Virus record (IMG/VR): IMGVR_UViG_3300025600_000010
Location: 1 to 45,783 of that record
Length of the DNA stretch: 45,783 nucleotides
Strand: one strand, 5' to 3'
DNA from: a virus
Lineage: Duplodnaviria; Caudoviricetes
Shown: positions 1-45,783 of the stretch, one piece after another
Position numbering within the stretch: position 1 is the stretch's first letter
Layout of the letters: every line of letters begins with the position of its first letter
Program-made: the position numbers and the translations under genes
Notes under the pieces: generated by a model
Database searches by the model: none
Seen by the model: the letters and a program-made list of their open reading frames with translations, nothing else
What the model was told of the DNA's origin: nothing

Positions 1-127
1 AGCCTTTCACAGCTTGCCGAAACAGAATTGAAAGATTGTATTTTAAAGGTTAAAGACGGTCGCGCCGTATATGGTGAAATGTCAAAACGTGTAATGAAAT
101 ATGTTGAACAATTGTTTTTCATGCCAA
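1..127. repeat. Terminal direct repeat, left copy (circular assembly overlap)
   Basis: 1-127 is identical to 45657-45783, and an ORF reads straight across the join. Confidence 0.97.
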
Positions 128-447
128 ACAAGCATGTTTACTTAATTTGCAAAGAATCGCAAATGGAAGAAATTGTTTGGGATTTTTCCGGCCCTATGCC
201 AAAACAAATCACTTACAAAAAGCGCGTTCCGTTCTTCCCAGGCTTAGACCTTTTCACAAAGGTTCCGCATTTGTACGATGAAATACTTTATATCAACAAG
301 GGCATCATCCCAGGGGCAGACGGTAAAGAATACAAATATCTTAGAACAACCGGTGATAGTTCAATACTTGCACGCGACAGAAGCGGAAGGCTTGGCGAAT
401 ATGAACCGCATGATTTGAGCGCGTTGTTTGCAAAAGCAATGAGCTAA
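1..447 (+). CDS. AAA ATPase, 3' part
   Basis: In-frame continuation of the 45387 ORF; ends ARDRSGRLGEYEPHDL, typical of this family. Confidence 0.85.
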   Translation, partial: SLSQLAETELKDCILKVKDGRAVYGEMSKRVMKYVEQLFFMPNKHVYLICKESQMEEIVWDFSGPMPKQITYKKRVPFFPGLDLFTKVPHLYDEILYINKGIIPGADGKEYKYLRTTGDSSILARDRSGRLGEYEPHDLSALFAKAMS

Positions 448-449
448 TC

Positions 450-743
450 ATGATTGTTGAAATAAATGTAATTTCAGTAAAAGCAAATAGTTTTGTTTTA
501 GATGTTATCAAAGCAATGAAAGGAGAATACAGCTTTTGTCAACGTGAAAAGGATATTTTTGAAGTAACAAAGATTGAAAAAGGAGCAAACGACAATGTTA
601 AAACTAAAGTATGTCTTTACCCCTCTTGCAACAGAACGAAAGGTTGTACTTGGAAGCAACGAATTTCAAGTTTACATTTTCGGCATTCGGGTTTTTTACA
701 CAAAAACAAACTAGCAACATTAAACAACAAAGGAGTTAAAACA
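450..743 (+). CDS. Small hypothetical protein reading in frame into the DUF669-type gene (no stop of its own)
   Basis: ATG 2 nt after the ATPase stop; frame stays open to 1418. Confidence 0.45.
595..714 (+). CDS. 39-aa hypothetical protein (MLKLKYVF...YTKTN), nested in another frame
   Basis: Strong AAGGAG SD about 10 nt before ATG 595; TAG at 712-714; not in the ORF track. Confidence 0.55.
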   Translation: MLKLKYVFTPLATERKVVLGSNEFQVYIFGIRVFYTKTN

Positions 744-1418
744 ATGGCTGTTCTGAATTTTGACGCAACAAAGATTGACCCTTCGCAGGTTTCCGCAATG
801 CTTCCCGTTTCCGATGGCAACGGCCATGCTGTTGTTATCGTTTCTTCCGAGTTCAAACCGGTCAAAGACGATTCGCAACCGGATGGAATGAGCAAGCAGT
901 ACGGATATCTTCAGCTTGACCTTGAAGTAATTGACGGCCCCAACAAAGGCGAACGCGGCCCGTACCGCCTGAACCTTTACAACAAAGAGCCGAAAGCGGT
1001 TGAAATCGCACAGCGCCAGCTTTCCGCAATCTGTCACGTTGTCAACGTCTTCAAGGTCGGTGATTCGGCAATGCTTCACAACATTCCGTTTCGTGTTATT
1101 ATCGCGCTTCAGAAAGGCGAAAACCCCGAGAAATACACGGAAGTCAAAGGGGTTAAGGATATCAACGGTTGTGACCCTGGCAAGAGCAAAGGCGGCGCAG
1201 CACAGCAGCAACAGCCCGTTCAGCAGCAACAGAACACAGCGCAGGGGTTCCAGGGCAATCAGCAGCAACAGCCGGTTAACAACGGCGGCAATTGGAGCAG
1301 CAACGCAACCCAGGAACAGCAACAGCCCGTTCAGCAGCAACAGGCAAACACGGCTTGGCAACCCGATGCAAACGGCGGCGGTGCTGCGGCAAACGGTCCG
1401 GCCCCCTGGCAGAAGTAG
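744..1418 (+). CDS. DUF669-type ssDNA-binding-like protein with Q/N-rich tail
   Basis: AAGGAG SD then MAVLNFDA; RLNLYN...AVEIAQRQLSAICH motif; follows the AAA ATPase; low-complexity C-terminus. Confidence 0.8.
   Translation: MAVLNFDATKIDPSQVSAMLPVSDGNGHAVVIVSSEFKPVKDDSQPDGMSKQYGYLQLDLEVIDGPNKGERGPYRLNLYNKEPKAVEIAQRQLSAICHVVNVFKVGDSAMLHNIPFRVIIALQKGENPEKYTEVKGVKDINGCDPGKSKGGAAQQQQPVQQQQNTAQGFQGNQQQQPVNNGGNWSSNATQEQQQPVQQQQANTAWQPDANGGGAAANGPAPWQK
1206..1343 (+). repeat. 27-bp direct repeat (1206-1232 and 1317-1343) encoding QQQPVQQQQ
   Basis: cagcaacagcccgttcagcagcaacag occurs twice. Confidence 0.9.
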
Positions 1419-1440
1419 AAACAATTCGGTTGATTCAGGG

Positions 1441-1468
1441 AAGGGGCTTTATTGCCCCTTTCTTTTTC
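1441..1468 (+). terminator. Intrinsic terminator
   Basis: aaggggc-tttatt-gcccctt followed by tctttttc. Confidence 0.75.
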
Positions 1469-1485
1469 TGAAAGGAATTCGTGCA

Positions 1486-2499
1486 ATGAGTGTTGATTTA
1501 TTTGACGTTGGTGTTGCCAAAGGCATTGCAAGACGATTGAGAGAAGAAATTGACACATTTTGTGCCGATAAATATGACGATGGACAACGTTCACATTTGG
1601 GTGCTTCCTTGATCGGTCATGAATGCAAACGCTATTTGTGGTTTACATTTCGTTGGGTTTATCATCATAAGTTTTCAGGAAGACAACAACGGTTGTTCAA
1701 TCGCGGTCACAGGGAAGAAGCACGTTTTCTTGAATGGCTGCGCGGCATAGGCTGTGAAGTGTGGGAATTTGAAAGGGTGTTGTGGTATCACCCTGAAAGC
1801 GATTCTTATTTTATAGATCGCTTTGACATGCAAGAAACACGCAAAGATATTGATTCGCAAATGTGCCGGGACGTTAGCGAAGAACCGGGGCATATTGAAG
1901 CCGCAACAAAGCGCGGTGTTGAATTCATAAAAGGCAAAGCACAGTTCAGAATTTCCGGCGTAATGGGGCATTTTGGCGGCTCACTTGACGGAATAATGTT
2001 GCTTCCTTTGCGGTATGATGTTGACGGTAAAGTTTTAGCTGAATTCAAAACTAGCGGCGATAAACCGTTTGCAAAACTTATTAAAGAAGGAATGAAGATT
2101 GACAAAGAAACGCACTTTTGTCAAACGTCAATATATGGTTACAAGTACGGTTTGAAACATGTCGCATATCTTTCTATCAATAAAAACAACGATGAATTGC
2201 ACATTGAATTAGTTGAGCTTGATTGGGAATTGGGCAAACGTCTTGAAGAAAAAGCAGAAGAAGTTATAACTTCAGATAATGCACCGGTTAGAATGTCAAA
2301 CAGTTCAGCTTTTTTCAAGTGTAAATTTTGCGATTACATAGACATTTGCTTTAATAAAAAACCCCTTGACGTTAATTGCAGAAGTTGCGTTTATGCTAAA
2401 GCTGTTGAAAACGCAGAATGGTTTTGCAGACGGCACAACGATATTATTCCAAAAGACTTTATCTTTAAAGCTTGCGAAAGCTGGAAGGGAATTTATTAA
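1486..2499 (+). CDS. Cas4-like / PD-(D/E)XK exonuclease with Cys cluster
   Basis: True start probably MSVDLF (AAGGA SD); RSHLGAS..C, GSLDG, AEFKT, Q..IY, CKFCDY..C motifs. Confidence 0.85.
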   Translation: MSVDLFDVGVAKGIARRLREEIDTFCADKYDDGQRSHLGASLIGHECKRYLWFTFRWVYHHKFSGRQQRLFNRGHREEARFLEWLRGIGCEVWEFERVLWYHPESDSYFIDRFDMQETRKDIDSQMCRDVSEEPGHIEAATKRGVEFIKGKAQFRISGVMGHFGGSLDGIMLLPLRYDVDGKVLAEFKTSGDKPFAKLIKEGMKIDKETHFCQTSIYGYKYGLKHVAYLSINKNNDELHIELVELDWELGKRLEEKAEEVITSDNAPVRMSNSSAFFKCKFCDYIDICFNKKPLDVNCRSCVYAKAVENAEWFCRRHNDIIPKDFIFKACESWKGIY

Positions 2500-4254
2500 A
2501 TGGCATTGATTCCGCGCTATTATCAAAATGACGCTGTGAATTCAATCTTTGATTACTTCGCAGTCAATGACGGAAATCCTGTGCTTGCTTTGCCCACAGG
2601 AACAGGTAAGGCGTTTGTGATCGCCCTTTTCATCATGCGCGTTTTGCAAATGTGGCCCAGGCAACGCTTTATGATTTTAACGCATGTTAAGGAACTTGTG
2701 ACGCAGGATGCAGACGAATTGCGTTTGCTTTGGCCTAACGCGCCAATTGGTATTTATTCAGCAGGATTGAATCAGAAAGACATTGCACAGCCAATTATAT
2801 TTGGCGGCGTTGCTTCCGTCTGTAACGTTGTTGAAGCGTTCGGGCATAGGGATTTAATCATAGTTGACGAATGCCATTTGTTAAGCCCGAAAGATGATTC
2901 AATGTATCAGAATACAATAGCACGCCTGAAGGTAATAAATCCGCAACTGAAAGTAATCGGTCTATCTGCAACACCTTACCGATTGGGTCAAGGTATGATT
3001 ACAGATGAAGGCTTGTTTACTGATATTTGTTATGATATAACACATCTTGAAGCTTTTAACCGTTTGGTGTATGAAGGTTACATTTCGCCCCTTGTTCCAA
3101 AACGAACTAAGGTTGAAATAGATGTTTCAAGTGTTGGAATTAACAACGGTGATTATAAGAAAGGGGAACTGCAAGATGTTTCCGATAAAATAACTTTCGC
3201 AGCTTGTGAGGAAATGGTTGAATTTGGACACAATCGCAAATCCTGGCTTGTCTTCGCTTCGGGTGTTGACCATTGCGAACACGTTGCAGAAATATTGCAA
3301 AGCATGGGAATTAGCTGTGCCTCAATTCATTCAAAATTAAAACCAGATGAACGCGACAGAAGAATTAAAGCGCACAAAAACTTTGAGATACAAGCGTTAA
3401 TTAATAATAATGTCTTGACAACTGGATACAATCACAAGCCGATTGACTTTATTGGTATGCTTCGCGCAACCCTTTCCCCTGGCCTTTGGGTTCAGATGTT
3501 GGGAAGGGGAACGCGGCCCAGTCCCGAAACCGGGAAAGAGAATTGCCTTGTGTTGGATTTTGCCGGGAACACACGCAGACTAGGCCCAATCAATGACCCT
3601 GTGAAGCCCAGGAAGCCCGGCAAAGGCGGCGGTGATGCACCGGTAAGGATTTGTGATTGCTGCGGCGTTTACAACCATGCTTCAGCGCGATACTGCGGCG
3701 GCGGCTCAAATCCTGAAGACGCTAGAAGCATGGGCGGTTGCGGTTATGAATTCACCTTTGAAAGCAAGATTGTTTCCTTTGCTTCAACGGAAGACTTGAT
3801 TAAAAGTGACGCGCCTGTTGTTGAATATTTCAACGTTGACCGTGTTATATATCACAGGCATGAAAAGCTAGGTTCAAAGCCAACAATCAAAGTTTCTTAT
3901 CATTGCGGCTTGCGTGCATTCAATGAATTTGTTTGTTTAGAACACGGCGGTTTTGCCGGTAAACATGCAAGGGATTGGTGGCGGCAACGCTTTGAAACAG
4001 ATTTGATTTGTGACTGTTCAAAATGGGATTTAGAAAACGGCTTGTGTGGTTTGTATAAAGCAACGCCGCCGTCTAAAGTGACAGTTGCACCTTTTGCAAA
4101 TTGCCCAGGTTACGAATCAGACGCAAGCAAAAAAGAACCGCCAGAACATACCGACACGGCTTTAAGACTGATTAGCGGTTTGCGTGTTCCAAAAAGAATT
4201 AGAGTTTGGGCAAATAAAATTCCATATCCAGGGGTTCTGAGCTATGAGTATTGA
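2500..4254 (+). CDS. Superfamily 2 DExH helicase (RadD/YejH-like) with Zn-finger
   Basis: PTGTGKA, DECH, SATP, QMLGRGTR, LDFAGN motifs. Confidence 0.92.
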   Translation: MALIPRYYQNDAVNSIFDYFAVNDGNPVLALPTGTGKAFVIALFIMRVLQMWPRQRFMILTHVKELVTQDADELRLLWPNAPIGIYSAGLNQKDIAQPIIFGGVASVCNVVEAFGHRDLIIVDECHLLSPKDDSMYQNTIARLKVINPQLKVIGLSATPYRLGQGMITDEGLFTDICYDITHLEAFNRLVYEGYISPLVPKRTKVEIDVSSVGINNGDYKKGELQDVSDKITFAACEEMVEFGHNRKSWLVFASGVDHCEHVAEILQSMGISCASIHSKLKPDERDRRIKAHKNFEIQALINNNVLTTGYNHKPIDFIGMLRATLSPGLWVQMLGRGTRPSPETGKENCLVLDFAGNTRRLGPINDPVKPRKPGKGGGDAPVRICDCCGVYNHASARYCGGGSNPEDARSMGGCGYEFTFESKIVSFASTEDLIKSDAPVVEYFNVDRVIYHRHEKLGSKPTIKVSYHCGLRAFNEFVCLEHGGFAGKHARDWWRQRFETDLICDCSKWDLENGLCGLYKATPPSKVTVAPFANCPGYESDASKKEPPEHTDTALRLISGLRVPKRIRVWANKIPYPGVLSYEY

Positions 4255-4489
4255 CGCAGTTAAAACTATTCAAAAAGCGATAGGTTTTTTGAATTCAATT
4301 TGCGAAGAACTTGACATGATTGTGCCTTTGATTTCAAGTTCAAGGCTTGATTTTACACAACAAGACAGTTGTATTTATTGCACTAATTTTGATGAAGAAA
4401 ACGAACTTTGCAGATTAGCAAATCAACGCCCCCCTGCAAGGGTAGTTGTTCAGGGTTGCCCCAAATTTGATCTTGAAATACCTTTTTAA
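4244..4489 (+). CDS. Small 4-Cys protein with C-terminal DLEIPF
   Basis: Overlaps the helicase stop; CxxC...C...C. Confidence 0.75.
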   Translation: MSIDAVKTIQKAIGFLNSICEELDMIVPLISSSRLDFTQQDSCIYCTNFDEENELCRLANQRPPARVVVQGCPKFDLEIPF

Positions 4490-4501
4490 AAGGGGTTTAC
4501 A

Positions 4502-5512
4502 ATGGCAAGAGCGCCAAAGAAAGTTAAATCTTCAAACGCTTCAAGCTTAATAACTGCGTTGCAATTCATTTCTATTGCGCAGAAAGATAAAGGTTCATTT
4601 TTTCAAACTCATTGCCGAATTGCAAACAATCAAATTGTTGCGTATGACGGCAATCTTTCAGCCGGTCACTATGTTGAAGACGAGTTGACAGCTTGCCCAC
4701 AAACTAAGGTATTAAAAGACGCGCTGCTAAAGTGCGGCCAATCGCTTTCAATTACTCAACTTGGCAACGAACGGCTTGCAATCAAGTCAGACAAGTTCAG
4801 TGTGTTCGTTCCCTGCGCTGTTGAAGAAATGCCGCTTGTTATTCCAGATTCACCGGTTGCACCAATTGACGACAGATTGAAAACCGGCTTTGAAGTTGTC
4901 GGTTTGCTTGCAAAGGAAGGTGCTGAAAGAGTAGTTTTAGCAAGCGTTCTTTTAAATGCGAATTCGATGCTTGGAACTAACGGCCACATTGTTGTTGAGT
5001 TTTGGCATGGTATCAACTTGCCGCCAAATTTGGTTTTACCTAAAAGTTTTGTTACTGCAATCTTGAAGACAGACAAGCCGCTTGCGCAACTAGGTTTTTC
5101 GTTCAACAGCGAAACAGGTCAATATAACAGCTTAACTTTTTATTTCAATGATAACAGTTGGATAAAAACACAGCTTTACAACGATCAATGGCCCGACACA
5201 GCAAGCATGTTAAACGTTGACAGTAACGCAATGGTTTTGCCAGAAAGCTTTTTTGAAGCTGTTAAAACTTTGGCTTCCCTTGCTTCAGACAATCGCTTTC
5301 ATCTGTTTCAAAATCTGCTAAGAACGTCCTTTGACGAAACAACCGGGGCAAGTTATGAGGTTGAAGGCTTACCCCCAGGAAAGATATTTAGCGCAGAATA
5401 CCTGAAGTTACTTTGCAGTTTCGTTACCTGTATTGATTTTACAACATACAACGATAAAGCCTTATTTTTTGGGGAAAACATACGCGGTGCAATTATGGCT
5501 TGCAGACGCTAA
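4502..5512 (+). CDS. DNA polymerase III beta-clamp-like processivity factor
   Basis: 336 aa; three repeats of clamp-like segments (IVAYDG, MLGTNG, WPD); lies between helicase and polymerase. Confidence 0.65.
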   Translation: MARAPKKVKSSNASSLITALQFISIAQKDKGSFFQTHCRIANNQIVAYDGNLSAGHYVEDELTACPQTKVLKDALLKCGQSLSITQLGNERLAIKSDKFSVFVPCAVEEMPLVIPDSPVAPIDDRLKTGFEVVGLLAKEGAERVVLASVLLNANSMLGTNGHIVVEFWHGINLPPNLVLPKSFVTAILKTDKPLAQLGFSFNSETGQYNSLTFYFNDNSWIKTQLYNDQWPDTASMLNVDSNAMVLPESFFEAVKTLASLASDNRFHLFQNLLRTSFDETTGASYEVEGLPPGKIFSAEYLKLLCSFVTCIDFTTYNDKALFFGENIRGAIMACRR

Positions 5513-5530
5513 TTAAAAAGGGGAAAACTA

Positions 5531-5764
5531 ATGTTTGAAATTATTAAAATTGACGATGCTGTTGCAATTATTGTCACCTGTTGCAATGATTGCCCGTTTG
5601 TTCAGAAGACACATTGCGGCAAACAGGCGGCTTGCGGTGAACCTAAAACCCAGGCTTTGCGCCCTTACACCGACAACCCAGGCGCACCGGAACAAAGCCG
5701 CAAAGTTGACGGTGAAACAATGCCGGTTTGGTGTCCTTTGCTAAAATCAATTGTTGAAAAATAA
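5531..5764 (+). CDS. Small Cys-rich hypothetical protein
   Basis: AAGGGG SD; CxxCPF...P.WCPL. Confidence 0.7.
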   Translation: MFEIIKIDDAVAIIVTCCNDCPFVQKTHCGKQAACGEPKTQALRPYTDNPGAPEQSRKVDGETMPVWCPLLKSIVEK

Positions 5765-5767
5765 AGC

Positions 5768-5815
5768 TTGACGTTGCGTTGAAACTGAAGTAATGTTGTT
5801 TCAACGCAACGTCAA
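5768..5815 (+). promoter_or_regulatory. Sigma70-type promoter inside an 18-bp perfect inverted repeat
   Basis: TTGACG-17-TAATGT; arms 5768-5785 and 5798-5815. Confidence 0.75.
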
Positions 5816-5825
5816 AGGGGGCTTT

Positions 5826-6044
5826 ATGAATATCGTTAAAGAGGCACTTTCGCAATATGACGCAACTTTGAACGAAAACAATTACATTTGCAAAGGTGTT
5901 AAAACGCTTTCAGTTAGAGCTATAATTAAAGGCAAAAGATTAATTTTCGAATCACCTGAAAGACGCATTGCAAGCGGCCCCATTTCAGAAAAGTTTGTTT
6001 GCAGCTTTGTTGAAAAGTTCTATCTTTGGAAAAAGAGGGTTTAA
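5826..6044 (+). CDS. Hypothetical protein, 72 aa
   Basis: AAGGGGG SD before ATG 5826; abuts the polymerase start. Confidence 0.7.
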   Translation: MNIVKEALSQYDATLNENNYICKGVKTLSVRAIIKGKRLIFESPERRIASGPISEKFVCSFVEKFYLWKKRV

Positions 6045-8054
6045 ATGTTTTTCAATGACGATGATTTGGGAACAAAGCGCACAGTGTCCAAAAAGGTAAA
6101 GCCAATATTTGAAAAAATATTGGCTGTTCCTATGGAACGAATTAACCGAAACTTTGAGCTAATGCAAGATGAAGAATTGCGGCTTGCAATCGGTTCGGTT
6201 ATGGTTTTTGACGTTGAATGTTATTGGAACTATTTTTGCGTTTCCTTCAAGCATGTTGAAAGCAAAAAGATTGTTTGCTTTGAGTTGTCACCCGATAAGA
6301 CGCTTGACATAAATAAATTAAATTGGATGCTACAATGCTTCATTCTTGTGGGCTTCAACAGCAAAGTTTACGATATACCGATTTGTTGGCTTGCTGTTTG
6401 TGGTGCGCCGTGTCATATCCTGAAGGAAGCAACAACGAATATAATTGAATATGATTGGCGTTATAATGACATTGAACGTCATTACAAAGTTAAAATTCCA
6501 AACTTTAACCATATAGATTTAATTCAGGTTGCGCCCCTTGAAGCGTCTTTAAAGATTTATTCGGGAAGGCTTCATTGTAAACGTATGCAAGATTTACCTT
6601 ATCCACCTGAACACCGTTTAGCGCGGGAAGAAGCGTTGATTGTTTTGTATTACAACGTCAACGATCTTGACAACACAGAATTGTTATATCTTGAACTTTT
6701 GCAATATATTGAACTGCGCGAACAAATGGGAATTGATTACAAGCTTGATTTGCGTAGCCATTCAGACGCACAGATAGCAGAAGCGGTAATGAAAAGCGAA
6801 CTTGAAAAGGTTTTAGGCAAAGCACCGAAACGCCCTAAAATTGAATCTGGAACAACTTTTAAATATGAAATGCCAACATTCATCAAATACAAAACGCCAA
6901 TGTTGCAAACTGTTTACAATGTTGTTAAAGACGCTGTTTTTAAGATTGGTGATTTTGAAGTTGAAGATTCAAGCAAAGTCAAGATGCCTAAAGAATTTGC
7001 AAAGCTTAAAATTAAAATTGGCGGTACTTTCTATAAAATGCAAATTGGCGGTTTACATAGCCGGGAAAAGAAGATTGCACATTATGCTGATGAAAACACA
7101 TATCTAATTGACAGGGACGTTGCAAGTTATTACCCCAGGATAATATTGAACCTGCAACTATTTCCTAAACACATTGGCCCCCAATTCTTAACGGTTTATA
7201 ACGACATTGTAACAAGGCGTTTATATTATAAATCAATCAAAGACAGACGCGAAAAAAGTCTTAAAATTACTATCAACGGCGGTTTTGGTAAATTCGGTAA
7301 TAAGTGGAGTTGCTTGTTTTCGCCACATTTAATGATTGGTGTAACAATTACCGGTCAACTTTGCTTGTTAATGCTAATTGAATCAATTGAGCTTGCGGGA
7401 ATTCCGGTTGTATCTGGCAATACAGACGGCATTGTTATTAAATGTCCCAAACATCGTTATGACGATCTAAACAAAATAATTGCAGAATGGGAAGCGTTGA
7501 CATGTTTTGTTACTGAAGAAACGCGTTATAGAGCGTTATACAGCCGGGACGTAAACAATTACTGTGCGGTTAAGCTTAAATTTGACAAAGAAACAAACAC
7601 TTGGCTTGATGAAATTGACAGCGTTAAAGCAAAAGGTACATATAGTGAACGCGGTTCAGCACTTGACAGCGTACTTTCAAAGAATCCTGAAACGCTCATT
7701 TGTTCAGACGCAATTAAAAAGCTTATGCAATTTGGAACACCAATTGAAGAAACAATAATGAACTGCAAAGACATTAGGCGCTTTGTTACGGTACGCAACG
7801 CGAAAGGCGGCGCACACAAAGACAGTGTTTATCTTGGCAAAGCGTTACGATGGTATTACGCAATTGGAACAACTGGAACAATAAACTATATAAAGAACGG
7901 CAACACAGTTGCAAAAAGTGAAGGTGCTAAACCTTGCATGGATTTGCCCGATGAATTCCCACATGATATAAACTATGATTGGTATTTAAATGAAACAAAG
8001 GACATGCTTTTTGATTTAGGATATTACAAGCCGCAAACTAACTTTCTTTTCTAA
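6045..8054 (+). CDS. Family B DNA polymerase with 3'-5' exonuclease domain
   Basis: Exo motifs FDVE, GFNSKVYD, YNVND; pol motifs DVASYYP, KITINGGFGKFG, NTDG. Confidence 0.93.
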   Translation: MFFNDDDLGTKRTVSKKVKPIFEKILAVPMERINRNFELMQDEELRLAIGSVMVFDVECYWNYFCVSFKHVESKKIVCFELSPDKTLDINKLNWMLQCFILVGFNSKVYDIPICWLAVCGAPCHILKEATTNIIEYDWRYNDIERHYKVKIPNFNHIDLIQVAPLEASLKIYSGRLHCKRMQDLPYPPEHRLAREEALIVLYYNVNDLDNTELLYLELLQYIELREQMGIDYKLDLRSHSDAQIAEAVMKSELEKVLGKAPKRPKIESGTTFKYEMPTFIKYKTPMLQTVYNVVKDAVFKIGDFEVEDSSKVKMPKEFAKLKIKIGGTFYKMQIGGLHSREKKIAHYADENTYLIDRDVASYYPRIILNLQLFPKHIGPQFLTVYNDIVTRRLYYKSIKDRREKSLKITINGGFGKFGNKWSCLFSPHLMIGVTITGQLCLLMLIESIELAGIPVVSGNTDGIVIKCPKHRYDDLNKIIAEWEALTCFVTEETRYRALYSRDVNNYCAVKLKFDKETNTWLDEIDSVKAKGTYSERGSALDSVLSKNPETLICSDAIKKLMQFGTPIEETIMNCKDIRRFVTVRNAKGGAHKDSVYLGKALRWYYAIGTTGTINYIKNGNTVAKSEGAKPCMDLPDEFPHDINYDWYLNETKDMLFDLGYYKPQTNFLF

Positions 8055-8057
8055 ACG

Positions 8058-8097
8058 AAAAAGCCGCCAACCAATTAAGGTTAGCGGCTTTTGTTTT
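8058..8097. terminator. Bidirectional intrinsic terminator between convergent modules
   Basis: aaaaagccgc-caacc..ggtta-gcggcttttgtttt. Confidence 0.85.
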
Positions 8098-8338
8098 ACT
8101 TTCCTTTGCAGCTTTCGGCGGCTTCAAGCAGTTTTGCGGTTGCTTGATCGGATAACCCCCAACCCTTGAAGTTAGGCGAATTCGGCAAGTCTCCTTGCTG
8201 TATCCGTATCGCTTTCGATTCCTGAAGGATTACCGGTTGCGGTTTCGGTTTGAACGGATTGCACGCAGTCAATGCGAATACTGACAGCACCAGCATTGCC
8301 CGTTGCAATGTCTGCGCGGCCCTGGTTGATTTCGGCAT
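8096..8338 (-). CDS. Outer-membrane spanin-like lipoprotein (Rz1-like); exact start uncertain
   Basis: Lipobox ALTAC after a hydrophobic stretch; Pro-rich; overlaps the upstream gene in another frame. Confidence 0.7.
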   Translation of the reverse strand: MPKSTRAAQTLQRAMLVLSVFALTACNPFKPKPQPVILQESKAIRIQQGDLPNSPNFKGWGLSDQATAKLLEAAESCKGK

Positions 8339-8438
8339 TTCTTGCCCCTTCTGCGCGGTTCGGTGCGCCGTCTTGCCATGTCTTTACAATCACACTGACA
8401 AGCGAGATAAAAGCGAGTAAGAGCGGCCCCCATATCAT
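8172..8438 (-). CDS. Inner-membrane spanin-like protein (Rz-like)
   Basis: Single N-terminal TM segment; overlapped by the lipoprotein gene. Confidence 0.6.
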   Translation of the reverse strand: MIWGPLLLAFISLVSVIVKTWQDGAPNRAEGARNAEINQGRADIATGNAGAVSIRIDCVQSVQTETATGNPSGIESDTDTARRLAEFA

Positions 8439-8855
8439 TTACTTAACGCCGGTTGCTGCGCCAAGGTTGCCCGTTGTGCCGTCTTCAGGTGTTAGCGCAG
8501 GGGCTTGTATTGCTTTCTGTGCGGAAAGGGTTGCAAGCACCGTTTTTTCAATCGTTGCCGCCAACGCTTCAGCATCCGAAATAATCACGGCGGTTGTCTG
8601 CTTTGCAATTATGTCAGCGGCAATTTTGGCAACTTCAGCGGCAATGTCAAGCTTTGTTGCTGTTGGAACTTTTGCCGGAATGAAATAGCAAATCACGGCA
8701 ACAGCAACAGCGGCAAGCGCAACCGGCCATGTTACAGCCCCGGTTTGAACGTACTGTGTCAGCAAGGTTGCGATTGCGGTTAGAACACCGAAAGCGGTTG
8801 ACTTCCAATCTTTGGGCAAATCAGCGACAGTTGGAACAGTTACGGTTGTAGCCAT
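8439..8855 (-). CDS. Membrane protein with 2 TM segments, holin-like
   Basis: AAGGAG SD; KDWKST then two hydrophobic helices; in the lysis region. Confidence 0.65.
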   Translation of the reverse strand: MATTVTVPTVADLPKDWKSTAFGVLTAIATLLTQYVQTGAVTWPVALAAVAVAVICYFIPAKVPTATKLDIAAEVAKIAADIIAKQTTAVIISDAEALAATIEKTVLATLSAQKAIQAPALTPEDGTTGNLGAATGVK

Positions 8856-8877
8856 TTGTTTAATCTCCTTTTGTGGT

Positions 8878-9063
8878 TTATCTTCTTACAACATCAAAAT
8901 TAAAGGTTGCGCTTGCACCGGCAAAGTTTGACGTTTGGGTTGTTTCACCGTCAATTATTGTTTTTCCCGCGCTAACCTTCAAAGCATAATTTTTCAATTC
9001 ACTTTTACAGTTGACGCAACCGGAAAACAAAACAGTAAAGCATAAAAGAAAAATGCATTTCAT
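8878..9063 (-). CDS. Small lipoprotein, 61 aa
   Basis: ATG overlaps the upstream stop (ATGA); MKCIFLLCFTVLFSGC lipobox. Confidence 0.65.
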   Translation of the reverse strand: MKCIFLLCFTVLFSGCVNCKSELKNYALKVSAGKTIIDGETTQTSNFAGASATFNFDVVRR

Positions 9064-9278
9064 TTTGCAAAATCCCTGCAATTGCGTTTGCAAGTTCTGT
9101 TACGGTAAAAACATACACAACAGCCGTACATTTTTGGAAAAGAGCGAAATATCAAAATTGCCCAATAAACAGCACCTAAAATGTAAACCCATTGTTGCCA
9201 GGGAACGCCCACAAAAGCGGTCACAGTTAGGGTTGTTGGCGGTGCTGAATGAACAACAGCCTTGACAGTTTCTTTCAT
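9060..9278 (-). CDS. Holin / pinholin candidate
   Basis: 72 aa, two hydrophobic segments (APP..., GVPWQQWVYILGAVY), basic C-terminus, next to the endolysin. Confidence 0.65.
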   Translation of the reverse strand: MKETVKAVVHSAPPTTLTVTAFVGVPWQQWVYILGAVYWAILIFRSFPKMYGCCVCFYRNRTCKRNCRDFAK

Positions 9279-9362
9279 TAAATATCACCCCAAATTAAAA
9301 ATTTAGGCTCATAATAATTCATGAGCCTAAATTTTTCAAGCGTTAATGTGAAGGGTGCGTTT

Positions 9363-10025
9363 TTAATTATATGTGCGTTCCATCCATGTGGGCAAGTAAC
9401 GCAGCATTGCCGGATTGCGGCGCACAATCTGAACATACCGCCTTGCACGCATTTCCTTGAAGACGGCCCCGAAAAGGTAACGCCGGGAAGAATCCTTTTC
9501 CTTTTCATACCATCTTGATTCGGTAAAGCTGTTAATGAAATCAATTTCGGCTTTGCCGACAACAGGGTCAACCGGGAAATCTTCACTTTTCCCGTTCATA
9601 ACGTTAATTGTTCTGGTTATGAGAATTGCCGCCGTTCCGGTTCCGCAATTAACCGCCGTATCAAGAAACATTGTTGCAAGCCATTGGCTGCGAATTTCGG
9701 AAAGGTGCAACGGCTGTGCATAATCCCGATTGTAAAAGAAAGCCGCATCCTGAACAGTTAAGCCTTTTATTGTCTTGCCTTGCTTCACCAAATACGGCCC
9801 ATAAACGCTTGCAGCAATGCCGTACTTTGTTCCCAGGTTAACACGCTTGCCGTTGATCTTGCAAAAGTTGCCGGTGTCGTTAGGGTCTGAAGAATAACCG
9901 CCTTCATTTTTGAAAATTGTTTTTAATGCTTTTCCGCAATCAAAAGGAACGTAAGCAACTGACAAGCTGAAAGCAAAACATACTGAAATTAAAATAAAGA
10001 TATGCAAAAGCCTTAAATTTTTCAA
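9363..10025 (-). CDS. Endolysin, glycoside hydrolase family 108, with N-terminal signal/anchor
   Basis: EGGYSSDPNDTG, TKYGI, FLDTAVNCG motifs; TTG start after AAGGAG; hydrophobic N-terminus. Confidence 0.88.
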   Translation of the reverse strand: MKNLRLLHIFILISVCFAFSLSVAYVPFDCGKALKTIFKNEGGYSSDPNDTGNFCKINGKRVNLGTKYGIAASVYGPYLVKQGKTIKGLTVQDAAFFYNRDYAQPLHLSEIRSQWLATMFLDTAVNCGTGTAAILITRTINVMNGKSEDFPVDPVVGKAEIDFINSFTESRWYEKEKDSSRRYLFGAVFKEMRARRYVQIVRRNPAMLRYLPTWMERTYN

Positions 10026-10056
10026 AATTTAAATTTCTCCTTTCAAACGGTTAGTT

Positions 10057-12414
10057 TTATTCGTTTATAGCTGTACAGGTGTACGAATAGTTTCCTGGCA
10101 AACCGACAATTGTAATTGCTGAAGTTGAAGCAACTGAAGACGTTAGATTTGCTCTTAGTTCGGCTTGAACCAAACACACAGGCTTGTGCAAAAGTGCTGT
10201 AACAAATGAAACAACACAACCTGTGCCGCTTGAACCTATTGTAAAGTTTCCTGCATAGTCGCTGCTATTTGCTTGAATTGTCGGTGATATTCCGCAAGAC
10301 GATAAAACGGGCGAAGTGTTTGACGTGACAGAGATGTGACCGTTTGTGTTTACTTTCATATTACTTGCAATTGTAATTATGCTTCCGCTCATAGGATAAA
10401 GCTTGTTTAAATAACTCGTTGTGTCGTCAACAGCAAAAACCAATGTTCCGGTTGAACTTTTGACAACAATTCCGTTTTCACCTGCGTTTGCTTTAATTTG
10501 AAAAGTATGCTGCGGCCCCGCATCATTAATGCTTAAACGCTTGTTTGTATTATCCCAAAAAAATTTACCATAATCGCTTGTTGTTGTGCGGTCTGTGTCT
10601 GCAAACAAAACGCCACCTGTGCCAGTGTTGAGTAAAAGCGGAATGCCCACAATTTGATTATTAAGTTCTTTGGCACCTGTTGCCGTTGAATCAATGCGCA
10701 ATGCATACGTTCCCGGCGCTTCAAAATGATTGTTCAACAATTGTGCGTTTGAACCTATTACGTTCCAACCATTGCTGCCAGCAACAAAATAATTTCCTGA
10801 AAGTTCAACATGATTTGCGGCTGTAATTAAATTCATATCACCGGTAAAGCTTCCGGTGTTATTTTTAATATATAAGTCTGAAAGTGTTGCTGTTCCCGTC
10901 CACGAAAGCGGCCCAACATTAATAAAGTCGTTGTGTTCAATGTGAATGTTTTTTAACGGGCGCGTGCTTCCTGAAGATTTGATAAACATTACAACCGGTC
11001 CCGCAACAGTATCAAAGGTGTTGCGTGTAACCCAAATGTTTTCAGTGTGTGAATCGGTTGAGTTTGCAAGAATTTGGGAATAAAACCCATAGCCGCCAAT
11101 ATTTTTAAAAGTGTTATGTTCAACTTTCAAATTTGTAAATTTACCATTTGGCAAAGCAAGACCGTAACCAATTGACGCAACATTTGCGTAAGTTGTATCA
11201 ATTTCGTTGTCTTTTATTTCTAAGTTTCCCATAACAAAATTTGTTCCACCGGGAAGCGTATCATTTGAAAACCTAATTCCGCAATTAACCCTATGAATCT
11301 TATTGCCTATTATTGTTATATTTTGAGTTGAAAAATCTGACACGGCGTTTGAGTTGTTGTAAAACGTAATACCGTAACCAGTTGCTATATCTTCAATTAT
11401 GTTTTCAGAAATAAAAACGTTACTATATGATACAATTTCAAGCCCCGCTTGTGAGCTTGAACCGTGGCCAATAGAACCTGTGCCGTTAATGTTGTTTCTT
11501 GTAATCCAAAGCTTTCCCGCGCCAGGGGAACGTGACGCAAATTTGGCGCTTCCCTTCAATCCAACAAAGGTGTTGTTATCGAACAAATAGTTTTCGGTTC
11601 CGCCTTTTGTGGTTGACGTTTGTTGACAATTTATAAATTTGTTGCCACGCACTATTGAATTGAAACTATCAACAGAAGTTGGCGGCGTTGGAACGTCATA
11701 AGATTTTATCGTTACAACTGCGTCACCAAAATTTGTAAATGTATTGTTTTCAATCCTAGTTCCGTTAACCGACATAAAAGCAATACCGCAATCGCCGTAA
11801 TATGATGGACCGAAAAGCGTTGGATCAGTTGCCGAGGTTGCGCCGATAAATCTGAGCCCTTCAACAGCAATGTTTGTACCATGTTTAAAATACATAACAT
11901 ATTCATTTGTCGTTGTGGTCGAAACTCCGTCACCGGGAACACCATCCGATATAACCCAGGCTGAATTTTTAAACAAAATAGCGCCGGGAGCGCCTGTAAT
12001 TAAAATATCATTTGCGTTGTCTAACACTGTTTGAGTAGCAAAGCCAAACAAACCGTTTGGAAAATAAAGAGTTCCACCACCTGAAAGCTTAATTGAATTC
12101 AAAGCGGCTTGCAACACAGAGGAAAGGTCTGTTGTGCTTTGTGCGGCTTGCCAAGTTTGTAACGTAGGTCTTCCGTTAACACCATCCATAAACTGTCGTA
12201 TATCAAGGTAAGTGCCAACAAACATTGTCGGCTTGCCGCCCACCTTACTGAACGTAGCACCGATTACTTGCATTGTATTAATGTTCTGTTTGCCAGCATC
12301 CACCGAGCCGCCAGCGCTTGAAAACTTACCGAAAGCCGGTGTAATTGTTGAAGCGAACGAACTTGACGTAAATGCGAAAAACAAAACCAAAAGCAATAAA
12401 ACGAAACGATTCAT
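10057..12414 (-). CDS. Right-handed beta-helix (pectate-lyase-like) tailspike / depolymerase with apparent signal peptide
   Basis: LQAALN...GGGTLYFPNG, then repeated I.NN.F / I.GN.I beta-helix rungs. Confidence 0.8.
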   Translation of the reverse strand: MNRFVLLLLVLFFAFTSSSFASTITPAFGKFSSAGGSVDAGKQNINTMQVIGATFSKVGGKPTMFVGTYLDIRQFMDGVNGRPTLQTWQAAQSTTDLSSVLQAALNSIKLSGGGTLYFPNGLFGFATQTVLDNANDILITGAPGAILFKNSAWVISDGVPGDGVSTTTTNEYVMYFKHGTNIAVEGLRFIGATSATDPTLFGPSYYGDCGIAFMSVNGTRIENNTFTNFGDAVVTIKSYDVPTPPTSVDSFNSIVRGNKFINCQQTSTTKGGTENYLFDNNTFVGLKGSAKFASRSPGAGKLWITRNNINGTGSIGHGSSSQAGLEIVSYSNVFISENIIEDIATGYGITFYNNSNAVSDFSTQNITIIGNKIHRVNCGIRFSNDTLPGGTNFVMGNLEIKDNEIDTTYANVASIGYGLALPNGKFTNLKVEHNTFKNIGGYGFYSQILANSTDSHTENIWVTRNTFDTVAGPVVMFIKSSGSTRPLKNIHIEHNDFINVGPLSWTGTATLSDLYIKNNTGSFTGDMNLITAANHVELSGNYFVAGSNGWNVIGSNAQLLNNHFEAPGTYALRIDSTATGAKELNNQIVGIPLLLNTGTGGVLFADTDRTTTSDYGKFFWDNTNKRLSINDAGPQHTFQIKANAGENGIVVKSSTGTLVFAVDDTTSYLNKLYPMSGSIITIASNMKVNTNGHISVTSNTSPVLSSCGISPTIQANSSDYAGNFTIGSSGTGCVVSFVTALLHKPVCLVQAELRANLTSSVASTSAITIVGLPGNYSYTCTAINE

Positions 12415-12424
12415 AATTTCCCCT

Positions 12425-13348
12425 TTAGATTGAAGTTAAAAGCAACGACCAAACATCATTATTAAAATCATAAACTGATTCAATTCTACATTTTTTATCA
12501 ATGTCATTTATTGCAATAAGTTTTCGCATTGCTGTTTTGTTTGACAAAGTTGTTGCTAAAATCAATTCCCAAATGTCAGCGCCGAAATCATCAACGCCAA
12601 CTAGCTTGGCTTGAATACTGCAATTTTTACCTGAACCGTTTTTATCTAAAAACTGTTTAATTGGTGTAACATTCAGCTTTGATGTTGTTGCAACAATCGA
12701 ATACATGTCAGCGCCAGAATCATCAGCACCATCAAAGCTTACTTCAATCCTGCAATGCTTCCCGCTTCCACCAATGTCGAGCAAGACTTCAAATTCTGAA
12801 ACATAAGGAATTGTCAAGGTCGCAGGAAAAGGTGTAACAAAGGCGCCTTGCATAACATTTGATTCTGCAACAGGGTTTGTGTAAAGCTCAACTAAATCAG
12901 AAGTTCCAACCGGAACGTATAATATTACGCTCATTACGCCAAGGTTTATAACGCTAACGTCAAAGCCTAATGCTGTTTTAAAAAAATAAGATATTTCATA
13001 AGACGAACTGTGTTTATTCGTGTTGTTGCATGTCTGCAACAAAAGTAAATCGGAATACAACGAATCATCTGCAAATTCGTTGAAACCGTTTTCAAAAACA
13101 ATTTGCCTATTTCTTCCTAAAATTCGGCCAATTGTATCAGCATAAACGCCTTTTGCGTTATAAAGCGTTCGTAACTCTTGTAAATCAATAATCGCGTTGT
13201 GCAACTCTTGATATTGCTTTGAATAAGCCGAAACAACTTGACTTATAACAGGCGCGTCTTTGAACTGACACAACACCCGATTAAGGTTTTGTTGCGTCAA
13301 ATTCAAACGCTTTGTGTCAAAGTCAATTTTATAAGTTTCAGGTATCAT
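12425..13348 (-). CDS. Baseplate wedge protein (DUF2612-like) with three C-terminal repeats
   Basis: LYNAKGVYADTIGRILGRNR...DD..Y motif. Confidence 0.7.
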   Translation of the reverse strand: MIPETYKIDFDTKRLNLTQQNLNRVLCQFKDAPVISQVVSAYSKQYQELHNAIIDLQELRTLYNAKGVYADTIGRILGRNRQIVFENGFNEFADDSLYSDLLLLQTCNNTNKHSSSYEISYFFKTALGFDVSVINLGVMSVILYVPVGTSDLVELYTNPVAESNVMQGAFVTPFPATLTIPYVSEFEVLLDIGGSGKHCRIEVSFDGADDSGADMYSIVATTSKLNVTPIKQFLDKNGSGKNCSIQAKLVGVDDFGADIWELILATTLSNKTAMRKLIAINDIDKKCRIESVYDFNNDVWSLLLTSI

Positions 13349-13351
13349 GGA

Positions 13352-14152
13352 TTAAATGGCAATGCAAATTAATGCGGTTATGTTTGTAGGTCTTGTTTCA
13401 ATACCGCCTGTTGATTGCGTATCAAAGGCGAATATTCCTTCAGGGCTATTACTTCCTGAACCGACATTGCCGCCGCCATCTGTTCCGGTCGATGTATGTC
13501 CTTCAAAGGCAATTGTGTGGGAATGGGCTTTTAACGAATCTGCTTGTGTTGTCGCAAAAACACGCCCTGCGTCAACGCCCCTTCCGCTGTCAAAACCTCG
13601 TACGAATTCCCCGCGTGCGTCAGGAAGATTAAACGTTGTTCCACCGTCACCATTTCCCCAGGTTATGCCGATTGCTGCAAAAAGATCAGGATAAAGTGTT
13701 CTTGAAACAGCAGAACCGTCACATGCTAAAAAACCCAAAGGCGCAGAATTCATGAAAAAATCAGCCCGTTCCCCAGGTCGCGAACCTGTTACCGGCTTCC
13801 AAGTTGAAAGCGGTGCTGTTGTGGGGTCAACATTCAGGTTTGCAATTACAGCTTTATATTTCTTGCCGTCTGAACCAATTGTTGTTGCGCCCTGAACATA
13901 AGCGGTTGTTGCGCACCAAGATAAACCGCCTTGCTGTGCAATTTGCTGAAGCAATGAGGTTACAATAAACATAACTTCATTATGCACAGAACTATCAACC
14001 TTTGTGCTAAACTCCCAACCGTTTTCAATATCAGCACTAATCAAAGGCTCTTTTCTGTAACCGCTTCCCGGTGTTGGGAAAACCGGGATAACGGTATTTG
14101 CGCCTTCTGCGAATATTGCAGGTAAGTCAATAGTTCGGTTTGTCATTATCAC
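13352..14152 (-). CDS. Tail fibre protein with tail-collar domain
   Basis: APLGFLACDGSAVSRTLYPDLFAAIG, TFNLPDARGEFVRG, ETRPTNI. Confidence 0.9.
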   Translation of the reverse strand: MIMTNRTIDLPAIFAEGANTVIPVFPTPGSGYRKEPLISADIENGWEFSTKVDSSVHNEVMFIVTSLLQQIAQQGGLSWCATTAYVQGATTIGSDGKKYKAVIANLNVDPTTAPLSTWKPVTGSRPGERADFFMNSAPLGFLACDGSAVSRTLYPDLFAAIGITWGNGDGGTTFNLPDARGEFVRGFDSGRGVDAGRVFATTQADSLKAHSHTIAFEGHTSTGTDGGGNVGSGSNSPEGIFAFDTQSTGGIETRPTNITALICIAI

Positions 14153-14160
14153 AACCCCTT

Positions 14161-15423
14161 TTATGTAATCGAAATGTTAATGCTGCTTGAAGGCGCGTTG
14201 ACAATCCAGGCAAGCGCAACGTCTGCGCAAAGCGTTGAATCGTCTGTTGCAAAATAATTCAATGAACCTATAAATTGAGCGGCTTCATTCCATGAAATCG
14301 CAACGTTTGCCGCTGTCGGCGCTGCGTGATCGCGTGACAGCAGCACCGAATTTATTTGATGGCCAGGAATTGAATTTATCGGCGTGTAAAGCCTTGACAA
14401 AATAACATTGTGCGCCGGGGGAATGCCGTTTGAGCCGCCTTTGTATTGTGCATAGGCAACAATTGCCGCCGCAATTTGTTCCTTTCCATCTGAAGGGAAA
14501 GAGGTATCGACAACGCTTATGTCAATAATAACTGTCACAATAACAGGGATTGGCCGTTGAAATGAAATAGGGTAATCAAAACCCTGTGAATCGTTCAAGT
14601 ACAAGGTTGTTGCGCCATAATAACCTAAACCAATAGGCGAACGTTTAAAGATTGCATTTGCAACGTCTAAATCTTGTCCACCTTCAACCAATGCGCAAAC
14701 AGTTTTAGGTGGCAAAGTGTGCGCGTCAATGTCTGTTGCGCTTGCGTTCTGGAACACCTTGCAAAAGATAACGCCTTTTATATTTGTTACTGCGGCTTGA
14801 ATTGATTCAACTTGTCTGTAACTTGTATTACTTGTTTCAATCTGTTGACGCGTTCTAAGTTGTTCGTCTGTTTCGGGTTCGGTTCCCACAATAAGCGTTG
14901 CAATATTCTGCGCTGTATTCCATTGGTCAGAAGGCGTTAAAATGTTGGTTATCGTTCCGCTTTCCGGTTCAATTGCGCCGGTCTTTGAACACGTTGCTTC
15001 AACTGTTGCAGAACCTTCAACAAAAACAACGTCATTGTCAGTAATGAAAACAACAGTTGCGTTGTCGTTGCCTATCTGTTGACCAGCGGCAAGTGTTCCT
15101 GTTCCGTGTAACAACAACATAACGCGTGTGAATGTGCCGGGAAACTTCAAGATACCGTTAAGCTGAACCAAACCAGCAAGACAGGCACCTTGCGCTTTCA
15201 AAGGGTCAAATTGGTTTGCCGCGTCTGTTGCAGCTTCCCAACATTCAGCCAACCCAGGCATTAAGATTGCGGAAAGTTGAGCAATCAAAGGGTCAATTGC
15301 AGGGTCAAGATATTCGCCGGTTTCGGGGTCTTTGACTTTCGCAAGATCAGCGTTCAAATCTGCAAGAAGATCAGCAAGCCGTTTCGGTTTAAATCCTTCA
15401 GGTGTTAAACCAAAATTAGCCAA
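14161..15423 (-). CDS. Baseplate J-like protein
   Basis: FGLTPEGF start, G.EPETDEQLRTR, ISFQRP motifs. Confidence 0.88.
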   Translation of the reverse strand: MANFGLTPEGFKPKRLADLLADLNADLAKVKDPETGEYLDPAIDPLIAQLSAILMPGLAECWEAATDAANQFDPLKAQGACLAGLVQLNGILKFPGTFTRVMLLLHGTGTLAAGQQIGNDNATVVFITDNDVVFVEGSATVEATCSKTGAIEPESGTITNILTPSDQWNTAQNIATLIVGTEPETDEQLRTRQQIETSNTSYRQVESIQAAVTNIKGVIFCKVFQNASATDIDAHTLPPKTVCALVEGGQDLDVANAIFKRSPIGLGYYGATTLYLNDSQGFDYPISFQRPIPVIVTVIIDISVVDTSFPSDGKEQIAAAIVAYAQYKGGSNGIPPAHNVILSRLYTPINSIPGHQINSVLLSRDHAAPTAANVAISWNEAAQFIGSLNYFATDDSTLCADVALAWIVNAPSSSINISIT

Positions 15424-15781
15424 AAATAACCCCCTGGTTGATTACTGTATTTTGCCCATTGATAACAGCAACCGCGTATATTGACAATTCACGTTTTTGC
15501 GCGTCAAATCTTACATTAATTGTGCTGACCCTGTCAACACCTGAAGTGCCTGTTATTTGATCGCGTATAAGCATTACCGCATTATTTGTGTTTTTATCGC
15601 CTAAAATCTCTTGCATCCAGGGCAAGCCCTTTGTTGTGTCAAGAAACCATTCGCCGGTAAGCCATTGCAAGCGCGTTTTTATTCGCTGAACTATTTCGGC
15701 GTTTCCGTTCACCAAGGCAATTTTGCCCTTGCTTATTGAAAGATCGTTTGTCAAAGTTGAAATTGCAAAATCATAACCCAT
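15416..15781 (-). CDS. Baseplate wedge / sheath initiator (gp25-like)
   Basis: QRIKTRL...GEWFLDTTKGLPW motif. Confidence 0.8.
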   Translation of the reverse strand: MGYDFAISTLTNDLSISKGKIALVNGNAEIVQRIKTRLQWLTGEWFLDTTKGLPWMQEILGDKNTNNAVMLIRDQITGTSGVDRVSTINVRFDAQKRELSIYAVAVINGQNTVINQGVIFG

Positions 15782-16473
15782 TATTTAGGCACTCCACTAA
15801 CACCGCCCCCAGGCTGAACACCTGTTACTTGCAACGTGTCAAGGTTTCTTCCGGCTTTTGATTTAATAAGGCCACCGGTAATTGTTCCAGTTGCAGAAAT
15901 ATCGCCTATGACGGCAACGCCTGAAGGAGTGACACTAAGGGTTGTCTTGCCGACAGTTGCCCTTATTTCGCCGGATTTGACACTAAGAACGGTGCTTCCT
16001 GAAACGTCCCGCGTCTGTATCGAATCAAGGCTGTAATTTGGTATCAAGTGCGCCCCTGTCATAAGCCCAGGAATGCAAACCGCATCTGTCAGGCTGTGAT
16101 TTCTTCCTTTCGCGCTTGCTTGATCTTCCGTAATGATCGGTTTTACAATGCCACCATATGAAACAAAATTGTCAATTGCACGCTGCGAAAATATCAATAA
16201 ACATTCGTCACCCTTTTTAATTGGCAACGTTTGTACAAGCCCTGCGCCCTGTGCATATTGAAGCATAACCGGCACGTTAATTATTGTGGGCAATTCTATA
16301 AAAGAAACTTCATTGCCAATTGTAACTTGCATTTTTATAGCCGGTTTGACTTCTGCGAACTTTCCATCAAACGAAACTATAACACCGGGCATTGAAGTAT
16401 TGACGCCAAGAATTAAGCGCCTGAACTGCAATTCAAATTCTTGTGCTTCATTTACAATTATTCTTTCATCCAT
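15781..16473 (-). CDS. Baseplate central spike (Gp138-like)
   Basis: TSMPGVIVSFD, PIKKGDECLLIFSQRAID, HSLTDA..IPG. Confidence 0.85.
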   Translation of the reverse strand: MDERIIVNEAQEFELQFRRLILGVNTSMPGVIVSFDGKFAEVKPAIKMQVTIGNEVSFIELPTIINVPVMLQYAQGAGLVQTLPIKKGDECLLIFSQRAIDNFVSYGGIVKPIITEDQASAKGRNHSLTDAVCIPGLMTGAHLIPNYSLDSIQTRDVSGSTVLSVKSGEIRATVGKTTLSVTPSGVAVIGDISATGTITGGLIKSKAGRNLDTLQVTGVQPGGGVSGVPK

Positions 16474-16482
16474 TGATTAACC

Positions 16483-17367
16483 TTAGAATGTAAAAAGGGA
16501 TTGAATGTCAACAAACCAATCATTTGAAAATGTGTCACCCTGAAAGTCAATTAAATGTATTTTATAATCATTATCGAGCCCAGGGTTTGCAGAATTAACA
16601 ACTGTAACAGTCTTGCCCACAGTAACATGAGGCTGAAGAATTGCCTTAATCCTAACGCCCCTCGTTATCTGCAACGGCCCTGCAAGCAAAGGATTTGCGC
16701 TAATCAGTGAACCGTCATTGCCGTTCAATACAACAGGGTTGCCGGGAAGCGTGACATTATCACCGACAGCTTGAAAGATTCCGTCTTGAATGCTCCAAGA
16801 AAAGCCGTATTGTCTTCCCATCATGTCAAGCAAATCTTTAACTTGTCCAGCAAACGAAATGCCGCCTTTGCTAACTTTGTCTGTTGAAATCTTTATTGCT
16901 GAAGTATCAATTTTAACGCCGTCTGCGGTTGACATTACTTTCAAAAGACAATCGGCAACATACATTCCGCTTTTGAAAGTAAAGCTGCCAATTGCTCTTG
17001 ATAATGTATCACCCATAGTCAAAGCGTTAACTCTTGTTACAATGTCAGCCCCTTGACGTTCTGAAAAGGAAGTCAGCACGCCGCCGCTGAAGATAAGCGG
17101 AAGTTTGCCAGAATTCGCCCAACCTGCGCTAATTGTTATTTGAAGGTTTGCGTTATTTAAAAGTGCGCGTGTATCTTCATTCAGATTGTAAAAAAGGATA
17201 GTGCTATAATTCGGAACTGATATTATTGATTTTTGAACGCGGAAAGCAATGCGCAAACCGTCACGCGAACCATCAGAAAACAGGCGTAATGCTTGCGCAG
17301 GGTTGCCGCCTTTGCCTTCCGTAAGCGGCCCGATTAAAACTTCAACCTGTCGTATAAAATTACTCAT
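16483..17367 (-). CDS. Baseplate hub protein
   Basis: Probable start MSNFIRQ (ATGA overlap); LRIAF.V.K, YNL, AGW, WSIQDG motifs. Confidence 0.8.
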   Translation of the reverse strand: MSNFIRQVEVLIGPLTEGKGGNPAQALRLFSDGSRDGLRIAFRVQKSIISVPNYSTILFYNLNEDTRALLNNANLQITISAGWANSGKLPLIFSGGVLTSFSERQGADIVTRVNALTMGDTLSRAIGSFTFKSGMYVADCLLKVMSTADGVKIDTSAIKISTDKVSKGGISFAGQVKDLLDMMGRQYGFSWSIQDGIFQAVGDNVTLPGNPVVLNGNDGSLISANPLLAGPLQITRGVRIKAILQPHVTVGKTVTVVNSANPGLDNDYKIHLIDFQGDTFSNDWFVDIQSLFTF

Positions 17368-17708
17368 AGCAAAGGGTCTTGATAAACAATTGGGTTCGTT
17401 TCGTCTGAAGTCAACCAAACAACCTGCGCTGTGTTTCCAAGGCTGTCAACTGTGTTGTTTGCGGTTCCGTTAACACACTGAACTTGCATTACTGAATTTT
17501 TGAAAAGTTCACCGTGTCCTTTCAACAAATTGTCAACCCCAGGCAAAAGAGCAATGCCAGAAAGCAAAAGGTTTGACGATGAATTTAAAATGTCCATCAG
17601 CCAAACCTTTTTGTTAGGCAACCAATATGTTACAAAAACAAAAACCCCGTTCCCGGTATCAACAGTAACTCTCGAAGCGGGGTTTGCGGCCAATGGCAAT
17701 TGGATCAT
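17364..17708 (-). CDS. Baseplate-associated protein
   Basis: Translationally coupled; gene order; W.MDI...LLSGI.LLPG.DNLL. Confidence 0.7.
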   Translation of the reverse strand: MIQLPLAANPASRVTVDTGNGVFVFVTYWLPNKKVWLMDILNSSSNLLLSGIALLPGVDNLLKGHGELFKNSVMQVQCVNGTANNTVDSLGNTAQVVWLTSDETNPIVYQDPLL

Positions 17709-18178
17709 TTTATCACCGGGGGAAGTATCCCGCGATTGACTTCAGTTTGTGCTGAAGTATCAACCGCGTTTAAATATGGAACCGAATTAACCGAAACTGA
17801 ATTTATACGTTGAAACTTAATTGTACATTCTAAAGCGCCTTTATTCGGTGCTTTATGAATAGGTTGAAAGTCAACAATAACCATGCTGTCATAGGTATCA
17901 TGTTCTGTAATTATTTTCAACAAATCCCTGTTGGCATAGTGCTTTTTAAATGCGTCAAAAACCTGTTGCGCGGTGTATCCCGGCCCAGGTGTATTTGATG
18001 AAGTAAAAGAAACGTCAAGTTCCCTTGGTTTCAAAAAAACATGATCTGAAACAATCGAACCGTTTTGAATTGGGAATTCCGTTGCAACCGCTCTAAACGC
18101 GTGCGCTTCAGATTGTTTTGATGAAACCTCAACATCTGCAATCACATTACCGTTGAATATTGTTAACGCGCTTGCCAT
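17705..18178 (-). CDS. Tail tube initiator / Dit-like protein
   Basis: TEFPIQNGSIVSDHV..P motif; follows the tape measure gene. Confidence 0.75.
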   Translation of the reverse strand: MASALTIFNGNVIADVEVSSKQSEAHAFRAVATEFPIQNGSIVSDHVFLKPRELDVSFTSSNTPGPGYTAQQVFDAFKKHYANRDLLKIITEHDTYDSMVIVDFQPIHKAPNKGALECTIKFQRINSVSVNSVPYLNAVDTSAQTEVNRGILPPVIK

Positions 18179-19563
18179 TAGTAAGCCCTCGCGGGGTTCA
18201 TTAGGTAGTTTGAAAGAGCGCCAGCAGTTGCCCTTCCTGTTTCAACAGGGTGTTTTGAACCGTCAATACGCATGTCAATCTGATTGTAATTTGTTGTTGT
18301 GCTTTGATGATTGTTTGTGTTCGGTATTACAACCGATTGTTGAGGCTGATATAAAGGCTGATTGCCGCCGTTTAAACTGTTCCAGGGATTAACGCCGCCG
18401 ATACCTTGATTTTTTTCCGGCGAAGTTGGGTTGAATCCTTTGCCATCGTAACCGATGCCGGTAAACTGCAAAAACTTATCGAACAGCCAACCGCCCGACT
18501 TAAATATTTTTCCAACAGCTTCGCCCATGTCTGCAAGGAAAGACATTATTTTTGCGCCATCTGTCTTTATACCAGCCCACATTTTACCGAAAATATCAAA
18601 ATCGTAAGAAAACGAACCTTTCAGCATTTCGCCCCAACCTTTGAGCCATGCTGTTATGTGGGGGTAATGACTTTTGAGTGATTCAAACCAATTGATTTCA
18701 GCTTTTCCAACGTTGTCAATTGAATCTTTTAGTTCTTCCCACCAACCTTTGGCTTGTCTTGGCGAATCGCTAATCTTTTGCGCAGCAAGTTCAATTTGCG
18801 TTGCGTGCAATTCGTGATTCCTTTTAATCCATTCGTTTGTCCAATCAATAACGTCTTTGATATACGGTGTAAGCTTACCTGAAACTTGCATTGCGTGACC
18901 AGCAACAGACGTTTTCAAATCATAAAACGATTGCCAAAGTTCAGCATTTTGCTTAACCTGTTTGTCATTGCCAACACCGCCGCCTAAATCTTGATAAGCC
19001 TTTTTGAGCTTCTGCAAGCCTTCTGCGCCTTCCATCAGCAAGCGTGTGTTATCGTCATTTAAACCGGCTGCGTTGCCCAGGCGAAAGGCTTGCAACTTGC
19101 CTTCCGGCCCTTGCTTCGCCAAGGCGCTATATTTGGCGCTGAGAAGGCTCAAAGCTTGGTCTAAGGTCTTTACCTGTCCCTGAAGGTATTCGGGCAACTG
19201 AAGGGCAAGACCTTGATTGAATTGCCCAGGAACAACCGAATGCAAGCCGCGCTGAAAGGATTGCAGGTTAGAAAGTGCCCCTTTCGCGTCACCCCCCATT
19301 CTTCCCGCTGCATAACCCCAGGCTTGCAAGCTTTCCGCTGAAACGTTCGTATCTTCAGAAAGGCGTTGCAATTGCATTGAGTTTTCAAGAACGCCGCTGA
19401 ACCAACCTTGAAAGGCCGTCTTTCCCGCAATGACAGCAACAGACAAAGCCGCAACCTTTTTAGCCATGTCAACAACTTCTGACTTTGCGGCTTTAAGGGT
19501 TGCGGCCCCTCTTTCGTCTAGCTTGTAACCAATTAAGGTTACTAATTCATCAACTACCGCCAT
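18178..19563 (-). CDS. Tape measure protein (short, 461 aa)
   Basis: VVDELV..IGY start, LQAWGYAA, periodic W/F residues; follows the chaperone gene. Confidence 0.8.
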   Translation of the reverse strand: MAVVDELVTLIGYKLDERGAATLKAAKSEVVDMAKKVAALSVAVIAGKTAFQGWFSGVLENSMQLQRLSEDTNVSAESLQAWGYAAGRMGGDAKGALSNLQSFQRGLHSVVPGQFNQGLALQLPEYLQGQVKTLDQALSLLSAKYSALAKQGPEGKLQAFRLGNAAGLNDDNTRLLMEGAEGLQKLKKAYQDLGGGVGNDKQVKQNAELWQSFYDLKTSVAGHAMQVSGKLTPYIKDVIDWTNEWIKRNHELHATQIELAAQKISDSPRQAKGWWEELKDSIDNVGKAEINWFESLKSHYPHITAWLKGWGEMLKGSFSYDFDIFGKMWAGIKTDGAKIMSFLADMGEAVGKIFKSGGWLFDKFLQFTGIGYDGKGFNPTSPEKNQGIGGVNPWNSLNGGNQPLYQPQQSVVIPNTNNHQSTTTNYNQIDMRIDGSKHPVETGRATAGALSNYLMNPARAY

Positions 19564-19789
19564 TTTGCGCCCTTTTGTTAGCTTCTGATTTTAAGAAGTC
19601 TTGCCAATCAAGGAAGCTGTGCATTTCAAAGTATTGTTCAGGCGTTATTGTTTCAAGTTCAAAGTAAGAACACATTGCGGGACAAATACGCGAAAGTTGC
19701 GCGGTTACTTCCCAACCTTCAGGAACGGTTACGCTTTCGCCTTGGATAGAAAGGTGCTTACTTTGGTAGCAAGCACTTGCGGCAAAAAA
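19550..19789 (-). CDS. -1 frameshift extension of the tail chaperone (GT)
   Basis: -1 frame open from the slippery heptamer (19783-19789) to TGA 19550-19552, overlapping the tape measure start. Confidence 0.75.
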   Translation of the reverse strand, partial: FFAASACYQSKHLSIQGESVTVPEGWEVTAQLSRICPAMCSYFELETITPEQYFEMHSFLDWQDFLKSEANKRAQNGGS

Positions 19790-20124
19790 CGGTTCACCAA
19801 TTCCCAGGTTGCGAAACCGGCAAGCGGGAACAGGTCTTCAGGGTGTTCCATGAACCATTTTTCAAAAATGTTTGCATCCCGCAAGTATGTATTTTCCGGC
19901 GTAATGCATTGCCCCAAAGAGCGCCGCATTATTGCGGAAAGTTTCGCGGATTGAACGCCCGAAAACAAGTTCCTGAAAACTTCTTCTTTTGAAACGCCGT
20001 CATTGAAAGCATCAAGAATACCGCCAACAGACGGCCCTATTGCTTCAATGACTTCAGGAACAAACAGCAAAGTTGCTGTTATCGAAAGGCGTTCAACGCT
20101 GTATTCGTTTCCGTTTACTTTCAT
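19729..20124 (-). CDS. Tail assembly chaperone (G)
   Basis: Between tube and tape measure genes; slippery T TTT TTG near the 3' end. Confidence 0.8.
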   Translation of the reverse strand: MKVNGNEYSVERLSITATLLFVPEVIEAIGPSVGGILDAFNDGVSKEEVFRNLFSGVQSAKLSAIMRRSLGQCITPENTYLRDANIFEKWFMEHPEDLFPLAGFATWELVNRFLPQVLATKVSTFLSKAKA

Positions 20125-20127
20125 GGT

Positions 20128-20535
20128 TTACGGCCCTTTTGCGTAACGGGTTGACATAAAGGTGTATTCGATTGCGCCCATTTTCTTGTCACCAGTTGAC
20201 AACGCCCCCGGTGCGGAAACGTAAGCGTTTATCAGCGTGTGCAAAACAAGCGTTCCCGACATGATGACCAGCACACCCCCCGGTGCGCCGTATTGCTGCG
20301 CAAGGTTGAAACCCAAAAGGGCTTCATGTATCGGGGAAGTTTCTTTCAGGCGCACTTTGACGGTTGCGCCCTGCGAATGGCCGATACTGATTGACGCGCC
20401 GTCTGTTCCTTCCGTCTTTTCAACACCGCCGCCGTCAACCTGAATGTCAACGCTTGCACCCTCGCCCATGTCAATGAGCGGCACGCCGTCATAAACAACG
20501 GTTACAAGACTTTGTGAATAGCTTAAAAAATTCAT
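20128..20535 (-). CDS. Tail tube protein (DUF3277-like)
   Basis: Follows the sheath; GTDG, VRLKETSP motifs. Confidence 0.75.
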   Translation of the reverse strand: MNFLSYSQSLVTVVYDGVPLIDMGEGASVDIQVDGGGVEKTEGTDGASISIGHSQGATVKVRLKETSPIHEALLGFNLAQQYGAPGGVLVIMSGTLVLHTLINAYVSAPGALSTGDKKMGAIEYTFMSTRYAKGP

Positions 20536-20558
20536 TCAGCAATTCCCCTTTTTATGTT

Positions 20559-21677
20559 TTATTGAATTGCGCTAACGTTGACGGAAACGGTGTGCATTGC
20601 GCCGGATTCGTAACCTGTGATTTTGATCGGGGGGCAAGTTCTTGCGGCCCTTGCGCTTGCGCTTGCGCCGCCAACCGGGGAAGGCGCAATTTGATACGCG
20701 GAAAGCGTTGTGTATCCGTTTCCGCTGGCTTTCGGAACGTCACGCGGGGCAAAGGTTCCGTTGTTGGTGTACTGCTCGCAAACGTTCGTTGCGGCCCCTG
20801 CAAGCATCATTTGTCCCGGCGTGGTGTACGGAACTTTTGCATTTTGCAGGAAAATGTTGAAGACGGCGGTTTGCATGTCGTTTGTGAAGTTGTCAAGGTT
20901 CAGCACCGTGTCAAGAAACCATCCCGGCGCTGAAGTAACACCATCACGAAAGGTGCGGTTGCCATTGCCCACAAGTGTAAAGGCATTGCAGCGCCGCGCT
21001 TCCAGGCTTGCAAGCTGAGTTGCTGTCAGAACGCTTGTCGGAATGCCGGGAAGGTCTTTAAACTTCGCGGTAACGGTTGAATTTGCAAGCGTGTAATCAA
21101 CCGAAAGCATCAACGAAAGGATTGAAGCATCGGGGTAATACTGCGCGTTGTCGTGAAAGATGACAGCTGTGCGCTGATTGCCGGTGTTCATGCAATGATA
21201 CGCAATGTTTGTTTCGTCAACGGAACTGTAAGCAAGAATGTCATTTGTGACCAGCGCAGCAACACCGAAAGGCTGTGCAACAATCCAGTCTGCAAAATCG
21301 GTTTGGTCTGCGGTGTCGCGGAAGGAAGCGTCAAGAATCCATCCGTAAATCGGTTTTGCATTCGCAACGCTTGCCGCCTGAATCAAGGCAACTTCTGCAA
21401 TGAAATCGTTTGCCGCGTCAACTTCGCCAACGCAAACGCCGTTCGGTCTGTTTGCCTGTGCAAAGAAAGCTTTCAGCGCGTAATCGGTTGAACTTCCGGC
21501 AACAACCGGCCCTGTCGGTGCAATTGCGCTTGCATATGTGCTGTAATACGCAACGCGTTCAACAACCGGTGTTGGCCCAGGAATGACGATGCACGCAAGC
21601 GTCATGTCATAAGCAATTGCGGCTTGTGCCTGTGAAACACTAACCTGAACGTCAATTGAAATTGGCAAACTTTGCAT
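20559..21677 (-). CDS. Contractile tail sheath protein (DUF3383-like)
   Basis: TVTAKFKDLPGI, KVPYT..G, GAMH.V motifs. Confidence 0.88.
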   Translation of the reverse strand: MQSLPISIDVQVSVSQAQAAIAYDMTLACIVIPGPTPVVERVAYYSTYASAIAPTGPVVAGSSTDYALKAFFAQANRPNGVCVGEVDAANDFIAEVALIQAASVANAKPIYGWILDASFRDTADQTDFADWIVAQPFGVAALVTNDILAYSSVDETNIAYHCMNTGNQRTAVIFHDNAQYYPDASILSLMLSVDYTLANSTVTAKFKDLPGIPTSVLTATQLASLEARRCNAFTLVGNGNRTFRDGVTSAPGWFLDTVLNLDNFTNDMQTAVFNIFLQNAKVPYTTPGQMMLAGAATNVCEQYTNNGTFAPRDVPKASGNGYTTLSAYQIAPSPVGGASASARAARTCPPIKITGYESGAMHTVSVNVSAIQ

Positions 21678-21692
21678 CAGTAAAAGCCCCCT

Positions 21693-22364
21693 TTAAAGTA
21701 CAACGTGAAAAGTCTTATCGTAAATGTTCGGTGCAACAACTTGAATGTCACCGTTTGTTATAAAGTCTGCGTTGTCTTGAAACGAAAGATTTGCATAAAA
21801 GTAAAGATTGACTAAAGCTTTTTGGCGAAACATACCGCCCCATTCTTCACTTATGTTTTGCGGCCCATCTGCGCCACAATAACCAATCAATTGACCCAAA
21901 TCGAATTGACGGTTTGAATGTAACATTGAAGCAATTAACTTTCTTCCTGTTATCATTGAGCCGTTACCGATTAATTGAACTTCCAATTTGCAGTAACTTT
22001 GCCCCCTGACAGTTTCAACACTTCCATTGTCGGTGTATTCGTGCTGTGTTGTATCGTGTGCTGATGAATCTATATCAACAAATCGCAAACTAATGTAATT
22101 ACCTTGCGGTGTCGGGCCGTCTTGATCGCCCTGAATTGTGGGTAAGCCTGTTACAGCCTGAAGAACGTCACAAAAAGCGTCTTGAATGTCAATCTGTGTT
22201 ATGATTGAGCCGTCTAAAACAACACTTGTGTCAGCAACATTTACACTTGAGGTTTGTAAAATTAAACCCCAAATGTCTTTGCCGTGATCGTCAACACCAA
22301 CAATTCCGGTTGTAACATCACAGCGTTTACCTGAACCGTTTATGTCAGTTGTTGTTATTGCCAT
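21693..22364 (-). CDS. Tail completion / neck protein with extra N-terminal module
   Basis: Directly upstream of the sheath; Q.DQDGPTPQG.YI motif. Confidence 0.7.
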   Translation of the reverse strand: MAITTTDINGSGKRCDVTTGIVGVDDHGKDIWGLILQTSSVNVADTSVVLDGSIITQIDIQDAFCDVLQAVTGLPTIQGDQDGPTPQGNYISLRFVDIDSSAHDTTQHEYTDNGSVETVRGQSYCKLEVQLIGNGSMITGRKLIASMLHSNRQFDLGQLIGYCGADGPQNISEEWGGMFRQKALVNLYFYANLSFQDNADFITNGDIQVVAPNIYDKTFHVVL

Positions 22365-22740
22365 AGTCTGTGTATTCCAAAGCTATATAGGTATAATGAT
22401 CGCTGTTGGGTGTTGCAAACCCTGTTCCTGTAACCTTGAAAGAATAGTTGTTCCATTCAATAAAAGATTGTCTTTGTTCAACGCCTTCATGATTAACATC
22501 GGAAATATAAAGAACTTCCAATGTGTGTATTGCAACACCGCCTTTTGACGCATTGCCGACACTATAAAACTGAAGTTGTTCAGGGTCAAGCGTTAATATG
22601 ATCGCATCAATATTTCTTGGTTCTGAAACCGTCTTTGTCCATCTTCCATGAACATACAAGCCGGTTTCAATCCAAGTTTTTACTTTGACAGGGGAACGAA
22701 AAGCGCGAACAACTTTTTTAAACTTCATAGGCATTCGCAT
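22345..22740 (-). CDS. Head closure / head-tail joining protein
   Basis: Gene order; G.YVHGRW motif. Confidence 0.65.
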   Translation of the reverse strand: MRMPMKFKKVVRAFRSPVKVKTWIETGLYVHGRWTKTVSEPRNIDAIILTLDPEQLQFYSVGNASKGGVAIHTLEVLYISDVNHEGVEQRQSFIEWNNYSFKVTGTGFATPNSDHYTYIALEYTDYGNNNN

Positions 22741-22741
22741 T

Positions 22742-23242
22742 TTATTTATCCCTTAGAACATAAGTTACTGCTTGTCGCATGTCACCTGAATCAATCAACG
22801 GTTGTTCACTTTTCTTTGCTGCTATAGTCGAATCAGCGTTTTTAGCAAAACCGCCGTCTGTTATCGTAGTTTGAATTATTCCCTGTGCTTGGATTGCCAA
22901 TATTTCAAGCTCTTTTTTGCCATCTGTTTTACCGGCGTTTATTCTGGCAATCACAGCTTGAATGATTGGTGCGCTTACTTCCTGAATCTGCTTTGTTGCC
23001 ATCTTCATAAACGGTCTGCTTGGAATGTGGTTTGAATCGCCCCGCGTTGTGCCGAAATTGTTCCAAATTGCTACTTGAAGAATTGAAGCGCCGTTTTCAT
23101 AATGTGGGTTGCCTAAACCGTCTTTGCCTCTCGGAAAGCCAATTGCAGCTTCTTGCTTTTCTGCTTTTCTGATTCGTTCCAATAATTCAGCTTGCCAATT
23201 ACTATTTTTTTGTTGAAGCTTCGCACCTGTGTTCATGAACAA
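22742..23242 (-). CDS. Neck / virion morphogenesis protein
   Basis: NNFGT..IPSRPFM, NADSTI..K.S..PLIDSGDMRQAVTY. Confidence 0.8.
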   Translation of the reverse strand: MFMNTGAKLQQKNSNWQAELLERIRKAEKQEAAIGFPRGKDGLGNPHYENGASILQVAIWNNFGTTRGDSNHIPSRPFMKMATKQIQEVSAPIIQAVIARINAGKTDGKKELEILAIQAQGIIQTTITDGGFAKNADSTIAAKKSEQPLIDSGDMRQAVTYVLRDK

Positions 23243-23634
23243 AGCATTGCAGGGGGCAATGCTTGACGCAATAGTGAAAGAAATTCTAAACCGTATTGTG
23301 TTCTTGAAAAGTCTGCGTTTATTGCGTTATCGCTTGAAACTAACGCTGAAACAGAAGTTGAAGAAGCAAGCCCGTTTGTGCTTGCGCTTTGCGAAGTTGT
23401 TACACCCTGGTTTTCCTGTTCATTTAAACCGTTCGTGTCAAGTCCTGAACCAATATCAAAGCGAAGATACAAATAATGGGCACTCCAAAGAAAACATAAA
23501 TCATCGTACCACATTCCCAACCGGCCAGGATTCAAGGCAATTGCTGATTGTGCTAAACGTCTGTCAACAGCAGTTGGCGCAACGTTTGCAAATTCGGGAA
23601 ATTCAGCTAGGAATGTGATACGATCAACTGTCAT
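23233..23634 (-). CDS. Head-tail adaptor (DUF4054-like)
   Basis: F.AEFPEF, AHYL, TQYGLEFL motifs. Confidence 0.85.
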   Translation of the reverse strand: MTVDRITFLAEFPEFANVAPTAVDRRLAQSAIALNPGRLGMWYDDLCFLWSAHYLYLRFDIGSGLDTNGLNEQENQGVTTSQSASTNGLASSTSVSALVSSDNAINADFSRTQYGLEFLSLLRQALPPAMLCS

Positions 23635-23653
23635 TGTTCAGGTTCCTTTTGCT

Positions 23654-24088
23654 TTACTTGATTGCGCCAGCTTCAGCAACACGGCTTTCAAGGGTTGCTT
23701 GAATGTTGCCAGCGGTTGCGGCTTCAACAGAAAGCGTTTTCGGCGGCGTAAGATCGCTGTAAGATGAAAAGTCAACTTCCGTTGCTTCGCGTGTCTTCAG
23801 CAAACCGTTATCAACATAAGCCTGTCCAACCAGCGATTTCAGCCAGGGTGCGGCAACTTCGCGGGGAACGGGTTCAGACTTCATCGGCCCGATTGCAATC
23901 ACGCCGTTTGCATGGTGAATGTGGATTTCAGAAGAAGTGCCGTTGAAGAAAATGAGCGGCGCAGCACCGGCAAAGTTTGCGCCAATTGCTGCGGTGTCTG
24001 CGGCGGCTTCAGCACCGGGAAGCGGCGCACCGGCTTCCAGATTCCAGGCGGCTTGTTTGGCTGTATCTTTTGTTTCTTTTTCGGCCAT
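23654..24088 (-). CDS. Hypothetical virion-associated protein
   Basis: AAGGAAGG SD; between the capsid and adaptor genes. Confidence 0.7.
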   Translation of the reverse strand: MAEKETKDTAKQAAWNLEAGAPLPGAEAAADTAAIGANFAGAAPLIFFNGTSSEIHIHHANGVIAIGPMKSEPVPREVAAPWLKSLVGQAYVDNGLLKTREATEVDFSSYSDLTPPKTLSVEAATAGNIQATLESRVAEAGAIK

Positions 24089-24167
24089 GATAGCACCTTC
24101 CTTATGATGAAATGCGCAGGGTGCGGTAACACCCTGCGTTTAAGGTTAAAGAGCCAGGAAGCGGCGG

Positions 24168-25157
24168 TTAAATGCCGTCAAGGTAATACATGGATTGCGG
24201 GCGGCGCACATGGTACGAACCGGTTTTGTTTTCCGCAACGAACAGCGCCGATGCTGCGCCAGGAACAGGCTGAAGCGGGGTGTACGGAATAGGGAAGGGC
24301 ATTCCCTGGTTTTGGCGGTTCCTGTCGGAAAGCACCATGCGGTCGGTTGCGCCAACCCCAACGCCGGTAAGGTAACGCAGCGGCATGATTTCCAGGGGTT
24401 TCCCGGTAAGCTGCGTGTAAAGGTTGTTTTCCTTCAGGAACTGCATTGCGGTAACGTTCAGTTGCACGCCGCCCAGAACCATAGGGGTGTTGGCAAGCAA
24501 GCTGAATTGGCCGAAAGGAAGGAACACCGAGCCGAGTTTGAAAAGCCCCCTTGTTGCGTTCCATTGCGCCGTGATTGCGTTGTTGACATCAGCAACCATC
24601 AGTGAAGGGTTGCCGGTTTTGGAAGCCCAGGTTGTTGCGCCAGCGGTTCCGGTTGCGGCGGCGGTTCCCTTGGTAATGTTGGGGTAATCCAGCCAGGGAA
24701 GGAAGCCCACAGAAGTATCACCGAAAAAGAACGAACTTTCGGTAAGGTTTTCCGAGCCTTTCATCATTGCTTCCGTAAGGTCGCTTGAAAGGGTTGCGTT
24801 GAAGCCGAAAGCGTATTGCCTTGCGTCTTCATTCGTGATCTTCGCGCCAATCATCGACACGGCAAGCGGCACAGTTACAGCTCCAGCGGATTGACCAACA
24901 AGCGGCACGTTGTCACCGGCAATGTTGGCGGTGTACGCTGCGCGGCCCTGCATGTCGCGGGACATGTAACCGTAGCTGATTGCACCGGGGGAAACTTCGC
25001 CGATTACCTGTTCTGCAAGCAGAACATTGCGCCAATCGTAATCGGGGTAAAGTACGTCAAAAAATTCAGCCGCGACAGAAGTAAAAATGCTGAAAGCGAT
25101 TTCGCTTGCTTGCACGTTTGCTTGACCGCCAAAAGAAGGACCGTTGCCAAACCTCAT
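24168..25157 (-). CDS. Major capsid protein (DUF2184 / encapsulin-like HK97 fold)
   Basis: AAGGAG SD; FFGD...G, C-terminal VRRPQSMYYLDGI; GC-rich codons. Confidence 0.88.
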   Translation of the reverse strand: MRFGNGPSFGGQANVQASEIAFSIFTSVAAEFFDVLYPDYDWRNVLLAEQVIGEVSPGAISYGYMSRDMQGRAAYTANIAGDNVPLVGQSAGAVTVPLAVSMIGAKITNEDARQYAFGFNATLSSDLTEAMMKGSENLTESSFFFGDTSVGFLPWLDYPNITKGTAAATGTAGATTWASKTGNPSLMVADVNNAITAQWNATRGLFKLGSVFLPFGQFSLLANTPMVLGGVQLNVTAMQFLKENNLYTQLTGKPLEIMPLRYLTGVGVGATDRMVLSDRNRQNQGMPFPIPYTPLQPVPGAASALFVAENKTGSYHVRRPQSMYYLDGI

Positions 25158-25203
25158 TTTACAAATCTCCTTTTGCGCTAGTTACGCGCACATTTCGTTT
25201 TGG

Positions 25204-25773
25204 TTACGCGCCCATTTCCAGAAGCACAGGTTGACCGGCAACGCCGACAGAAGCGAACTTTACGCCGGTAAGCAGCGCCGTATCAATCCCGGCTGCGCCC
25301 TTTGCGGCTGCGCAAAAGCTGCCAATCGGGAAACCGTGACCGGCTGTATCCTGAACAACCCAGTAAGCCGCGTTACCTGCAACGGCCGCTTCATTGCAGT
25401 TGACCCAAATGCGGCCCCCGAAGCGAACGCGGCGCATAATGCTTGCCTGTGCGCCTTTGGGAACAATCGGGTTGCCGTTGCTGTCGCTGCGGATTGCCTG
25501 AGAGCGCACGACAATGCCCTCAAAATCCGCGTCAACCTTGCCAGCAACCGGAAGGCTCACAGCCTTGTTGTTGAGGCCAGCACGCGCCGATGTGACGTAA
25601 GCAGACGTTACGCCGAGCGCAGCGCCAACGCCGAGCGTTTCAGCAACGTTGATCGAATCAACCATGTTTGCATCAGTTGCCGAAAACAGTTGACCGGGAA
25701 GCGCGGTTGCGTTCTGGTCAAAAACTGCCGTCTGAACCGAGCCATTAAGAACACCACCATAAAGACCGGACAT
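25204..25773 (-). CDS. Head decoration / cement protein
   Basis: Between the DUF2213-like gene and capsid; FEGIVVR, GRIWV motifs. Confidence 0.75.
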   Translation of the reverse strand: MSGLYGGVLNGSVQTAVFDQNATALPGQLFSATDANMVDSINVAETLGVGAALGVTSAYVTSARAGLNNKAVSLPVAGKVDADFEGIVVRSQAIRSDSNGNPIVPKGAQASIMRRVRFGGRIWVNCNEAAVAGNAAYWVVQDTAGHGFPIGSFCAAAKGAAGIDTALLTGVKFASVGVAGQPVLLEMGA

Positions 25774-25820
25774 TTTAAATTTTCTCCTTTGACCTATGTT
25801 TTATGAAACGTGTTTGTTGT

Positions 25821-26996
25821 TTACTTCATGCCCTTGAACATGGGGTGAACTTCTTTCTTGCCGCCGTTAGCCCGATTGCGGAATGTTTCAGCGCCGGGAA
25901 CGTAACCGGTTTTAAGCTTTACCGCTTCCGCTTCAGCTTCCAGCACTTTCTTAGAATTGGCGGCGGTGAACTTGAACAGCGTTGTTACGGCGGTATCGTC
26001 CATCTTACTGACGTCAATTCCGCGCTTGTTGCCGATGTGTTCCATAAGAACGCGGATTTTGGCGGCGCTGTTGCCACATGCTTTCATGGCGTTGCCGACA
26101 GCTTCTTTGTCTTTCGGTTCAACTTCCGTATCTGCAACGTCTTCCGTTTGCTGCGCCGTTTCCAGAAGTTCCATTGCAGCGGCTTCCTGTGCTTCAGGGT
26201 CTTTCAGTTTGGCAAGTTCAGCCTGAAGCGTTGCAATGGTGTCTTCATGCCCTTTCAGTTTTTCCTGAAGGCCGGGCATTTCTTCCATTGCGTTCTTGAC
26301 CTTTTCAAGATCAAAGCCGCCGCTCTTTTCTTCAACTTCATCCTTTGCCATCTTCTTTCCTTCTTCAGCATCTTCCGCGTTGCTGAACTTATAAACGCGG
26401 TTGCCAATACGAACTTCAATCATTACTGTTTTCTCCTTATGTTTTTTGTTGATAATTCTTACTTCATAACCGCAACGTCCTTCACCAACCGGCAAAAGCA
26501 GAACATGATTGAAACGCAAGTTAGTTTGCTTTCCATCATAAGGTTGATCGTTAAACATTCCCTGTTCAACAACAAATTCCCCATCATAACCGGCTGAAAC
26601 TTCAACAAGCTCTTTGTTTTTAATCTTTTCAGCCGTTTCAAAATCGGTAATGAGCAAGTCAAGCATTATGCTGTTGTCTTCAACGCTTGCGGCCCCTGCT
26701 CCGTTTCCAACCGTGAAACCATCTTTTAGAGTGTTTTCAATATCTCTAAAGTTGTGGTCAACGATAATAACCGGCTTGCCTTCCAGGGTAAACAAAGATT
26801 CAGGCGTGAATTCAACAGCCGGAATGTAAATGTTCAGTAATTTTTTATCGGGGTGAAATGTTGATTGCAGTTCAGGCGAAAATTCAGAAAGCGCGTAAGG
26901 GAAAACGCCTTCTTTTAAAACTCTTGCCGTGACACGCAAGAAGCCGTCAACGTCAACACGCCAGTTAATGAATTGCATTCTGTTGCCGTATTTCAT
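25821..26996 (-). CDS. Prohead protease / scaffold (DUF2213-like); start uncertain
   Basis: DGFL, GVFPY, EVSAGY, NHVLLL..GRCG; charged coiled C-terminus. Confidence 0.85.
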   Translation of the reverse strand: MKYGNRMQFINWRVDVDGFLRVTARVLKEGVFPYALSEFSPELQSTFHPDKKLLNIYIPAVEFTPESLFTLEGKPVIIVDHNFRDIENTLKDGFTVGNGAGAASVEDNSIMLDLLITDFETAEKIKNKELVEVSAGYDGEFVVEQGMFNDQPYDGKQTNLRFNHVLLLPVGEGRCGYEVRIINKKHKEKTVMIEVRIGNRVYKFSNAEDAEEGKKMAKDEVEEKSGGFDLEKVKNAMEEMPGLQEKLKGHEDTIATLQAELAKLKDPEAQEAAAMELLETAQQTEDVADTEVEPKDKEAVGNAMKACGNSAAKIRVLMEHIGNKRGIDVSKMDDTAVTTLFKFTAANSKKVLEAEAEAVKLKTGYVPGAETFRNRANGGKKEVHPMFKGMK

Positions 26997-27035
26997 GAGC
27001 TTCCTTATTTGCAATACACATTAAAAATTGGTGTC

Positions 27036-27064
27036 AGAATATGCTTGATATTTAAGCAAGTCAA
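27036..27064 (-). promoter_or_regulatory. Promoter for the head operon with a palindromic spacer
   Basis: TTGACT-TGCTTAAATATCAAGCA(17)-TATTCT. Confidence 0.65.
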
Positions 27065-27079
27065 GATAATTTTAAGCAC

Positions 27080-27907
27080 TCATGAAAGAATGATTTTCAT
27101 AGGGTCAATTACCGGAATTGAAACGCAACGACAGTTGATAGCATAACCGGGGTGGCCGTCAGGCGGTGGCGTATCCCATCTAAAAGTTTTCCCGTTTCGG
27201 TCATAGTGGTTCATGTGAATTGCGTTTCCTTTAGGATACAAGCCCCCAGGATTGCCCACAACTCTATTATCTTGCCCCGCTGTGCGCCAGATATATTCAT
27301 CAATGCCGACAGCCGTTTGACGCGTCATGTTCAGCGCGGTTGTCATTTTGCTTGTTTGATCGCGTGCAATGAGCCTTGCGCGATAACGTTTCATTTCGTG
27401 TATGTCTTGAATGCAATCGGTTAACGATTTGCCTTCAGGTAACGGAAGCTGTTTAAAGTTATCAAGAACAACCTTTGAAATATCGTCAATGTATTCATGA
27501 GCAAAGCCGGTTATAAGGTTTGCCGCTTCCGTTTGTGCAATTAGCAAAGCGTCTGCAATTTCCGGCGTATCGAAAATGTAAGCCGTTTCAACACCCATTG
27601 CACGCGCAAGCATATCTTGCAAGCGTGCTTTTTCGTTTCCGTCAACTTCATTGGTTAAATCAATTGCAATTTGATTAGAAATCCGGTTCAGGTTATCGTC
27701 ATAAAATTTCAGCGTATCGCGCAACGCCTTGAAAGCTTCACGCGGCGTGTTAAAATTAGCGGAACGGTTGTCAATTTCTTTTTCCAGGCGTGCGGAAAGT
27801 TCAAGCATAATACCGGCAAACTTGCGTTCAATCTGCTTTGACGGTCTAACCGCTTTCCCTAATGTGGGCTTTTTCTTTGTGGGTTTGCCTGAAGATATAA
27901 CCGCCAT
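27080..27907 (-). CDS. Head morphogenesis protein (SPP1 gp7 / Mu F-like)
   Basis: RARLIARDQTSK, YIWRT, HPGYAINCRC. Confidence 0.92.
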   Translation of the reverse strand: MAVISSGKPTKKKPTLGKAVRPSKQIERKFAGIMLELSARLEKEIDNRSANFNTPREAFKALRDTLKFYDDNLNRISNQIAIDLTNEVDGNEKARLQDMLARAMGVETAYIFDTPEIADALLIAQTEAANLITGFAHEYIDDISKVVLDNFKQLPLPEGKSLTDCIQDIHEMKRYRARLIARDQTSKMTTALNMTRQTAVGIDEYIWRTAGQDNRVVGNPGGLYPKGNAIHMNHYDRNGKTFRWDTPPPDGHPGYAINCRCVSIPVIDPMKIILS

Positions 27908-27950
27908 TTTTCACCCTTGAAATTTATTTTGAATTTATGAAAATAATTCG

Positions 27951-27979
27951 TTGACAGCTTAAAGGTTATAGTTTATTCT
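27951..27979 (+). promoter_or_regulatory. Sigma70-type promoter of the inserted cassette
   Basis: TTGACA-17-TATTCT followed by TGTTTCAA. Confidence 0.75.
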
Positions 27980-28017
27980 TGTTTCAAGGTTAACGAAACG
28001 CAAAAACGGAGTCACTA

Positions 28018-28191
28018 ATGAAAGTCATTTATGCAATTGCCGAATATCACAACATTCCGAATGAGTTTGTAACAATCACAAAAGCTGTTGATAACATCTT
28101 GTGGTACACTCTTAAAGGTGGCGCAAAATATTCTTGCCTGACTGTTCGTAAAGGAACAGCACTCAAAAAGAACAGCATAAGGATTGACTAA
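28018..28191 (+). CDS. 57-aa hypothetical protein (MKVIYAIAE...)
   Basis: GGAG SD; below the ORF-track cutoff; coupled to the next gene. Confidence 0.7.
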   Translation: MKVIYAIAEYHNIPNEFVTITKAVDNILWYTLKGGAKYSCLTVRKGTALKKNSIRID

Positions 28192-28296
28192 ATGAAAAAC
28201 AACTTTTGCGAACATTGCGGCGCTAGAAAATGCGGAACATTCAAACAAAACGGTAAGACGTTTGCAAAATGCTGCGGTGTAAGGATTATAGAATGA
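28192..28296 (+). CDS. 34-aa Cys-rich peptide (MKNNFCEHCG...KCCG)
   Basis: Abuts the previous stop and overlaps the next ATG. Confidence 0.55.
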   Translation: MKNNFCEHCGARKCGTFKQNGKTFAKCCGVRIIE

Positions 28297-28517
28297 TTGT
28301 CAAATACCAATCCAAAACCTTTGACCCTGCGAACGTTACCGGCAAATACGCCAGGGTTGAAGGCCGGAAACCGCATTACCGGTTCAAGGTATTTGAAACA
28401 ACTGGAAAGAACGGGCAAGGCGCAACGCTGCGTGAATACATAACGAACGGTGAAGAACTACCACAAGAATTGAAAGAACGTTGCATCAAATCTAAATCAA
28501 CGGAGAAATGGCTTTGA
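28293..28517 (+). CDS. Hypothetical protein, 74 aa
   Basis: ATGA coupling to the previous gene. Confidence 0.65.
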   Translation: MIVKYQSKTFDPANVTGKYARVEGRKPHYRFKVFETTGKNGQGATLREYITNGEELPQELKERCIKSKSTEKWL

Positions 28518-28545
28518 AAACTTAATCTAAAGGAGAAACCCAAAC

Positions 28546-28734
28546 ATGAAGACTGCATTTTTAAGCCTTGAAACAGTAACAAATGCTTTAGCTTTTACCC
28601 TTGGCCCTTCGCAATTGGGTCAACTGAAGAAGGAAGAAACCAAGGAAGAAACGTTTTACTTTGAACCTTGCTATGATAAAGACAGTAATTTTATCGGTTT
28701 TGCAGTTGAAAAACGAATCATTTACAAGAACTGA
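28546..28734 (+). CDS. Hypothetical protein, 62 aa
   Basis: AAGGAG SD. Confidence 0.65.
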   Translation: MKTAFLSLETVTNALAFTLGPSQLGQLKKEETKEETFYFEPCYDKDSNFIGFAVEKRIIYKN

Positions 28735-28746
28735 AGTGAAAGAGCA

Positions 28747-28775
28747 AAGCCCCTAACTAAAGGGGCTTTTCCTTT
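28747..28775 (+). terminator. Intrinsic terminator (possibly bidirectional)
   Basis: aaagcccct-aactaa-aggggctttt. Confidence 0.75.
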
Positions 28776-30201
28776 ATGCGGCAAGCTTTGCCAATTCGTC
28801 AAACGCCCCGGTGTTTTGCTGTTGTTCGGCGTTCTGTAAAAACTCTTCAGCCTTGATCTTTGTTTCAAAAACTTTGCGTTTAACAAGTTCATCAACAGCC
28901 TGTTCAACACTGATAATTCCAGCCGTAAACAAACCGCTTATCATTTCACAATAGTTCTTGTCAACTTCGCTTTGTTCCTTTTTGTTCAGGTTCCAAAGCG
29001 GCACAAATTCAATGTCAAACCGCGCTTTAATCTGGTTCCATTTCTCTTTACCTAACACAGAAGGACAAAGAACGTCAAACAGCTTGATTAACTGCTTTTT
29101 GATATGTCCTTTCTGGTAAGCGCCAATCATGTTATAATAGTTTTCTAAATCACTATCGCCGGTTGCATTCAAGCCCCCAGGCGCTTGACCAAGGAAACGC
29201 GTTGCGGGAATGTCTGAAGCTGCGGAAAGAAGCTGCGCAAAGGTCATAACCAGTTCAGGAACAGAACCGAAAGACGCTGAATGCTGCGTTATTTCCATAT
29301 CTTTACCGGTAAGCAACGCGGCCCGATAAATTGAAATCTGGTTTACTATGTCGGCAAGTTGACCGTCTGCGGTTCCACCAGCGGAAAGGCTCATTAGGTT
29401 GTCACACTTCGCCAGGATGACGGAAGCCATATTAACAAGCTGATACGCGCCCTGTTGCGTCCCGGTCATGCGTACCAAAGTATCATAGAGCGCAGCAAGC
29501 TTTGATTCGCCAAAGCCGGAAGGGTTGACCCTGAAGCCCTGAAGAATGGTTGCCGAATCGCGGCTGAAGACCGGCGAACCATCGAACACCAACAGCCGGG
29601 AAACGTCCGTTTCAATGCCGCTTATCCGGTATGCAATCGGCGTGTCATAATCTTTGCTGAAAGGGTCAACGCAATACGTTGCGCGTGTAATTCTGTCAAC
29701 CGAAAGCGTGTTCAAAAACCGCAAATCGCCCTTATCAACTTCCGCATAGTTCAGGGGCTTGACAGGTTCAACATTTTCAGCCTGTCTTGCTCCAAGGAAC
29801 ACCACAGAACCGCCTAACATTCGTTCTTGATACAAGGCACGCTTAATGCGGTCATGTGCGCCTAGATCGTCATATGCTGCCATTACAAGCGCCGCGTCTT
29901 CATCATCCATGCCCACAAGCTTGAAGGGTTCCCTCAAAGCATCATCAACCGGAATGTTCACAATCTTTTGCGCTTCCCAACTTGTGTAATACCAAAGCGC
30001 ATATTGTTGCCAGCGTTGAATAAAGTTGTTCTGAAAATAGGGATTGGTGTTATTGATCGTTGCGCCCTGGTTTGCGGTTCTATCGCCAGCGCCGGAAGCG
30101 CCAGCACCGGAAAGCTGTGAATTCTGGAAACGTTCAGCCGCTTTGTTTATCAGATTCGCTTGACGCTTTGAAATGCCTTTAGGTTTTGCCATTATTATCA
30201 A
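28774..30201 (-). CDS. Portal protein (DUF1073-like)
   Basis: Y..SW.AQKIVNIP.DDA.R, SAASDIPATRFLGQAPGGLNATGDSDLENYY. Confidence 0.92.
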   Translation of the reverse strand: MIIMAKPKGISKRQANLINKAAERFQNSQLSGAGASGAGDRTANQGATINNTNPYFQNNFIQRWQQYALWYYTSWEAQKIVNIPVDDALREPFKLVGMDDEDAALVMAAYDDLGAHDRIKRALYQERMLGGSVVFLGARQAENVEPVKPLNYAEVDKGDLRFLNTLSVDRITRATYCVDPFSKDYDTPIAYRISGIETDVSRLLVFDGSPVFSRDSATILQGFRVNPSGFGESKLAALYDTLVRMTGTQQGAYQLVNMASVILAKCDNLMSLSAGGTADGQLADIVNQISIYRAALLTGKDMEITQHSASFGSVPELVMTFAQLLSAASDIPATRFLGQAPGGLNATGDSDLENYYNMIGAYQKGHIKKQLIKLFDVLCPSVLGKEKWNQIKARFDIEFVPLWNLNKKEQSEVDKNYCEMISGLFTAGIISVEQAVDELVKRKVFETKIKAEEFLQNAEQQQNTGAFDELAKLAA

Positions 30202-30392
30202 TTCCCCATTATCATTTGAATTAGAGATTTTATTTTTGCAATTGCGTCACGCTTCCCGGCTTTGTACCAATAACGTGCATCGTATCGTGTTGCGGCTTCA
30301 AATGCTTTCAAGCAAGCGTCAAAATCATTGCGGTGTTTGAATGCTTCAGTTTGTGAATCCCACCATTCAACAAAAGTTTTGCGAACAATCAT
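30198..30392 (-). CDS. Hypothetical protein, 64 aa
   Basis: AAGGGG SD; fills the gap between terminase and portal. Confidence 0.65.
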   Translation of the reverse strand: MIVRKTFVEWWDSQTEAFKHRNDFDACLKAFEAATRYDARYWYKAGKRDAIAKIKSLIQMIMGN

Positions 30393-30406
30393 AACAAGCC
30401 CCCTTG

Positions 30407-31834
30407 CTATGCGGTTTGAACGTCTGAACCGCCGCCATAATAACGCCAGATAGAAACCGCCATTGTTTCCGTGTCAACTTCATCATCGTGCGAATGTGAC
30501 ATGTCTTCAGCAAACGAACTGTGTTCTTCAACAAAACCTTTCATGTCAATATATGTGGGCAATCGAACACGCCCCGCATATATGTACCATGAAGCTTCAC
30601 GAACGCGCCCAACTTTATCCTCTGGAAACTTATATTCAGCGGGAAGCCATGCAACTGCCGGAAGCCCCTGCAATCTTAATGTTTGCTCTAATGAAGTGCC
30701 GGAAGCCTTGTCTTCAATGAATAACGCTTTAACGCCGTGATCTTTCCACCTATCATAAAACGCTTTTGCGTTCTTCAGCAAATCGGGGAATTCCCATTTT
30801 CCATGCATCTTGTCAATCAAATCAAGGTGCGTTTGCGTTGCGCACCAAAGCTGCAATGATGAATAATCGGCGGTTTTAGTTTTCTTATATGCGGTGTCGG
30901 CTGTTATGAACAACAAGCCTTGCGGTGCTTTCCCAGGCTTCCACAATTCCCCAGGTGCGCAATCAAACCAAGGATTAATCGGAGTGTAAGGGTGCGCTTT
31001 CCACCAATCGGATTTAATTATGTTACCGCCTTCTTTGCGCGGTTCCTGTTGATACTGTGCATAGAAAGTGAATTCATCAATCAGTTTCAGCAATGCCAAA
31101 CTTGCTTCGCTTTTAACTTCCGGCCATAACACAACACCATCTTTATCAATTGCAGGTATCTTAATCCAATGCCAAAGCCCAGGTTCATTTTTTTCTAACC
31201 ATCCTGGCAAGTCTTCAGGGTGGCCGCGCTGTGCAATGATAACTTTCGGCGTATCGTCTTTGTTTGTGCGGCTTGAAAGTGTTTCGGTATACCATCTGTT
31301 GCAACTGTTTCTTACCGTTTCGCTGCGAAAGTCTGAAGCTTTCAACGCATCGTCAATAACAATTGCGCCAGCGAATCCCGGTCTTTTCTGTCCAGCACCA
31401 AAACCGGTAAGCGGCCCATTTACGCCAGCGGCTTTTAAACCGCCGCCTTTCGCTGTATCAAACTTATCTTCGCGCATACGACATTTTTTATTAACAACGT
31501 CATGCGGGAATATTTCTTTATACCAGTCTGACTTTAGCGAATCAAGAATGCCTCTTGACGATTCGCAAGCAATATCTAAGTTGTAACCTGTGTAAATAAA
31601 TTTTGCATCTGGAAACAAGCCTAACGCGTATTCAATAAAATCCTGCGCAATCATCGTTTTACCGTGACGCGGGGGAATGCAAATTCCCAGGTTCTTAGCA
31701 CCGTTCGGCAAAGTTCCTGTCATTAGTTGCATTAAGGCTTTGAATATTACACGGTGAAACCATTTAACGGTTCTTGGTTTGCGCTGCAATAAGCCTTTCG
31801 TTATGAAATAGTTTTCAAGCCCTTTCGGTTGCAT
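30407..31834 (-). CDS. terL: Terminase large subunit
   Basis: PPRHGKT, IVIDD, AQYQQEP, DTA, IEDKASG, HDDEVD. Confidence 0.95.
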   Translation of the reverse strand: MQPKGLENYFITKGLLQRKPRTVKWFHRVIFKALMQLMTGTLPNGAKNLGICIPPRHGKTMIAQDFIEYALGLFPDAKFIYTGYNLDIACESSRGILDSLKSDWYKEIFPHDVVNKKCRMREDKFDTAKGGGLKAAGVNGPLTGFGAGQKRPGFAGAIVIDDALKASDFRSETVRNSCNRWYTETLSSRTNKDDTPKVIIAQRGHPEDLPGWLEKNEPGLWHWIKIPAIDKDGVVLWPEVKSEASLALLKLIDEFTFYAQYQQEPRKEGGNIIKSDWWKAHPYTPINPWFDCAPGELWKPGKAPQGLLFITADTAYKKTKTADYSSLQLWCATQTHLDLIDKMHGKWEFPDLLKNAKAFYDRWKDHGVKALFIEDKASGTSLEQTLRLQGLPAVAWLPAEYKFPEDKVGRVREASWYIYAGRVRLPTYIDMKGFVEEHSSFAEDMSHSHDDEVDTETMAVSIWRYYGGGSDVQTA

Positions 31835-32366
31835 CTTCGCTTTCCAATGCTTCGCGCAAATGTTTCATTGCTTCATCCGGTGTCATAGGTTCAAGCTGTT
31901 TCGGCAAATTGACGTCAATTGTCGGATTGCAAATTTTCAAATGAGCGCAAAGCAATTTGTGATAAGCTTCCTTTGAAGCAAGAGTTAAAACCAAATTACC
32001 AAACTTATCCCATTTCCAGCCCACAATAGCCTTGCGAACGTTTACAGGTAAGTTTGCAATATCTTCAGGGCGCTTTATATTCATCCTTGCAATGTCGGCA
32101 ATGTCATAGAATGCAATCGTTGCAATTTCTTCAAGCACGTTATCAATTTCAATTTTGGTACGCTGTGCGCGTCCATCCATTGCCCATTGAATTGCATTTC
32201 TAATGTGAGGCTTTGACATGAGTTGACCGGCTGAAGCCGGTGCGGTTCTTTCCGAATATCCGGCTGCAATGCAAGCCCTTGTTTGGTCTAAATCTTTCAA
32301 ATATTCTTCAACAAACAAGCGTTGCTTGCCAGTCAGTTTTATGATTCCGTCTTTAACAAGTCCCAT
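31815..32366 (-). CDS. terS: Terminase small subunit
   Basis: LTGKQRLFVEEYLKDLDQTRACIAAGYS; probable start MGLVK after GAGG. Confidence 0.92.
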   Translation of the reverse strand: MGLVKDGIIKLTGKQRLFVEEYLKDLDQTRACIAAGYSERTAPASAGQLMSKPHIRNAIQWAMDGRAQRTKIEIDNVLEEIATIAFYDIADIARMNIKRPEDIANLPVNVRKAIVGWKWDKFGNLVLTLASKEAYHKLLCAHLKICNPTIDVNLPKQLEPMTPDEAMKHLREALESEDATERA

Positions 32367-32426
32367 TGCAAAACCTCTTGTTTTAATGTGCAACACGATA
32401 CACCAGCACACATTAAAAAGTAAAGC

Positions 32427-32465
32427 AAAAAGAAAGCCCCAATGCATTCAAGCAAAGGGGCTTTC
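32427..32465 (-). terminator. Intrinsic terminator closing the RNA-array operon
   Basis: Minus strand GAAAGCCCC...GGGGCTTTC followed by TTTTT. Confidence 0.8.
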
Positions 32466-32519
32466 ATAGTTCGGCGGTATGCGCCAGCGTTCGGATGAAA
32501 CGCTATTTGTTGGCGGTTA

Positions 32520-32582
32520 TCAAAGGAAGCTTACAACGGCCTTGACGTTGTGCTGTTTGACAGTCTTGCCCGGTTTGCTCAT
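32520..32582 (-). CDS. 20-aa peptide MSKPGKTVKQHNVKAVVSFL
   Basis: GAGGGGGG SD; tandem stops TGA TAA. Confidence 0.45.
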   Translation of the reverse strand: MSKPGKTVKQHNVKAVVSFL

Positions 32583-32584
32583 GT

Positions 32585-32869
32585 CTCGCCCCCCTCAAAA
32601 GCGAACGGTTAAGGCGCTGAAGGCGCACGCCGCCTTGACAGCAAGAATGATTGAAATGCTTTCGGGCCTGGAACGGCCCAGGAACGGCGGCAAAGGCGTG
32701 TTTCTGAATCATTGCGGCTTTGCCCCGTTTGCCGGGAAGATCGGGACACAGGCGGCGCTTGTTGCGCTGCGCAGCGGCTTTGACGGTGCCGCGTGCGCCC
32801 CGATTAAGGCCGGGAAAGGATCATGCAAACATTGATTTCCAGGGGATAATTTATTTGCCCCTTCCCGGC
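32585..32869 (-). ncRNA. GC-rich structured RNA region downstream of the tRNA
   Basis: 12-bp closing stem 32809/32869; 11-bp stem closing a 3-way junction 32740-32804; further stems; mismatches resolve as G-U on the minus strand. Confidence 0.6.
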
Positions 32870-32873
32870 ACAT

Positions 32874-32948
32874 TGGTTACGCTTCTTGGATTTGAACCAA
32901 GGAATGACGGTATCAAAAACCGTTGCCTTATCACTTGGCGAAAGCGCA
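32874..32948 (-). tRNA. tRNA-Gln(UUG), CCA encoded
   Basis: TGCGCTT/AAGCGTA acceptor; GCC/GGC D stem; ACGGT-TTTTGAT-ACCGT anticodon arm; CTTGG-TTCAAAT-CCAAG T arm. Confidence 0.93.
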
Positions 32949-32966
32949 AAATTTGTTTCAGCTTAA

Positions 32967-33160
32967 TTGTTTGGTGGCGGCTTTCGGCCCCTCGGGATTG
33001 AACCGGGATTCCCTAGGCTGATTGGTAACTAGCGATAGAAAATGGTAATGCGCCCCTTGTGCGCCCATCCTTGCCACATTATTTTGAGCCGCTGTTAGGC
33101 GGCTTGCAAGGTTTCTAGTATCCGCGCCTTTTCTGGCCCTCTTTCGATAACACCAAACAA
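32967..33160 (-). ncRNA. 194-nt multi-branched RNA with a T-loop-like arm (unit E)
   Basis: Perfect 10-bp closing stem TTGTTTGGTG/CACCAAACAA; internal stems; GGTTCAATCC. Confidence 0.65.
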
Positions 33161-33168
33161 ACTGTTTT

Positions 33169-33228
33169 GTTTCAGGTTCCAGCTAAAGATGCTCTGGCTT
33201 TCATTTAATCAATCCGCTGAACTGAAAC
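33169..33228 (-). ncRNA. 60-nt stem-loop RNA (unit D)
   Basis: GTTTCAG..CAGC / GCTG..CTGAAAC. Confidence 0.55.
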
Positions 33229-33239
33229 CTAAATTGTTC

Positions 33240-33296
33240 TTGTCAGCTTCAAGGTTTGCCAAACGTCAAACGTTCAACCTAACTTGAAACCGGCAA
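33240..33296 (-). ncRNA. 57-nt stem-loop RNA (unit C)
   Basis: TTGCCGGTTTCAAG/CTTGAAGCTGACAA, 13 of 14 paired including two G-U. Confidence 0.55.
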
Positions 33297-33309
33297 ACTG
33301 ATTGTTGAA

Positions 33310-33390
33310 TTGCTTTGCTAAAGATTTAAGCGTGTCTCTTGTCATTTAAAGCCCTATCGTCAACCCCGAGGAACTTCTTTAGCAAAGCAA
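33310..33390 (-). ncRNA. 81-nt stem-loop RNA (unit B)
   Basis: Perfect 15-bp inverted repeat TTGCTTTGCTAAAGA/TCTTTAGCAAAGCAA around a 51-nt loop. Confidence 0.6.
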
Positions 33391-33405
33391 ACTGTTTGTT
33401 GAAGC

Positions 33406-33478
33406 GGTTAACGATACGCGGCGGTTATCGTCCTTTGCTTAGAAGAAAGCGGCAACGAACCGCCCCGCACCGTTAACC
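33406..33478 (-). ncRNA. 73-nt long hairpin RNA (unit A)
   Basis: GGTTAACGGTGCG/CGTATCGTTAACC (13 bp, two G-U) plus GGCGGTT/AACCGCC. Confidence 0.6.
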
Positions 33479-33491
33479 AGATGTTACCGGC

Positions 33492-34118
33492 CTATTTCAG
33501 CCGCCAGATTCGCGCCCCTTTCACGCCGTTTTCTTCAACGCCGCGAATGGTGAACTCTTTGGTAATTTCCAGGGTCGCAACGCTGTTGCCTTTGCGATTG
33601 GTGCGCATGATCGTTGCGCCGGTTTCGTCTTTCTTTTCGGTTGCAAACTTGCGCGTTGCGCCGGAAACGGTGCTTGCCAGGCTCTTTGCGGGGTCGGGCC
33701 GGTCTGCGGTTGCCGCGATAAAGAAGGATTGCCCCGCTTCCATCTGCTCGAACGGATAGGCGCTTTTGCGAATCGCGCCGCCTTTGGCAACTGCGGGAAC
33801 AGCAACGCCGGTTTCCAGGGTGAATGTCGGTTTTTCAACCGGTGCCGGTGCTGCGATTTCTTCAAGCTTGGTTCCGTTTGCGGCGGCTTCCTGCGCGGCG
33901 GCAATCGCCTTGACGGTGGCCCTGGTTGCCATTTCTCCGGTTTCGTTGACAAGCGTGGTGTTGACTTCAACTAAACCAGCATCAACAAGCGGCTTGTGAA
34001 TTTCAACGGAAGTATACATGAAACCGCCTTCATTCGTTGCCGTGACGATTGCGGCAAGTACCAGCATTGAAGCGGCAAGCGCCTTGTCCAGTTTCTTCTG
34101 TTCCTTTACAGTTGCCAT
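33492..34118 (-). CDS. 208-aa putative nucleic-acid-binding protein (N-terminal winged-helix-like, C-terminal YPF..M..G.SF domain)
   Basis: AAGGAG SD before MATVKE; GC-rich codons like the capsid gene; function inferred only. Confidence 0.8.
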   Translation of the reverse strand: MATVKEQKKLDKALAASMLVLAAIVTATNEGGFMYTSVEIHKPLVDAGLVEVNTTLVNETGEMATRATVKAIAAAQEAAANGTKLEEIAAPAPVEKPTFTLETGVAVPAVAKGGAIRKSAYPFEQMEAGQSFFIAATADRPDPAKSLASTVSGATRKFATEKKDETGATIMRTNRKGNSVATLEITKEFTIRGVEENGVKGARIWRLK

Positions 34119-34165
34119 TTTGTTTTTCTCCTTTGCAGTTCTATTTGTGGTAAACGATGAAAAGC

Positions 34166-34194
34166 ACAATACAGAATCTTTAACAGCCTGTCAA
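34166..34194 (-). promoter_or_regulatory. Strong sigma70-type promoter
   Basis: TTGACA-17-TATTGT. Confidence 0.8.
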
Positions 34195-34199
34195 TACTT

Positions 34200-34421
34200 T
34201 TAAAAGCGAATTGAAACTTTTTTGTCAAAGCGCCGATAAACAGCGCGAATACTTTTCTTAACAGGCGGTAATGTATCGCGGTGAAATGTGCGTTGTGCGC
34301 GAAACCTGTCAAGCATGTTGCGCGTGTTTTCGCATACGGATTCAGCCCTAACAATTAAACCGTTGACAATGCTAACCGCGTGTTCGGCAAGCGTCAAAGC
34401 GTCCTTTTGATCGTTAGCCAT
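34200..34421 (-). CDS. Hypothetical protein, 73 aa
   Basis: AAGGGGG SD; TAATG coupling. Confidence 0.6.
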   Translation of the reverse strand: MANDQKDALTLAEHAVSIVNGLIVRAESVCENTRNMLDRFRAQRTFHRDTLPPVKKSIRAVYRRFDKKVSIRF

Positions 34422-34902
34422 TACAGCCCCCTTGCAAGTTTAATTGTGTCAACGAATGTCGAAAGGTTGTTAATATCGCCAATCGGGACGCTGTAAACTT
34501 CGCTTTCAAGCCCCCATGCTTCCGCGTCCCGGCAAACAGCTTCAGCAAGCATTAACAACCCTTAAAGCTGTTTGACGGTGTTCGGATTGCCAGCGCCGGG
34601 AACGCGCCCAACTTCCTGAACAAACAGCCCAGGTGAAGCAATCAATTTTTCAAGTTCAGCTTTGCCGGTTTCGGTAAGCTTAACTGTTAATTCAGAGTCG
34701 TAAAACGGTGAACCAAACTTGCCGAAATCCCGGTTAATGTTGCGCAGCGGCGTTGCTTCATGTTCTAAAACCTTATCGCAAATGTTGTGCGTTCCGCTTC
34801 TGAATTCGGAATTTTGTTCACAACATTACTTCGCAAGCTAATATCGTGAATAAGTTGCAGCGCGTTGCGCATTTCTTCAAACTTCTTTTGTGAAAATTCC
34901 AT
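34421..34902 (-). pseudogene. Disrupted gene (frameshift plus in-frame TAA), or tandem micro-ORFs
   Basis: AAGGAG-ATG at 34902 stops at 34765; the -1 frame is open from about 34826 to TAA 34562-34564 and continues to TAA 34421-34423. Confidence 0.5.
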
Positions 34903-34906
34903 TTTT

Positions 34907-35026
34907 CAATTCTCCTTTTCAAAAGGTATGCAAGGAATGTCTTTCTTTTTGCTATGACAAAAGGAATCATTGCAACTCATTTCGCAAACGTGCTGCGTTG
35001 CCTGAACACAACCTGAAACTATACAT
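34907..35026 (-). CDS. 39-aa Cys-rich peptide (MYSFRCV...)
   Basis: GAGG SD; fills the gap between genes. Confidence 0.4.
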
Positions 35027-35108
35027 TCGTCTTCAGCCTCTTTGCAGATTCGCAACCGTTCCAAGATTCACCCTTTCCCCTGGTAAGCCGCCAGGGGTCG
35101 GAAGTCTT

Positions 35109-35336
35109 TTAAACGTCCAATCCGCGATTGCGAAGCCTGTAAAGTTCATTGCTGCGGCGTGTTTCATCTTTTGTGGGGTAAGCGGTTTCAGCGGCAATTA
35201 AAGCGATTCTAGCTTCAGTTAATTTTGCATCAGCTTTGTTGTAAGCTTCAATGTCGGTTCCGGTTTCTGCAACCTTAACCGCCGCCAAAGCTGCGTTGTA
35301 AATCTTTTCAGCATCTTTACGAATTTGGTTTTTCAT
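35109..35336 (-). CDS. Hypothetical protein, 75 aa
   Basis: AAGGGG SD before MKNQIR; has its own promoter. Confidence 0.7.
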   Translation of the reverse strand: MKNQIRKDAEKIYNAALAAVKVAETGTDIEAYNKADAKLTEARIALIAAETAYPTKDETRRSNELYRLRNRGLDV

Positions 35337-35371
35337 TCGGCACCCCTTTGTTATTTCGTTTCGTTGAAACA

Positions 35372-35400
35372 ACAATACAATAACGAACGCAAACCGTCAA
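35372..35400 (-). promoter_or_regulatory. Sigma70-type promoter (repeated family)
   Basis: TTGACG-17-TATTGT-TGTTTCAACGAAACG. Confidence 0.75.
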
Positions 35401-35430
35401 GCGTTTTATTTAACTTTTTGCGAATTTATT

Positions 35431-35646
35431 TTAGCAACCTAAAATTCGTTTCGGTGGCGGTTCAGGCGGCAAGGGCAAAAGGTTTTTGCGAATGGTTATC
35501 ATATATTCGTCACGGTCAACAACAACGTAACCGGCTGCAATGTATCTAGCTTCAGACGTTACGGGAACGGTTAACTGAATGTGTGTTTTAAGGTCTTCAC
35601 TTTGCAAACCTTCAGCACCCTTATGCCCACAATTACAGGCGTGCAT
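35431..35646 (-). CDS. Hypothetical protein
   Basis: TAATG coupling to the upstream gene. Confidence 0.55.
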   Translation of the reverse strand: MHACNCGHKGAEGLQSEDLKTHIQLTVPVTSEARYIAAGYVVVDRDEYMITIRKNLLPLPPEPPPKRILGC

Positions 35647-35972
35647 TATTGTTTTACCGGAACGGAAGCGCAGCGACAGTTTAAGGTTTTGCCAAACGGT
35701 GAAGGTTTGACGGTCAACCCCAGGACTTGAAGCAACTGAAATTTGTCTTTATCACTAAGGACAAACGCAATCCTGGCTTTGCCAAACTTGCCGGTTTTGC
35801 TTTTGAGGCAACCCCGCACAGTATCAGCGCCGTATGTTGTAACGTAACCCTGAAAGGCCGCAAGATGTTTCTTGACGTTAGGCCGCAAATTGGCAAGCTT
35901 CGCCTGTTCTTTCAGGTAATCATTCACGCCGGTTATCGTGCTAGATTTTGATTCATACAGAACTGTTGACAT
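35646..35972 (-). CDS. Hypothetical protein
   Basis: AAGGGG SD; tightly packed with neighbours. Confidence 0.65.
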   Translation of the reverse strand: MSTVLYESKSSTITGVNDYLKEQAKLANLRPNVKKHLAAFQGYVTTYGADTVRGCLKSKTGKFGKARIAFVLSDKDKFQLLQVLGLTVKPSPFGKTLNCRCASVPVKQ

Positions 35973-36455
35973 TTAGCGTTTCCCCTTTGATAAACTTTTT
36001 ATTTGGTTGCGTCTGATACCTTCCCGCAATGTTGGGTAATCTCTTTCACGTTTCCAGTTGTCACAGAAAAGCTGTTCAGGTTTAATATGCACAGCATTGC
36101 CTAAACTTTCAATCATCAAATCAATTCCAGCATGAACAGAAAAAGGCTGCGGCAATTCGTCAATGATAATGCAATCGCTCAAAGCACCATTCACAATGCC
36201 GCGAATTGCATTATGAACGCTTGCCGATACGCCAACAATTGCAACGCGTCTTGTCTGCGGCTGCGGCGGTTCAATGCAATCAAAGCATTCAGCAATCATT
36301 CTGTCATGATAATCAGTTATCAAGTCAAGATTAATTCGGTATTCAGGTTGCGTTACATACTGAAAACGTTCAAGCTGTTCAACTTCAACAGGTGCAAGAT
36401 TCCTTTGCAACAGTCTTTCGATCCATTCAAGCAAAGTTGGCTGTTCCATTCTCAT
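35973..36455 (-). CDS. Hypothetical protein
   Basis: ATGA coupling; AAGGA SD. Confidence 0.65.
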   Translation of the reverse strand: MRMEQPTLLEWIERLLQRNLAPVEVEQLERFQYVTQPEYRINLDLITDYHDRMIAECFDCIEPPQPQTRRVAIVGVSASVHNAIRGIVNGALSDCIIIDELPQPFSVHAGIDLMIESLGNAVHIKPEQLFCDNWKRERDYPTLREGIRRNQIKSLSKGKR

Positions 36456-36649
36456 TCCTTTTCTGACAAAGCAGAAACTAAAAGATATTCACTCATTGAT
36501 TGACCAGCTGCGTCTGCGCGTTCCAGCAATGCGGCCTTTTCCTTGCCTGTTACACGAACCTTAACGCACAGGTTGCGGCTGTCGGCCTTCCTCGTTCCTG
36601 TCGGCCTTCCTGCGCCCTTTCTTGCTCCACCTGACATAATTAATTGCAC
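36452..36649 (-). CDS. Ribbon-helix-helix (MobC/CopG-like) DNA-binding protein
   Basis: GGARKGAGRP arm; VKVRVT..EK..L...A..AGQSMSEYL. Confidence 0.75.
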   Translation of the reverse strand: MQLIMSGGARKGAGRPTGTRKADSRNLCVKVRVTGKEKAALLERADAAGQSMSEYLLVSALSEKE

Positions 36650-36670
36650 CCCGCTTTATTCAATACGCGT

Positions 36671-37105
36671 TTAATTTTGCCAAGTCAAGTATTTAATCAA
36701 GGCTTCCCAGGCTTCAAGCCAGCTATAAGCTGTCATGCACGCAAACCCCTGTGATTCAGCGAACGTTTTAAATTCAAGCTGTTCGTCTGACATGCCGCCT
36801 TTAGAGCTTGCCTTTGCCGGTTTCTGGCTAGGCTTTTTCATTTCAATGTAAAGCCCTGACCAACCGCCGCGCTTGACCGGTAACAAGGTGTCAAGCACGC
36901 CAGCCTTGACCCCTTCAGCCTTCATTGCGCCGCCGCGAATAGCTCTTGATTTTTCAGTATCACCCCGCGAACCGCCGTTACCTATCGCGTGAAACCATTT
37001 CAATTCAGGGTAAACGTTAACGTTTATTGCGCATTGACAGAACAACGCGGCTTGGTGGCCGTGTTCTGTTCCCGACTTCGCAAGCTGTTCCGGTGTGATC
37101 GCCAT
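36671..37105 (-). CDS. VRR-NUC nuclease (Holliday-junction resolvase-like)
   Basis: EH..Q, GVKAGVLD, LYIEMK, MSDEQ..F. Confidence 0.88.
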   Translation of the reverse strand: MAITPEQLAKSGTEHGHQAALFCQCAINVNVYPELKWFHAIGNGGSRGDTEKSRAIRGGAMKAEGVKAGVLDTLLPVKRGGWSGLYIEMKKPSQKPAKASSKGGMSDEQLEFKTFAESQGFACMTAYSWLEAWEALIKYLTWQN

Positions 37106-37106
37106 G

Positions 37107-37334
37107 CTATTTTGGTTCCCTTGGCAAGCTGCCATTCAATACAACATACTGCGCTTTGACAGCTTCAAGACTTTTCTTAATCTTTTTCGCTGAAGCTTTG
37201 GCGCTTTTAAGATCGTCTGTCAGTTGATCAACGTACTCTTGACAAACCTCACAACTGCAAAACAAATCAAGAAACAATCCATACAGCATTTTTTCTTGCG
37301 CGGCTTGCTTATGTGTTATTGGTGTTATTGCCAT
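37107..37334 (-). CDS. Hypothetical protein
   Basis: AAGGA SD; tightly packed. Confidence 0.6.
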   Translation of the reverse strand: MAITPITHKQAAQEKMLYGLFLDLFCSCEVCQEYVDQLTDDLKSAKASAKKIKKSLEAVKAQYVVLNGSLPREPK

Positions 37335-37433
37335 TTATTAGAATTCCTTTTCGCAACGTAAACTTCAAGCGTGACGCGAACTATAGTAATAACAGCCGCG
37401 AATGTCAACCAAAAAGAAAGCGAACTGTGCATG

Positions 37434-37595
37434 TTAAAACCTTTCCAACATGCGTTGCATTTTCATAGCTCTTTGCTTTTCCGCTTCAAGTTCTCGCTTC
37501 AGTTTGCGATTTGTGAGAATGCAGCAAAGATCAACGACACCCAACACGGCAAGCAATGCCAGGATAAAAATTAAGTTAGGTAAATATTGTTTCAT
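37434..37595 (-). CDS. 53-aa single-TM protein (MKQYLPNLIF...)
   Basis: AAGGGGG SD; hydrophobic N-terminus; not in the ORF track. Confidence 0.55.
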   Translation of the reverse strand: MKQYLPNLIFILALLAVLGVVDLCCILTNRKLKRELEAEKQRAMKMQRMLERF

Positions 37596-37609
37596 TTCGG
37601 CCCCCTTTT

Positions 37610-37774
37610 TTATTTCTTAGGCAACTTTGAAAGTATGAACGCGGCTTTGTTTTCCTTTGTGCAACTGCAAAGCGTTTCACCTGTCGCTTTGTCCTTTATC
37701 CTGTAAATTGTATGTCCCGCGTGTATTTCGTACTTTTCATTATATTTGTATTTTGTCAAGACTGTTTCTTTCAT
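37610..37774 (-). CDS. 54-aa hypothetical protein (MKETVLTKY...)
   Basis: Open frame filling the gap; coupled to the upstream micro-ORF. Confidence 0.5.
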   Translation of the reverse strand: MKETVLTKYKYNEKYEIHAGHTIYRIKDKATGETLCSCTKENKAAFILSKLPKK

Positions 37775-37944
37775 TCGATTATTCCCATTGCTTTGTAACA
37801 GTGTGAAAGTTCCATCACAAGAAAGGTTTTGTCAGCTTTGAATATTTCACCGCTTTCAACATAATGTTTTTGTATTCGCAACAGTCTTGCCGGTTTCGTT
37901 TCAGTTGATAAGTTAATTGCGTTCTTGCATTTCTTTTTCACGGT

Positions 37945-38130
37945 TCACCCTTTCAAATCAGCAAGCGTTATTTGGTTCCACTTTATTAACTCATTTGCGA
38001 ACATAATGCAACGGTTTTCTGCAACGCAACCTTTAAACACGCGGTTTATTTCTTCCGGTGAAAGATCGCGGCAACCTTCCGCTTTCATCTTCGCAAGCAA
38101 GGTGCCTTTCCAATCATACAGCGTTGCCAT
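37945..38130 (-). CDS. Hypothetical protein
   Basis: GAGGGG SD; TAATG coupling. Confidence 0.6.
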   Translation of the reverse strand: MATLYDWKGTLLAKMKAEGCRDLSPEEINRVFKGCVAENRCIMFANELIKWNQITLADLKG

Positions 38131-38375
38131 TATGTGCGCCCCTCTTTGAATTCCTTTTCGGTGTAATCGAACGCGGCTTTAAACGCGTCATGATGACTTT
38201 TGCAGTTGCTTGCCTTGCCGGTCTTCCAAGATTTATCACGCGGCCCCTTTTCGATTTCGCCCAACATTATCATAACACCGTAAACACCGCCGCCGCGAAA
38301 GATTGTATAAATCAGACAGCGAACGCCGTTCTTGTAACCACCGGCCCAATCCCAATTCATTTTATATCTTGCCAT
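38130..38375 (-). CDS. Hypothetical protein
   Basis: AAGGGGG SD before MARYK. Confidence 0.6.
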   Translation of the reverse strand: MARYKMNWDWAGGYKNGVRCLIYTIFRGGGVYGVMIMLGEIEKGPRDKSWKTGKASNCKSHHDAFKAAFDYTEKEFKEGRT

Positions 38376-38377
38376 TG

Positions 38378-38593
38378 TCAAACCCCCTTTTCGGCCCTGA
38401 CAATGGGGGCCATGCTGTAAGCCCCGCAAGGCTTGACGAATTCAACGCCCTGGTAAACACCTATGCGCAAAACCTTGCATGTGACAGTCTTCAGGGTCTT
38501 TGCTGTGCGGCTTGCCACAACAACCTTGATAATGCAGTTAGAATCGCAAATGCTGCGCGTCTGGTAGGTCTTCCCGGCTTCAAAGGTTCCCAT
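38378..38593 (-). CDS. Small hypothetical phage protein (FEAGKTY.TRSICD...RTAKT)
   Basis: GGGG SD before MGTFE. Confidence 0.7.
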   Translation of the reverse strand: MGTFEAGKTYQTRSICDSNCIIKVVVASRTAKTLKTVTCKVLRIGVYQGVEFVKPCGAYSMAPIVRAEKGV

Positions 38594-38594
38594 G

Positions 38595-38837
38595 TTAAGC
38601 CCCCAGGTCAAGCGAAATGTAAAAGCTTTTCAGGTTAACGCTGTAACCGGTTCTAACTTTACTGTTGAAGTGTGCGCCGTTGCTGTTGTACTTGGCGAAA
38701 ATGCGAAGTGTTGCCAGTTCTGAACCAAACACATAAAGGATTCCAGGGCAAGAAAAATCAACCGTTACAGCTTCGCCTTTTGCAAATTCTTTCATCATTG
38801 CTTCAGTTCTTTTGATTTGCGCGGTTGTGATTTCCAT
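38595..38837 (-). CDS. Hypothetical protein
   Basis: AAGGGG SD; has its own promoter. Confidence 0.7.
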   Translation of the reverse strand: MEITTAQIKRTEAMMKEFAKGEAVTVDFSCPGILYVFGSELATLRIFAKYNSNGAHFNSKVRTGYSVNLKSFYISLDLGA

Positions 38838-38868
38838 GTTGTTCCCCTTTGTGCGTTTCGTTAAAACA

Positions 38869-38897
38869 AATATAAACGCATTTCATCAAAGCGTCAA
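38869..38897 (-). promoter_or_regulatory. Sigma70-type promoter (repeated family)
   Basis: TTGACG-17-TATATT-TGTTTTAACGAAACG. Confidence 0.75.
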
Positions 38898-38914
38898 GCA
38901 AAAAGTTTCATCAA

Positions 38915-39079
38915 TTAAACTTCATCGAAAGTTGCATTAAAGCTTATTTTGTCACAGTGCTTTGCAGCTTGATTGAAAACACTTTCAAGGGTTTCGCCTT
39001 CAAACTCTTTAACCTGAACAGGTTTTCTTTTTGCATCAGCATCAGCAGAGCTTGCCCAAAATTTAAAAGTCTTTTTCAT
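38915..39079 (-). CDS. Hypothetical protein, 54 aa
   Basis: GGGGG SD before MKKTFK. Confidence 0.6.
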   Translation of the reverse strand: MKKTFKFWASSADADAKRKPVQVKEFEGETLESVFNQAAKHCDKISFNATFDEV

Positions 39080-39111
39080 TTGCGCCCCCGGTTGAATCAT
39101 TCGTTAAAACA

Positions 39112-39140
39112 ACAATAACAGGGAAACAACAAGCTGTCAA
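39112..39140 (-). promoter_or_regulatory. Sigma70-type promoter (repeated family)
   Basis: TTGACA-17-TATTGT-TGTTTTAACGAA. Confidence 0.75.
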
Positions 39141-39150
39141 CGAATATTTT

Positions 39151-39351
39151 TCAAAACTTGAATTTAAATTGGGTTTCTTTTTTCCGCTTAATTTTCAAGC
39201 CGGTGAACGCGTCACAGCTTGCGGCTTTCAGTTCAAAGAATTCAAGCCCCTTTGCGTATGCAATACCGTTAGACAACATACGCATTGCCATTGCTGAAGC
39301 CTTCATACAATCAAATTTGAATCCGCATTGCAAACAGCTTTTAACGCACAT
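39151..39351 (-). CDS. Small Cys-containing hypothetical protein
   Basis: AAGGGG SD; CxxC...C...C.AF. Confidence 0.6.
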   Translation of the reverse strand: MCVKSCLQCGFKFDCMKASAMAMRMLSNGIAYAKGLEFFELKAASCDAFTGLKIKRKKETQFKFKF

Positions 39352-39383
39352 GCTTTCCCCTTATGCCCACAATATTGAACCAG

Positions 39384-39608
39384 CTATTTGTTATCACGAA
39401 TGTTATTCACCCATCGTTCACACGCACCTTTGAAGTCTTTCGGGATTGCGCCGTGATGCTTGCAAACCCAGGCGTTGCTTGCATAAGTGCTTTCTTTGCA
39501 GTTCTTGCACGAAAGCCGGTTGCGAAGCAAGATAACTTCATGCGCGTTGATACTGGTTTCCGCTGTCAGTTCGTCAAGCAATCTTGCAAGTATTTGATAA
39601 TTATACAT
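39384..39608 (-). CDS. Small 4-Cys protein resembling the exonuclease C-terminal domain
   Basis: GGAG SD; SCKNC...WVCKHHGAIPKDFKGACERW. Confidence 0.7.
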   Translation of the reverse strand: MYNYQILARLLDELTAETSINAHEVILLRNRLSCKNCKESTYASNAWVCKHHGAIPKDFKGACERWVNNIRDNK

Positions 39609-39619
39609 TTTGGTTTTTC

Positions 39620-40220
39620 TCCGTCAGCGACAATGTGTAGGATATTCTACACTTGGGGAATATTCTACTATTTTATATTATCAAGGTATCGAATCCCACA
39701 TTACAGGGGTTGACCATTCACGGTAGCTATAACCTTATTTTTCAAGCACTTAGCGTGATCTTTTTCTATACTTTCTAACCTAGACAGTTCATCAAACAAG
39801 AATTTAACATCATTTTTCATTATTTTTCCACTTTCAACGTAATATTTCTGAATGCTTTGTGTTCTGGTTAACATTTTGTGTATCTCCTTTTAGGTCTAAA
39901 TTCTTATATATTACTCGTATATTGATTTTATATTATGTAACTACTTGTTTTTATTCACTTCTTTCATTTCTATCAAATATATTACCAGCAACCCAAAAAT
40001 CACATGTACATTACTCTTAGTATTAGACTTATGAACACTATAATAGTTTTATTATTTGCAAGGTGTCTTTCTAGAGCGTTCGGAACTCAATTTTAATATA
40101 TTGATAGAAAACACATAAAACGTAATGATTTCAAGTACTTATGTAACAGAAGTGCCAATATATATTGCTATAATTTGATAGATTTAATCTTCAGTGCTAT
40201 TAATTTTTTAGTTTAATATT
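39620..40220. other. AT-rich non-coding region, putative replication origin
   Basis: No convincing ORF; 17-bp inverted repeat 39967/40110; three IHF-like sites; near the primase gene. Confidence 0.55.
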
Positions 40221-40224
40221 TGTG

Positions 40225-40253
40225 TTGACTTGTAAAATTTATTTTGATATAAC
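40225..40253 (+). promoter_or_regulatory. Sigma70-type promoter
   Basis: TTGACT-17-TATAAC. Confidence 0.7.
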
Positions 40254-40295
40254 TTTTGTCAGATTGTTAAACTGTTAACTTTTATAGGAGCTAAA

Positions 40296-40577
40296 ATGTA
40301 TCATGAATCGTCTGAAGCAATGAAAGGTTCAAAAAGAAGTCAAGGTTGTACTCCGTTACCTTTTGAAAATTTGCCCGTTGGAAAAAGTTTTATTGTTAAG
40401 TTTGGAATGATGCAAGAGAATTCTTTGCGTGTGGCTGTTTCAACAGCTTCTAAAAAATTTAACAAAAGGTTCAAGTGCATCAAGCATAACGATTTGCAAA
40501 TATTTGAAATTGGCTGTTTACCAGATTTGAAAGTTGAAGCTGAACAGGTTTTTGATTCATCGGATAAAATGTGGTAG
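40296..40577 (+). CDS. Small protein, probable paralogue of the C-terminal domain of 33492..34118
   Basis: AGGAG SD; LPFENLPVGKSFIV...SLRVAVS.ASKKF..RF. Confidence 0.75.
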   Translation: MYHESSEAMKGSKRSQGCTPLPFENLPVGKSFIVKFGMMQENSLRVAVSTASKKFNKRFKCIKHNDLQIFEIGCLPDLKVEAEQVFDSSDKMW

Positions 40578-40586
40578 GACAAAATA

Positions 40587-40627
40587 AAGCGCCGGTTGCT
40601 TATTGTGGGCAATCCGGCGCTTTGTTT
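40587..40627. terminator. Bidirectional terminator
   Basis: aaagcgccgg-ttgctt..gggcaa-tccggcgcttt. Confidence 0.8.
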
Positions 40628-40955
40628 AAATTGAGTAATCGTTTTGCACAACGTTTGACTTTTCTATTTCATGATGAAGTAAAATCAAAGCATTCCATGC
40701 AACTTGTGCAAGGTGATACACGCCGCCGTCTTTTTCGTTGATCGCCAGGGGAAAGCGTTGCGCGTCTTTAGTGTGGCGCAGCATTGCGGCAATGAATCTG
40801 CGCCGGTACGCTGTGCCGAAATCTTTACGCCAATTTTCAAAACCATATTTACTTTCACCGTGTTCAAAAACTTTTATCAATGGTTCAAGCACTTCAAGGG
40901 GCAAAAGCGAAAAATCAATCTTGCCGCTATCAAATTTTAAGCCTTCCGTTTTCAC
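40626..40955 (-). CDS. dATP/dGTP diphosphohydrolase-like protein (DUF5664)
   Basis: GLKFDSGK..FSLLP, G..KYG.ENWRK, AMLRH, HLAQVAWN. Confidence 0.85.
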   Translation of the reverse strand: MKTEGLKFDSGKIDFSLLPLEVLEPLIKVFEHGESKYGFENWRKDFGTAYRRRFIAAMLRHTKDAQRFPLAINEKDGGVYHLAQVAWNALILLHHEIEKSNVVQNDYSI

Positions 40956-40959
40956 CTGT

Positions 40960-41547
40960 TCAAACTCCTTTTAAAACACGTTTGCACGCAAGTTGTAATG
41001 TTCTTTCAGGTGCATCTTTCAGCACTTCTTGAAAGCTTCTTGTTTCTATAGGTTTGATGAAATTAAGTGTTAAGAGGCTAAACGTTTTAGGTCGAATTGC
41101 TTTAAGTAAATTTGGATTTGTAATAAACAAGCGCATCATTTCTGCAAACCATTCGCCTGTGTTCGGACAATAGTTTGTAAGTTTGGTTTCTTGGCTTTGA
41201 CTGCAAATTAATACGCTGAAGCCTGAAATGTAACCTTGCTTTACATTGCCCTTGATCGCGTCAACATGGTGGCCCATTTCGTGCGCAATCACCCCGTAAG
41301 GCGTTCTATCTATAATATGCCCAGGATAAGACCACGCTTGACCGGCTGTGCCGATGTGCGCCATTTTCTTAACGCAGCCAACAACCTTTCCTCTGCCGTC
41401 TTTTGTCATTCGATAGTATGCACAACTTCCAAACGGCCATGTTTCTTCAGCAATGAAAGCGGGAACAGGTAAAGCGTTTGCTTCACAAAAGTTAATTGCG
41501 TGAAGCTTTCCGGTTTGCCACATTTCGTCTTTTGTTGGATAACTCAT
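40960..41547 (-). CDS. Zincin-like metallopeptidase
   Basis: HEMGHHVD plus downstream EWFAE; AAGGGG SD before MSYPTK. Confidence 0.7.
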   Translation of the reverse strand: MSYPTKDEMWQTGKLHAINFCEANALPVPAFIAEETWPFGSCAYYRMTKDGRGKVVGCVKKMAHIGTAGQAWSYPGHIIDRTPYGVIAHEMGHHVDAIKGNVKQGYISGFSVLICSQSQETKLTNYCPNTGEWFAEMMRLFITNPNLLKAIRPKTFSLLTLNFIKPIETRSFQEVLKDAPERTLQLACKRVLKGV

Positions 41548-41558
41548 ATAATCCCCTT

Positions 41559-43973
41559 TCACAAACCGAATTGAACAACGTTGACAATTGCAAAACACTT
41601 ACCGCTAAACCCGTATTTATCAGCGGCTTGTTTCGGCCCAACTTCCCGTATGTCACCCTGCGCTTTTAGCGTTTCAACTGTTCGCTGTATTGCTTTGGTT
41701 GCACCTAACTTATCCTTTCTGAATGCCGCCGATGAAGACAACCGTTTGTTAATATATGTTAGCGTTATTATTTTATCATCGTGAAGCTTAATGTTTGATG
41801 CTTTGTATTTTTCAATTTTTGTCCAATCACTAACAATATAAGATTTTATCACCCTGCAAACATCGTCCATTTGTTTTGTTTCTGAAGTTTCTTCACCAAT
41901 GTTTCCGCTTTCAAATCTGACAAGTATGTTGACAATACCGGCCTTGATAATGTTAAAGGCCCAGGTTGCATTTTCAAGCGTTATTACTGGTTCATAAGGA
42001 TTTACGCCAACAGCAACCAATGCTGAAAGCTTCATTGTTTTCATTGCGCAACGTGTCCATAAATGTCTAACGACTTCATTTGAAGCGTTGTTGTTTTCGT
42101 TAACACAATACGCGTCAAGTTCTTTAAACATTTTTACAACTTCAGGTGTCATTGAAACATGCTGCGCCTTATTGCCGTTGTTCAACATAAGCGAATGTGC
42201 GCACAATGACGCGGTTTGTTCAACCAAATCGAAAGACGGTTGAACGTGTAAATGTTCATCGTTCAATAACGGAACTAAACCATGATATTCAATAATTGTA
42301 AAACGCGGAAGCAAGCCGCTTTCAATCATTGATTCATTAAGTGCTTTATAAAAGTTCTCCGGCGCTGATTCGCCCATAATTGTAAAGGAAGGCGAAAGAA
42401 CAGCATCCGTGTTTTGTTCCCTGTCGCTTCTGATTGTCCCGCGCAATACTTTGCCCTCGCCGGATTTGTTGTATAAATCAAGCATCATTCTTTGCAAACC
42501 CAAATCATTTTTGTCTGCGCGAAATGCCGCCATTTGCTGAAGCTTTAAACCAAATTCGCCAACCATTGAAAAGAAGCAAGGTGAACTTTTTGCAAGGTGT
42601 TTTGCTAATGCTTGCGGTGAAGCAATTTCAGCAGGGCCGATAAAATCAACGGCTGCGGGAACGGTGCGTTGAACCGCAAGCATTAATTTATCAATGCCTG
42701 AAGCTATTGCTTCTTTCCCGGCCCCCGTTTGCGCCAGAACCAAAACATACTGATTCAAGCCGGTTCCTGAAATGTTGTAAGACCTTCCGCAAATCCCGGC
42801 CATTAAGCCTATTGCGCCAGCTAAAGCAATTTCGGGAACTTGACGCGGTGCGGATTGGTGAATAAATTGCGCAATCAAACCCATAAGCCCAGGCGGTACG
42901 GCATAAAGTGCGACGGTGTCGGTGTGCTGCTTTGTGGCGGCTTTTTTGGGAAGGGTAAGGGTAGGGTCAAGTTCTAAAGTGCCGTCAGATTGCAAATTTG
43001 GAAGCCTATTTTTTAGGCAATTTTCGCTTTCGGTGCGTTCAGGATACGAACGCGCCTTATTTTCAGCAATAGCGGCTTCAAGCTGATTTTTCAAGCCGTC
43101 AATGTCAACAGGCGGTAACATTCTGTCAAAGCATCTGCTTATCATGTATTGCACATAATCTATGCGGTGCGCCTTTGCCCTGTTTGCCAAAACTGAACGA
43201 TGAAACAGTCTTGTTATCTGCGCGGTGTTTTGTGTGTAAAATGCAAGCATGTCAACAAGCGCAAAGTCAGCCTCATTGCACGATACTTTATCAATGCTGT
43301 CTTGATAATACGCTTGCCATTTACCATCGAACAAATCCATGAACTTTTGACCGTTTGCCGCGTTCATTCCCATTGTCAATATTTGTTCATCTGTGTAAGT
43401 TTCTGCGGTGTCACCTTCATAATTATATATTGCTGCGCCTTTGCCTAACTGTTCCCACAATATGTTGATTAACTCTTGACGTTCAACAATTGGCGCAGCT
43501 TTATAAACGTTGCCTGTCATTGTCATATAGCGCAATGAAGAATAAACTTCAATTGCTGAACGCTTCCGGCCCGATGTTACGCCAGCTTTGACAATAATGT
43601 GCAAGCCCTTTCCTGAAGGTGATTTTTCAGAAAACGAATCGAACTTGTTGAACACGTTCAATTGACGGTCAAGAATTTCTTGCGCGTTCGGAAATTTCGG
43701 GCTTCCGTCTGCGTTCAATTCGTAAGGGTCATCAAGGTCAATGAACGTATAAGGGTCGTTTTCAGACAGCACAAAACCAATGCCGGAATAGTTCGGTGAA
43801 GCATCAACAGCGTCTTGAAAGCTCGCCCAGGTGCTAGAATCGCGCACGCTTGCCAGCTTGCCGTTGTGTGGGCAATACGGTACTTTTGTTGGCTTGCCGC
43901 CTTGCATGTCTTCATACCGCCAGCAAACAAATTGGTTGTATTGTTTCATTTCATCTGGAATGTTGTGGAACAT
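41559..43973 (-). CDS. Primase-polymerase (NrS-1-like AEP) fused to a DUF3987-type helicase
   Basis: KVPY, TW.SF, FIDLDD, SPSGKGLH, IEVYS; AQTGAGKE P-loop; probable start MFHNIP. Confidence 0.88.
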   Translation of the reverse strand: MFHNIPDEMKQYNQFVCWRYEDMQGGKPTKVPYCPHNGKLASVRDSSTWASFQDAVDASPNYSGIGFVLSENDPYTFIDLDDPYELNADGSPKFPNAQEILDRQLNVFNKFDSFSEKSPSGKGLHIIVKAGVTSGRKRSAIEVYSSLRYMTMTGNVYKAAPIVERQELINILWEQLGKGAAIYNYEGDTAETYTDEQILTMGMNAANGQKFMDLFDGKWQAYYQDSIDKVSCNEADFALVDMLAFYTQNTAQITRLFHRSVLANRAKAHRIDYVQYMISRCFDRMLPPVDIDGLKNQLEAAIAENKARSYPERTESENCLKNRLPNLQSDGTLELDPTLTLPKKAATKQHTDTVALYAVPPGLMGLIAQFIHQSAPRQVPEIALAGAIGLMAGICGRSYNISGTGLNQYVLVLAQTGAGKEAIASGIDKLMLAVQRTVPAAVDFIGPAEIASPQALAKHLAKSSPCFFSMVGEFGLKLQQMAAFRADKNDLGLQRMMLDLYNKSGEGKVLRGTIRSDREQNTDAVLSPSFTIMGESAPENFYKALNESMIESGLLPRFTIIEYHGLVPLLNDEHLHVQPSFDLVEQTASLCAHSLMLNNGNKAQHVSMTPEVVKMFKELDAYCVNENNNASNEVVRHLWTRCAMKTMKLSALVAVGVNPYEPVITLENATWAFNIIKAGIVNILVRFESGNIGEETSETKQMDDVCRVIKSYIVSDWTKIEKYKASNIKLHDDKIITLTYINKRLSSSAAFRKDKLGATKAIQRTVETLKAQGDIREVGPKQAADKYGFSGKCFAIVNVVQFGL

Positions 43974-43996
43974 TAACGCCCCTTCAATCAAAGAAT

Positions 43997-44203
43997 TCAA
44001 AATTTCAATTTCAAAGTGTTGCCGGTTAGATTGGTATAAAGTGTTTCCATTCTGTTCCCGCAAGGGTTTTCAACTTTACCCTGTGCGAACATTTTCAACC
44101 ATCCTTCAGGTATTTTTGTATCATTTGATATTTGCTTCAAGGTGCGTGTTCGGGGTCTTTGCTGTATTGCAATAATGAGTGAATCCCTGAAAGTAGTTAA
44201 CAA
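43997..44203 (-). CDS. Small HTH (Cro-like) DNA-binding protein
   Basis: TLKQISNDTKIPEGWLKMF..G...NP....ETLY; AAGGAG SD. Confidence 0.75.
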   Translation of the reverse strand: MLTTFRDSLIIAIQQRPRTRTLKQISNDTKIPEGWLKMFAQGKVENPCGNRMETLYTNLTGNTLKLKF

Positions 44204-44248
44204 CCTGTTTTATCTCCTTTTTCATTAGAATTCGGTTCAACGCGGCTC

Positions 44249-44277
44249 ATGATAAAGAAAATAAGAGCTATTGTCAA
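44249..44277 (-). promoter_or_regulatory. Leftward promoter (HTH-primase operon)
   Basis: TTGACA-17-TATCAT. Confidence 0.75.
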
Positions 44278-44302
44278 GGCGTGAATTATTTTCTTTTTCT
44301 GG

Positions 44303-44331
44303 TTGACTTGCGCTTTTCGTTAATGTATTGT
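44303..44331 (+). promoter_or_regulatory. Rightward promoter (replication operon)
   Basis: TTGACT-17-TATTGT-CCATTTC. Confidence 0.7.
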
Positions 44332-44382
44332 CCATTTCGCTGAACCGGGAAATCTAATGAACGATTAAAAGGGGCTTATTTA

Positions 44383-44637
44383 ATGAGCGTTAATGTTATT
44401 TTGGTTGAAGGGTTTGGGGGTGTTAAAGGGGTTTCGGAAGCGCAGCGTTTTGCGGAAAATGCAAAGACAATTGAAGCGCCGGGAACTTTCGCGGCTTCCC
44501 TGGTTATCGTAAATGAGGCGCTTAAAGAATCCGAAAAGGTAATATTTCAACTGTTTGCGAAAGCAAGAGATTTTGATTCCCAGATGAAAGTTTTGGAATT
44601 GAAACTGAAACAAGCAAACGCAAGAAAAAAACATTGA
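44383..44637 (+). CDS. Hypothetical protein
   Basis: AAGGGG SD. Confidence 0.65.
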   Translation: MSVNVILVEGFGGVKGVSEAQRFAENAKTIEAPGTFAASLVIVNEALKESEKVIFQLFAKARDFDSQMKVLELKLKQANARKKH

Positions 44638-44662
44638 CAAACTGAAAAGGTTTTGATAGTTT
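44634..44662 (+). promoter_or_regulatory. Second rightward promoter
   Basis: TTGACA-17-TAGTTT-CCATTTC. Confidence 0.6.
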
Positions 44663-44693
44663 CCATTTCACTTTAATGAGGGGTTGAAATCTA

Positions 44694-44894
44694 ATGAATA
44701 CTAAAGCCTTTAATAAATTGCGTAAGCTAACTCATTTTCCGATTGCAAGCCTTTCTGCATTCAAAGAACATTGCCCGTTGAATCAGCACGCGGCAAACGC
44801 GCCGCATCTTGAAAAGGTTTACAACGCAACAAACGGAAGACCTTGCAAAAGGTGTCTTGCTGCGGGAAGCTGCGAAATATTCAAAACGAAATAG
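44694..44894 (+). CDS. Small Cys/His-containing hypothetical protein
   Basis: GAGGGG SD. Confidence 0.6.
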   Translation: MNTKAFNKLRKLTHFPIASLSAFKEHCPLNQHAANAPHLEKVYNATNGRPCKRCLAAGSCEIFKTK

Positions 44895-44907
44895 AAAGGG
44901 GTTCACC

Positions 44908-45390
44908 TTGTTAACCGCACTTAGAAATAATTTGCAGACAATGCAAACCCTTTTGCAGAACGCAACAGCCGTTGAAGTTGAAGACAGAAACATGTTGGTT
45001 TTGCTTCATTCCGAATGCGCGAACGTTTACGCTGCGGCAAAGGTTCTTGAATCAATGTGGCGCAACAAAGTTGCTTCTGAATTCTTCCCTGAACACGTTG
45101 CGGAAGGAACTGAAAACTTTGAACTTGGTGAAGGCTGGAAGATTAACGCCATTTTCAAGCAAAGTTACAAGGTTGACGAAAAAACCGTTAAAAATGATAT
45201 TCAGGAAATTTGCAACTTAGGCTTTGCCCAGGCTGCGGCGGTTGAAGGTCTTATTAAATGGAAACCTGAAGTTTCAACAACGATTTACAAAACTCTTTCC
45301 GATGAAATAAAAGACGTTATCAACAACAGTTTAACGATCAAACCGGGAACGCCCACAATAAAATTAATTAGCCCGAAAGGTGAAGAATGA
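44908..45390 (+). CDS. Hypothetical protein upstream of the AAA ATPase
   Basis: Probable TTG start after AAGGGG; EGTE..EL..GWKI, IKWKPEVS...YK.L motifs. Confidence 0.7.
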   Translation: MLTALRNNLQTMQTLLQNATAVEVEDRNMLVLLHSECANVYAAAKVLESMWRNKVASEFFPEHVAEGTENFELGEGWKINAIFKQSYKVDEKTVKNDIQEICNLGFAQAAAVEGLIKWKPEVSTTIYKTLSDEIKDVINNSLTIKPGTPTIKLISPKGEE

Positions 45391-45783
45391 AAGATTCAGA
45401 TTTGAAACCTGCCGGAACTTTGGCCTTGCGCTTTGGCGTGAAAGCCCTTGGTTACGGCCCCCCAGGTTGCGGCAAAACCCCGCTTGTCAACAGCGCACCT
45501 AGTCCGGTAATGCTTGTAACTGAACCGGGAATGCTATCAATGCGCGGCTCAACTGTTCCCGCTTGGCAAGCTGACACGCCGGAACGAATCAAGGAATTCT
45601 TTGAATGGTTGAAAGGTTCAACCGAATCAAAAAAGTTTGACACTGTTGCTGTTGACAGCCTTTCACAGCTTGCCGAAACAGAATTGAAAGATTGTATTTT
45701 AAAGGTTAAAGACGGTCGCGCCGTATATGGTGAAATGTCAAAACGTGTAATGAAATATGTTGAACAATTGTTTTTCATGCCAA
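45387..45783 (+). CDS. AAA (AAA_24/Sak4-like) P-loop ATPase, 5' part; continues through the join to 447 (about 238 aa in total)
   Basis: ATG at 45387 overlaps the upstream stop (ATGA); MKDSDLKP...YGPPGCGKT Walker A; FDTVAVDSLS Walker B; in frame with ORF 28..447. Confidence 0.85.
   Translation, partial: MKDSDLKPAGTLALRFGVKALGYGPPGCGKTPLVNSAPSPVMLVTEPGMLSMRGSTVPAWQADTPERIKEFFEWLKGSTESKKFDTVAVDSLSQLAETELKDCILKVKDGRAVYGEMSKRVMKYVEQLFFMP
45657..45783. repeat. Terminal direct repeat, right copy
   Basis: Identical to 1-127. Confidence 0.97.

Follow-up and report, generated by a model that had tools for sequence, protein, structure and literature searches.

A small uncultured myophage carries a tRNA and about ten folded RNA modules, several of which are preceded by A/C-rich linkers that, by their sequence, look like strong RNase E sites of the type found ahead of 5S rRNA in its precursor. 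These linkers are probably sites at which host RNase E would release the units. A phage tRNA and folded-RNA array joined by pre-5S-like linkers appears to be new, whereas 9S processing and T4-type stable RNAs are both known.

Genomic setting and composition of the array

The window, i.e. the whole stretch of DNA analysed (45,783 bases), corresponds to the whole virus record; it carries direct terminal repeats at its ends and encodes a terminase, a portal, a capsid and a tail sheath protein as well as a primase, a polymerase and a helicase. The public run in which it is best represented is a peat metagenome, from which this DNA may come. The array lies on the minus strand, like all the features described below, in a 1,045-nt stretch devoid of any credible gene (the longest sense ORF inside it reaches 69 aa), between the stop codon of a DUF7303 gene (33492) and the gene of the terminase small subunit. 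The DUF7303 gene (33492..34118; 208 aa), recognized by its domain and PHROG match (phrog_7597), has no assigned function. Upstream of it, a sigma-70-like promoter (34166..34194), identified by consensus match only (10 of 12 positions), is the likely transcript start for the array. At the other end, a terminator-like hairpin followed by a U tract (32427..32465), recognized by its fold and absent from the promoter/terminator scan listing, is of the type located directly 3' of DUF7303 genes in relatives; among the related loci listed, a terminator of the same style is nearly always found within about 100 nt of the gene. Furthermore, among 147 DUF7303 loci, two of which are this same DNA, the 145 others display no similarity to the gene-free stretch. 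We infer that the array entered the interval separating the DUF7303 stop codon from the terminator, and that gene and array share one transcript.

Between 34166 and 39140, several sigma-70-like promoters precede short orphan genes (one found by scan at 34194, the others by eye near 39141, 38897, 37758, 37409 and 35400), and this segment reads, by eye and by scan, as a modular early region. One contig from a related phage (run X3) skips 38002-38889. A gene located at 40629-40955 encodes a dATP/dGTP diphosphohydrolase N-terminal domain (PF18909), which in some phages accompanies modified DNA bases.

The array begins with unit A (33406..33478), a long hairpin. It is followed by unit B (33310..33390), whose 15-bp closing stem encloses a weakly folded interior of 51 nt, by unit C (33240..33296), a hairpin with a 4x4 internal loop, by unit D (33169..33228), which has a weak closing stem, and by unit E (32967..33160; about 194 nt), which has a 10-bp closing stem and a T-loop-like hairpin near its 3' end. 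A tRNA-Gln(UUG) with an encoded CCA (32874..32948) comes next, then the hairpin F (32809..32869), the predicted three-way junction G (32740..32804), unit H, made of a stem and a 16-nt loop (32677..32736), modules I and J (32515..32675), which are further, weakly predicted hairpins, and a last hairpin preceded by a motif-like string (32486..32513). Predicted folding is stronger than in shuffled versions for units A, B, C, F and G (z of -7.3, -2.9, -3.4, -3.0 and -2.7, respectively), whereas D, E, H, I and J are not clearly better than shuffles (z about 0 for I and J; D and E were tested a few bases short, and D with its flanks gives a z of -0.3).

Rfam searches of the whole region and of three pieces of it, at the gathering score and at E up to 10, recover the tRNA only; the units have no Rfam family and no homologue in the collections searched. 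Unit E was considered as a riboswitch, a tmRNA or a group I intron and rejected, none of these having Rfam support. An 8-base string occurs twice in this unit (33099-33106 and 32976-32983), so that the strand 33084-33090 has two potential partners, one nearby and the other at the 3' end, beside CCA; an alternative fold of E is therefore possible. The tRNA carries an A at the discriminator position and its best plasmid matches are from Priestia, the host not being indicated by the tRNA. In the 19 main ORFs, CAA and CAG are found 206 and 125 times, respectively.

Linkers and pre-5S rRNA junctions

A first-pass annotation had described a recurring linker motif directly 5' of each RNA unit. The six strings that it quoted are all present on the minus strand as given, and 33387-33403 and 33293-33309 are identical at 16 of 17 positions, as it had stated; such a repeat is only modestly unusual, being reached by 2 of 500 shuffles and in 2 of 42 other 1,045-nt windows of the genome. 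The motif does precede B, C, D, E and the tRNA, but A and F to J are devoid of it. The copy reported near 32510 exists as a string, but its AG is paired inside the stem of the last hairpin and the site breaks the RNase E consensus.

The annotation had also suggested counting AACAAWYAG, and this motif is enriched locally: the 1,044-nt region holds three copies for 0.06 expected from the rest of the genome (none of 2,000 region shuffles reaches three), all of them on the sense strand and none on the opposite one. Genome-wide, both strands together carry eight copies for 2.9 expected, a number reached by 1 of 100 shuffles. A looser pattern, AACAA[ACT]{2,3}AG[GT]TT, which was fitted after the copies were known, has four of its six genome copies in the region, all on the sense strand. 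In centroid folds, the linkers located before B, C, D, E and the tRNA are predicted to be unpaired, and the U found at +2 of the B, C and E sites is the first paired base of the predicted stem. The sense-strand bias, the local enrichment and the unpaired predicted context are consistent with processing sites.

The fit to RN^WUU, the RNase E core with its U at +2 (PMC5222698, in part), was put forward by the annotation for AG-UUU. It holds for B, C, E and the tRNA leader (32949..32966, with three overlapping sites), but not for D as drawn (AG|GUU), nor at 32510. Within the C-D linker (33229..33239), the fit is found at 33234/33233, 5 nt upstream of the stem of D and not at the drawn boundary; with this upstream site, the core with U at +2 is present in five out of five cases (B, C, E, D-upstream and tRNA leader). 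Since the genome contains 2,871 RN^WUU sites and the region contains fewer of them than its shuffles (21 vs 30), this fit alone is a weak argument.

A longer match is found with rRNA precursors. Ahead of 5S rRNA, E. coli rrnB reads AAAACAGAAUU|UGCC, which is close to the phage AAACAGUU|UGC, and E. coli RNase E cuts pre-5S rRNA three bases outside each mature end (PMC7261194, in part). This comparison was conceived after the motif was known and was then tested on outside genomes. A motif-led scan of 185,579 species genomes, using ACAGTTTGC followed by a degenerate 5S start, returned at least 120 loci. Among the 120 matches listed, 115 are 5S genes, with ACAG-UUUGC ahead of the 5S start, and the 80 titles belong mostly to Gammaproteobacteria or unspecified proteobacteria; the 100 distinct leaders among these listed matches favour A at -1 (84%) and C at -3 (75%), two positions left free in the pattern, which leads to the string of the B linker.

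A motif-blind sample was obtained by drawing 101 genomes that belong to the same class as a Sedimenticola genome, which we take to be Gammaproteobacteria. A 5S match was present in 68 of them and 66 loci were taken (one unpublished genome and one partial match being left out), which gave 62 junctions after removal of the centre genome, one locus without profile match and two short leaders, a few off-register rows being kept. Their consensus is A-(C/A)-C-R-G-U-U|U-G-C; RN^WUU is found two bases before the 5S start in 38 of the 62 junctions, and one junction carries the same 12 bases as the B linker. When the profile of these junctions (-9 to +3) is applied to the array, the B, C, E and tRNA leaders occupy ranks 1, 2, 3 and 4 among 1,043 positions of the region, and ranks 1, 15, 30 and 126 among 91,542 positions genome-wide. 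The A-B linker with its first stem bases (33387..33403) is thus the best pre-5S-like site of the genome, and none of 5,000 column permutations of the profile scores as high.

The leader columns alone, without the 5S bases, rank B first, E third, C 9th, D-upstream 13th and the tRNA leader 31st in the region (12th one base upstream). If the comparison is restricted to the 2,871 RN^WUU sites and to the columns outside the R, W, U, U core, the ranks are 1 for B, 16 for C, 25 for E, 99 for the tRNA leader and 1,900 for D; therefore, the match of B, C and E exceeds the minimal RN^WUU consensus and that of D does not. With stem bases included, D, A and the last hairpin (ranks 112, 106 and 109) do not fit the pre-5S profile. 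A second, phylum-wide draw (28 junctions from 29 loci) gives a weaker match and ranks B 6th, the tRNA leader 10th, C 13th, E 31st and D 66th in fixed register, and E second, B 4th and C 7th after a one-base shift. An outgroup of 29 junctions, taken in the phylum to which a Pseudobdellovibrionaceae genome belongs, gives no signal in fixed register and 45/5,000 with offsets; as some signal appears with offsets, the linkers may simply match what makes an RNase E site efficient in general, rather than copy 5S. The data do not distinguish an origin of the linkers in 5S spacers from their convergence towards an efficient site. The units themselves are not 5S rRNA, the corresponding Rfam model (RF00001) having no match in the phage genome.

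Putative release of the units and competing readings

The linkers had been proposed to carry a common processing or protein-binding signal that releases each unit at the foot of its closing stem. The match with pre-5S junctions argues for such a processing signal ahead of B, C, E and the tRNA, but "each unit" was too wide, as no site fits at A, at F to J or at the last hairpin, and the one that fits for D lies 5 nt upstream of the stem. Because the linkers match the sequence located just 5' of bacterial 5S rRNA, host RNase E likely cuts there and frees the units, and we consider their role as RNase E release sites to be probable.

According to this scheme, one transcript would run from the promoter at 34194 through the DUF7303 gene to the terminator at 32430. 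Host RNase E would cut AG^UUU at 33392/1 in the A-B linker, at 33298/7 in the B-C linker (33293..33309, first stem bases included) and at 33162/1 in the D-E linker (33157..33168, likewise), one or two bases before the stem, and D would be released by a cut within AA^UUU at 33234/3. The neighbouring helix would guide the enzyme to the linkers, RNase E cutting being known to be aided by an adjoining stem (PMC6202311, in part). The A/C-rich tail left on each upstream unit would then be trimmed by 3' exonucleases. RNase P, which matures tRNA 5' ends, would complete that of the tRNA at 32949/8. In the A-B and B-C linkers, the stem of the preceding unit is immediately followed by RN^UUC; a 3' cut at this sequence could account for the retention of all 17 bases in both. 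Unit A, which lacks the motif, is a possible substrate of RNase III, which might cut its long hairpin; F to J, also without motif, would need another route or remain joined. Once freed, the units would persist as separate stable RNAs, like RNAs C and D of T4. The cultured phages listed that carry a DUF7303 gene are named for Pseudomonadota hosts, and the terminase relatives are phages of Pseudomonadota; Pseudomonadota possess RNase E. None of the public RNA runs listed carries the region.

The linkers could also be passive A/C-rich insulators spread by tandem duplication of modules, the units folding within one RNA or being freed by RNase III (A, C and F) and RNase P (tRNA). A/C-rich strings indeed pair poorly, F to J are joined without any motif and the UUU is partly demanded by the stems; units B and D also have two short strings in common, one of 8 and one of 9 bases, which follow each other in the same order (33310-33350 and 33180-33208), the best of 66 pairs (p 0.013), which is not significant after correction. 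However, an insulator has no need for the order C-A-G-U-U-U-G-C, yet column order matters in the permutations of the pre-5S profile, and the unit bodies are dissimilar while two linkers keep 16 of 17 bases. We regard insulation as an unlikely explanation.

The same repetition, unpaired context and restriction to the sense strand would suit a site at which the array RNA is bound, with or without cutting, by a chaperone or packaging protein of the host or of the phage, and the array is co-located with a gene of no assigned function. The ORFs scanned, however, encode no Nop, Ro60, Cas6, RtcB or other RNA-binding family, and the 145 other DUF7303 loci lack a similar array. The structural model of the DUF7303 protein (33495-34118; pLDDT 82), which displays two domains, has no significant match among solved structures, in the atlas or by fold search, its weak matches being with winged-helix proteins (MarR/PadR; best E 0.33, none at 0.001). 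Such an RNA-binding role is distinctly improbable.

These weak winged-helix matches would suit a motif acting as double-stranded DNA, namely an operator bound by a dimer, for instance of DUF7303. A palindrome of 11 bp centred on an A is perfect at B, its 9-bp core is found at E and C has one mismatch; two of the five AAACWGTTT sites of the genome lie in the array, and the same string flanks promoter-like sequences in some other phages (L356, L379, L386 and L389). Against this, the 5' part common to B and C is asymmetric, the D and tRNA linkers contain no palindrome, the array holds a single promoter-like site, whose score (9 of 12) is at chance level, and an operator has no need to be placed at the feet of RNA stems. 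We consider an operator very unlikely in this array. In loci L356, L359, L379, L386, L389 and L391 (near 1201-1301), a similar string flanks or overlaps promoter-like sequences and is likely a DNA operator in those phages.

If release by RNase E does operate here, it would provide a base-level rule for freeing many RNAs from one phage transcript without any phage enzyme, and from this rule one could predict where RNAs outside any described family begin and end. A compact array with a defined linker can be cloned and cut in E. coli. Furthermore, the 5S-junction profile could find and delimit such arrays in other phages and hint at their host group. A broader view, which we consider doubtful, is that the phage copied the host pre-5S junction as a reusable connector, by which a swappable library of about ten undescribed RNAs would be fed into host rRNA maturation. 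The freed RNAs would be decoys for host RNA-binding, ribosome-assembly or anti-phage proteins, and the array would exemplify an extensive, so far undescribed class of modular RNA operons in phages, whose processing would follow a predictable rule. The decoy role itself is a guess.

Known systems, searches and relatives

By analogy, the release of the units would resemble 9S processing, and the layout of the array resembles that of the T4 cluster, in which tRNAs accompany RNAs C and D; the array is a member of neither family. As in the 9S (pre-5S) RNA of E. coli, a stem-closed RNA follows an A/C-rich leader ending in RN^WUU, and the leader and first stem bases match by profile. Unlike 9S RNA, the array has units that are not 5S rRNA and a junction repeated within a phage transcript. 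The register also differs by about one base, since the E. coli cut is three bases before the stem whereas that of the array, predicted from sequence, is one or two bases before it.

The T4 cluster likewise carries, beside tRNAs, stable RNAs without established role, RNAs C and D (rnaC and rnaD), whose role was still unknown according to a 2010 review (PMC3014915, in part). T4 RNA C has a T-arm-like hairpin near its 3' end, as in unit E, and, of ten T4 stable-RNA junctions, one reaches 9.8 with the pre-5S profile, a value also found among the 5S junctions used for training. This junction precedes tRNA-Gly (L353, near 2865) and scores far above most other T4 junctions. Nevertheless, T4 combines eight tRNAs with two such RNAs and has no repeated linker, whereas the array combines one tRNA with about ten modules, and no unit has significant sequence similarity to either of the two T4 RNAs (lowest p 0.02 in 66 pairwise comparisons).

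The TIGR stem-loop arrays (Tas/Nop) also consist of tandem stem-closed units cut in their linkers, cutting being only predicted in the phage array, and they require a Nop-domain gene (PMC12045711, in part). No Nop-domain Tas gene is found among the ORFs scanned against PHROGs and Pfam (a few short ORFs being left out). Unlike TIGR units, those of the array vary from 57 to 194 nt and lack, by eye, a shared two-spacer box C/D layout; antisense or guide matches of the array to its own phage genome are not in excess over control windows. Unit E resembles the YrlA Y RNA by its T-loop-like hairpin within a stem-closed RNA and differs from it by the lack of any Rfam match at E up to 10, of a D-arm-like hairpin after the T arm (by eye) and of a Ro60 gene among the ORFs scanned. 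A CRISPR or type III antitoxin repeat array was rejected, as there are only two 17-nt copies, identical at 16 positions, and spacings of 94, 68, 67 and 200 or more.

Homologues were searched for in several collections. A blastn comparison with 50,697 phage records gives no match outside the tRNA and, with plasmids, only the tRNA or chance matches of 24-25 nt. The units have no related array among 349 other loci, terminase loci included (best E 0.26); within the DUF7303 loci, the best other nhmmer match (E 0.02, in L145) was discarded since it falls in what reads as a terminase gene. Scanning viral contigs with a single linker yields 119 chance-like loci; a match in L016, which carries a tRNA cluster, lies inside a coding stretch. 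With two linkers, 46 stretches (35 distinct) are retrieved, none with a tRNA and most of them coding or simple repeats; one of them, L385, folds as a closed stem of another kind. Patterns derived from E and H give three unrelated matches in one scan of viral contigs, none in another and none in genome contigs. A phage RNA array joined by pre-5S-like linkers was not found in the literature covered, which excludes most subscription papers, including older T4 processing work; PMC10690425, of which six of nine supplement files were covered, has no match for these RNAs.

The relatives are short contigs only, from two other studies, one providing runs X2 and X3 and the other run X4. The closest proteins, P0002-P0004 and P0100-P0102, are 59-93% identical. 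In X2 and X3, no change is seen in the 151 and 166 bases that cover unit E and the D-E linker, positions 33157-33168 being identical in the X3 contig, whereas the rest of the listed pieces has 85 differences in 1,299 bases and 70 in 1,216. This identity is favoured because the runs were found through words of the array region; one other listed piece is also without difference, and 27 pieces are outside the table. In the DUF7303 piece of X2, the listed changes lie at 33564-33678, with only two in 33420-33563.

The X4 contig, which covers 32671-32820, displays seven base differences and two gaps, and at both of its loose ends the shared stem strands lead into other interiors; it retains the stem that follows H as well as the 3' strand of stem F. 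This one low-depth contig suggests, from its sequence, that the downstream modules are swappable. By eye, the interior that X4 carries at F is similar to module J of the window (32527-32560), apart from a change of G-C to G-U and a different loop of 7 nt.

Follow-up and report, generated by a model that had tools for sequence, protein, structure and literature searches.

We report here that a gene-free slot in the genome of a compact phage holds unit E, a closed-end branched RNA which is probably a real, apparently conserved orphan RNA module. It belongs with a known kind, the non-decoding RNAs that lie beside phage tRNA genes, and it is no demonstrated new class. As to its function, we tentatively favour that unit E is a stable non-coding RNA that does not decode and whose T-arm would serve as a partial tRNA look-alike, decoying a host protein that recognises tRNAs. 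An earlier note on this DNA had considered a phage-borne tRNA-mimic RNA of a new class. The closed-end module, its T-arm and the lack of a known family bear out the first part of this proposal; the new class is not supported, because neither a distant homolog nor covariation was found and because non-decoding RNAs with a T-arm beside phage tRNA genes are already a known kind.

Genome setting and module array

The window, i.e. the whole stretch of DNA that was analysed, is a virus record of 45,783 bases with direct terminal repeats. CheckV gives a completeness of 50%; yet a single 45.7-kb contig of run X1 spans the unit E region. The gene content (tail sheath, baseplate, portal, terminase, DNA polymerase, primase) is that of a myovirus, and no close relative was found among annotated phages (no more than 35% for terL and 27% for the capsid). 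Between the DUF7303 gene and terS, a 1.1-kb gene-free slot contains eight folded non-tRNA modules and a tRNA-Gln(UUG) gene, in the tandem order A, B, C, D, E, tRNA-Gln(UUG), F, G, H, unit E being the fifth. The features are as follows:

34166..34194, minus strand: sigma-70-like promoter TTGACA-17-TATTGT, predicted transcript start (promoter scan)
33492..34118, minus strand: DUF7303 gene, 208 aa, directly upstream of the array (PF23978, E 2e-56; phrog_7597)
33403..33481, minus strand: sister module A, a long hairpin (z -7.3 on the minus strand, -4.0 on the plus strand)
33308..33392, minus strand: sister module B, with a 15-bp closing stem (z -2.4 minus, -4.3 plus; inverted repeat I6)
33240..33297, minus strand: sister module C, a hairpin (z -3.7)
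33170..33233, minus strand: sister module D, a closed-end hairpin (z -2.0 minus, -0.4 plus)
32967..33160, minus strand: unit E, a closed-end branched non-coding RNA module of 194 nt (terminal stem, minus-strand frame scan, conservation)
32874..32948, minus strand: tRNA-Gln(UUG), the only tRNA of the phage, 18 nt downstream of unit E (ARAGORN; RF00005, 57.1 bits)
32805..32872, minus strand: sister module F (z -3.4)
32738..32804, minus strand: sister module G, a three-way junction (z -2.4; 94%-identical contig in run X4)
32677..32737, minus strand: sister module H, a hairpin (z -3.0; X4 contig as for G)
32428..32468, minus strand: terminator-like hairpin followed by a U-rich run, predicted transcript end (z -7.6)
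31815..32366, minus strand: terminase small subunit gene terS, downstream of the array (PF03592, phrog_51)

The seven sister modules have minus-strand z values from -2.0 to -7.3, unit E being the exception among the eight. The array region as a whole lies 52 kcal/mol under its shuffles, the largest value among 8 segments of about 1 kb (the next is 30; 6 shuffles each). A T-loop was found in none of the sister modules. The array around unit E is a more unusual feature than unit E alone.

Judging from the sequence, one early transcript would start at the 34194 promoter, read across DUF7303 and the whole array, and stop at the hairpin of 32428-32468, which the terminator scan did not list. Similar minus-strand promoters lie at 35400, 37408, 38897 and 39140, which makes five with the one at 34194; these sigma-70-like promoters have the common form TTGAC(A/G) plus TA(T/C)-type and appear to mark repeated early transcription units.

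Some further features of the surroundings were observed. The D-loop of the tRNA-Gln, AAGUGAUAA, carries GA where tRNAs usually carry GG (RF00005 consensus line), which may change how it meets the T-loop. Module D contains a stretch of 31 nt (33198-33228, minus strand) that starts with GTTTCAG, ends with ATGAAAG and has no Rfam match; its ends resemble those of some CRISPR repeats, which would make this stretch a possible repeat mimic. The segment 34400-35400 (minus strand) is the second most stable one relative to shuffles (-30 kcal/mol), and its strong hairpin at 35000-35120 may be another RNA. The region 39700-40340, AT-rich, gene-poor and near the GC-skew minimum, is a candidate replication origin. 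The predicted fold of DUF7303 is confident (mean pLDDT 84) and its N-terminal part is weakly MarR/PadR winged-helix-like. These winged-helix matches are weak, none of them at E of 0.001 or below, and therefore provide no tie to RNA binding; from the model, DUF7303 is possibly a DNA-binding regulator.

Folding of unit E

No open frame covers unit E on the minus strand, and all the elements listed by the earlier note lie on this strand, as do the neighbouring tRNA and genes. From the 5' to the 3' end of the RNA, its parts are:

33151..33160, minus strand: terminal stem, 5' strand, 10 bp (pair probabilities)
33069..33111, minus strand: best-supported inner arm, CCUUGC/GCAAGG around an AGCCGC-CUAACA-GCGGCU hairpin, with a 12-nt A/U-rich bulge (pairing 0.84-1.0)
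33042..33068, minus strand: second inner arm, AUGG/CCAU with a GCGC/GCGC hairpin (pairing 0.6-0.8)
32991..33007, minus strand: T-arm-like element CCCGG-UUCAAUC-CCGAG, with one C-A mismatch or, in a shifted register, a bulged A (T-loop consensus)
32979..32989, minus strand: GGC-CGAAA-GCC hairpin, between the T-arm and the terminal stem (pairing 0.75-0.77)
32967..32976, minus strand: terminal stem, 3' strand, holding CACCA (32976-32972) in paired form (pair probabilities)

The perfect 10-bp terminal stem that had been described by eye, UUGUUUGGUG/CACCAAACAA, is indeed present with a predicted pairing of 0.92-1.0 for 9 of its 10 pairs, and when the flanks are included the helix can be extended by 4 pairs beyond a 4-nt bulge. 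The nested stems described with it were all found on the minus strand. Their predicted pairing is 0.89-0.95 for CCUUGC/GCAAGG, 0.84-1.0 for AGCCGC/GCGGCU, 0.8 for GCGC/GCGC and 0.6-0.72 for AUGG/CCAU; UAGAAA/UUUCUA, with only 0.19-0.29, is weakly supported, and a rival helix ACUAG/CUAGU reaches 0.4. The GGC-CGAAA-GCC hairpin was correctly placed after the T-arm and is also predicted to pair. In the model, the terminal stem and the nested CCUUGC/AGCCGC arm are the only well-supported parts of unit E. The hairpin at 33087-33104 (minus strand) reads GCC GCC UAA with the stop codon inside its loop, which may be compared with the tag-stop hairpin of tmRNA.

The overall folding of unit E is no more stable than chance: on the minus strand the z value is -1.03 and 30 of 200 shuffles are as stable, while the plus strand gives a z value of -1.92 with 6 of 200 shuffles as stable. 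Perfect 10-bp inverted repeats with a span of 150-250 nt turn up in about 15% of the shuffles of the region, and the genome has 10 of them. Both the z value of about -1.0 and this frequency are what would be expected if the fold were a chance product of an intergenic spacer with no RNA unit at all, a reading that we nevertheless hold to be highly improbable in view of the array of well-folded modules with its tRNA, the site at the boundary of unit E, the rarity of the T-loop and the conservation described below.

The T-arm-like element and the paired CACCA

The less expected feature of unit E is its T-arm. The T-loop, GGUUCAAUCC, has 4 of 5 stem pairs and the T-loop consensus is found in a 5-bp stem. 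The consensus GGTTCRANYCC occurs twice genome-wide, in the tRNA-Gln and in unit E, and the mean for the shuffled region is 0.011. With a looser T-loop and at least 4 of 5 stem pairs, four occurrences are found genome-wide, two in the array and two elsewhere, for a shuffled mean of 0.018 (about 0.02 per shuffled kb). The T-arm-like CCCGG-TTCAATC-CCGAG with one mismatch, as reported in the earlier note, is thus present and rare by chance, but its predicted pairing is at most 0.35. We consider it an even bet that the T-arm of unit E forms and matters.

The CACCA is there as well. It is however not a tRNA-type CCA end but a part of the 3' strand of the terminal stem, which the following AACAA then prolongs. 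It sits 14 nt past the T-arm, with no 7-bp acceptor stem between the two; after the T-arm, at most a 4-bp GGCC/GGCC helix can form. When unit E was compared with what a tRNA requires, namely a 7-bp acceptor stem right after the T-arm and a free 3' CCA, neither was found. Since the CACCA is paired and no acceptor stem follows the T-arm, unit E is predicted neither to be charged nor to decode. An alternative fold at -57.4 kcal/mol, within 3.2 kcal/mol of the minimum of -60.6, contains a tRNA-like junction devoid of a D-stem (GGCC/GGCC, an AGAAA loop, AGGC/GCCU and the T-arm) atop the terminal stem. A canonical D-arm with GG in its loop could not be fixed in unit E.

Predicted processing by RNase E

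The 5' end of unit E is preceded by a spacer with a putative cleavage site:

33159..33172, minus strand: A/C-rich spacer ending AG|UUU, predicted RNase E-type site at the 5' end of unit E (RN|WUU match at 33161)

The consensus RN|WUU was taken from PMC5222698. Further matches lie at 33391, 33297, 33233 and 32952-32950. B, C, D, E and the tRNA each have at their 5' end a match with mostly unpaired upstream bases; F, G and H do not. The spacer motif is not enriched in number compared with shuffles (3 clusters versus 1.6, p 0.21), so that it is the position of the sites alone that argues for processing, the module boundaries having been drawn with the sequence already in view. According to the model that we propose, host RNase E would cut AG|UUU-type sites in the A/C-rich spacers and free each module, and the terminal stem would shield both ends of unit E. 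We infer that unit E is probably a real processed RNA.

From unit E it is 18 nt downstream to the tRNA and about 600 nt to terS, and its plus strand folds slightly better than its minus strand. These three facts would suit a cis element that does not exist as a separate RNA, either a folded leader for the processing or stability of the tRNA-Gln precursor or transcript, or a DNA signal before terS (packaging start or origin). We regard such an element as unlikely: unit E is closed by a stem of its own and carries a separate RN|WUU site, the tRNA likewise has its own site, and a leader does not need a T-loop. In addition, folding is clearly better on the minus strand for modules A, C and D, in line with RNA containing G-U pairs, whereas B folds better on the plus strand.

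Conservation and searches for relatives

Relatives of the phage were found in four other runs. No RNA data set was listed among the carriers of this region, a result that is silent on expression. In runs X2 and X3, the contigs over unit E show 0 differences in 166 bases and 0 in 151, respectively; the part covered is the 5' 166 nt, mostly outside the T-arm. Outside unit E, 74 of 916 and 98 of 1293 bases differ (7 listed contigs each), which corresponds to a relative about 92% identical; this comparison rests on the best 8 of 10 and the best 8 of 9 contig records. With the mean rate of change, and one shared 31-mer taken into account, the probability of seeing no change in unit E is about 1e-5 in X2 and 8e-5 in X3; if the best-conserved of the other pieces sets the rate, it is 0.03 and 0.02. 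These values are to be read with the facts that X2 and X3 come from one study and were found via words (a shared 31-mer) from the unit E region itself, and that their unit E contigs have a depth of 2-2.4 and no physical link to the diverged contigs. Taken together, the comparison suggests that the sequence of unit E is under selection. The unit E contigs of X2 and X3 provide no covariation for any of its helices.

In the X3 relative, module A has two changes, one of which preserves a pair while the other breaks one. In X4, which contains a more distant relative, a contig over G and H (32671-32820) is about 94% identical and both its flanks are unrelated, suggesting that modules can be swapped. 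The X4 contigs cover G and H and leave a gap at unit E, a gap that is not evidence of absence.

We then turn to more distant relatives of unit E. None was found by blastn of phages and of plasmids. Three DNA patterns searched in viral_contigs gave 2, 4 and 14 loci, and those examined (2 of 2, 4 of 4 and 8 of 14) are tRNAs, coding sequence or unrelated. Among 80 DUF7303 loci of other phages, there was no relative of unit E and no tRNA by ARAGORN; where the flanking DNA sufficed, the slot after DUF7303 is mostly occupied by conserved or long open frames. The array appears therefore to be lineage-restricted among the loci searched. In these DUF7303 loci, blastn matches to module G lie within terL coding sequence and were discarded as chance. 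No relative was detected in 80 terL loci (from a scan over 22 of 64 parts of the collection; 41 of the 80 were also searched with model R3). R3, a weak model built from one sequence, found none in 49 whole records, 24 loci and the phage's own genome. The metagenome scan recovered only the phage's own record, and the terS scan of genome_contigs found nothing. In 301 Pseudomonadota genomes, for each of which the best 2 candidates were scored, the matches are mainly via the tRNA and none via unit E. In a literature search of partial coverage we found no description of the unit E RNA, and its short motifs are absent from 6 supplementary files of PMC10690425; 3 further files, outside this search, may list it. 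Besides, a structured stretch containing a T-loop was noticed in an unrelated viral contig (L100:1000-1260, plus strand), with no ARAGORN or Rfam call and no match to the unit E model.

Proposed role of unit E

Phage tRNAs are reported to counter tRNA-cleaving defences (PMC11555353). Because an uncharged look-alike beside a tRNA fits such a setting, we prefer, still tentatively, a decoy role: the T-arm of unit E would decoy a host defence protein that attacks or senses tRNAs, and the adjoining tRNA-Gln would replace the cleaved host tRNA. That this is its exact role, with a target of precisely this kind, is a rather doubtful proposition.

A role of unit E that does not depend on the T-arm is almost as likely as the decoy role. 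Unit E would then be a real processed small RNA of the array in which the T-arm is incidental, and another surface, for instance the A/U-rich bulge or the unpaired bases that precede the T-arm, would make it a protein sponge, a regulator acting by base pairing, or an antitoxin or CRISPR-repeat mimic. The evidence from the array, the spacer and the conservation fits this possibility equally well, the 5' 166 nt conserved in X2 and X3 are mostly outside the T-arm, the sister modules have no T-loop, and RNA-based counter-defences are known (PMC3475682, PMC10651486). On the other hand, the T-loop consensus is rare by chance and has a tRNA-like position near the 3' end, and the minus strand has no match to a CRISPR-repeat or antitoxin family. 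We therefore see this as possible, not as the first choice.

The decoy role can be extended to the whole 1.1-kb slot, which would then be an RNA accessory cassette: one early transcript, cut by RNase E to about eight unrelated small RNAs and a tRNA, each a decoy or mimic of a different host RNA-binding or defence protein, with unit E as the tRNA-elbow decoy and founder of an uncatalogued family. In this full form, the proposal is unlikely. Nevertheless, with its one tRNA and with eight folded modules on the same predicted transcript, this compact phage offers a small cassette that could be cloned and tested module by module against tRNA-cleaving or RNA-sensing defences. If the modules were decoys, small phages would carry RNA counter-defences that are wholly missed by annotation. 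The orphan status of unit E and the lack of covariation limit how far its case can be pushed now.

Comparison with known RNA families

A cmscan with all 4227 Rfam families (E at most 10), run on stretches of 1161 and of 205 bases, yielded nothing beyond short matches to unrelated families that stay below threshold. The check that had been recommended with the 6S, YrlA, tmRNA and SRP models yielded no match, hence no strong match to a known family, and at unit E there is no Rfam model match for SRP, RNase P, GOLLD, ROOL or raiA either. Supposed likenesses to the Azoarcus group I intron and to the hairpin ribozyme were dropped, Rfam having given no match.

With 6S RNA (RF00013), unit E shares its length, its closed ends and a GGUUCAA that lies some 38 nt before the 3' end, but the conserved 6S blocks (CUG, UGAGCC, AAGCCUGA, CCCAC) are missing. 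Neither RF00013 nor profiles of 61 6S RNAs matched unit E, and our own model of 39 6S sequences, run with filters off, reached no more than 4 bits anywhere in the region and 1.5 bits inside unit E. When unit E is forced into a 6S-like rod with a central bubble, its energy is -48.2 versus -60.6 kcal/mol, i.e. a cost of 12 kcal/mol. A likeness to E. coli 6S seen by eye was rejected (pairwise p 0.06-0.67; rank 729 among 2280 windows of the genome).

The criteria for bacterial Y RNAs given in PMC4201824 are a Ro60 gene nearby on the same strand, a motif and a length of 80-130 nt. Unit E shares with Y RNAs (YrlA, RF02553; D. radiodurans Yrn1) a long terminal stem with a T-arm and one GNCGAAN(0-1)G motif. 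This motif is near the 5' end in Y RNAs, whereas its sole match in unit E is at position 173 of 194, in the GGC-CGAAA-GCC hairpin; the T-before-D (T-AS-D) module found in the middle of Y RNAs is missing, and unit E is longer than 80-130 nt. RF02553 does not match unit E and the phage genome has 0 matches to Ro60/TROVE (PF05731). The earlier note could not fit unit E to 6S or Y RNA by eye, and the family models, the profiles, the Ro60 search and the position of the motif all agree with it. A very divergent 6S RNA, Yrn1-type Y RNA or T4 RNA C might still be imagined from the size, the closed ends, the short motifs resembling E. coli 6S, the single GNCGAAN(0-1)G and the long stem followed by a T-arm near the 3' end as in D. 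radiodurans Yrn1 (PMC4201824). With every model test negative, no Ro60/TROVE gene and GNCGAAG at the 3' instead of the 5' end, this reading is largely refuted and has only a slender chance of being right.

As for tRNA and tmRNA, ARAGORN at default stringency makes no call at unit E, and RF00005 none there; with a lowered score and the intron option, which had been suggested as a check, it makes 99 noise calls genome-wide, none of them spanning unit E as a unit. Unit E shares with tmRNA (RF00023) a T-arm, in its alternative fold the junction devoid of a D-stem, and a hairpin that carries two Ala codons and, in its loop, a stop codon. All 48 tmRNAs compared start with GGGG and have the acceptor strand straight after the T-arm at their end, and unit E does neither; it also misses the GGAC before the T-arm and is half the size. 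There was no default ARAGORN tmRNA call, no RF00023 match and no match of an nhmmer profile of the 48 tmRNAs on unit E. Its mismatched T-arm and the GCC GCC UAA hairpin, together with the best pairwise p of 0.013, could be taken as traces of a decayed or rearranged tRNA or tmRNA with no present function. We find this very unlikely: that p value is not significant over 48 comparisons (median 0.39), the tmRNA profiles and RF00023 are negative, an acceptor stem cannot be built, and unit E is unchanged in a relative that is about 8% diverged elsewhere. Nor does unit E look like a decayed tRNA with an insertion, the outcome by which the earlier note would have been overturned.

T4 RNA C and RNA D as the closest kind

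T4 RNA C (rnaC, species 1 RNA; 139 nt) and RNA D (rnaD, species 2 RNA; 119 nt) are, like the 194-nt unit E, non-coding modules of tRNA size or larger that lie beside phage tRNA genes and have paired ends. The roles of both are stated to be unknown in PMC3014915 and PMC9697503. RNA C is annotated as a small stable RNA of the tRNA cluster. Together with its six relatives (alignment A6), it folds as a cloverleaf that has a 3' T-arm and is backed by covariation, with two-sided changes at 15 of 36 pairs in the 7 sequences. In this family (L098:1409-1547, minus strand; A6), the D-loop was also seen to hold a long hairpin and the acceptor-like stem to include two U-U mismatches, and there is no Rfam match.

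The conserved RNA C blocks of A6, UCGRUUCGAGGA, GGCCUU..AAAAU, GCGUCAACU and CGUUYCGUACA, were not found in unit E. There is no detectable homology between the two, as 159 of 500 shuffles score as well, and our own rnaC model R2 gave 1.1 bits on unit E, on the T-arm only. In RNA C, which has large arms in place of the decoding arm, the T-arm near the 3' end leads straight into a terminal acceptor-like stem; in unit E, the GAAA hairpin intervenes and the 10-bp stem locks the ends. The setting also differs, since unit E belongs to a 46-kb myovirus with one tRNA, unlike RNA C and RNA D. Placement among phage tRNA genes and a T-arm near the 3' end are nonetheless found in unit E as in RNA C. T4 RNA C is the closest in kind to unit E, which is not a member of this family.
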